Part shown: in pieces, positions 1 through 41,282 of the stretch
Layout: every line of letters starts with the position of its first letter
Numbering within the stretch: position 1 is the first letter of the stretch
Origin: an uncultured Ectothiorhodospiraceae bacterium
GTDB lineage: Bacteria; Pseudomonadota; Gammaproteobacteria; CAYQDX01
Assembly (NCBI GenBank): GCA_964416345.1
Contig: CAYQDX010000003.1
Span: 1 to 41,282, forward strand
Direction of reading: 5' to 3'
DNA length: 41,282 nt
Notes under the pieces: model-generated
Database searches by the model: none
What the model saw: only the letters and a program-made list of their open reading frames with translations
Told to the model about the DNA's origin: nothing
Made by a program: the position numbers and the translations under genes

Positions 1-302
1 AGTATGAAGGTGTATGCTCCAGGTGTGAGGGCCTTCAACAGACGGTAAGAGGTGTTATCCACCCGCGCATAGGTCGCCAGCTCCGATAGGTCGCGGCACA
101 CGAGGGTGAAGAGGTGACTGTCGTCGAGCTCACGGATGCGCCGTATGCGCTCCACGGCGGCCTTGTCGCCGATACGGCAGCCCAAAGCATAGGCAGAATC
201 AGTCGGATAAACGATGACCCCTCCTTCTTGGATGATGGCCACCGCCTGTCGCAGCAGGCGTTGCTGGGGGTTGACGGGGTGGATCTGGAAATATTGACTC
301 AC
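1..302 (-). CDS. yciO: Sua5/YciO/YrdC family protein (threonylcarbamoyl-AMP synthase-like), 5' part; runs off the window
   Basis: Not in the ORF track. Manual translation from GTG at 302: MSQYFQIHPVNPQQRLLRQAVAIIQEGGVIVYPTDSAYALGC...FTLVCRDLSELATYARVDN...LTPGAYTFI, a typical YciO N-terminus. Lies downstream of the PHP gene as in the conserved yciV-yciO pair. Confidence 0.93.
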   Translation of the reverse strand, partial: MSQYFQIHPVNPQQRLLRQAVAIIQEGGVIVYPTDSAYALGCRIGDKAAVERIRRIRELDDSHLFTLVCRDLSELATYARVDNTSYRLLKALTPGAYTFI

Positions 303-346
303 TGTCCACTGTTCTCGCAGGCCAAGGTGGGCTCCGAGGCCGGGAC

Positions 347-1177
347 TCACCAGGTTTGCCAAACGGGGCGACATGCGGGCGGTAGCCCGGCCATGCGACC
401 CAATTCTGCTACTGCACCCTCGGGTCCGTGATAATCCGAGCCCACAGACCCGCGCAGACCGCGTCTCAGCGCGCAGCCCAGCAGATGTGCGGTCACCGTC
501 GGGGTCTGGCGGCCGGATACCACCTCCATCCCCATCCCATCGCAGGCATGGAAGGCGTCGAGCAGCTGCCCCAGACGCGTCGCCGTGAGGCGATAGCGGG
601 CGGGGTGGGCCAGTACGGCCTGGCCGCCTGCAGCGTTGATCCAGCCCACGGCCTGCGCCATGTCGGCCCACCGTCCGGGCACATGGCCCGGCTTGCCTCC
701 TACCAGGTAGCGACGATACACCTGAGCCGGATCCTTGGCCCAGCCGCCGGCGGCCAAGAATCGGGCAAAATGGGTGCGGCTGATGATGGGGCCATGGGCG
801 TAGCGCAGAGCCCCTTCCAGCGCCCCTGGCACGCCGTGCGCGGACAGGCGCCGGGCAATCTCCTCGGCGCGCCAGTCGCGGAAGCTTCGCAGCCCCGCCA
901 GGCCCCGGCGAAGCCCCGGGTGCTCGGGATCTATCCGCAGCCCGAGCACGTGAACGGTCAGGTCGTTCCAGGTGACCGAGATCTCTACGCCTGGCACTAA
1001 CTCTACCCCGAGGCGGTCGGCAGCCTCCTGTGCCTCCGCCAGGCCGCTCGTGTCGTCGTGGTCAGTCAACGCCAGGGTTTCCACCCCCTGGTCGCGGGCG
1101 TGGGCCACCAGCCCAGAGGGGCTGAGAGTGCCGTCCGAGGCGGTGGAATGGGCGTGCAGGTCGTAGATGCGTGACAT
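347..1177 (-). CDS. yciV: PHP-domain metal-dependent phosphoesterase (YciV/TrpH family)
   Basis: Motifs DLHAHSTASDG, ALTDHD, GVEIS, VLAHP, GSDYHG; adjacent to yciO. Confidence 0.92.
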   Translation of the reverse strand: MSRIYDLHAHSTASDGTLSPSGLVAHARDQGVETLALTDHDDTSGLAEAQEAADRLGVELVPGVEISVTWNDLTVHVLGLRIDPEHPGLRRGLAGLRSFRDWRAEEIARRLSAHGVPGALEGALRYAHGPIISRTHFARFLAAGGWAKDPAQVYRRYLVGGKPGHVPGRWADMAQAVGWINAAGGQAVLAHPARYRLTATRLGQLLDAFHACDGMGMEVVSGRQTPTVTAHLLGCALRRGLRGSVGSDYHGPEGAVAELGRMAGLPPACRPVWQTW

Positions 1178-1345
1178 GGCCGGCAGTGTACTTCAGGGTT
1201 ACGCCGATGTCTCGGTCCGACTCGGGGGCACGGAGGGCCGGGAAATTCCTCAGAGATCCCGCGGTAAGGCGCCATCAGAACTCTACGAAACAACCGGATA
1301 AAGCACTCCACCCGCCTCGTGATGCCTCCCGGACCCCTCCAGGCG

Positions 1346-1372
1346 GAACTGAAATATAATGTTATGATCTGT
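1346..1372 (+). promoter_or_regulatory. Possible promoter of yciB-yciI-bolA (ECF sigmaE/AlgU-like, with an embedded TATAAT)
   Basis: GAACTG-N16-TCTGT resembles the AlgU consensus GAACTT-N16/17-TCTGA; TATAAT at 1355-1360 in an AT-rich patch upstream of yciB. Confidence 0.35.
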
Positions 1373-1408
1373 AGGCCGCGCCGCTAGCCGCACTGACTGA
1401 GACCCGCG

Positions 1409-1975
1409 ATGAAGTTTTTGTTCGATTTCTTCCCCATCCTGCTGTTTTTTGCCGCCTATTGGCTGCACGGCGATCCCGAGCAGCGAATCTATGTCGCCAC
1501 CGCAGTGGCAATCGCCGCGACCTTCATTCAGATTGGCATCGTCTGGCTCAGGCACCGGCGCCTGGAGAAGACCCATCTCCTGACCCTTGCAATCATCGTC
1601 CTGTTCGGTGGCGCCACCTTGATCCTCAAGGACGAGATCTTCATCAAGTGGAAGCCGACCGCCTTGAATTGGCTGCTTGCCGCGGCCTTCCTTGGCAGTC
1701 AGTTCATTGGCGAGCGACCGCTTGTGCGGCGCATGATGGGGTCACAGATCTCCCTGCCGGAGTCGATCTGGCGGCGTCTAAACCTCACGTGGACGGCGTT
1801 CTTCGTGCTCCTCGGCGCCACCAATCTGTATGTCGTCTATCACTTCGACACGGAGGTGTGGGTCAGCTTCAAGCTGTTCGGCATGATGGGGCTGACCTTT
1901 GCGTTCATCATTGCCCAGGCCTTCTATCTCGCTCGGCACATCACGCCGGATGACGAGACCCAGGAGCACACCTGA
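1409..1975 (+). CDS. yciB: Inner membrane protein YciB (intracellular septation protein A family)
   Basis: [14 protein letters not shown] start, FIKWKPT and WVSFKLFG motifs, multiple TM segments. Confidence 0.95.
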
Positions 1976-2274
1976 TGCTCTACGCCATCTCCGCCGAAGA
2001 TGCACAGGGAAGCCTGGCAAAGCGCCTGACGGCGCGCCCTGCCCATCTGCAGCGCCTGCGGCAGCTCCAGGAGCAGGGCCGATTGCTGCTCGCCGGCCCG
2101 CATCCCGCCATCGACAGCCCGGATCCCGGACCGGCGGGCTTCACCGGTAGCCTGATCATCGCCGAGTTCGCCTCTGCCGAGGAGGCACGGCGCTGGGCCG
2201 ATGCAGACCCTTACGTCAGCGCCGGTGTCTATGCTCGGGTGACGGTCAAGCCGTTTAGGAAGGTATTGCCATGA
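1975..2274 (+). CDS. yciI: YciI family protein
   Basis: [34 protein letters not shown] motifs; start overlaps the yciB stop. Confidence 0.95.
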
Positions 2275-2549
2275 GCTCCGTCGCCGATCGGGTTGCTCTT
2301 ATCCGGGAGCGCCTGCAGACGGCGCTTTCGCCGCAGAGTCTAGATATCCAAGACGATAGCGCGCGGCACGCCGGCCACTCCGGTGCCCGGGGCGGCGGAG
2401 GGCATTTCCATGTGGTCATCGTCGCGGATGTATTTCGAGGCAAGCCCCTCCTGGAGCGTCACCGAATGGTGTACGGAGCCCTAGGCAGCATGATGAGCTC
2501 CGAGATTCACGCCCTCAGCATTGGCGCCTACTCCCCCGAGGAGCGCTAG
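2271..2549 (+). CDS. bolA: BolA family protein
   Basis: [29 protein letters not shown] motifs; 4-nt overlap with yciI. Confidence 0.93.
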
Positions 2550-2609
2550 CTCCGACGTCTCACCAGGTAGCGCGACCGTAGCGCCAACCTGGTGAGCCTA
2601 TGCCTTAGC

Positions 2610-5276
2610 CTAGCCGGCCGTGGCCTCGAGCTCGCCGCGCACCCGCGCGAACTCCGCTTCGGCCTTGCCCAGCAGCTCGCGCGCGCCCTCCGTGCGGCCT
2701 TCGCGCCCGATGGCCTCCAGGGTGCGGGCCAGCTCGGAGAGTCCTATGGCGCCGAGATTGGCGCTGCTGGATTTCAAGCTGTGGGCGGCTTCTCGCAAGC
2801 TGTTGGCGTCTCCTGCGGGAATGGATGTGGAGATGCGGGCGAGGTGGGTTGGCGCGTCCTTCAAGTAGACTTGCACGAGCTCGCTGAATCCATCTTCCAA
2901 CAGCTCGCGCAATTCCTGCACGATCTGCAGGTCGACGGCGGGCTCCAGGCTCACATTCATGGCATCCTCCTCGGTTTCAACGTCTAGGGGTTTGATCCAG
3001 CGCTCCAGAGCTCCCGCGAGGCTCTCCGGCTTGACCGGTTTGGACAAGTAGTCGTCCATGCCAGCAGCCAGGCAACGCTCGCGGTCTCCTTGCATGGCGT
3101 TCGCCGTCATGGCGACAACGGGAAGGTGGCGGGCGCCCCGTTGCTGCTCCTGCTCTCGGATGGCCCGGGTAGCCTCGAAGCCATCCATGACCGGCATTTG
3201 GCAGTCCATGAGCACCAAGTCGTAGCCGACTTCCAGCACAGCCTGGATTGCCGCCTCTCCGGTACCGACCACGTCCGCATGCACGCCGAGCTTGCGCAGC
3301 GCCGCCACCGCGACCTTTTGGTTGACCTCATTGTCCTCGGCGAGCAGCACGCGGCCGTCAATCTTGCGTCCGCTATGGCCGGAGGGTGGACGTTTGCGCG
3401 GCCGCATGGCGCCGCCGAATAGGCGCGCAATGGCGTCGAATAGGGCCGACGCACGCACCGGCTTGTTGACGCAGACCTCCACGCCCGCGGCTTCCGCTGC
3501 CGGTCCTGGCTGTCCCATGGAGCTCAACATCACCAGCTGTGCCTCTCCAATGGCAGCATTGGCTTTGATCGTGCGGGCGAGCTGCAAGCCGTCCATCCCC
3601 GGCATTTGCAGATCGAGGATCACCAGCTCATAGGGCTCGCCCTGGACCGCTGCCGCCTGCAGCAGCTCCAGCGCCGTGGCACCGTCCGCGGCACTGGCGT
3701 AGGACAGCCCCCAGCCTGCCAGGTAGCTCTCCAGTATCGTTCGGTTGGTGCGGACGTCGTCCACGATGAGGGCGCGCACATGGATCTCACCACGCTCCGC
3801 CCGCGGGGCGAGCTCACTCACGCTGAGGGAAATCGCAAAGGCAAAAGTCGAGCCCTTGCCTGGAACGCTCTCCACTCGGACGTCACCACCCATTAGCTGA
3901 ACCAGCTGGCGGGAGATCGCCAGGCCGAGCCCGGTCCCCCCGTAACGGCGAGTTGTGGACGCATCAGCCTGGCTGAATGCCTGAAACAGGTGCTGCCGTT
4001 GAGCTTCCGAAATGCCGATTCCGGTGTCCGACACTTCGAAGCTCAGCGTCACCTGCCCCTCCGCCCTGTCCTTGATCCCCACCCGGAGCACTATCTCACC
4101 GTGCTCCGTGAACTTGACGGCATTGCCCAGCAGATTGGTGAGCACTTGCCGCAGTCGGTTGGGGTCGCCCCGGAGCATGGCGGGCACGTCCGTGGGCACG
4201 AAGCAAGCCAGCTCTAGGCCCTTCTTCTGTGCGCGCTCGGCGAGCAGTACCGCCAAGTGCTCGATGAGCTCCCGAATGTCGAAGTCGATCTGCTCCAGCT
4301 CCAGCTTGCCCGCCTCGATCTTGGAGAAATCCAAGATATCGTTGATGAGCGAAAGCAAGGTCTCGGCGGACGCTTGGGCGGACTGTATATACTCCTCCTG
4401 CTCCCTGCTGATGGGCGTGTCGGCCAACAAGTCCAGCATCCCCAGCACTCCGTGCATGGGAGTGCGAATCTCGTGACTCATGTTGGCGAGAAACTCGCTC
4501 TTGGCGCGGTTGGAGGCCTCCGCAGCGTCCTTGGCGAGCCGCAGTTGGTGCGCGATGGCGGTGCGCTCGCGCACCTCTTTAGCCATAGCCTCGTTGGCCC
4601 CTTCCAGGCTGCGCTTGGTCGCGATGACGCTGGAGGCCAGTCTCCGGTTCTCCACTGCGAGCCGGACCGAGCCGGAGAATGACTCGTGGAATTGGCGTGC
4701 GGTGAGCAGTAGCACGCCCAGGTACACCAGAGTCATGAATCCCATGGCCACCGACACGGTGCTGCCCGCCACGAAGAATGCCGCGGCCACAGGGACCAGC
4801 GCCGGAACAACGAAGGCGGCGTAGGCCGAATGCAGCGCCGCATTCGTGGCAATAGCGCCCGCTGCAATGCCGCCGAGTGTGAAAGCGACCATCAACTGCA
4901 GCGTCGGCGACTGGGCCGAGATGAACAGAACGCCGGCTGCCCCCCAGACCAAGCCGCCCCACAGCGCCCCGGCGACATAGCGGCGGCTCCAAAGGGCCGG
5001 GTCGGCGGCTTCCGGCACCTGGCGTCTATAGGCGCGCAACAGCAGAGACCGTCCGAGAACCATCAGACCCAGGGCGGAGGCCCAGCCCATCAACCTCGCA
5101 ATCGACGCCGATTGCAGCATCACTAGCAGCAGGATGCCGCCGACGACCACATTCGCCCACAACCCAATGGCTGCCTGCTGGTACAACAGGCGCACCTGCT
5201 CGGCCAGCAGCGACGCCTCATCGACATCGGGAGCCGGATCTGGCGCTGGTGTGGAAGGTGTCTGGGATTGCTCCAT
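2610..5276 (-). CDS. Membrane-bound hybrid sensor histidine kinase (multi-TM sensor, HisKA, HATPase, two REC, Hpt)
   Basis: H-box [14 protein letters not shown]-box [11 protein letters not shown] boxes DTGIG and GGTGLGL, REC motifs VILDLQMP and VLMDCQMP, Hpt [13 protein letters not shown]; hydrophobic N-terminal ~200 aa. Confidence 0.93.
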
Positions 5277-5431
5277 GCAACGTGCTCTCGGCTCTGACCC
5301 ATTTGACGCATTGTAGTGTGCCCGAAATGACAGCCGGCTGACAGGGCGCCGCGTAGGCTGCCGGATTCGGGCTTTCGCGCTATCGGCAAAGACCTTATCA
5401 TGGTCGCCAGCCTAGATTGCGGAATCTCACC

Positions 5432-6067
5432 ATGATCAAGCTGCTGTCGGTGTTGGGTGCCTGCCTGCTGCTGCTCGCCGGCTCCGCGACCGCGGATGGC
5501 TCTGCGGATGCCAAGCCCAGAGTTCATTTGCAGACCGGCGCGGGGGAAATCGTGCTGGCGCTGGACCCGGCACGCGCACCCAAGACGGTGGAGAACTTCC
5601 TGACCTATGTCCGTGCCGGCTTCTACGACGGAACCATATTCCACCGCGTCATCGCTGGATTCATGATCCAGGGTGGTGGATACACCACGGACTATCGGCG
5701 CAAGGACACCGGCCCGCCCATCGCCAACGAGGCCGGCAACGGCCTGAAGAACCGCCGTGGCACGATCAGCATGGCTCGCACCGGGGAGCCTCATTCGGCG
5801 ACCTCGCAGTTCTTCATCAATGTCGTGGACAACGACGCCTTGGATTTCCGCGCCCAGACCGACTCGGGATGGGGTTACGCAGTATTCGGTGAAGTCGTCG
5901 GCGGCATGGACGTTGTGAATGCCATTGCCGACGCCCCGACCGGCGCTGCCGGCCCGTTTCCCACCGATGCCCCTCAGACCCAGGTAGTCATCGAGAAGGC
6001 CTATGTGGAGGTTTCCGGGACGCCGGGCGCCGGGAGCCCGGCCACAACTAAGGATTCCCTCAAGTGA
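5432..6067 (+). CDS. ppiA: Periplasmic cyclophilin-type peptidyl-prolyl isomerase
   Basis: Signal-peptide-like N-terminus from ATG 5432; [37 protein letters not shown]. Confidence 0.9.
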
Positions 6068-6573
6068 TCGTACTGCATACCAACCACGGGTCCATCAGCG
6101 TCGAGCTGGATTTCGCCAAAGCCCCCGACACCGCCGCCAACTTCCTCACCTACGCCCGCGAAGGGTTCTACGACGGAACCTTGTTTCACCGCGTGATCCC
6201 GGGATTCATGATTCAGGGAGGCGGCTTCACGCCGGGGATGCGCCAGAAAGCAACCCGCGCGCCCATCCGCAACGAGGCCGGAAACGGCCTGCACAACGAG
6301 GCGGGCACCCTCGCCATGGCGCGCACGTCCGACCCACATTCGGCCACCAGCCAGTTCTTCATCAATGTCGCCGACAACGCCTTTCTGAATCATAAGGGCC
6401 CCACCCCGGATGGCTGGGGCTACTGCGTATTCGGCCGAGTCTCCGGCGGCATGGAGGTGGTGCAGGCCATCGCCGGCGTAGCAACCACTCGCCGTAGCAT
6501 GCACCAGGACGTTCCCGCAGACGATGTGGTCATCGAGCGCATCGAGGTTGTAGACCCGAGCCCATCCGCCTAG
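6064..6573 (+). CDS. ppiB: Cytoplasmic cyclophilin-type peptidyl-prolyl isomerase
   Basis: [11 protein letters not shown] start, [19 protein letters not shown]; upstream of lpxH as in ppiB-lpxH operons. Confidence 0.93.
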
Positions 6574-6642
6574 TCATGCCGCCAAGAGTCCCTGCAGCCG
6601 TTACGGGTCGGTGGCACGCCTGCTGCTGAGCCCCACTGCAGC

Positions 6643-7383
6643 GTGGCTGTCTACTTCGTCTCCGACCTCCATCTCGACGAGGAGCGTCCGGCCATCACGG
6701 CGGTATTCGTCGACTTTCTCCGACGGTGTGCCCGAGAGGAGGCGGATGCGCTGTATATCCTCGGGGACCTGTTCGAATATTGGCTCGGCGACGATGATCG
6801 AGATGCGACCAAGGATACGGTGCGGTCCGCGCTGGCCGAGGCGACCGGAGGCGGCCTGCGCGTGTATGTCATGCGCGGTAATCGAGATTTTCTGCTGGGG
6901 CAGACCTTTGCTGCACAGACCGGCGCCCGCCTGCTGGATGAGCCCTACCAGCTGGATCTATACGGCACCCCTACCCTGCTGATGCACGGCGACCTGCTGT
7001 GCGTAGACGACCTACCGTATCAGAGATTTCGCCGCAAGGTCAGGAGCGCGGCCTGGCAGGCCGCTTTCCTCGCCAATCCCCTGGCCAAGCGGGAGCTGCA
7101 GGTGCGCGGCCTTCGGGACGAGAGCCGAGTCGAGGCGCGGGCCAAGTCCAGCGACATCCTGAACGTGAGTCCGGCCGCAGTCGAGGAAGTGATCCGCCGC
7201 CACGGCGTCAGCAGGCTCATCCACGGCCACACTCACCGCCCAGGTGTCCATCGGCTACAGATCGGTGGCAACAGGGTCGAGCGTATCGTGCTGGGCGCCT
7301 GGTACGTCGAGGGCAGTGCTCTGCGCTGCGACGCGCTCGGATGCCGTTCCGTAGCCGTCAGCGCTCCTGATTCGGCGACCTAG
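6643..7383 (+). CDS. lpxH: UDP-2,3-diacylglucosamine diphosphatase
   Basis: Metallophosphoesterase motifs SDLHL, GDLFE, GNRDF, MHGD, IHGHTHRP. Confidence 0.95.
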   Translation: MAVYFVSDLHLDEERPAITAVFVDFLRRCAREEADALYILGDLFEYWLGDDDRDATKDTVRSALAEATGGGLRVYVMRGNRDFLLGQTFAAQTGARLLDEPYQLDLYGTPTLLMHGDLLCVDDLPYQRFRRKVRSAAWQAAFLANPLAKRELQVRGLRDESRVEARAKSSDILNVSPAAVEEVIRRHGVSRLIHGHTHRPGVHRLQIGGNRVERIVLGAWYVEGSALRCDALGCRSVAVSAPDSAT

Positions 7384-7498
7384 GGCCCTGCGGCGGGGCT
7401 AACGGAGTCCGCCGTGTCGCAGACACCGCCGCCAGAGACTCGGCCGCCTGAGCCATCCCGGCAGCCATACCGGGGAAGAGGCCCCAGCGGCAGCAGGC

Positions 7499-8311
7499 TT
7501 AGCCCCTCTGCCGCGCCTGCTCCAGCAGCCAGTCCAGCTCCGCCTCGGCGAAGCCGGCCTGACGGCGGGCGCTCAAGTTGAAGGGCCCCTTGAGCACGTC
7601 CTTCGTGTGCCCGGCGAGCAGCTCGCGGAAAGTCGCTTCCGGTTCCAGGTCTCGCTGGGCACACAGGTAGCGAAACCAGCGCGACCCGGCGGCGACGTGG
7701 CGGATCTCGTCGTGCAGGATGAGCTCGAGAATCTCCGCCCCGCGCCCTTCTCCGCTGGCGCGAAGGCGCTCGGTCATGCCGGGCGTCACGTCCAGACCCC
7801 GGGCCTCCAGTAGGCGTGGAACCAGCGCCATGCGCACCAAGGCGTCATGCGCCGTGCTGCGGGCCATCTCCCACAAGCCGTTGTGGGCCGGAAAATCGCC
7901 ATACTGGAAGCCAAGCTCGGCCAAACGCTCGCCGAGCAGCGTGAAGTGCAGCGTCTCCTCGCCCGCCACCCGAATCCAGTCGTCATAGAACGCTGCAGGC
8001 AGTCCCCTGAACCGATACACGGCATCCCAGGCGAGGTTGATGGCATTGAATTCGATATGAGCGATGGCATGGAGCATGGCAGCGCGCCCCTGCAGGGTGC
8101 CTGGCCTGCGCGCGACCAGTTCCCGCGGCTCCACCAGCGGCGGTCGGACCGGCCGCCCCGGCACGGCTATCGGCCGCGGCGGCGCGGCCGCTGTTGGCGC
8201 CAGGGCCCCGCGGGCCCAGGCTGCAGCCACCGCCGCGCCAAGCTCGGCCTTGCGATTGGCCTCCTGCGCCATGAGGCACTCATAGGCTGCGGTGTACAGC
8301 GAGACTGTCAT
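7499..8311 (-). CDS. Ferritin-like domain protein (DUF455 family)
   Basis: True start is probably ATG at 8311 (ATGA overlap with the upstream stop), not 9031. Motifs HAIAHIEFNAINLAWD, EETLHF, LEARGLD, DEIRH. Confidence 0.87.
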   Translation of the reverse strand: MTVSLYTAAYECLMAQEANRKAELGAAVAAAWARGALAPTAAAPPRPIAVPGRPVRPPLVEPRELVARRPGTLQGRAAMLHAIAHIEFNAINLAWDAVYRFRGLPAAFYDDWIRVAGEETLHFTLLGERLAELGFQYGDFPAHNGLWEMARSTAHDALVRMALVPRLLEARGLDVTPGMTERLRASGEGRGAEILELILHDEIRHVAAGSRWFRYLCAQRDLEPEATFRELLAGHTKDVLKGPFNLSARRQAGFAEAELDWLLEQARQRG

Positions 8312-9561
8312 CCCCGTCCCTGCAAGGAGGCACAGTCGAGCTTCAGTCCAAGCACCAGATCCATCACGTTGGTACCGGTCGGGCCGGTGTAGAGCAGGTC
8401 TTCCGTGGCGGCTAGATAGCTGCCGGCGTCCGCCCGCAGCAGCGCCTGCTCGGCATCCAGGCCTGCCGCGAGGCCCCGGGCCACCGTGTCCGCATCCACC
8501 AGCGCCCCGGCCTGGGTGCCGGGCCCGTCGGTGCCGTCGGTCCCGGCCGCCAGCAAATACGCGCCCCTGTGTCCGGCCAAGACGGTGGCCGCGGCCAGAG
8601 CGAGCTGTTGGCAGCGACCACCGCGGCCCGGCTGCGGCGGCAGTCGCACGGTGGTCTCTCCGGCCCAGATGTGCAGTCCGGCGGGCGCCTCCAGCAGCGT
8701 GGCGGCGAGCCGGCGGCCCGTGGCGGTGGCGCCCTTCGCGAGGGGCGCGGCATGCTCCATCAGATGGCAGCCCAGCCGGCGGGCCGCCGCGCCTGCCGCG
8801 GTGCGTGCGAGATCCAGGTTGGCGACCACGTCGACCCGAACATGGGCCAGGTCTTCGGACCTCGGCCGCGCCGGTGCCAGCTGCAGCAGGCGCTCGATCC
8901 ACGGGGGCAGCGCCGGCGTCGAAAGCGACGGACCGTCCGCCACCAGGAGTCCGGAGCCGACGATGGACAAATCGTCTCCGATGACGTCCGAGATGACGAG
9001 ACCGAGCACCGGACGGCCGCGCAACTGCCATCCCAGGCGGCCGCCCTTGAGCCGCGACAGGCTCTTGCGCACTCGATTCAGCTCATAGATGCCGAGACCG
9101 CTGCCCAGTAGCCATTCGTTCACCCGCGCCAGGTCTTCCAGAGTGACGCCTTCGGGCAATGCCTCCACCAGGGCGGAGGCCCCGCCGGAGATGAGGACCA
9201 GCCACGGCTCTGCCGGGGGCGCGCTAGCCACAAAATCCGCCAGTGCGTCGCCCGCGACGAGGCTCGCAGCGTCAGGCACGGGGTGTCCGGCCTCGAGACA
9301 GGGAAACGGGCCGGGCTCTCCGTGCCCATGCTTGGTGATAACCAGGCCGGCGGCAATGTGGTCCCCCAGTACCTCCAGCGCTCCCTGGACCATGGCGCAG
9401 GAGGCCTTGCCGATGGCAAGGAGACGGACCCTGCCCGCCAGGGGATGGGCTAGCAAATAGTCGCGCACGCAATGGCGACCATGGACTGCCGCCAGGGCGG
9501 CATCCAGCACGGTGCGCAGCGCCAAGCGGGGATCCCGGGACCTGGTTTGACGTGGCGGCAC
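8308..9561 (-). CDS. Glycerate 2-kinase type-2 family (DUF4147/MOFRL; TtuD-like)
   Basis: AIGKAS, GHPVPD, ISGGASAL, LKGGRL, SDVIGDD, GETTV, GTDGTDG, TGPTGTNVMD motifs. Confidence 0.9.
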   Translation of the reverse strand: MPPRQTRSRDPRLALRTVLDAALAAVHGRHCVRDYLLAHPLAGRVRLLAIGKASCAMVQGALEVLGDHIAAGLVITKHGHGEPGPFPCLEAGHPVPDAASLVAGDALADFVASAPPAEPWLVLISGGASALVEALPEGVTLEDLARVNEWLLGSGLGIYELNRVRKSLSRLKGGRLGWQLRGRPVLGLVISDVIGDDLSIVGSGLLVADGPSLSTPALPPWIERLLQLAPARPRSEDLAHVRVDVVANLDLARTAAGAAARRLGCHLMEHAAPLAKGATATGRRLAATLLEAPAGLHIWAGETTVRLPPQPGRGGRCQQLALAAATVLAGHRGAYLLAAGTDGTDGPGTQAGALVDADTVARGLAAGLDAEQALLRADAGSYLAATEDLLYTGPTGTNVMDLVLGLKLDCASLQGRG

Positions 9562-9590
9562 CGCGCGCCGATCCCGTCTGGCCGCGCGGC

Positions 9591-10790
9591 CTACCGACCC
9601 GCAGTGATCCGGGCGAGGCCCCGCTGCAGATCCGCGCAGATGTCATCCACTTCTTCGAGCCCCACCGAAATGCGCACCATTCCCTCCCCAATGCCGGCCT
9701 CGGCCCTGGCTTCCGGGCTCATGCGGCCGTGGGTGGTGCTTGCCGGATGAGTGATGGTGGACTTGGTGTCGCCCAGATTTGCCGTGATGGAAAGCATGCG
9801 GGTGGCGTCGATGACCTGCCAGGCCGCCGCCTTACCTCCGACAACATCAAAGGCCAGCATGCCGCCGAAGTCGTCCTGCTGCGTCGTGGCCAGGTCATGC
9901 TGGGGGTGGCATGGCAGGCCAGGATAGTACACCCGGGCCACCGCAGGCTGGGCCTCCAGCCAGAGTGCCAGCCGCGACGCATTGGCGCTGTGGGCCGCCA
10001 TGCGCAGGCGCAGGGTCTCCAGTCCCTTGAGAAAGACCCAGGCGTTGAAAGGACTCATGGTGGGTCCGGCCGAGCGCAGAAAACCGAAGATGTCGCCCCC
10101 GACTAGGGTCTCGCTGCCCAGCACCGCGCCACCCAGGCAACGGCCCTGTCCATCGAGGTACTTGGTCGCAGAGTGCACCACCACATCCGCGCCCAGACCC
10201 AATGGGCGCTGCAGCGCGGGTGTGCAGAAGCAGTTGTCCACCACCAGCAGGCAGTCATGCGCATGGGCGAGATCGGAAAGTGCCACGATGTCGGCGATCT
10301 CGGTGAGCGGGTTGGAGGGGGTCTCCAGAAACAGCATGCGGGTCCGAGGACGCAGCGCCTGCTCCCAGGCGCCGAGGTCGGCCAGTGGCACGAAGCTGGT
10401 CTGCACCCCGAAGCGGGACAGTATGTTCTGGAACAGCAGGACGGTGCTGCCGAAGACGCTGCGGGAGGCAACGATGTGATCCCCGGCTTGCAGCAATCCC
10501 ATGCAGGTGCTGAGAATGGCGGACATGCCGGAGGCGGTCGCCACGCAGCGCTCGGCGCCCTCCAAGGCGGCGAGGCGCTGCTCGAAGGCTCTCACCGTGG
10601 GATTGGTGAAGCGGGAGTAGATGTTGCCAGGGCGCTCCCCGGCGAAGCGTGCGGCCGCCTCGGCGGCGCTGCCGAACACGTAGCTGGAGGTGGTGAAAAT
10701 GGGCTCCCCATGCTCGCCTTCGGCGGTGCGCTGCTGTCCGGCTCGCACCGCCAGCGTGGCGAAGCCGTACTCGGGTTGGTCCTGGTCCAT
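9591..10790 (-). CDS. metZ: O-succinylhomoserine sulfhydrylase
   Basis: PLP transsulfuration family: YSRFTNPT, SATKYLDGQGR, ANLGDTKS; directly after purF. Start inferred from a GAGG RBS (10790 or 10796). Confidence 0.93.
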   Translation of the reverse strand: MDQDQPEYGFATLAVRAGQQRTAEGEHGEPIFTTSSYVFGSAAEAAARFAGERPGNIYSRFTNPTVRAFEQRLAALEGAERCVATASGMSAILSTCMGLLQAGDHIVASRSVFGSTVLLFQNILSRFGVQTSFVPLADLGAWEQALRPRTRMLFLETPSNPLTEIADIVALSDLAHAHDCLLVVDNCFCTPALQRPLGLGADVVVHSATKYLDGQGRCLGGAVLGSETLVGGDIFGFLRSAGPTMSPFNAWVFLKGLETLRLRMAAHSANASRLALWLEAQPAVARVYYPGLPCHPQHDLATTQQDDFGGMLAFDVVGGKAAAWQVIDATRMLSITANLGDTKSTITHPASTTHGRMSPEARAEAGIGEGMVRISVGLEEVDDICADLQRGLARITAGR

Positions 10791-10852
10791 AGGCATCCTC
10801 TCGTGGGTGCGCCGCGACACCCCGCCGGGCCGGGGCCGCCGCAGGGTGCGGT

Positions 10853-12367
10853 TCAGCGGGCGTTGTGCAGCTCGAGCACGCTGTTCTCGGGCGCCTGCTT
10901 GCGCCCGCGGGATTTCAGCTCGTCGCTGCGGGCGAGCTCGAGCTGCTCCAGATAGGCCGGCTCGACTCCGGTGACATACTTCCCGTCGAAGCAGGAAGTG
11001 TCGAAGTGCTCGATGTCTGGATTACCGTCTCGGGCCGCGGCGACCAGATCGGCAAGGTCCTGATAGACCAGCCAGTCCGCGCCTACGACCTCGGCGATCT
11101 CCTCGACCGTACGGTTATGGGCCACCAGCTCTTGGGCGGCAGGCATGTCGATGCCGTAGATGTTCTGGAACCGGACCGGCGGCGCCGCCGAGGCGAAATA
11201 GACCTTGCGTGCTCCGGCGTCCCGCGCCATCTGCACGATCTCCTTGGAGGTCGTCCCTCGGACGATGGAGTCGTCGACCAGCAGCACATTCTTGCCCTTG
11301 AATTCGAGGTCGATGGCGTTGAGCTTCTGGCGCACCGAGCGCTTGCGCAGCTTTTGGCCCGGCATGATGAAGGTACGACCGATGTAGCGATTCTTGATAA
11401 AGCCCTCCCGGTACGGTACGTCCAGCTCGAAAGCCAGCTGCAGCGCGGCCGTGCGACTGGTCTCTGGAATGGGAATCACCACGTCGATGTCGTGATCGGG
11501 CCACAGGCGCATAATCCGGTGGGCGAGATTCACCCCCATGCGCAGCCGACACTTGTGCACGTAGATCCGGTCCATGATCGAGTCCGGGCGAGCGAAATAC
11601 ACGTGCTCGAAGATGCAGGGGAACTTCTGGGGAGTCATGGCGCACTGGCGGGTGTGCACGCCGCCGTCTACGTCGATGAACACGGCCTCGCCGGGCTCTA
11701 TGTCACGAATCAGCTCGAATCCCAGCGCGCTCAGGGCAACGCTTTCCGAAGCAATCATATACTCCATGCCGAGCCTTGTCTTCCGCTGGCCATAGACGAT
11801 GGGGCGAATGCCGTAGGGGTCGCGGAAGCCGACGATGCCGTAGCCGGTGATCATGGCCACCGCGGCGTAGGCTCCCTTGCACCGCTTGTGCACCCGTGCC
11901 ACGGCTTCGAACACGTCCGTCGCCGTCAGCCGCAGCTTGCCGAGCTGCAGCAGCTCATGGGCAAGCACATTGAGCAGGACCTCCGAGTCTGAGTCTGTGT
12001 TGATGTGGCGTAGCTCCTCGCGGAACAGGTCGCGTTTGAGCTCCTCTGCATTGATGAGGTTGCCGTTGTGCCCCATGGTGATGCCATAAGGCGTGTTCAC
12101 GTACAGCGGCTGGGCTTCGGCCGAAGAGGCGGTGCCCGCCGTGGGGTAGCGCACGTGGCCGATGCCCATGTTGCCGGGCAGCTTGAGCATGTGACGCGTG
12201 TGGAACACGTCCCGCACCAGCCCATTGTCCTTGCGCAGAAATAGGCGCCCCTGGTCGTAAGTGACCATGCCGGCGGCGTCCTGGCCGCGGTGCTGCAGCA
12301 CCGTGAGACCATCGTAGAGATCCTGATTGATGCTGGACTTGCCTACGATTCCGATAATGCCACACAT
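10853..12367 (-). CDS. purF: Amidophosphoribosyltransferase
   Basis: N-terminal [26 protein letters not shown] motif [13 protein letters not shown]. Confidence 0.98.
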
Positions 12368-12480
12368 ATCGGATACCTCACGGGTGGCGCGACAACGGTC
12401 GGTGACCGCGGGAATCTGACGAACCAGCAGCGCGCGACATCGACACCGGAGCGATGGACGGCGGCTTATCCGCAGCGCAC

Positions 12481-12972
12481 TCAGCCGAATACGATGTCAC
12501 TGGCGATGTCTGGCGGCAGAAAGCCACGGAGCCAGATAGCCAGGCCTTGCATATGCGGGATCATAATGGATTCGTGCCACCAGGGATCCGAGGGCAGCGG
12601 TGTGAGGCCGGCTACCAGCACCAGCAGGGCCACCAGCAGCACGCCGCGGGCGATGCCGAACACTACGCCCAGGACGCGATCCGTCCCGTCCAGGCCGCTC
12701 CTGTCGACCAGTTGGCCGACCAGGAAGCCTACCAATGCGACGACGACGATGCTCCCGAGGAGCAGGCCGAAGAAGGCGGCCAGGGTGCGCAATGAGGGCA
12801 CGGAAATGTGGCCCGCCAGCTGCGCCCCCAGCGGCTCGGCGAAGGTCAGCGCCACCCAGAAGGCGATGATCCAGCCCGCCAGGGAGATCGCCTCCCGAAC
12901 GAAGCCCCTGACCACGCTGATCAGCGCCGAGAGCGTGATGATGCCGATGATGAGGTAATCAGCCCAGTTCAC
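12481..12972 (-). CDS. cvpA: CvpA family membrane protein
   Basis: MNWADY..., [23 protein letters not shown]; upstream of purF. Confidence 0.95.
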
Positions 12973-13008
12973 GCCCTTGTGACCACTCCGGTACAGTACA
13001 AACTATAA

Positions 13009-13037
13009 AGTTTAGCAAGAAATTCGTGTGCCTTGAA
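13009..13037 (-). promoter_or_regulatory. Putative sigma70 promoter of cvpA-purF
   Basis: Minus strand TTCAAG-N17-TAAACT with a TG at the extended -10 position, in an AT-rich intergenic gap. Confidence 0.4.
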
Positions 13038-13061
13038 TGCACGGGTTCCGCTGGCGTCGAC

Positions 13062-13844
13062 TCATGGGTAGCTCACCACGAAGGCGTCCAGCTTCAGACG
13101 CCGCTTGAGCTGAGCCCGGAGCGCCTCGGCGTCGGCCCGCTGCAGCTCCGGCCCCACCAGGACACGTACCGACTTGGCACCCCGCTCAAAGTCCGGCTCG
13201 GCAAAGCTGGCATAGCCGCTGTCTCTGAGCTTGTCCCGCAGCGCGGTGGCATTCGACTCGGTGCTGAAGCGTCCGACCTGCACAGCCCAGGCAGTGATGG
13301 CAGTCTCTTTGGCTTGAGCATGAGGCCGGCGGGCCACTCCCGATTTGGGTGCGGCCGCCTGGTGGGACCCGGCAGGAGCCTGCGGAGCCTTGGCGGACGG
13401 TCGTGGGTGTGACTCGGGGCGTTTTGGAGTCCGCTTGGGCTCATGCGGTGGCGGCACTACGAACTTGGCAGGCGGCTCGGGGGCGCTGTCGCCGGACGCC
13501 GCCGGTGTCGCCGCGGGCCTGCTTGGAGGCGCCTGCTCCACCCGTGGCGTCGCGGCCGATGGTGGCGCGGGCGGGGGCGCCTCAGGCGGAGGCGACGCAG
13601 GCCCATCGCTCTCGGGCGGAGGCGGGGCGACGCTGCTGCGGAGCTCCTCGGGGGGCGCCTGCGGCGGCATGGGAATGTGCCGTGGAGGCACACTGACGAC
13701 GCGCGGTGCCGGGGGTATGCTGCTCTGCAGCCCACGGTCGGGCGGTGCGTAATCTCCGTCCAGCAGCAGCGGGATGAAGATTACCCCGAGCGCAATTAGG
13801 ACGACCGCACCGACTAGGCGCTGCTTGAGCTGGCTATCTATCAC
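13062..13844 (-). CDS. dedD: SPOR-domain cell division protein DedD
   Basis: N-terminal QRLVGAVVLIALGVIFIP anchor, Pro-rich linker, C-terminal SPOR (WAVQVGRFS...VRVLVGP); located between folC and cvpA. Confidence 0.9.
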   Translation of the reverse strand: MIDSQLKQRLVGAVVLIALGVIFIPLLLDGDYAPPDRGLQSSIPPAPRVVSVPPRHIPMPPQAPPEELRSSVAPPPPESDGPASPPPEAPPPAPPSAATPRVEQAPPSRPAATPAASGDSAPEPPAKFVVPPPHEPKRTPKRPESHPRPSAKAPQAPAGSHQAAAPKSGVARRPHAQAKETAITAWAVQVGRFSTESNATALRDKLRDSGYASFAEPDFERGAKSVRVLVGPELQRADAEALRAQLKRRLKLDAFVVSYP

Positions 13845-13880
13845 GGGGGGTGTGGCACTGCAAGCCTGTGGGACAACAAA

Positions 13881-15152
13881 TTATAGGGACTCACCCAAGG
13901 CTTCTGCCACCGTATGGAAGGATCCGAAGACCACGACCCGATCCCCGGGCGTTGCCTGCCCTAGCGCGCCGGCGCGGGCTCGGGCGACGCTCTCGTAGCT
14001 CGAGAGGGACAGATTCGGGGCCAGCCCCGCCAGCGCGTCGGCCAGGACACGGGCCGATGCGGAGCGATCCGAGCGTAACGGCGCCACATGCCAACGGTCG
14101 CCGAGGGTGAGCAGCCCCTTCAGGGTGTCGAGCACGTCCTTGTCCGCGAGCATTCCCACCACTAGGTGGGTGCGCCCCGTGCAGGGCTGATCGGCCAGGC
14201 TCTGTGCCAGCACTGCGGCCGCCTCGGGATTGTGTGCCACGTCCAGCACCTGCTCGACCGGGCCGGGAATGACCTGAAATCGGCCGGCCAGCCGGGCAAC
14301 TTGCAGTCCCAATGCGATGTCGGCGGCGGCGACCCGCAGGCGGGGGCGCAGCAGCTCGAGTGCCATGACCACGCCGGCCGCATTGCGCAGCTGGATCCGC
14401 CCCGGCATGGTGGGTCTGGGCAGATCCAGGGTCCTGCCTGTGGGGCCTGTCCAGCGCCAGCGCTCACCGTGCGCCGTATAGTCGTAGGCCTCACCGAGGC
14501 GATACACGGGAGCGGACAGCTGCGAAGCGTGCAGCAGCAGAGACCGGGGCGGCGAGGGGTCCCCGCAGACCACCGGTCTCCCCGGGCGGAAGATCCCGGC
14601 CTTTTCCCGTCCAATGGCCTCCCGGTCGTTACCCAGCCAGGCGGTGTGGTCCATGGCAATGCTGCTGACCAGCGCAAGGTCAGCGTCGACTAGGTTGACC
14701 GCGTCCAGCCGCCCACCCATGCCCACTTCCAGCACTGCCACGTCCACGGCAGACCGCTGAAATATGTCCAGCGCAGCCAGGGTGCCGAACTCGAAGTAGC
14801 TGAGAGAGACCTCGCCGCGGGCCTCGTCGACACGTGCGAAGGCCGCGCACAGGCGTGCGTCGTCGACTTCCCTGCCGCCAAGGCGCACGCGCTCGTTGTA
14901 GCGCAGAACATGCGGGGAGCTGTAGGCGCCCACGTGGTATCCGGTCCGGCCGAGGCTGGCCTCCAGCATGGCCACGCTGGATCCCTTGCCGTTGGTGCCC
15001 GCAACGGTGATCACGGGAATAGGCAGTCCTTCGGGTGCCAGCGCCTGCCAGACGCGGCGGACCCGCTCCAGCCCGAGATCGATGCGCTTGGGATGCAGCG
15101 TCTCCTGCCAGGCCAGCCATCCCGACAGCTCGGTGTAACGCGGTGGCGGCAA
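13881..15152 (-). CDS. folC: Dihydrofolate/folylpolyglutamate synthase
   Basis: IDLGLER, VAGTNGKGS, LEVGMGGRLDAVN, DVAHNP, FGSFHTV. Confidence 0.97.
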   Translation of the reverse strand: MPPPRYTELSGWLAWQETLHPKRIDLGLERVRRVWQALAPEGLPIPVITVAGTNGKGSSVAMLEASLGRTGYHVGAYSSPHVLRYNERVRLGGREVDDARLCAAFARVDEARGEVSLSYFEFGTLAALDIFQRSAVDVAVLEVGMGGRLDAVNLVDADLALVSSIAMDHTAWLGNDREAIGREKAGIFRPGRPVVCGDPSPPRSLLLHASQLSAPVYRLGEAYDYTAHGERWRWTGPTGRTLDLPRPTMPGRIQLRNAAGVVMALELLRPRLRVAAADIALGLQVARLAGRFQVIPGPVEQVLDVAHNPEAAAVLAQSLADQPCTGRTHLVVGMLADKDVLDTLKGLLTLGDRWHVAPLRSDRSASARVLADALAGLAPNLSLSSYESVARARAGALGQATPGDRVVVFGSFHTVAEALGESL

Positions 15153-16034
15153 TCAGGTGGGGGCCGGTTGTCGGGTCAGCGTGGCCAGGAGGCCCGAAAC
15201 TTGGTCGCGCAGCTCCCGTCGATCCACGATCATGTCAATGGCGCCGTGCTCCAGCAGAAACTCGCTGCGCTGAAAGCCTTCCGGGAGGGTCTCGCGCACG
15301 GTCTGCTCGATCACGCGCGGCCCGGCGAAGCCAATCAGGGCGTTGGGCTCGGCCACGTTGACGTCGCCCAGCATCGCCAGGCTGGCCGAGACCCCGCCCA
15401 TGGTGGGGTCGGTCAGCACCGAAACATAGGGGATGCCTTCCCGGGCGAGCTGGGCGAGCACGGTGCCGGTCTTGGCCATCTGCATCAGCGAGAACAGGGC
15501 CTCCTGCATGCGTGCGCCCCCGCTGGCCGAGAAGCATACCAGTGGAATACCCTGCTGCAGACTGGTCTGCGTCGCGCGCACGAACCGCTCTCCTACCACC
15601 GAGCCCATGGAGCCGCCCATGAAGCCAAACTCGAAGGCACAAGCCACCACGGCGACGCCCTTGACCGCCCCCATGATGACCACCAGCGCATCCGACTCGC
15701 CAGTCTGCTTCTGCGCGGTATTGAGTCGATCGCGGTACTTCTTGCTGTCGCGGAACTTCAGCAGGTCCACGGGCTCGAGCGTCTGTCCGATCTCCAGCTG
15801 GGGCTCCGGGTCAAGAAACTGCGCCAGACGCCGGCGGGCTCCGACCCGCGCGTGATGCCCACACTTGGGACAGACCTCCAGATTGCGCTCCAGCTCGGCC
15901 CGATACAGCACCGAATTGCACGCCGGGCACTTGGTCCACAGCCCCTCTGGGACGGCCTTCTTGGTGCTGCCTTCGGTGCGAATCTTCTTTGGCAGCAGCC
16001 GCTCCCACCAGCCCAGCTTCTTCTCCGCGTCCAT
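15153..16034 (-). CDS. accD: Acetyl-CoA carboxylase carboxyltransferase beta subunit
   Basis: Zn finger CPAC...[33 protein letters not shown]. Confidence 0.98.
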
Positions 16035-16038
16035 CGCG

Positions 16039-16851
16039 TCAGCCGGCCCCCGCGTCGATGGCTCGACGCATCTCGGCCAGCATGGTCACCACATTGGAGG
16101 TCAGTGTGGCAGGACTCTCCTGCCCGGCCTCCACCAGCTTCACCAGGGCGCTGCCAATGATGACTGCGTCGGCAAAGCGAGCGACCGCAGCGGCGGAGGC
16201 GGCGTCCTTGATTCCGAAGCCCACGCCGATGGGCAGCTCAGTCAGGGTCCTGATCTGACGCACCCGGTCCGCGACCGCCCCCAGATCCAGGGTGGCGGCC
16301 CCCGTGACCCCCTTCAGAGAGACGTAATAGGCGAAGCCCCCGCCGGCCTCACAGACCCGGCTCACCCGCTCCAGGGTGGTGGTGGGGGCGAGCAGGAATA
16401 TGGGATCGAGTCCGGCAGCGCGCAAGGAGTGGACCAGCTCCCTGCTCTCCTCCGGCGGGAGATCAACCGTCAGCACGCCGTCCACACCGGCCGCGGCCGC
16501 ACTCTGGGCGAAGCTCTGGTAGCCCATGACCTCAATGGGATTCAGGTAGCCCATGAGCACCACTGGGGTGACATCATCGCTGCGGCGGAGCTCCCGGACC
16601 ATTTCCAGCACCCTGCGCAGCGACACGTGATGCCGCAAAGCGCGCTCGCTGGCCCGTTGAATGACCGGCCCGTCGGCCATCGGGTCCGAGAAGGGCACGC
16701 CTAGCTCGATAACATCGGCACCGGCGCCGACCATGGCTTGCAGCAAGGGTACCGTGACCTCGGGCTTCGGATCCCCGGCAGTGATGAAGGGAATCAGCGC
16801 CTTGCGACCTGCCGCCGCCAGCTCCCGAAACCGTCCCGGCAGTCGGCTCAT
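16039..16851 (-). CDS. trpA: Tryptophan synthase alpha chain
   Basis: [32 protein letters not shown]. Confidence 0.98.
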
Positions 16852-18101
16852 ACCCGTATGCCTTCGAGCTGGGCCACCGTGTGGATGTCCTTGTCGCCGC
16901 GACCGGAGAGATTGACGATGATGATCTGCTCCGGCCCCAGCTCGGGCGCCAGCTTGGCCGCGTAAGCCAGGGCGTGGCTGGATTCCAGGGCCGGAATGAT
17001 GCCCTCTGTCCGGGTGAGATCATGGAATGCCCGCAGGGCCTCCTGGTCGGTGATGGCCACATACGTAGCCTGCCCGGTGTCCTTAAGCCAGGCGTGCTCG
17101 GGCCCGACCCCGGGGTAGTCCAGACCGGCGGAGATGGAATGGGTCTCGATGATCTGCCCGTCTGCGTCCTCCATGAGGTAGGTCCTGTTGCCGTGCAGAA
17201 CCCCCGGGCGGCCGGCGCACAATGGAGCCGCGTGCCTGCCGGTGGCCAGTCCGGCGCCTGCCGCTTCCACACCGTAAAGCGCTACCTCGGCGTCGCCCAG
17301 AAACGGATGAAATAGACCGATGGCGTTGGACCCGCCGCCCACGCAGGCCACCAGTGCGTCGGGCAGCCGACCCGTTTGCTGCTGAATCTGCTGACGGGCC
17401 TCGCGCCCGATGACCTCCTGAAAATGCCGCACCATCACCGGATAGGGATGGGGCCCGGCCACCGTGCCGATGATGTAGAAGGTGTCGTCCACGTTCGTGA
17501 CCCAGTCGCGCATGGCCTCGTTGAGGGCATCCTTCAGGGTGCGCGAGCCCGAGGTGACGGAGATCACCTCCGCGCCCAGGAGCTTCATGCGATAGACGTT
17601 TATTGCCTGGCGCTTGATGTCTTCGGCCCCCATGTAAACCACACACTTGAGCCCGAAGCGCGCCGCGACGGTGGCGGTCGCCACGCCATGTTGCCCAGCG
17701 CCGGTCTCGGCAATGACCCGCCCCTTGCCCATGCGCCGGGCGAGCAGCGCCTGTCCAACCGTGTTGTTGACCTTGTGGGCTCCCGTGTGGTTGAGGTCCT
17801 CGCGCTTCAGAAAGATTCGCGCCCCACCCAGACGCCGGCTCCAGCGCTCGGCGAAGTACAGCGGGGATGGTCGGCCGACGTATTGTGCCAGGTCCGCGTC
17901 CAGCTCGGACAAGAACTCGGGGTCTTGGACATAGCGCTCATAGGCCAGGCGCAGCTCCTCCAACGGCTCCATGAGCGTCTCGGCGACGAATCGTCCGCCA
18001 TAGGGGCCGAAATGCCCTGCCGCATCGGGCAGCATCATGTCACGCATGGTCTTTGGGCTCGCCTCAAGTCGATGGCTCGTTTCAACCCCGATAGCGCTCA
18101 T
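16848..18101 (-). CDS. trpB: Tryptophan synthase beta chain
   Basis: [46 protein letters not shown]. Start at 18101 has a GGAGG RBS; 18047 is an alternative. Confidence 0.97.
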
Positions 18102-18717
18102 CCGCCTCCCGCACACCGCGTATGAACGCCGCGATCTTGTCCGCATCCTTGATGCCCTTGCTCGCCTCTACGCCGCCACTCACGTCCACGGCGTAGGGGC
18201 GCACGGCGCGCACGGCCGCCGCCACCGTGTCCGGACGCAGGCCGCCGGCAAGAATGACCGGCAGCCCCAGCTCCTCCGGGACCAGGCGCCAGTCGAATGA
18301 GACACCAGTTCCCCCTGGCGCTCCGGGAATGTACGCATCGAGCAGCAGTCCGGCAGCAGAGCGAAAACGGGCCGCGTGGGCCCCCACATCCACCCCATGG
18401 CGCATCCGCAGCGCCTTGAAGTAGGGGCGCCCGAAAGCCTCGCATTCGGCGGGACTCTCGTTGCCGTGGAACTGCAGCACGTCGACACGCACCGCGGCCA
18501 GCACCTGGCGTACGAGATGTTGCGAAGCGTCGACGAATAGCGCCACCACGCTCACGAATGGCGGCAGGGATGCCACGACTCGCCGCGCGGAGTCGATAGT
18601 GACGAAACGCGGGCTGTGTGGAAAGAACACCAAGCCGACGGCGTCGGCCCCCGCTCGGGCTGCCGCCACTCCGTCCTCTGCCCGGGTGATACCACATATC
18701 TTAACCCGCGTGCGCAT
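18082..18717 (-). CDS. trpF: Phosphoribosylanthranilate isomerase
   Basis: [11 protein letters not shown] start at 18717, [28 protein letters not shown]. Confidence 0.96.
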
Positions 18718-18802
18718 TCGAGTCACAAACTTCGTCGGGTGAGCACAGGAGGTTACGCGCACTGCCCATCCGTTCACAAGCGCTTCGCGGTTGACCTTGG
18801 GC

Positions 18803-19582
18803 TCAAGCAAACGGCAGGGTCTTCGGGACTCCCGGCAGGGCGAACGATTCCGGATACTCCACGCCCATGAGATAGAGCCCGTCCGGGGGTGCGGTGACAC
18901 CTCCCAGGGCACGGTCGCGGGCCCGCAGCACCTCCAGCGCCCAGTCCACGGGCTGCTTGCCCGCCCCGATGGCCATCAACACCCCTGCGATGTTGCGCAC
19001 CAGAGGGTGCAGGAAGGCCTTGGCAACGACGTCCAGGATCACCAGCTCCCCGCGTCGGCTCACCTCCAGTCGGCGGATGGTGCGGACGGGGCTCTTCGCC
19101 TGGCAGGCCTGGGCGCGGAACGAGGAGAAGTCATGCTCCCCCAACAGGTGCCGGGCGGCGGCGCTCATGGCTGTCACCTCCAGAGGGCGGTAGTCCCAGG
19201 TGGCCCGCCCCTGCAGCAATGCCGGCCGTGTGGCCCGGCTCAGGATTGCGTAGCGGTAGTGACGCGACGTGGCGGCAAACCGCGCGTTGAAGGACTGAGG
19301 AACGCTCACCGCCCAAAGGACGCTTATGCCTCCCTTGAGATGGGCGTTGGACCCATGGACCCAGGCTCGCAGGTCTCGCCGGGCCTCGGTGACAAAGTGC
19401 GCCACCTGGCATACGGCATGAACGCCCGCATCGGTTCTACCGGCGCAGGTGACCCGGACGGGGTGGTCGGCAATACGTGAGAGCGCGGCCTCCAGCGTCT
19501 CCTGCACGGTGGCAACGCCGGTCTGGGTTTGCCAACCGTGGAAGTGGCTGCCGTCATACTCGATTCCCAGGGCAATCTTCAT
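18803..19582 (-). CDS. truA: tRNA pseudouridine(38-40) synthase
   Basis: MKIALGIEYDGS start, catalytic AGRTDAGVHA, HDFSSFRA, APPDGLYL. Confidence 0.96.
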   Translation of the reverse strand: MKIALGIEYDGSHFHGWQTQTGVATVQETLEAALSRIADHPVRVTCAGRTDAGVHAVCQVAHFVTEARRDLRAWVHGSNAHLKGGISVLWAVSVPQSFNARFAATSRHYRYAILSRATRPALLQGRATWDYRPLEVTAMSAAARHLLGEHDFSSFRAQACQAKSPVRTIRRLEVSRRGELVILDVVAKAFLHPLVRNIAGVLMAIGAGKQPVDWALEVLRARDRALGGVTAPPDGLYLMGVEYPESFALPGVPKTLPFA

Positions 19583-19651
19583 CGGGGGCGGCGGTGCCGT
19601 GGGCACGGACCATATGGCGTCAGGCAGAGGCCCCCCGCCGCCATTAGACGA

Positions 19652-19707
19652 CTCGGGCCGCTGGCCTACGGTGGCGGTGAACCGCCACCGTAGGCCAGCG
19701 GCCCGAG
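19652..19707. repeat. Perfect 27-bp inverted repeat (hairpin) between fimV and truA
   Basis: CTCGGGCCGCTGGCCTACGGTGGCGGT-GA-ACCGCCACCGTAGGCCAGCGGCCCGAG; the arms are exact reverse complements and there is no poly-T tail. Confidence 0.9.
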
Positions 19708-19711
19708 GTGC

Positions 19712-22700
19712 TCAGTGGGTTATGCGACCGAGAATCTCGTGGGCCTCCGCCTTCTGCTCTGCGCTGCCATCGCTGACGACCTCCTCCAGGATACCCCGTG
19801 CACTTTCTTCGTCACCCATGTCTATGTAGGCCTTGGCCAGATCCAGCTTGGTCGACACTTCATCGGCGTCTTCACCGAGGAAGTCGAGGCCCTCCATCAT
19901 GCCTGTGTCCTCGCCGACGGGTGGTGCCTCCGGCTCAGCGCTCTGGACCTCCCCCAGGCTCAATTCCAGCCCAATGTCCTCCTGGGCCGGGGTCCCGGTC
20001 GGCTGCCCCGTCTCTAGGCCGAGGTCGAGCTCTGCTTCAGCCGACCTGCCGGTGTCTGCGGTATCTTCCGTGTTGAAGTCGAGCGCAAGATCAAGCCCTG
20101 CATATTCTTCGGGACTCGCTACAATCGTCTGGGTCTTGATCTCGGGAGGCGTTTCTTCGCTTTCCAGCTCGAAGTCCAGGCCCAAGTCTTGGTCAGACGT
20201 CTCGGCCGCGCCCTTATCGGCGCCCTCATCCAGGAATCCGAGGTCGAAGTCCATGCCTTCACTTGGCTCTCCCGCGGGGGGTGCGGCAGACTCCCGTCCT
20301 CGGTCCACCGTCGCGTTCGCTGCCTCCTCGGCGGCCTCGCCGAAGTCCACGACGGTTTCCAGTGCACCGCCGGGCGGCGCATGCGGCGGCTCAATGGCGG
20401 CAGTTTGACCAAACTCCCCGAATCCTTCCGCGGCCCCGCTGATCTCCTCCTCGGTGAGCACCATCGTCATCGAATGGGTATCCCCCTCCGGTGCCGCGTG
20501 CTCGGCGAACAGCGGGCTGTCGGGACACACTTCTATGCCCATGCTCACGACGTTGTCCCACATCGGGTCGCTGGTACCACCCAGACGACTGCGCAGGGCT
20601 TCAGCCTCCCGCTCGAACGCCTCGGAATTCTTGGCGCCGTGGTAGACTTCCAGCAGCTTGACTCGCAGCTCGTTGCGATCCGGGTGGCCAACGATGGCCC
20701 CCTTCAGCAGATCTTCCGCCTGAGCATAGCGCCCGTAAGCCATGTAGACATCGGCTTCGGCAATAGGATCGGACGCCTCTCCCGCCTGCAGCGCGACCGT
20801 GTCCACCGCCTGGGCCTGCGCTTCGAGCGAGGCCGTATCATCCAAATCCGTGCTTTCCTCCCCCACGCTCGTCGCCTCGGGGTGAGGCGTGATCGTTTCC
20901 TGGAACTCCTCCCGCTGCATCGCCAAGCGGCGCTTGAGGAAATAGCCGACCCCGCCCAGGCCCAGCAGCACGACGACCAAGCCGCCCAGTGCCAGCGGGC
21001 TGGTCAGCAGCCGGTCGAGCATCCCCACCTCCGAAGGAGCGGGTGACGGTGTGGGGGTCGCGGGCTTCGGCGGCGTCACTGGCTCAGGGGGTGTAACCGG
21101 CTGAGCCGGCTGGGGCGCAGTCTCGGGCGGTGCTGGAGGCGTCACGCTGACAGGCTCACCCACGGAACCCGGCTGCACCACAACTGGATGGGCCCCCTCG
21201 CTGGGTGTCGGCTCCCCAACGGTGATGGGACCCGCCGGCGTCTTCTCGGTGGGAGCGCCACTCTGCGGCGCAGCTGTCTCTACGGGAGCCGCCGGCTCTG
21301 GCGTCTCTGGCGTACCAATGACCAGCGGCTCGGCGCCCAGCTCCGGTGCCGCTTCGATCCTAGTCGGCACTTCCTCGGCCTGCTCCTCGCTCGGCGCCGG
21401 CTCTTGCTCTTCCGACTCCGCAGGCACCGCGGCCGTCTCGGCGGGCTCCTCGCGCGCGACCAGCGCCGGCGCGATCTCGCGTAGGACCGATTCGTCGCCC
21501 ACCGGTGACGGTGCACCGGCCTCGCCTCCGGAGGGCGCCGCCGGTGTCTCGTTCTCGGGCACCACTTCGGCCGGACCGCCCGGCGGCGTCTCATCGGCCT
21601 CCTCCGGTGCGCCGACCGGCGCTACGGCATGCTCGGCGGACGCCGGCTCGGGAACAGCCACCTCCGCGGCGCTGGATGCCTGCTGCAGGTCCCGCTGCAG
21701 TCGCGCGAGCTCATCGTCCTTCAGGGAGATGAGCCGCTGCATGTTGTCGACTTGTCCCTCAAGCTCGCTGACCCGCTCCCGGAGCTCGTGATTCTCACCT
21801 TCCTTGGCCGAGACCTGCTCCAGGGCGAGGCTCAGCCGCTGACGCAAATCTTCGAGATCGCCGCCCGTCTCCGTGCCCTTGACGTCCGCCGCGCTTTCCG
21901 GCTCCATGGCCCGCACGAGCTGCAGCCGGTCCTGGCCGCTGACCTCACCCTTGGAGGCTTGTGTGGGCTTCTCTCCAGACTTCGTGCCGGCCGCAGCCGC
22001 GGTCTCGCCTGCCTGCGCGGTCATAGGCGGCGCCTTGACTGCGCCGGTCGCCTGCTCGCGGTATTCCAACCACGCCTGATACTGCCGCGTAATCTCCTGG
22101 GCCGCTTCGTTGCTGCTGACCTCCGCAATCTCATCCCGCGAGGGCGCACGCAGGATCCGGCCGGTCTTCAGGTTGTTGACGTTGTTGGCAAAGAAAGCGT
22201 CGGGATTGGCATGAAACAGCGCCACGAGAGTCTGGGGGACGCTCACGGAGTCGTCGGGCCGGACCTGCTGGGCGATCTCCCAGGCGGTGTCACCACGGGC
22301 AGTCGGGCCGTAGCTGCCGGGCGGCGCCCCAGCGACTGGAGTGCTTGGAGCAGCGGGTGCTCCGGCGGGCGCCGGCGCAGAGACAGGAGACTGGGTAACG
22401 GGCATCACTTCCATCGGCGCAGTCGCCACGGGAGCCCGGATCGGAGCCGGCGCACGGCGCACAAAGGTCGGCGGGTCGACTAGAGCCGTATATTCGCGCA
22501 CTAGGTTGCCATTGGGCCAGTTGACCTCGACGAGGAAATCGAGATAGGGCTCCTTGATGGGGTCGTGGGAGCTGACGCGTATGTATGGCTTGCCGTTGCG
22601 ACCGGAAACGACCTCGAACCTGAGCTTGGTGAGGAAGAACGGCCGGTCGATGCCCGCGCGCTCGAAGGCGCCCGGCGAGGCCAGACGCACGACGATGTCC

Positions 22701-22858
22701 TCGAGCTCACTGGGCTTGACGGCCACGAGTCCAATCTCGGCGTTTAATGGCTGGTTCAGCCCCGAGCGCAGGCTGATGTTTCCCAGTCCCAGTGCTTGCG
22801 TAGCCCCTGGCATCGCCAGCGCCAGCGAGGCTATAGTCAGCGCCAGTTTCCGCACCAT
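19712..22858 (-). CDS. fimV: FimV/HubP polar landmark protein
   Basis: Signal peptide then ALGLGNISLRSGLNQPLNAEI, LysM-like region (YGPTARGDTAWEIA), coiled coil, TM, DPIAEADVYMAYGRY, C-terminal VSTKLDLAKAYIDMGD; asd-fimV-truA synteny. Start at 22858 has a GGAG RBS. Confidence 0.93.
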   Translation of the reverse strand: MVRKLALTIASLALAMPGATQALGLGNISLRSGLNQPLNAEIGLVAVKPSELEDIVVRLASPGAFERAGIDRPFFLTKLRFEVVSGRNGKPYIRVSSHDPIKEPYLDFLVEVNWPNGNLVREYTALVDPPTFVRRAPAPIRAPVATAPMEVMPVTQSPVSAPAPAGAPAAPSTPVAGAPPGSYGPTARGDTAWEIAQQVRPDDSVSVPQTLVALFHANPDAFFANNVNNLKTGRILRAPSRDEIAEVSSNEAAQEITRQYQAWLEYREQATGAVKAPPMTAQAGETAAAAGTKSGEKPTQASKGEVSGQDRLQLVRAMEPESAADVKGTETGGDLEDLRQRLSLALEQVSAKEGENHELRERVSELEGQVDNMQRLISLKDDELARLQRDLQQASSAAEVAVPEPASAEHAVAPVGAPEEADETPPGGPAEVVPENETPAAPSGGEAGAPSPVGDESVLREIAPALVAREEPAETAAVPAESEEQEPAPSEEQAEEVPTRIEAAPELGAEPLVIGTPETPEPAAPVETAAPQSGAPTEKTPAGPITVGEPTPSEGAHPVVVQPGSVGEPVSVTPPAPPETAPQPAQPVTPPEPVTPPKPATPTPSPAPSEVGMLDRLLTSPLALGGLVVVLLGLGGVGYFLKRRLAMQREEFQETITPHPEATSVGEESTDLDDTASLEAQAQAVDTVALQAGEASDPIAEADVYMAYGRYAQAEDLLKGAIVGHPDRNELRVKLLEVYHGAKNSEAFEREAEALRSRLGGTSDPMWDNVVSMGIEVCPDSPLFAEHAAPEGDTHSMTMVLTEEEISGAAEGFGEFGQTAAIEPPHAPPGGALETVVDFGEAAEEAANATVDRGRESAAPPAGEPSEGMDFDLGFLDEGADKGAAETSDQDLGLDFELESEETPPEIKTQTIVASPEEYAGLDLALDFNTEDTADTGRSAEAELDLGLETGQPTGTPAQEDIGLELSLGEVQSAEPEAPPVGEDTGMMEGLDFLGEDADEVSTKLDLAKAYIDMGDEESARGILEEVVSDGSAEQKAEAHEILGRITH

Positions 22859-22977
22859 CTCTGCTCCTTCGGCTAATCCCCTACAGACGCAGCCCCAACA
22901 TCGGGGCAATGGCCTTGTGACAGGCAGGTCGAGTCGTTAATGTAGAATGCTCTTTATAATAGTTAACTAAGTACGTA

Positions 22978-24000
<1,023 letters not shown>

Positions 24001-24091
24001 CTAAATGCTTTCCTTCTTGGCCCGAGGACCAAGCACAGGGGACTCGAACGAAGAATGTTACCGCAGCCGCGCATTTGCGTCCTACTGTGGG

Positions 24092-25168
24092 CTAGCCCAG
24101 GGCACGCAGCACGGCGTCTCCCATCGCTGCGGTGCCGACCCGGCGCGTGCCGGCGGAGGCGATGTCGGCCGTCCGTAGGCCCAGATCCAGAACCGTGCCG
24201 ACGGCCCGCTCGATGCGCTCGGCGGCCTCGGGCTCCCGCAGGGTGTAGCGCAGCATCATGGCCAGAGAAAGGATGGTGGCCAATGGGTTGGCCACACCCT
24301 TACCGGCGATGTCCGGTGCCGATCCATGGATGGGCTCGTACATGCCCTTGCCAGTCGCGTCGAGGGATGCCGAAGGGAGCATGCCGATGGAGCCGGTCAG
24401 CATGGCGGCACAGTCCGACAGTATGTCGCCAAACATATTACCCGTGACGATGACGTCAAACTGCTTGGGCGCCCGCACCAGCTGCATCGCCGCATTGTCG
24501 ACATACATATGGGAAAGCGCGATCTGAGGGTAGTCCTCGGCGACGCGGCTGACGACTTTCCGCCATAGCTCACTGGACTCGAGCACGTTGGCCTTGTCCA
24601 CCGAGCAGACCGAGCCCCCGCGCAAACCTGCGACCTCGAAGGCGGAGCGGGCCACCCGCGTGATCTCCGTCTCGCTATAGACTAGTGTGTTGAACGCCTG
24701 CTGCTCACCACCCGGCAGGGTGCGCTGCCCGCGGGGCTCACCGAAGTAGATGCCCCCGGTCAGCTCCCTCACGATCATGATGTCGAGCCCAGACACGACT
24801 TCCGGGCGCAGCGTGGATGCATCGACCAGCTGCGGGTAGAGCAGAGCCGGGCGCAGATTGGAGAACAGGCCTAGCTCGAAGCGCAGGCCCAGCAGGCCGC
24901 GCTCGGGTCGCAGCTCCCGAGGCAGCGCCTCCCACTTCGGACCTCCTACCGCACCAAGCAGCACCGCGTCGGCCTCTCGGGCGAGGCTCAGCGTGGACTC
25001 GGGCAGCGGATTGCCCGTCTCATCGTAGGCGCAACCGCCCACGGAAGCCTGCGCCAGCTCGACGTCCAGGCCGAAATCGCGCCGCAGACGCTCCATCACC
25101 TTGACCGCCTCGGCGACTATCTCCACGCCGATGCCGTCGCCTGCAAGCACTGCGATCTTCTTAGCCAT
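24092..25168 (-). CDS. leuB: 3-isopropylmalate dehydrogenase
   Basis: [40 protein letters not shown]. Confidence 0.98.
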
Positions 25169-25213
25169 TGGCAACTCTCCCGCAGAAGCCGTTGAATCCA
25201 GCCTGGGTACGGC

Positions 25214-25870
25214 TCAGCCTTGCGGGGCCAGACCCTGGAACAGCCAGGGCGCCTCGACCCGCCGCCGCTGCTCGTAGGCTCGTATCTCGCTCACGTGCGC
25301 GAGGGTAAGGCCGATGTCGTCCAACCCATTGAGCAGGCAGTGCCGTCGAAACGGATCGACCTCGAAGGCGAGCGTATCGCCGCCCGGTGTCACGATAGTC
25401 TGCGACGCCAGGTCGATGCTCAGCGCGTAGCCCGGGCTGGCGAGCGCGCGATTGAACAGACTGTCCACGATTTCCGGCACGAGAACAATCGGTAATATGC
25501 CATTCTTGAAGCAATTATTAAAAAAGATGTCGGCGAAGCTGGGGGCGATGATCGCCCGGAAGCCGTAGTCGAGCAGTGCCCAGGGCGCATGCTCGCGTGA
25601 GGACCCGCAGCCGAAGTTCTCCCGGGCGAGCAGAACCTGTGCCCCCTGGTAGCGGAGTTGATTGAGCACGAACTCGGGGTTCAGCGGTCGGCCGTGGTTG
25701 TCCTGACCGGGCTCACCCCGGTCCAGGTAGCGCCATTCATCGAACAAGTTGGGACCGAAGCCCGAGCGCTTGATCGACTTGAGGAACTGCTTGGGAATGA
25801 TCGCATCGGTGTCGACGTTGGCACGATCCAAAGGCGCAACGATGCCGGTAAGCTTGGTGAATGCTTGCAT
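25214..25870 (-). CDS. leuD: 3-isopropylmalate dehydratase small subunit
   Basis: [33 protein letters not shown]. Confidence 0.98.
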
Positions 25871-25936
25871 CAGCTCGACTCCGCAAGTTCGGATGAATTC
25901 TTAATACAAACGTGAAAGCTACTGATCCTCTGGCGG

Positions 25937-27340
25937 TCAGAGCTTCGTTACGTCCACGAAGTGGCCCGTCACAGCGGCCGCGGCAGCCATCGCAGGGCTC
26001 ACCAGGTGCGTCCTTCCTCCGGCCCCCTGGCGCCCTTCGAAGTTGCGATTCGACGTCGACGCGCAACGCTCGCCCGGCTCCAGGCGGTCGGCATTCATCG
26101 CCAGGCACATGGAGCAGCCGGGCTCCCGCCACTCGAATCCGGCCTCAATGAACACCCGATCCAATCCTTCATGCTCGGCCTGCTGCTTGACCAGGCCGGA
26201 GCCTGGCACCACCAGCACCTGCTTGATGCCTGGGGCCACGCGCCGGCCCCGCGCCACCTCGGCGGCGGCACGCAGGTCCTCGATGCGGCCGTTGGTGCAG
26301 GAGCCTATGAAGACCTTGTCCGGGCGAATCGCGCTGATTAGGGCTCCAGGTGCCAGCCCCATGTACGCCAATGCCCGCTCCATGCCGGCACGCTTGATCG
26401 GGTCCGACACTGCAAGCGGATCCGGCACCACGCCGTCCACTGCCGCCACCATCTCCGGCGACGTGCCCCAGGTCACCTGAGGTCGAATATCCTCGGCCGC
26501 GACGCGCACGACCCGGTCGAACACGGCATCCGGATCGCTCTGCAGCTCGCGCCATGCCGCCACGGCAGCCTCCCAGAGTGCGCCTGAGGGCGCGAATGGC
26601 CGGCCCTTCAGGTACTCGATGGTCCGCTCGTCGACCGCCACCATGCCGGCCCTTGCGCCTGCCTCGATGGCCATGTTGCAGACGGTCATGCGCCCGGCCA
26701 GTGGCAGCGCGCGTACGGCCTCCCCGGCGAACTCGATGGCGTAGCCCGTGCCCCCGGCGGTGCCAATCTCGCCGATGATGGCGAGCACGACGTCCTTGGC
26801 AGTGACGCCTCGGCCGATCTGGCCGTGGACTTCGACCAGCATGTTCTTGGACTTTTGCTGGAGCAGGCACTGGGTGGCGAGCACATGCTCCACCTCGGAG
26901 GTGCCAATGCCGAAGGCGAGTGCGCCGAAGGCACCGTGAGTGGAGGTGTGAGAATCGCCGCAGACGACCGTCATTCCCGGCAAGGTCGCACCCTCCTCCG
27001 GGCCCACCACGTGCACGATGCCTTGGCGCGGATCGTTCATGGCGAATTCCAGGATGGAGTAGTCCCGGCAATTGCTGTCCAAAGTCTCCACCTGGAGGCG
27101 GGAGATGGGATCGACGATACCCGAGACTCGATCCGCGGTCGGCACATTGTGGTCCGGCACCGCGAGGTTGGCGTCGACCCGCCATGGTCGGCGCCCGGCA
27201 AGCCGCAGGCCTTCGAACGCCTGGGGCGAGGTAACCTCGTGCAGCAAGTGGCGGTCGATGTAGATGAGCGCCGTGCCGCCTTCCGCCTGGCGCACGACGT
27301 GGGCATCCCAGAGCTTGTCGTAAAGCGTCTTTCCGCTCAT
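25937..27340 (-). CDS. leuC: 3-isopropylmalate dehydratase large subunit
   Basis: [47 protein letters not shown]. Confidence 0.98.
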
Positions 27341-27439
27341 GGCAATTCCTCGATGTGTGACGGGTTGATGGTACGCCAGCCCAATTCATATCTCCAATTC
27401 ATGAATGTCATAGAACCTATAAACAATTAGAATAGCTCC

Positions 27440-28333
27440 ATGGACATCCCCAGCTTGAGGGCCTTCATAGCAGTCGCCGAGCACGGCTCGTTCTCCGCCG
27501 CCGGCGCGGAGCTGCATCTGACCCAACCGGCAGTGAGTAAACGTGTCGCCCAGCTGGAGCTCGGCCTGGGCCAGCGGCTGTTCGATCGGGTCGGCCATCG
27601 AGTGCTCCTCACCCGCGCGGGAGAGGTGCTGCTGCCAAGGGCGCGGTGCATACTCCAGGAGATCTCCGACACGCGCCGCGTTCTCGCCAACCTCAGGGGG
27701 CTGGTGGACGGCAGCCTGTCCATGGTCACCAGCCATCACATCGGTCTTCGCCGCCTGCCGCCGGTGCTGCGGCTGTTCACCGAGCGTTACCCACAAGTCA
27801 GCCTGCGGGTGGCTTTCCTGGATTCCGAGGCGGCGTGCGTCGCGGTGGAGCGGGGCGAGGCAGAGCTGGGCGTAGTGACGCTCCCCAGGGCACAGGTTGG
27901 ACGTCTGTGGGCGACGCCCCTGTGGGAGGACCCACTGGAGATCGTCGTCGCCGCCAATCACGCGCTAGCGTGCAAGTCGCGAGTGACCTATGCGGACCTG
28001 AACGACTACCCGGCCCTCTTGCCAGCCGTGGGAACCTACACGCGGGAGGCGCTGGAGGAGGCACTGCTGCCCCACGGAGTGGCCTTGCAGGTCGGTCAGC
28101 CGATCAACTACCTCGAGACCATACGCATGATGGTCTCGGTGGGTCTGGGATGGAGCGCCTTGCCCGCGTCCATGGTCGAGGCTCCCATATGCGCCCTCCA
28201 TCTGCCGGGCTTGCGGGTCTCTCGCATGCTGGGGGTGGTCCAGCATCGAGACCGGACCCCTTCCAACGCCGCTCTCGCCCTGCGGGAGTTGCTCGGCGCA
28301 GTCACACGGCCAGGAGAGGGCTGCCACGACTAA
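27440..28333 (+). CDS. LysR family transcriptional regulator, divergent from leuC
   Basis: HTH GSFSAAGAELHLTQPAVSKRVAQLE plus substrate-binding domain; AT-rich divergent gap to leuC. Confidence 0.93.
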   Translation: MDIPSLRAFIAVAEHGSFSAAGAELHLTQPAVSKRVAQLELGLGQRLFDRVGHRVLLTRAGEVLLPRARCILQEISDTRRVLANLRGLVDGSLSMVTSHHIGLRRLPPVLRLFTERYPQVSLRVAFLDSEAACVAVERGEAELGVVTLPRAQVGRLWATPLWEDPLEIVVAANHALACKSRVTYADLNDYPALLPAVGTYTREALEEALLPHGVALQVGQPINYLETIRMMVSVGLGWSALPASMVEAPICALHLPGLRVSRMLGVVQHRDRTPSNAALALRELLGAVTRPGEGCHD

Positions 28334-28871
28334 ACCGGGTCTTCAGGAATTCCATCTGATCGGCCAGGATACGTCTATTCGACAGTACCAGGTATTCGGC
28401 TCGATTGGGGACGAACGGTACGGCCAGGAGGGGCATGCCTGCCTCTTCGGGCGTCCGTCCGCCTTTGGTGGCGTTGCACGGCTTGCAGGCGCTGACGATG
28501 TTAGACCAGGAGTCGTGCCCGCCTCGAGACAACGGCAGCACGTGATCACGGGTGAGCTGATACTGCTGGAATGTACCGCCGCAGTACATGCACAGGTGGC
28601 CGTCGCGCAGGAAGAGGTCCCGATTCGACACTGGGGGCACGCCCGCCTCGCGACCGAAGCGGTGACGGCGACCGCGCACGGCGACGATGGAGTTGACCTC
28701 CACCACGGAGCGCTCGCCGGTATGGCGGCAGATGCCGCCATGCACCGGAAACATGTGGCCGCCGGCGGTCCAGGCGATCTGGCCCCGCACGTATAGGCAC
28801 ACTGCTTCCTGCCACGTGATCCACACTACCGGCTGACCGGTGACGTCCAGTCGCAGGATCTTGGGTCTCAT
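28302..28871 (-). CDS. HNH endonuclease (McrA/HNH_5-like with Zn-binding cysteines)
   Basis: CMYCG...LTRDHVLPLSRGG...NIVSACKPCNATKG; start at ATG 28871 behind a GGAGG-like RBS. Confidence 0.88.
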   Translation of the reverse strand: MRPKILRLDVTGQPVVWITWQEAVCLYVRGQIAWTAGGHMFPVHGGICRHTGERSVVEVNSIVAVRGRRHRFGREAGVPPVSNRDLFLRDGHLCMYCGGTFQQYQLTRDHVLPLSRGGHDSWSNIVSACKPCNATKGGRTPEEAGMPLLAVPFVPNRAEYLVLSNRRILADQMEFLKTRFSRGSPLLAV

Positions 28872-28974
28872 GGGGCCTGCGCCCTCCCTCCGCTCGATGG
28901 GCATGCGCCCGCCGAGCGCAGCGCGTCCGTGGCCCGAGTGATGGGATAGGCTGCCGCGCCGGGGGTCGGGAGGG

Positions 28975-29009
28975 ATTATAGCGGCAGCGTTGGAGACAAC
29001 CAACGCTGC
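28975..29009 (-). promoter_or_regulatory. Putative sigma70 promoter of the HNH gene overlapped by a palindrome
   Basis: Minus strand TTGGTT-N17-TATAAT (-10 at 28975-28980, -35 at 28998-29003); inverted repeat GCAGCGTTGG-N6-CCAACGCTGC at 28984-29009. Confidence 0.45.
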
Positions 29010-29093
29010 GTCACGAGTGCCCGCTCAGGGTTGACTGTTCCGGTGACACTGCGGCGTTTCGAGCTGCGAGCGAGCCACACGCCACCGACACCA

Positions 29094-29561
29094 TTACATC
29101 AGAGGCCCGCCAACGTGCCCTTCTTCACGCGGAACGAAGCCCCATCCATAGAGACTGTCCCTCCGCCTGGCTGCCTTGGGTCGGTGCGGCTCGGCGACGA
29201 ACTGGGACAGCTTGATTCCCGCCAGAAAGTCGAACAGCTGCTGACTGAGATTGTGCCACAGCTCATCGGTCTCACGTCCCACTGCCTCCTGGCCTTGGTC
29301 GCTTCCGTCGTCGACTGCCGTAATGATGTCTGCAACTGATATATCGGCCGCCGACCGCGCCAGACGGTAACCACCGCCTGGACCGCGCGTGCCGCGAACT
29401 AGGCCCGAGCTGCGCAGACGCGCAAACAGCTGCTCCAGATAGGATTGGGAGATCCCTTGACTCTCGGAGAGGTCTGCCAGCGGCAGAGCCCCCTTCCTGT
29501 CGTGCAACGCCAGGTGCAGCATCGCCGTGACGGCGTAGCGACCCTTTGTGGAAAGCTTCAT
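29094..29561 (-). CDS. Rrf2 family regulator, IscR-like but lacking the Fe-S ligands
   Basis: MKLSTKGRYAVTAMLHLAL, QGISQSYLEQLFARLR, RGPGGGYRL, LWHNLSQQLFDFL match IscR; no cysteine in the 155-aa protein. Confidence 0.88.
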   Translation of the reverse strand: MKLSTKGRYAVTAMLHLALHDRKGALPLADLSESQGISQSYLEQLFARLRSSGLVRGTRGPGGGYRLARSAADISVADIITAVDDGSDQGQEAVGRETDELWHNLSQQLFDFLAGIKLSQFVAEPHRPKAARRRDSLYGWGFVPREEGHVGGPLM

Positions 29562-29596
29562 ACAAGCACCCCTGTTTCGGCTGCCCGCCGCGGCGG

Positions 29597-29652
29597 GTAG
29601 TAGACCAAATTTGTCAACTATTATGAAATAATTGACTGTTGAGGTCAAGTTT
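29597..29652. promoter_or_regulatory. Two tandem IscR type-1-like operator boxes
   Basis: 29597-29621 reads ATAGTTGACAAATTTGGTCTACTAC on the minus strand; 29628-29652 reads ATAATTGACTGTTGAGGTCAAGTTT. Both fit the 25-bp IscR type-1 pattern ATASYYGAC-N7-GTCRRSTAT. Confidence 0.7.
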
Positions 29653-29731
29653 AACCCGCGGCACCGCTCTTCACCGTCACGTACCCGCCGGCGAGATTCA
29701 GGCCCGGCGGCGGCCCGCAAACACCTTGGAG

Positions 29732-29761
29732 CTTGACGCTCCGGACATGGAATCCCAATAT
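29732..29761 (+). promoter_or_regulatory. Putative promoter of the small protein/ATPase operon (sigma32-like or sigma70)
   Basis: CTTGAC-N16-CCCAATAT resembles the RpoH consensus CTTGAA-N13-17-CCCCATnT; it also reads as TTGACG-N17-CAATAT. Confidence 0.4.
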
Positions 29762-29887
29762 AGCCGCCGGTATGCCGTTGGCGGTGCCCGGCTCTGCACC
29801 GAGCACATCGGTAAACCACCGCGCCAGCGCCCCTCGCACCGTTCCACAGACTCGTGCGCGAAATCCGGAGCCCACCTGGAGAACCAA

Positions 29888-30085
29888 ATGGCAGCAGTCG
29901 ACGACGAGCTCTTGGTCAAGGCATTTCTGGTCCGGTCCCCGGCCGAAGCCTTCGAGGACTACGCCCACGCCGAGATTGACCGTCTGAAGGAGACCGAAGC
30001 GGATTTCGATGCCGCCCTCTACGACAAAGCCGTGCAACTGGTGCTGACTCGCCTTGAAGGGGTAGATCAGGGAACGGGCTCATGA
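29888..30085 (+). CDS. Small acidic hypothetical protein (65 aa), coupled to the downstream ATPase
   Basis: GGAG RBS before ATG 29888; coding-like GC3; MAAVDDELLVKAFLVRSPAEAFEDYAHAEIDRLKETEADFDAALYDKAVQLVLTRLEG...; ATGA overlap with the next gene. Confidence 0.78.
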   Translation: MAAVDDELLVKAFLVRSPAEAFEDYAHAEIDRLKETEADFDAALYDKAVQLVLTRLEGVDQGTGS

Positions 30086-32313
30086 TTATCAAAAACTTGC
30101 GTGCCGAAAACGTGCTGAAGTATGCCCGCTTGGAGCTGACCAATCTGCCGGAGCGGGCCACCATAGCCGTCACCGGTCCCAATGAATCCGGCAAGACTGC
30201 CGTCGGCGAGGCCATCTGCCTCGCCTTATTTGGACGCACCTACGCCAATGCCCCCGCCGAGCTCGTGAGCAACATCAAGTGGGGCGAGTCCAATGCTTCC
30301 CTGGAGCTGGAGCTGGTGGGTGCAGACGGCCAGACCTACGTCATCACACGGTTCTTGGACATCGACGGAAACCACCGGGCCCGCCTGGCGCGTGCCGACT
30401 CCGGGGAGCTCCTGGCGCAGGGACCCGACCCGGTACGTGCAGCCGTCGAGCGCGTCGTCGGCTACGACTATGACGAATACGTTGATTCCTTTTATCTTGC
30501 GCAACGCGAGAGCAGCCTGCCCCACCCTCAGAGCCAGACCGCCAAGACGTTGCTGGGTATGTCTCGACTGGAGACGGTGCGCCATGATCTGGAGAGTGAG
30601 CTGAGTGGCGAGCAACACGTCATGGCGGACCTGGACGCCCGGTCCGCCCAAGTGCAGACCCAACTTGCAGAGCTCGCCGTCGACCCCACGGCGCTAGACA
30701 TTCTGCAGGCGCAACGGGAGACGGTCGCGGCGGAGGTGGAATCCCTCGCACGTGTCACGGCAGCCCTCGCGCAACGTCGAGATGACATCAAGGATGCGTG
30801 GGCAACGCTGCTCAACGCAGCACCGCACGCCGGCGCGGTGGACCACAGCAGCGGCATCGGGGACTGGAGGGAAATTGCCGATGGTCTGGACGCCGCCGTG
30901 GACGACCTGAGTGCCGCGTGCGCGCAAGTTCCGGATGCGGGCGCCTGCTCGGTTTCCGGTTTGCGCGCCTGGGCGGCGGATCTGCACCAGCATTTGACAC
31001 GCTTCCAGGACCTAAGCTCAAGGCTCGCCGAGGAACGCTCGGCGCTTGAAGGCTGGCTGGAGGGCTCCGCCGACGGCGGTCAGGCCGCCGAGCAGGCGGC
31101 GCTCAGCGCGGACTTGGAGAGTGCCCAGGCGAGCCAGGGCCGCAACGGAATGCTCGGCTGGCTCCTGGTAGTCGTGGCGCTGCTGGGCTGGGGCACTTGG
31201 CTGACGGTGAGCTATGCACCGGCGCACGGCGTGAGTCAGTCCCTGCAGGCGCTGCTGGCTCGGTACGTCCCCGGCTGGGGCGGGCAGACTCTAATGCTGC
31301 TGGCTGCAGTCAGCGGAGTGCTGTCCCTGGCGGCAGTCTGGCTGCTCAAGCTCAGTGCCCGCAACCGCGAGCGCGCCATCGAGCTGGGAGAGCAGGCCGT
31401 CACGCTGACCTCTAGGGTAGCTGCGCAACGGGCGTTGGTCTCCGGGCTGACAGCGCTGGAAGATCTCTCGACGCCGGCGCAATTGCAGTGGCTCCGTGAA
31501 TCGGAGGACTCGGCCGTCCAAGGCATGATCGAGCCATTCATTGCGGAGGGCGGCGCCACTTTGTGGGAGCCGGATGCCCTCGGTCCTTTCCTGGATAAGC
31601 TGCATGAGGAGCTCCAGTCGTTCGAGGCGCAGCAGTTGAGCCCCCTGTTGGAGCGCATCGCGGGCCGCATCGACGATCGGCTGGCGGAGTCGGACGAACA
31701 AGAGAGGGCCCTTGCACGCCTGGACAATTCCATCGGAGAGGAGCAGGCACGTCGCGCGGAGGCCCAGGAGCTGAGCGCCGAGCTCGGCGCAATCGAGGCC
31801 GGCACCGACCAGTCCCGGGCACGGGCGCGCGTCCGGGAGACGGCGGTGGTGCTCATCGATGGAGCCTATAGACGCATTCAGACCCACTTCAACCGGGAGG
31901 TTCACGACCTCCTCGGCAAGGTCGTGCCTCTGCTGACCGGTGGCCACTATGAATACTTGCGTCTGGGGGAATCCCTGGAAGTGGAGGTGTTTGCCAAGGA
32001 AAAGAATGACTTTGTGAAGATGGAAAGTCTCTCCAGCGGCACCCAACGCCAGCTCTCGCTGGCCGTGCGGCTGGCGCTTGCACAAGCACTGGTGGCCGCC
32101 TCGGCCCATGGACGCCAGTTCTTGTTCCTGGATGAGCCGTTTGCGTTTTTCGACCACGCCCGCACGCGACACACCCTGGAGACCCTTCCTAGGTTGAGCA
32201 GTGAGCTGTCTCAGATCTGGGTCGTGGCACAGGAATTCGAAAGGTCTGCGAAATTCGACCTCGCCGTGAGCTGCGCCACGGAATCCGACTCCCTCGCCGT
32301 TGACGGGCCGTAG
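30082..32313 (+). CDS. Rad50/SbcC-like (SMC superfamily) coiled-coil ABC ATPase with two central transmembrane helices
   Basis: Walker A GPNESGKT, Q-loop FYLAQRE, signature LSSGT, Walker B/D-loop FLFLDEPFAFFD; heptad-rich arms; hydrophobic helices at about aa 357-378 and 404-422. Confidence 0.85.
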   Translation: MIIKNLRAENVLKYARLELTNLPERATIAVTGPNESGKTAVGEAICLALFGRTYANAPAELVSNIKWGESNASLELELVGADGQTYVITRFLDIDGNHRARLARADSGELLAQGPDPVRAAVERVVGYDYDEYVDSFYLAQRESSLPHPQSQTAKTLLGMSRLETVRHDLESELSGEQHVMADLDARSAQVQTQLAELAVDPTALDILQAQRETVAAEVESLARVTAALAQRRDDIKDAWATLLNAAPHAGAVDHSSGIGDWREIADGLDAAVDDLSAACAQVPDAGACSVSGLRAWAADLHQHLTRFQDLSSRLAEERSALEGWLEGSADGGQAAEQAALSADLESAQASQGRNGMLGWLLVVVALLGWGTWLTVSYAPAHGVSQSLQALLARYVPGWGGQTLMLLAAVSGVLSLAAVWLLKLSARNRERAIELGEQAVTLTSRVAAQRALVSGLTALEDLSTPAQLQWLRESEDSAVQGMIEPFIAEGGATLWEPDALGPFLDKLHEELQSFEAQQLSPLLERIAGRIDDRLAESDEQERALARLDNSIGEEQARRAEAQELSAELGAIEAGTDQSRARARVRETAVVLIDGAYRRIQTHFNREVHDLLGKVVPLLTGGHYEYLRLGESLEVEVFAKEKNDFVKMESLSSGTQRQLSLAVRLALAQALVAASAHGRQFLFLDEPFAFFDHARTRHTLETLPRLSSELSQIWVVAQEFERSAKFDLAVSCATESDSLAVDGP

Positions 32314-32465
32314 TGGGAGGTCAGGGCTTGTGAATGGAACCGAAAGCTGCCGGTTTGATGACGACGATCTCTTCGATGCGTCCCGACCCCTCGGCTGAAC
32401 GCCGCGGCCGGCTCGGCCGGCGCAGCGACGAGATCACTCGGGCAGGCTCCTAGGGGCCCACCGCA

Positions 32466-32489
32466 CTATGCTAGGCGCTATGCTAGGCG
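32466..32489. repeat. 12-bp tandem duplication CTATGCTAGGCG x2 spanning the IHF-like gene stop
   Basis: Read directly at 32466-32477 and 32478-32489. Confidence 0.75.
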
Positions 32490-32773
32490 TCTTGGTGCGG
32501 CGCGTTGGTCCTGTCCAGTAGCTCCTTGCCCGGCCGGAAATGCACCCAGTATTTCCCTTCAACGGGAAACACCTCTCCAGTCCCCGGATTACGCGCCATG
32601 CGGCCTGGACGGAAACGCACGGAGAAGGCACCGAATCCGCGAATCTCTATCCGTCCGCCTTCTGCGAGGGCTTCTCCCATCTGTTCAAGCAGTATATTAA
32701 CTGCCAACTCCACGTCCTTGACTGGAAGCTGGAACTTCCGTCCCATGGATTCTATTAGCTCGGATTTCTTCAT
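32483..32773 (-). CDS. ihfB: Integration host factor beta-like protein (probable paralog)
   Basis: MKKSELIE, RIEIRGFGAFS, ARNPGTGE, GKYWVHFRPGKEL match IHF-beta; not in the usual rpsA context. Confidence 0.82.
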   Translation of the reverse strand: MKKSELIESMGRKFQLPVKDVELAVNILLEQMGEALAEGGRIEIRGFGAFSVRFRPGRMARNPGTGEVFPVEGKYWVHFRPGKELLDRTNAPHQDA

Positions 32774-33155
32774 GCTTCACCCCGCGGCGGGCCAGAATCG
32801 GCTCCCCCCAAGCCCGCCAAGCAATTGCCAATCCGCAAGCGCCGCTGCTTGGACTGCAGGCCTAGACCTCTGCTCCGCCCGCTTGGGCGGTCGGTGATAA
32901 GCCGGCGCCCTTTGCAGCGATACACCTCGTGGCAATGTATGATAGTTGCGCGTTGCGACCGCTGGCGCGCGTCATCTGCAGGTTCCGAATCGGCAATTCG
33001 TTTCCGCCACCATAGCAGATTCCGCCCACGATGGCGCGCGCGAGCCATCGATTCCGTGACGCAGCTCATGCTTCCGCGGAGTCGGCGCTTCACAATGTCA
33101 TCCTATAGCACTAACTTGGTGGCGCCGGCATTCGGCAACAACTCCGAGGTCCCAC

Positions 33156-33386
33156 ATGCAAGTAATGCCGTTTCTGGAAGCCCTGCTGGACATGATGCCT
33201 ATTCTCGGCAGGGTTGCGCTGCTGGTCGTGGCGACCGCCGTCGGGCTCCACAACAACGGTATGCATGTGCCCATGGAGCCGCTCGCGGGATGGCTGATCC
33301 ACGTGACCAGTCCCTACACAGACCCCATTGCTTCGTTCGCGATGGCGTGGAGCGTCATGCCCGTGGTGGTGCGCTGGATCGATTGA
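33156..33386 (+). CDS. Small hydrophobic hypothetical protein (76 aa)
   Basis: GAGG RBS before the ATG, GC-rich third positions, hydrophobic stretches; 3' end overlaps the RND gene convergently. Confidence 0.5.
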   Translation: MQVMPFLEALLDMMPILGRVALLVVATAVGLHNNGMHVPMEPLAGWLIHVTSPYTDPIASFAMAWSVMPVVVRWID

Positions 33387-36300
33387 CCTCTGAGCACGCC
33401 GGCGCGGACACGGCAGCCATGCGGCGAGCCAGCAGCGCATAATAGCCCACCGGGATGACCACCAGGGTCAGCAAGGTGGAGACCAGGATGCCGAAGATGA
33501 GGGCGATGGCAAGCCCGCCGAATATGGGGTCGTCCAGGATGAAGAACGCTCCCAGCATTGCCGCTAGACCCGTCAGCACGATTGGCTTGGCCCTCACGGC
33601 TCCGGAGAGGACCACCGCATCTTCGAAGGGGACACCCTCCTCGACTTGTTGATTGATGAAATCCACCAGCAGAATCGAGTTACGCACGATGATGCCCGCC
33701 AGGGCGATCATGCCGATCATGGAGGTGGCGGTGAACTGCGCGCCGAACAGTGCATGCCCGGGCATGACGCCTATGATGGTCAGCGGGATAGGTGCCATGA
33801 TGACGAGCGGCACTGCATAGGAGCGGAACTGCGCCACCACCAACAAATAGATCAGCACCATCCCGACCGCGTAGGCGATGCCCATGTCGCGAAAGGTGTC
33901 GTAGGTGATCTGCCACTCCCCGTCCCACTTAAGTCCGTAGAAGTAGGGGTTGCCCGGCGGGCTCAACAGGAACTGACTCAGATGGGCGCCGTCCCGTAGC
34001 TTCAGTGGCTCCAGGGAGGCGTAGATCTCGGCCATACCGTACAGCGGGCTGTCGAGATTGCCGGCCATATCGCCCGTGACGTAGACCACGGGCAGCAGGT
34101 CCTTCTCGTAGATCGAGCGCTCACGCTGCGTGGCTGCCACTTCGACGACATCGGCCAAAGGCACCAATGCGCCGCTCTGGCTGCGGGTCTTGAGCGCCAG
34201 CACCGAATCGATGGCCGCCTTGTCGGCCACATCCATTTCCAGCCGGATGGGCGTCGGATACTTGACGCGTCCGCCGTGCAGATAGCTCACGTCGTCGCCG
34301 CTCAGGCTGGCCGTCAGGGCACTCACCACAGCCTGCTGGGAGACCCCGAGCAGTGCTGCCTTTTGCTGGTCGACCCTCACGATCAGCTTCGGCGACGCTG
34401 CCTCGACGCTGTCGTCAACGTCGACAATGTCCGGGGTGGACTCGAACACTGCGCGCACCTCTTTGGCGACGTCCACCTGCCCCGAGTAGTCCACGCCGTA
34501 GATCTCCGCCACCAGGGGTGCCTGCACGGGGGGCCCGGGCGGAACCTCGACGATCTTGACGTTGGCTCCCAGCGCCCCGCCGATCTCCTGCAGCGGGGCA
34601 CGCAGCGCGAGGGCAATCTCGTGACTCTTGCGCTCGCGCTGGTGCTTGTCCACCAGATTCACCTGCAGGTCACCGACGTTGGCGGCCTTGCGCAGGTAGT
34701 ACTGCCGTACCAAGCCATTGAAGTTGATGGGCGAAGCAGTGCCGGCGTAAGCCTCGTAGTCCGTCACCTCGGGCACGGTGGCGAGGTGGCCCCCGAGCGC
34801 CCGCAGCACCCGCGCCGTGTGCTCGACGCTGGTGCCCTCGGGCATGTCCACGACCACCTGCAGCTCGGACTTGTTGTCGAAGGGCAGCATCTTCAGCACC
34901 ACCCACTGGGCCAGCGCCAGGTACGCCGACCCGGCGATCAGCACCAGCACCACACCGCCGAGCAGCCAGCGCCTGCGCCGGCCTCGTAGCCCGCCAAGGA
35001 AGGGCTTGAGGACGCGCTCAAACAGGCGCTGAAGGCCCGGGGCGACCGGCTCGGGGCCATGGGCGTGGACGCCCGAGGCGAGTACCTTGTTGCTGAGCCA
35101 AGGGGTCACCACGAACGCCACCGCCAGCGAGATAAGCATGCCGATGCTGGCGTTGATGGGAATGGGACTCATATAGGGCCCCATCAGACCGGTGACAAAT
35201 GCCATGGGCAGAAGTGCGGCAATCACCGTGAAGGTCGCCAGTATGGTCGGTCCCCCAACCTCGTCCACAGCCGTCGGGATGGACTGCAGCAGGGTCTTGC
35301 CCCCCATCTGCAGGTGGCGATGGATGTTCTCCACTACCACGATGGCGTCGTCCACCAGTATCCCGATGGAGAAGATCAGCGCAAACAGCGACACCCGATT
35401 AAGGGTGAAGCCCCAGGCCCAGGAGGCGAACAGAGTGATGGCGAGGGTGATGACCACCGCGGTGCCCACAATGATGGCCTCGCGCCAGCCCAGCGCCAGC
35501 AGCACCAGCAGCACGACGGAGAGCGTGGCAAAAGCCAGCTTGCCGATGAGCTTCTGTGCCTTGTCGTTGGCCGTGATGCCGTAGTTGCGAGTAACCGTCA
35601 CGTTGATCCCTTCAGGTATGAAAATGCCCTGCAGGTGCTCCACTCGCTCGATGATCTGGTCGGCGATAGCCACCGCGTTGGTGCCCGGCTGCTTGGCGAC
35701 GGCAATGGTCACGGCCGGAAACTCGCCATGTACGCCGATGCCCTTGCTGCCGGCGGCGGGTCCGGTGCCCATCCATACATACTGCTCGGGCTGGTCCGGG
35801 CCCGCCTTCACGTCCGCGACCTCCCGCAGTGTCACGGGGCTGCCGTCGTGCACCCCCACCACCAAACCCGCCACATCCTCCACGTGACCCAGGAAGCTTC
35901 CGGCCTGCACCAGCACCTCGTGGTCGTCATGCACCAGTGCGCCGGCGGAGTCCGATGTGTTGCTGGCCTGCAAGGCGTTGCGCAGGTCCTCCAGTGTCAG
36001 GCCGTAGCTCGCGAGTCGCGCAGGATCGAGCAGAACGTGGACCACGTTGTCGGGCCCGCCGATGGTATAGATGTCCCGCGTGCCTTTGACCCGCTTCAGC
36101 TCGGCCTCGATGGCGTGGGCCACCTTCTCCAGCTCGTAGGCGCCGCGATTGGGGTCCTCGGTCCACAGGGTGAGCGTGACGATGGGGACGTCGTCGATCC
36201 CCTTCGGCTTGATGATGGGCTGACCCACCCCAAGGTTGCGCGGCAGCCAGTCCTCATTGGCGTAGATCTGATTGTATAAGCGAACGATCGCGGACGTGCG

Positions 36301-36621
36301 GTCCTCTCCGACCTCGAACTCCACGGTCAGCACCGACATGCCCGGTTTGGAGACGGCGTATATGTGCTTGACGCCCTTGATCTCCGAGAGCACTTGACCC
36401 GCCGGGGTGCTCACCAGGTTCTCCACCTCGCTGGCCGATGCGCCTGGAAAGGGAATCAACATGTTGGCGAAGGTCACATTGATCTGCGGCTCCTCTTCGC
36501 GCGGGGTAATGGCTACCGCGAAGAGTCCCAGCAGAAAGCCCACCAGCGCCAGCAACGGCGTGATCTCGGAGCTGAGAAATTTCTTGGCGAGGCTGCCGGA
36601 AAAGCCCAGACGCTCACTCAT
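33355..36621 (-). CDS. RND family efflux permease (AcrB/AcrD/AcrF superfamily)
   Basis: Start MSERLGFSG at 36621 overlapping the MFP stop; TPREEEPQI, GILVDDAIVVVENIHR, GIIVRNSILLVDF, RAKPIVLT. Confidence 0.93.
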   Translation of the reverse strand: MSERLGFSGSLAKKFLSSEITPLLALVGFLLGLFAVAITPREEEPQINVTFANMLIPFPGASASEVENLVSTPAGQVLSEIKGVKHIYAVSKPGMSVLTVEFEVGEDRTSAIVRLYNQIYANEDWLPRNLGVGQPIIKPKGIDDVPIVTLTLWTEDPNRGAYELEKVAHAIEAELKRVKGTRDIYTIGGPDNVVHVLLDPARLASYGLTLEDLRNALQASNTSDSAGALVHDDHEVLVQAGSFLGHVEDVAGLVVGVHDGSPVTLREVADVKAGPDQPEQYVWMGTGPAAGSKGIGVHGEFPAVTIAVAKQPGTNAVAIADQIIERVEHLQGIFIPEGINVTVTRNYGITANDKAQKLIGKLAFATLSVVLLVLLALGWREAIIVGTAVVITLAITLFASWAWGFTLNRVSLFALIFSIGILVDDAIVVVENIHRHLQMGGKTLLQSIPTAVDEVGGPTILATFTVIAALLPMAFVTGLMGPYMSPIPINASIGMLISLAVAFVVTPWLSNKVLASGVHAHGPEPVAPGLQRLFERVLKPFLGGLRGRRRRWLLGGVVLVLIAGSAYLALAQWVVLKMLPFDNKSELQVVVDMPEGTSVEHTARVLRALGGHLATVPEVTDYEAYAGTASPINFNGLVRQYYLRKAANVGDLQVNLVDKHQRERKSHEIALALRAPLQEIGGALGANVKIVEVPPGPPVQAPLVAEIYGVDYSGQVDVAKEVRAVFESTPDIVDVDDSVEAASPKLIVRVDQQKAALLGVSQQAVVSALTASLSGDDVSYLHGGRVKYPTPIRLEMDVADKAAIDSVLALKTRSQSGALVPLADVVEVAATQRERSIYEKDLLPVVYVTGDMAGNLDSPLYGMAEIYASLEPLKLRDGAHLSQFLLSPPGNPYFYGLKWDGEWQITYDTFRDMGIAYAVGMVLIYLLVVAQFRSYAVPLVIMAPIPLTIIGVMPGHALFGAQFTATSMIGMIALAGIIVRNSILLVDFINQQVEEGVPFEDAVVLSGAVRAKPIVLTGLAAMLGAFFILDDPIFGGLAIALIFGILVSTLLTLVVIPVGYYALLARRMAAVSAPACSEVNRSSAPPRA

Positions 36622-37663
36622 GGCGGGACGTCTCCTGGCTCTCCTTGAGATAGCGCCCGGCGGCGGTGGGATCCAGGGCGACCCGCTCGCCCGCGTCGAG
36701 GCCCGCCAGCACGGGGATGGAGCCGTCTGCACGCACCTTGCCGACTCGCACCTGACGCAGACTCACCCTGCCCTGGGGGTCCACCACATAGAGTCCGGTC
36801 ACCTCGCTGCGGAACACCACGGCCTTGGCGGGCACCAGCAGCACCTTCTTGTTGCCCATGGGGAACAGAACCTTGACCGACATTCCCGGATAGAGATCCG
36901 GCGTGCCGGCTGGCAAATAGACGCGCACATTGAAGGTATGGCTGGCCGGATCGGCATACGGCACCACCGTCAGGCGGGCGGCTTGGACACGACGCTCCGG
37001 GTCGCCCGCCAGCAGCACGGTGGCAGCTCCGTGGGTCCTCACCTGCTGGATAAGCTCCTGCGGCACGTTGGCGACGGCGCGCAGATTCTCCAAGGAAAAT
37101 CCCGTCATCAGCGGCTGGCCAGGACTTGCGGTCTCGCCCAGCTCCACATGCCGCTTAACGACGATACCGCTATACGGCGCCTTGACGACGGTGTGATCCA
37201 GCTGCTCCTGGGCCTGACGAACCTCCCCCTGGGCCGCATGCAGACGCGCGCTGGCGGCGCTGAGCTCCGCACTGGCACGGTCGAGCTCCGCCTTGGACAC
37301 GAGCTTCTTGGCATAGACCTCCTTGACGCGGCGATATTCCTTTCTTGCCTGCTCCTGGCGGGCACGGGCCTCCGCCAAGCCCGCCTGCGCCGATTCCAGT
37401 CTTGCGCGCTGCTCCGTGTCCCGCAGCCGCAGCAGCACCGCCCCTTTGGGCACGAGCTCATCGACATCGAAGTCTATCTCGTCGATGCGGCCGGAGACCT
37501 GCGCCGAGACCGTGGACTGATTGACCGCCTCGATCACGGCATCGGCAACATACTGCTTGGCGACCTCCTGGTAGCGGGCGGGCGCGACTGCGAGAGACGG
37601 CTCGCCCGCGGCCGCCTGTCCAAGCGCCAGCAAGGCGCCGAGCAATGGCACGATGATTCTCAT
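36614..37663 (-). CDS. RND efflux periplasmic adaptor (membrane fusion protein)
   Basis: Signal/anchor MRIIVPLLGALLALG, lipoyl halves VSAQVSGRI and VKAPYSGIV, alpha-hairpin, LYPGM, VLAGLDAGERV. Confidence 0.92.
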   Translation of the reverse strand: MRIIVPLLGALLALGQAAAGEPSLAVAPARYQEVAKQYVADAVIEAVNQSTVSAQVSGRIDEIDFDVDELVPKGAVLLRLRDTEQRARLESAQAGLAEARARQEQARKEYRRVKEVYAKKLVSKAELDRASAELSAASARLHAAQGEVRQAQEQLDHTVVKAPYSGIVVKRHVELGETASPGQPLMTGFSLENLRAVANVPQELIQQVRTHGAATVLLAGDPERRVQAARLTVVPYADPASHTFNVRVYLPAGTPDLYPGMSVKVLFPMGNKKVLLVPAKAVVFRSEVTGLYVVDPQGRVSLRQVRVGKVRADGSIPVLAGLDAGERVALDPTAAGRYLKESQETSRHE

Positions 37664-38058
37664 GAGATGTCTCACTGCGTGTAGGCTCCCCACAAGCTTA
37701 TATCTGCAATGGCTTGGGACAAGGCCGGTCCGGGGTGTTTACGTGCTTCGTAAGCCGGAGCTCCGCGAGTGCCGCAGGGTAACGAGGCGGAGCGAATTAT
37801 TCTCGGCCGGACCGGAGGTCTGGCCCAAAGGACCTTGGGTCGCGGTGCGCTCCTGGCGACCGGGGTTTGTTGGACACGATATCACCATCGTCGACTGCCT
37901 CTGGCGCGCCGCCGGGGTCAGACCACACGCGAGCCGTCAGAACGAGGCACGCTCAATCCCAAAACGCCGACGTGCCCCGGGTCGGGAGCACGCCGACGCC
38001 TGGTGCAGGGGCCGGTTTGATGCGGCGATGGTCGTCTTCTCATCCCTCCGCCCACCTG

Positions 38059-38145
38059 TCAGCGGTGAGGGCGGGTGATGTAGAGCCCGACCAAGACGAC
38101 GCACGCGACGAGTAAGGCACTCACCGTAAAACTGTCGAATATCAT
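38059..38145 (-). CDS. Putative 28-aa single-TM small protein
   Basis: MIFDSFTVSALLVACVVLVGLYITRPHR; GGGAGG RBS 5 nt upstream; promoter-like elements upstream. Confidence 0.55.
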   Translation of the reverse strand: MIFDSFTVSALLVACVVLVGLYITRPHR

Positions 38146-38200
38146 AGGTTCCTCCCGGGAATCACTGGGTCGGCACCACAATCTCGCCGACGTTGAGCCA

Positions 38201-38295
38201 ACTTTATCCCACATAAGAATATTATTCAATACTAACATAATTATTTGCGCTACATTCTTGCTCGTTGGCAACATTTTTCGTTGCTAAATTGCAAC
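38201..38295 (-). promoter_or_regulatory. AT-rich control region: sigma70-like promoter plus two TTGC-N6-GCAA palindromes
   Basis: Minus strand TTGAAT-N17-TAAAGT (38229 to 38201); palindromes TTGCTCGTTGGCAA (38258-38271) and TTGCTAAATTGCAA (38281-38294). Confidence 0.55.
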
Positions 38296-38379
38296 ATTGC
38301 ATTGGACGAAGCTCCGGGAAGGGGGCCGGGGAGTGAGCCACCACGCATGTCGCACGGCGTTGCGGGTTAGAATCAGCCC

Positions 38380-39531
38380 ATGCGCAGCCTAACGGTCGAG
38401 TCGCTCGTGGAGGTGCCACCGGCGGCGTGGAACGCCCTGGTGGATGGCGATCAGCCGTTTCTGCGCCACGAAGTGCTGGCCGCAATGGAGCGCCACGGCT
38501 GTGTGGGCGTCGCCACCGGCTGGCAGCCGAGGCACCAGTTGGTGTACCGCAGCGGCGTTCTGGTCGGGGCCTGCCCCAGCTATGTCAAGACAAACTCGTA
38601 TGGCGAGCTGGTCTTCGACTGGGCCTGGGCGGACGCATACCGGCGTGCCGGCCTGCCCTACTACCCCAAACTGGTCGCAGCCGTGCCCTACACGCCGATC
38701 ACCGGTCCGCGACTGCTGGCTGGGAACGTCGCGGATGCTTCCACGGTGAAAGACCGACTCATCGACGGGGTCGTGGCCGCCGCCCAGGGAATGTCGACGG
38801 CCCACTGGCTGTTTCCGGATTCCCCCGATAGGGACAGGCTGGAGGACAAGGGCATGCTCACCCGCCTGGGCTGCCAGTTTCACTGGCACAATCCAGGCTA
38901 CCGGGATTTCCAGGATTTTCTCGACCAGCTGGTAGCCAAGAAGCGCAAGAACATCCTGCGCGAGCGGCGTCGGGTGCAGGAGGCCGGCATCGAGCTGGAG
39001 GTGCTCGACGGGCACGCTGCGACGGAGGCCCACTGGGACGTGTTTCACGACTTCTATCGCGACACCTTCCTTCGGCTGGGAGGCTACCCCACGCTGAGCG
39101 AGGCATTCTTCAAGGAGCTGGGGGCGAGCCTGCCGGATACCGTCGTGCTGGTGCTGGCGAGGCAGGCGCGTCGCTATGTGGCGGGTGCGCTGAGCATTCG
39201 GGGCAAGCGCAGCCTCTACGGCCGGCATTGGGGCTGTCGCCAGAGCTTCGACGGGCTGCACTTCGAGGCATGCTACTACCAGGGCATCGAGTACTGCATA
39301 CGCCACGGTCTAGGGCGCTTCGAGCCGGGTGCGCAAGGTGAGCACAAGGTCAGCCGAGGCTTTCTGCCTACTGCCACCTACTCCTCCCACTGGGTCGCTC
39401 ACCCCGCGTTTCGCCAGGCTATCCGGCGGCATCTGGCCGTAGAGCGCCAGGCCATGGTGGAGTACATCGAGGAGATGCGGTCGCACTCGCCCTACCGCGC
39501 CGGCACCTCGACCGCGGCATCGGTCGCCTGA
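38380..39531 (+). CDS. FemAB-like GNAT-fold protein (DUF482 family)
   Basis: QPFLRHE, SYGELVFDWAWADAY, YYPKLV, LYGRHWG, LHFEACYYQGIEYCI, FEPGAQGEHKVSRGF. Confidence 0.9.
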   Translation: MRSLTVESLVEVPPAAWNALVDGDQPFLRHEVLAAMERHGCVGVATGWQPRHQLVYRSGVLVGACPSYVKTNSYGELVFDWAWADAYRRAGLPYYPKLVAAVPYTPITGPRLLAGNVADASTVKDRLIDGVVAAAQGMSTAHWLFPDSPDRDRLEDKGMLTRLGCQFHWHNPGYRDFQDFLDQLVAKKRKNILRERRRVQEAGIELEVLDGHAATEAHWDVFHDFYRDTFLRLGGYPTLSEAFFKELGASLPDTVVLVLARQARRYVAGALSIRGKRSLYGRHWGCRQSFDGLHFEACYYQGIEYCIRHGLGRFEPGAQGEHKVSRGFLPTATYSSHWVAHPAFRQAIRRHLAVERQAMVEYIEEMRSHSPYRAGTSTAASVA

Positions 39532-40268
39532 TGTCAATACATTGGATCCATCCTGACGCCCCGCCGGAGGCGTTTCCGGACGCCGAGCTTGCGCTGCGCG
39601 ACCCTGATGGGCTGCTGGCCGTGGGTGGAGATCTGGATCCACGACGCCTGCTGGCTGCCTACCGGCGAGGCATCTTCCCCTGGTACAGCGCCGGCCAACC
39701 CATTCTATGGTGGTCGCCGGATCCCCGTGCCGTGCTGGACCCCAAGCGACTGAAGGTCTCGCGTAGCCTGCGCAAGCGACTGCGGCGGGGCGAATATCGC
39801 GTCACCCTGGACCAAGCCTTCCCCGAGGTCATTGCGGCCTGCGCCACACCCGCACCGGGACGGGAGTCGACCTGGATAACCGCGGAGATGTCCCGGGCAT
39901 ACCGGCGCCTACATGCGATGGGCCACGCTCACTCCGCCGAATGTTGGCAGGCCGACGTCCTGGCCGGCGGGCTCTACGGCGTCGCAATAGGCCGCATATT
40001 CTTCGGCGAGTCCATGTTCTCGCGCCGCACCGACGCTTCCAAGGTCGCCTTTGCCACCCTGGTCGAGCAGCTCCGGGCATGGGGCTACGTCGCCGTCGAC
40101 TGCCAGGTGAGCTCTCCTCACTTGAGCAGCCTCGGGGCGGCGCCGATGCCGCGCCACGATTTCCTGATGCTACTTGAGCGCTGGTGCGCCGTGCCCGGCG
40201 TCGTTGGCAGATGGAGCTTGGAGCTGGGGGCGCGGGAGAGCGCTCCGGCGTTTGCGGAGCAGCAGTAG
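39531..40268 (+). CDS. aat: Leucyl/phenylalanyl-tRNA--protein transferase
   Basis: GLLAVGGDL, AYRRGIFPWY, WWSPDPR, FFGESMFS, DASKVA. Confidence 0.96.
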   Translation: MSIHWIHPDAPPEAFPDAELALRDPDGLLAVGGDLDPRRLLAAYRRGIFPWYSAGQPILWWSPDPRAVLDPKRLKVSRSLRKRLRRGEYRVTLDQAFPEVIAACATPAPGRESTWITAEMSRAYRRLHAMGHAHSAECWQADVLAGGLYGVAIGRIFFGESMFSRRTDASKVAFATLVEQLRAWGYVAVDCQVSSPHLSSLGAAPMPRHDFLMLLERWCAVPGVVGRWSLELGARESAPAFAEQQ

Positions 40269-40269
40269 C

Positions 40270-40986
40270 ATGCATCGCCCCGGCAGCCGGCGCCTGGCAT
40301 TTCACGCCTCCGCTCCCCACGAGTGCAGCTATCTGGCCGATCGCACGGCGGTCACTCTTTTCGTCGATCCCAACGCCAGCCTGAGCACTGAGGGCTACAG
40401 CGAGCTCGTGGATTTCGGATTTCGCCGCAGCGGCGACTATGTCTACCGGCCGGCCTGTCCGGGATGCCAGGCATGCGTATCCATTCGGGTGCCGGTGGCG
40501 GATTTTCGCCCCAATCGCAGTCAGCGCCGATGCTGGGTCCGCAATCAGGATCTTCGGGTCACCCCGCTGGGTCCGTCCTTCGACGAGACGCATTTCCGAC
40601 TCTATCAGCGCTACATACGCCACCGCCATCCCGGAGGCGGAATGGACACGGACTCGCCCACACGCTATCTGGAGTTCTTTCTCAGCAGCTGGGCGGAGAC
40701 CGAGTTCTATGAGTTTCGCAGCCCGCGGGGCTTGGTCGCCGTCGCCGTGGTGGACCGCCTACGTCATGGACTGTCTGCGGTCTACACCTTCTTCGACCCC
40801 AATGAGCACGGCCGCAGCCTGGGCACCTTCGCCTGTCTGTGGGAGATTGCCCGCACCCGGCAACTCGGTCTGGACTGGCTATACCTGGGCTACTGGGTAG
40901 CGGGATGCGACAAGATGGACTATAAGACGCGCTTTCGTCCCTATGAGGCGCTGGAGGGCCACCTCTGGACGCGCCACCGCAGCTGA
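40270..40986 (+). CDS. bpt: Arginyl-tRNA--protein transferase family protein (bacterial Bpt/Ate)
   Basis: Start ATG 40270; HECSYL, GFRRSG, YRPACPGCQAC, SAVYTFFDP, YLGYW, KMDYK. Confidence 0.92.
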   Translation: MHRPGSRRLAFHASAPHECSYLADRTAVTLFVDPNASLSTEGYSELVDFGFRRSGDYVYRPACPGCQACVSIRVPVADFRPNRSQRRCWVRNQDLRVTPLGPSFDETHFRLYQRYIRHRHPGGGMDTDSPTRYLEFFLSSWAETEFYEFRSPRGLVAVAVVDRLRHGLSAVYTFFDPNEHGRSLGTFACLWEIARTRQLGLDWLYLGYWVAGCDKMDYKTRFRPYEALEGHLWTRHRS

Positions 40987-41062
40987 GCGAGGCGGGCCGT
41001 TCCTGGCGGTGTGCGGCTTTTGCTAATCCGGCAGAATTCAGGCATCATTCTGCGCCGGCTAG

Positions 41063-41282
<220 letters not shown>

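Follow-up and report, generated by a model that had tools for sequence, protein, structure and literature searches.

What does an ATPase with a Rad50-type head do when the gene beside it encodes a protein of 65 residues and not a nuclease? The question is raised by a pair of genes in a stretch of 41,282 nucleotides from an uncultured Ectothiorhodospiraceae bacterium, here called the window, which had earlier been described from its letters alone (the sequence-only reading). The pair is laid out as that reading claimed, with two open reading frames of 65 and 743 codons on the plus strand that overlap in the four nucleotides ATGA at 30082-30085, the stop of the first and the start of the second (Table 1). 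The start of the small frame at 29888 is supported by a comparison with a related strain, since the 1-nt indels seen there (run X3, at 29767 and 29854) stop at 29854 and none is listed in any of four runs for 29855-32465. The window is core chromosome, with leuBCD, asd, trp and folC as neighbours, and the second gene upstream of the pair encodes an HNH endonuclease.

The larger protein is an ABC ATPase of the Rad50/SbcC clade with an antiparallel coiled coil, and its family identification is near certain. The split head that the sequence-only reading recognised as Rad50/SMC-like is indeed present: the motifs and their order are identical to those of Rad50/SbcC, the coiled coil leaves the head in the same way, and Pfam AAA_23, AAA_21 and SbcC_Walker_B all score over their cut-offs, with SMC_N under its own (32.5 bits, cut-off 40). 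A profile of 74 family members matches M. jannaschii Rad50 (5f3w) at E 9.9e-47, its N-terminal lobe aligning to residues 24-215 with 111 bits, and E. coli SbcC (6s6v) at E 4.7e-12. The AF2 model (mean pLDDT 88.0, pTM 0.53) has a beta-rich head made of residues 2-137 and 623-741, and Foldseek returns Rad50 first (7zr1_C, 1.2e-18; next 5dny, 7yzp and 3av0) and, after the Rad50 chains, Smc5/6, condensin, MukB, LmuB and JetC, so that Rad50 is the best match by sequence and by fold. The NCBIfam models for Rad50/SbcC nevertheless stay far under their cut-offs, the best being PRK01156 Rad50 with 62 bits against 847, while TIGR00618 sbcC reaches 44.5 against 478.5. The head also departs from Rad50 at the switch histidine: Q717 stands opposite the leading His of the Rad50 'THH', and this column holds glutamine in 70 of the 74 members, glutamate in three, proline in one and histidine in none.

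Table 1. Features of the two-gene locus, in window positions
Feature	Position	Strand	Basis
Shine-Dalgarno-like GGAG	29878..29881	+	6 nt 5' of small-ORF ATG; direct reading of sequence
Small partner gene, 65 aa	29888..30085	+	ORF list, family alignment, profile search
Rad50-like ABC ATPase gene, 743 aa	30082..32313	+	ORF list, Pfam, NCBIfam, AF2, Foldseek, Rad50 profile match
N-terminal head lobe, aa 1-159	30082..30558	+	Pfam AAA_23 aa 6-96, SMC_N aa 3-49; Rad50 alignment
Walker A GPNESGKT, aa 32-39	30175-30198	+	motif position; K38 invariant
Q-loop YLAQRE, aa 138-143	30493-30510	+	Q141 = Q in 72/74 members
Outgoing coiled-coil arm, aa 160-355	30559..31146	+	AF2 helices 160-198, 204-252, 259-281, 292-327, 334-378
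Predicted transmembrane helix 1, aa 356-379	31147..31218	+	KD 19-residue windows 1.6-1.9; hydrophobicity conserved, 74 members
Short predicted periplasmic loop, aa 380-400	31219..31281	+	21 aa between hydrophobic helices
Predicted transmembrane helix 2, aa 401-426	31282..31359	+	KD windows up to 2.39; conserved
Returning coiled-coil arm, aa 427-619	31360..31938	+	AF2 helices 401-459, 464-473, 477-488, 497-619
C-terminal head lobe, aa 620-743	31939..32310	+	Pfam SbcC_Walker_B aa 631-702, AAA_21
Signature LSSGTQRQ, aa 650-657	32029-32052	+	S651 invariant in 74/74
Walker B/D-loop FLFLDEPFAFFD, aa 680-691	32119-32154	+	D684, E685 invariant in 74/74
Q717, at Rad50 H-loop histidine position	within 32218-32238	+	alignment to Rad50 'IITHH'

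The arms and what lies at their far end set the protein apart. In the AF2 model two long helices, 160-378 and 401-619 (pLDDT 76-97), form antiparallel arms of about 190 residues, and the last 30 or so residues of the returning arm are strongly conserved (L591, G594, F603, N604, P616, T619); a short-arm subfamily of about 630 residues also occurs. In place of the CxxC zinc hook of Rad50/SbcC, the coiled coil here carries at its apex a hairpin of two hydrophobic helices. Its two helices, the sole stretches of the protein with Kyte-Doolittle 19-residue windows above 1.6, lie at the midpoint, where the sequence-only reading had put them, and they are predicted to be transmembrane from their hydrophobicity, charge distribution and conservation. 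Central hydrophobic segments (KD >=1.5) occur in all 74 members, and in the 38 that have two clean segments the median loop is 19.5 residues long and carries a mean of 0.76 K+R, against 3.8 in the 15 residues before helix 1 and 3.4 in the 15 after helix 2, charges that obey the positive-inside rule. The cysteines of the window's ATPase (46, 280, 289 and 731) form no CxxC, again as had been read; four of the 74 members have such a motif, at non-homologous places.

The small gene is conserved along with that of the ATPase. A profile search locates it immediately before the ATPase gene in 80 of 83 loci, its stop overlapping the ATPase start in 52 of those 80, and among 1.84 billion proteins it has relatives in 307 cluster representatives (E<=0.001). 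The best 150 of these 307 are all 52-137 residues long, and so no fused small protein was seen among them. The family alignment has a conserved core of F13, F22, E29, R32, F40-D41, A48, L51-V52 and L56, with the pattern F..EF...E..R...FD...Y..AV.LV...L, and by this alignment the protein probably consists of two helices. That it is acidic holds for the window's copy (pI 4.2) and not for the family as a whole, in which 28 of 40 aligned proteins have a pI below 6 and eight have one above 8. It matched no Pfam family, kleisin included, its best E against PDB sequences was a meaningless 0.17, and among the PADLOC models nothing scored better than E 0.016.

The family is large: a search of 185,579 species genomes gives 544 stretches with a relative, and the pair is kept across several bacterial phyla. 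In a sample of 400 genomes of the window's class, 35 bear the module, in single copy, and 10 of the 11 module-holding taxonomic families sampled more than once have it in every sampled genome. In the tree, Binatota (19 rows) come together as a single clade with a support of 100, as do Planctomycetota (7 rows), and the five phylum labels need four changes, the minimum possible. The module is chromosomal and its inheritance is mostly vertical. Searches of 72,556 plasmids and 50,697 phages gave no match at E<=1e-10, and 2.9 million viral contigs gave just four weak partial matches and no full-length copy. Clustering of the neighbours at 83 loci revealed no third conserved gene beyond synteny within Binatia, the largest cluster covering 23 loci, 18 of them from Binatia. 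The databases searched hold no specific name or function for the family, and no description of the module was found in the literature searched, though the ABC ATPase classification of Krishnan et al. 2020 (cited in PMC10586767) may name the clade. The sequence-only reading had singled out the pair as the window's best candidate for an undescribed system, and the pair does belong to a widely conserved two-gene module that is undescribed in the sources searched.

The nearest studied architecture is that of SbcE/YhaN from B. subtilis, an SMC-like, SbcC-related protein with a hydrophobic and insoluble central domain that lacks CxxC; it has a role in double-strand break repair and transformation, forms polar foci in competent cells and is the partner of the SbcF nuclease (PMC2811018). 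The module ATPase shares the hydrophobic central domain and the lack of CxxC, whereas the YhaO/SbcF nuclease of the YhaN operon has no equivalent adjoining it. The AAA_27 (YhaN) model is not reached by the window's protein (14.3 bits, cut-off 22) and matches 9 of 23 family members weakly, with a best E of 5.5e-4. By language-model features the family member P0007 lies near AAA_27 clusters at 0.98 and has AAA_23/AAA_27 neighbours only, which is a lead only. The module ATPase is also shorter than YhaN, at 743 against about 960 residues.

This likeness raises the possibility that the ATPase is a double-strand break repair enzyme of the SbcC/SbcE type whose nuclease is encoded elsewhere, the small protein acting as an adaptor. 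The type of head fits such a role, as does the resemblance to SbcE, which works with a nuclease, and contig C234 of the window's genome encodes an SbcD-like phosphoesterase. That gene, however, already has a partner: it overlaps an AAA_27 ATPase of its own (250.7 bits, E 2e-74) in a pair of the YhaO/YhaN type, and this second ATPase has the P-loop region alone in common with the module protein (26 bits). Since the genome thus has a separate, nuclease-paired AAA_27 pair, the module ATPase is not a YhaN that has lost its nuclease. Of the 35 genomes with the module in the class sample, 10 hold a gene that passes the SbcD cut-off, each time on another contig, and the other 25 give no match at E<=1e-15. 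Of five genomes tested further, three give no SbcD-like match even at E<=0.001, and two of these three are closed single contigs; the same model picks up the YhaO-like gene on C234 at 1.5e-12. Next to the module, Metallophos, the family of SbcD/Mre11-type phosphoesterases, is found in none of the 116 nearest flanking ORFs (taken from 333 selected within about 3.3 kb of module loci), so that the earlier observation of a missing SbcD, Mre11 or YhaO neighbour extends to the homologs, which are not routinely paired with a nuclease. Fused longer forms of the ATPase were not found at E<=1e-10 either, which is weak evidence. A remote nuclease is a very unlikely explanation.

The sequence-only reading also placed the pair beside SMC-like defence systems such as Lamassu and Wadjet; the module would then recognise the ends of foreign phage or plasmid DNA and damage the membrane through its hairpin, in a form of abortive infection. 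LmuB of Lamassu, JetC of Wadjet and mad3 of MADS do share the ABC head and coiled-coil arms, PADLOC matches mad3 (E 1.4e-18, with aa 599-716 as the best stretch), LmuB (3.2e-12), AriA and PbeC in part, LmuB and JetC are among the Foldseek matches, the HNH gene stands close by in the window, and a patatin-like phospholipase lies downstream in two loci. These matches are, however, confined to the common ABC head, and unlike those systems the module has neither effector genes (LmuA, JetD or other) nor kleisin-like genes beside it, nor a defence-island or mobile context. A core-chromosome setting, single copies, a tree that follows the phyla, the consistency within families, the lack of a neighbour cluster that spans lineages, the absence of matches on plasmids and phages and the four weak partial ones in viral contigs all argue against defence, which we judge most unlikely, and the output at the membrane that had been proposed is likewise not supported. 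The suggestion of a DNA-end sensor is conjecture, and taken as a whole the earlier interpretation is partly supported. The three findings that it had named as able to refute it were all looked for, and none turned up. A role without DNA is also unlikely, though it has more to be said for it: an ATP-switched coiled-coil dimer anchored in the membrane might help to sense or order the membrane or envelope, perhaps as a spacer or shaper of internal membranes or as a mechanical link, with the head serving as an ATP-driven dimerisation switch only. The membrane hairpin and the arms are the sole conserved features outside the head, and among the carriers are Chromatiaceae, Magnetococcales and Phycisphaerae, three lineages in which internal membranes abound. 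A PstS-like binding protein is encoded directly downstream in six Magnetococcales loci, a lytic transglycosylase near two loci and PspC near one, but such envelope-type neighbours are specific to lineages and not family-wide. DNA-repair neighbours are lacking, as is an SOS signal: by the gamma-type consensus, LexA boxes are not enriched upstream. The exact box stands in 1 of 77 loci, and with one mismatch allowed the count is 12 of 77, compared with 4 of 77 for same-length controls inside the gene; the spacers are not AT-rich. Against all this stands the head, which by sequence and fold is nearest to the DNA-binding Rad50/SbcC and SMC proteins, a clade in which, to our knowledge, every characterised member acts on DNA.

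The explanation that we prefer joins this family identity to a DNA clamp at the membrane; as a whole it has about even odds, and the clamp mechanism by itself a probability somewhat short of even. The hairpin would anchor the ATPase in the inner membrane with both protein ends in the cytoplasm and would probably also pair two protomers, as the hook does in Rad50 and the hinge in SMC. The arms, up to about 28 nm long (some 190 residues x 0.15 nm) and shorter in the short-arm subfamily, would leave both heads hanging in the cytoplasm. Binding of ATP would engage the heads, closing a clamp of heads, arms and membrane that keeps DNA at the membrane, and with glutamine in place of the switch histidine hydrolysis may be slow and the clamp may stay closed for long. 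The small protein, which belongs to an unnamed family and stands where Rad50/SbcC has Mre11/SbcD, would be a regulatory subunit docked on the head or on the conserved arm base, much as the Rad50-binding helices of Mre11 or a kleisin are. The role would be one of housekeeping, in which chromosomal or incoming DNA is tethered or handled at the membrane without being cut. Some findings count against a clamp on DNA: the whole ATPase is acidic (pI 4.8), a theme of DNA metabolism is lacking among the flanking ORFs examined, LexA boxes are not enriched upstream, and basic residues are only partly kept in the columns of R101 and Q113, two head positions taken to touch DNA in the Rad50 of T. maritima, with lysine or arginine in 22 of 74 and 44 of 73 members.

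We speculate further that the family closes a ring in a third way for SMC-type proteins, a proposal that is possible but doubtful. The membrane would take the place of hinge or zinc hook, the hairpin-paired protomers and their ATP-engaged heads would trap chromosomal DNA against the inner membrane, and the 65-residue protein would be a gatekeeper like a kleisin or the Rad50-binding domain of Mre11. The logic would be that of the SMC-kleisin complexes Smc-ScpAB and MukBEF, with two ATP-engaged heads, long arms, a constitutive point of dimerisation opposite the heads and, beside them, a small non-ATPase subunit. The differences are that the ATPase has no Pfam hinge family, the membrane hairpin standing in that place, and that the small protein matches no kleisin. 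If true, the carrier lineages would possess a dedicated, ATP-gated tether between chromosome and membrane. SMC and Rad50 are central machines of chromosome biology whose far ends, hinge and zinc hook, are key to the holding of DNA, and this family would be a natural experiment in which a Rad50 head goes without Mre11, the far end bears a membrane hairpin and a subunit of 65 residues stands in for a nuclease. The module is a candidate for a physical link between DNA and membrane in Gram-negative bacteria, and its partners are small enough for direct biochemistry and structure work.

Some minor observations concern expression of the locus. One metatranscriptome run holds two contigs that lie within the ATPase gene and are 100% identical to it, a weak hint of expression, as they may be carried-over DNA; among the contigs of RNA run X13 none spans the junction of the small ORF and the ATPase gene. 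The ATPase gene contains a single terminator-like hairpin, which is below the mean of 2.1 for shuffled sequences. The only site in the promoter scan is sigma-70-like and lies on the minus strand at 29648-29620, facing the Rrf2 gene.

The 65-aa protein and the 743-aa Rad50-like ATPase of the window form a real, conserved and unnamed module, which the analysis confirms as different from SbcCD, YhaO/YhaN and the known SMC-like defence systems. Both ORFs are present as the sequence-only reading had laid them out, the stop of the small ORF and the start of the ATPase sharing ATGA (see table). The start of the small ORF at ATG 29888, rather than in a longer open frame beginning at 29639, is supported by sequencing run X3, because a related strain in it differs by 1-nt indels at positions 29767 and 29854, while zero indels are listed between 29855 and 32465 in any of the four public runs compared with the window.

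Positions of the gene pair, of the motifs and helices of the ATPase, and of neighbouring genes
Feature	Position	Strand	Remarks
Calcineurin-like phosphoesterase, 246 aa	6643-7380	+	adjoins a gene for cyclophilin; 23 kb away from the module
ORF of 233 aa with HNH_5/HNH endonuclease domain (its aa 138-192)	28302-29003	-	two genes upstream of the module
Rrf2-family regulator gene	29094-29561	-	divergent from the small ORF, 326-bp intergenic gap
GGAG	6 nt 5' of the small ORF's ATG	+	window sequence
Small ORF, 65 aa	29888-30085	+	ORF read from sequence
Rad50-like ATPase ORF, 743 aa	30082-32313	+	ORF read from sequence
Hydrophobic helix 1	31147-31218 (aa 356-379)	+	Kyte-Doolittle
Hydrophobic helix 2	31282-31359 (aa 401-426)	+	Kyte-Doolittle
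Walker A	aa 32-39		motif in ATPase
Q-loop	aa 138-143		motif in ATPase
Signature LSSGTQRQ	aa 650-657		motif in ATPase
Walker B/D-loop	aa 680-691		motif in ATPase

Relatives of the ATPase are widespread. A word-indexed search returned 21, and a scan in which a single genome represented each species yielded 571 pattern matches, 544 of them encoding a relative. From these, 80 loci were kept, labelled Gammaproteobacteria/Chromatiales, Binatia (19), Magnetococcales (10), Phycisphaerae/Planctomycetota (7) and a few others; with the window's own and two from the genome search, 83 were examined. An HMM of the small protein, built from 56 loci of the species scan, matches within 700 nt 5' of the ATPase at 80 of the 83, and at 52 of those 80 the two ORFs overlap stop to start, as in the window. 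The three misses are L065, where the upstream sequence is just 45 nt, and L080 and L084, the most divergent members. The small ORF is thus conserved beside homologs, and its gene is an obligate partner in this ATPase family. The alignment shows a conserved core of F13, F22, E29, R32, F40-D41, A48, L51-V52 and L56, and the protein probably consists of two helical segments with a P/D-rich turn between them. It matched no Pfam family and, by sequence search, no PDB entry (best E 0.17). Its profile found 307 proteins at E≤0.001 among 1.84 billion representatives, 153 of them at E≤1e-10; the best 150 of the 307 include no fusion to a nuclease or other domain, since all are only 52-137 aa long.

The head of the ATPase belongs to the Rad50 clade, and its motifs lie where they had been placed from the sequence. 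In Pfam, AAA_23 (aa 6-96), AAA_21 and SbcC_Walker_B (aa 631-702) score narrowly over their cut-offs, SMC_N falls under its own, and the YhaN family AAA_27 reaches 14.3 bits (cut-off 22); the Rad50, SbcC and RecF models of NCBIfam are listed, every one far under cut-off. With a profile of 74 family members, E was 9.9e-47 for M. jannaschii Rad50 (5f3w) and 4.7e-12 for E. coli SbcC (6s6v). An AF2 model (mean pLDDT 88.0, pTM 0.53) assembles the head from aa 2-137 and 623-741, and its best PDB matches in Foldseek are Rad50 chains (7zr1_C at 1.2e-18, then 5dny, 7yzp and 3av0), followed by Smc5/6, condensin, MukB, LmuB and JetC. The split Rad50/SMC-like head proposed earlier is upheld by these matches. 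K38, S651, D684 and E685 are invariant in the 74-member alignment, and the head therefore looks fit for ATP binding and dimerisation. Q717 aligns with the first histidine of the Rad50 'THH', the H-loop; this column holds Q in 70 of the 74 members, E in three, P in one and H in none. Judged from the alignment, the hydrolysis step would be altered.

Between the two halves of the head the model predicts a long antiparallel arm (helices 160-378 and 401-619), at whose apex the family carries a conserved hydrophobic element. In the window's ATPase, Kyte-Doolittle scores in 19-residue windows exceed 1.6 solely at the two central helices, which a 21-aa loop separates, and its four cysteines form no CxxC, as the sequence-only reading had noticed. 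Central hydrophobic segments (at least 1.5) occur in 74/74 aligned members: scripted segmentation resolves two clean segments in 38 and the same two regions in fragments in 32, and four show a single segment over threshold or two merged. CxxC occurs in four of the 74, at unrelated positions. The 38 clean members average 3.8 and 3.4 K+R per 15-residue flank, against 0.76 in the loop (median length 19.5 aa), a pattern that fits a predicted hairpin with both ends cytoplasmic. In a subfamily with shorter arms, about 600-645 aa long (relatives P0006-P0010, P0013, P0014, P0016 and P0017, loci L083 and L085, genome G019 and others), some 100 residues are missing from the outgoing arm, together with the corresponding piece of the returning one; head, hairpin and small partner are kept.

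The module comes without a nuclease gene, which bears out the claim that no SbcD or YhaO adjoins it. Neighbouring ORFs were collected at 65 loci (all but the window's own, L005 and, out of 19 near-identical ones from Binatia, 16). This gave 333 that are 110 aa or longer and no more than about 3.3 kb away from the pair, and Pfam was run on the 116 nearest on either side. Metallophos was found in 0/116, and other exonuclease domains in three (RNase_T once, RNB twice), each lineage-specific; the remaining flanking ORFs are varied and housekeeping (lysA, ValRS, RsmE, PFK, PRK, ribonucleotide reductase, acyl-CoA dehydrogenase and others). All-against-all clustering of neighbour ORFs gave no third gene conserved beyond lineage synteny, the largest cluster covering 23 of 83 loci, 18 of those Binatia. 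Of 400 genomes sampled from the window's class, 35 carry the family at E≤1e-40 (unpublished G295 counted, G247 unscored) and 39 have SbcD (TIGR00619) over cut-off (unpublished G141 counted). Ten of the 35 carriers have SbcD, every time on a contig other than the module's, and 25 have no match at E≤1e-15; a search of five carriers at E≤0.001 gave no SbcD-like match in three (G012, G379 and G057), the first two being single-contig genomes. The calcineurin-like phosphoesterase of the window, which by its synteny may be LpxH-type, is no partner of the ATPase.

Two other readings of the locus have to be weighed. The module could be a YhaN that has lost its nuclease, but this was rejected, as the window's own genome has a true YhaO/AAA_27 pair: on another contig, C234 (stretches L091 1-3383 and L096), a 422-aa SbcD/YhaO-like phosphoesterase (48.8 bits against TIGR00619) overlaps the start of a YhaN-type ATPase (AAA_27, E 2e-74, 250.7 bits). 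Since this pair coexists with the module and the two ATPases have the P-loop region alone in common (26 bits, E 0.005), the module is a separate family rather than the remnant of a lost nuclease partnership. The visible 799 residues of the C234 ATPase, which is cut by the contig end, contain no TM-like segment (maximum Kyte-Doolittle 1.09).

The defence-system framing of the sequence-only reading was not supported. PADLOC matches to mad3, LmuB, AriA and PbeC are limited to the common head of the ATPase, and the window is core chromosome: leuBCD, asd, fimV, truA, trpFBA, folC and purF lie upstream of the module, and downstream of it are an RND pump and aat/ate. In tblastn there was no match at E≤1e-10 among 72,556 plasmids or 50,697 phages, and 2.9 million viral contigs gave just four, weak and partial. 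In the class sample the family is single-copy in each carrier and present in all sampled genomes of 10 of the 11 carrier taxonomic families sampled more than once (f13 3/3; f58, f73, f77, f102, f120, f144, f145, f181 and f186 2/2 each), the exception being f161, where G160 has it and G324 does not. In a FastTree phylogeny of 74 members, in which several long branches, the window's included, are less surely placed, Binatota (19) and Planctomycetota (7) each form one clade with support 100, and five phylum labels need four changes, the minimum, against a mean of 24.7 over 200 label shuffles. Because of this core site, single copy number, consistency within families, phylum-following tree, absence from plasmids and phages and head-only PADLOC matches, the gene pair fits a housekeeping function rather than a defence island. 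The ATPase of L014, a locus labelled Desulfobulbaceae, nests within a gammaproteobacterial clade, which points to mis-binning of the contig or else to a transfer.

We infer that the module works as a DNA clamp at the membrane. The hairpin would fix the ATPase in the inner membrane and may join two protomers there, with the heads held in the cytoplasm at a distance of up to about 28 nm (less in short-arm members of 627-643 aa); ATP would bring the heads together into a clamp keeping DNA at the membrane. As for the 65-aa protein, it may bind the head or the end section of the returning arm (L591...T619), which is very conserved in the family alignment, and would then work like Mre11's Rad50-binding helices or a kleisin. 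Against a DNA role, a DNA-repair theme is absent among the 116 flanking ORFs, and the gamma-type LexA box is unenriched upstream (exact box at 1/77 loci; with one mismatch, 12/77 against 4/77 controls). Moreover, at two head positions that contact DNA in Rad50, basic residues are retained only in part. Among studied proteins the nearest architecture is that of B. subtilis SbcE/YhaN, whose central domain is described as hydrophobic, insoluble and without CxxC; the protein has a role in DSB repair as well as transformation, and in competent cells it is seen as polar foci (PMC2811018). A full-text literature search found no description of the module; the ABC ATPase classification of Krishnan et al. 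2020 may name the clade. Relatives carry generic source names ('AAA family ATPase', 'exonuclease SbcC', 'RecF').

Several neighbours are local. The HNH ORF overlaps the end of a LysR-type gene (27440-28333) and, like the Rrf2 regulator, is unconserved beside the module at other loci; the sole sigma-70-like site in the gap between regulator and small ORF (29620-29648) points toward the regulator. At six Magnetococcales loci (L067, L070, L071, L074, L075 and L082) a gene for a PstS-like periplasmic binding protein (PBP_like_2) begins right at the ATPase stop or a few bases away; it may be a third operon gene specific to this lineage. Patatin-like phospholipase genes lie downstream at two gammaproteobacterial loci (L017 7898-10423, 842 aa; L033 10794-13379, 862 aa).

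Two contigs of metatranscriptome X13 are identical to the ATPase gene (30515-30716 and 31967-32181), none crossing the junction with the small ORF; as they may come from carried-over DNA, they are a weak hint of expression. Among the differences from the window listed in both ORFs, 16 were checked, most from X3; seven of nine in the ATPase and four of seven in the small ORF are synonymous. At 31868 the window has TAT (Tyr596), whereas run X1 and the relative P0001, a 90%-cluster representative, have Cys; the site belongs to a cluster of differences from the public runs (31816-31868), at most other listed sites of which X1, X3 and X5 are all unlike the window.
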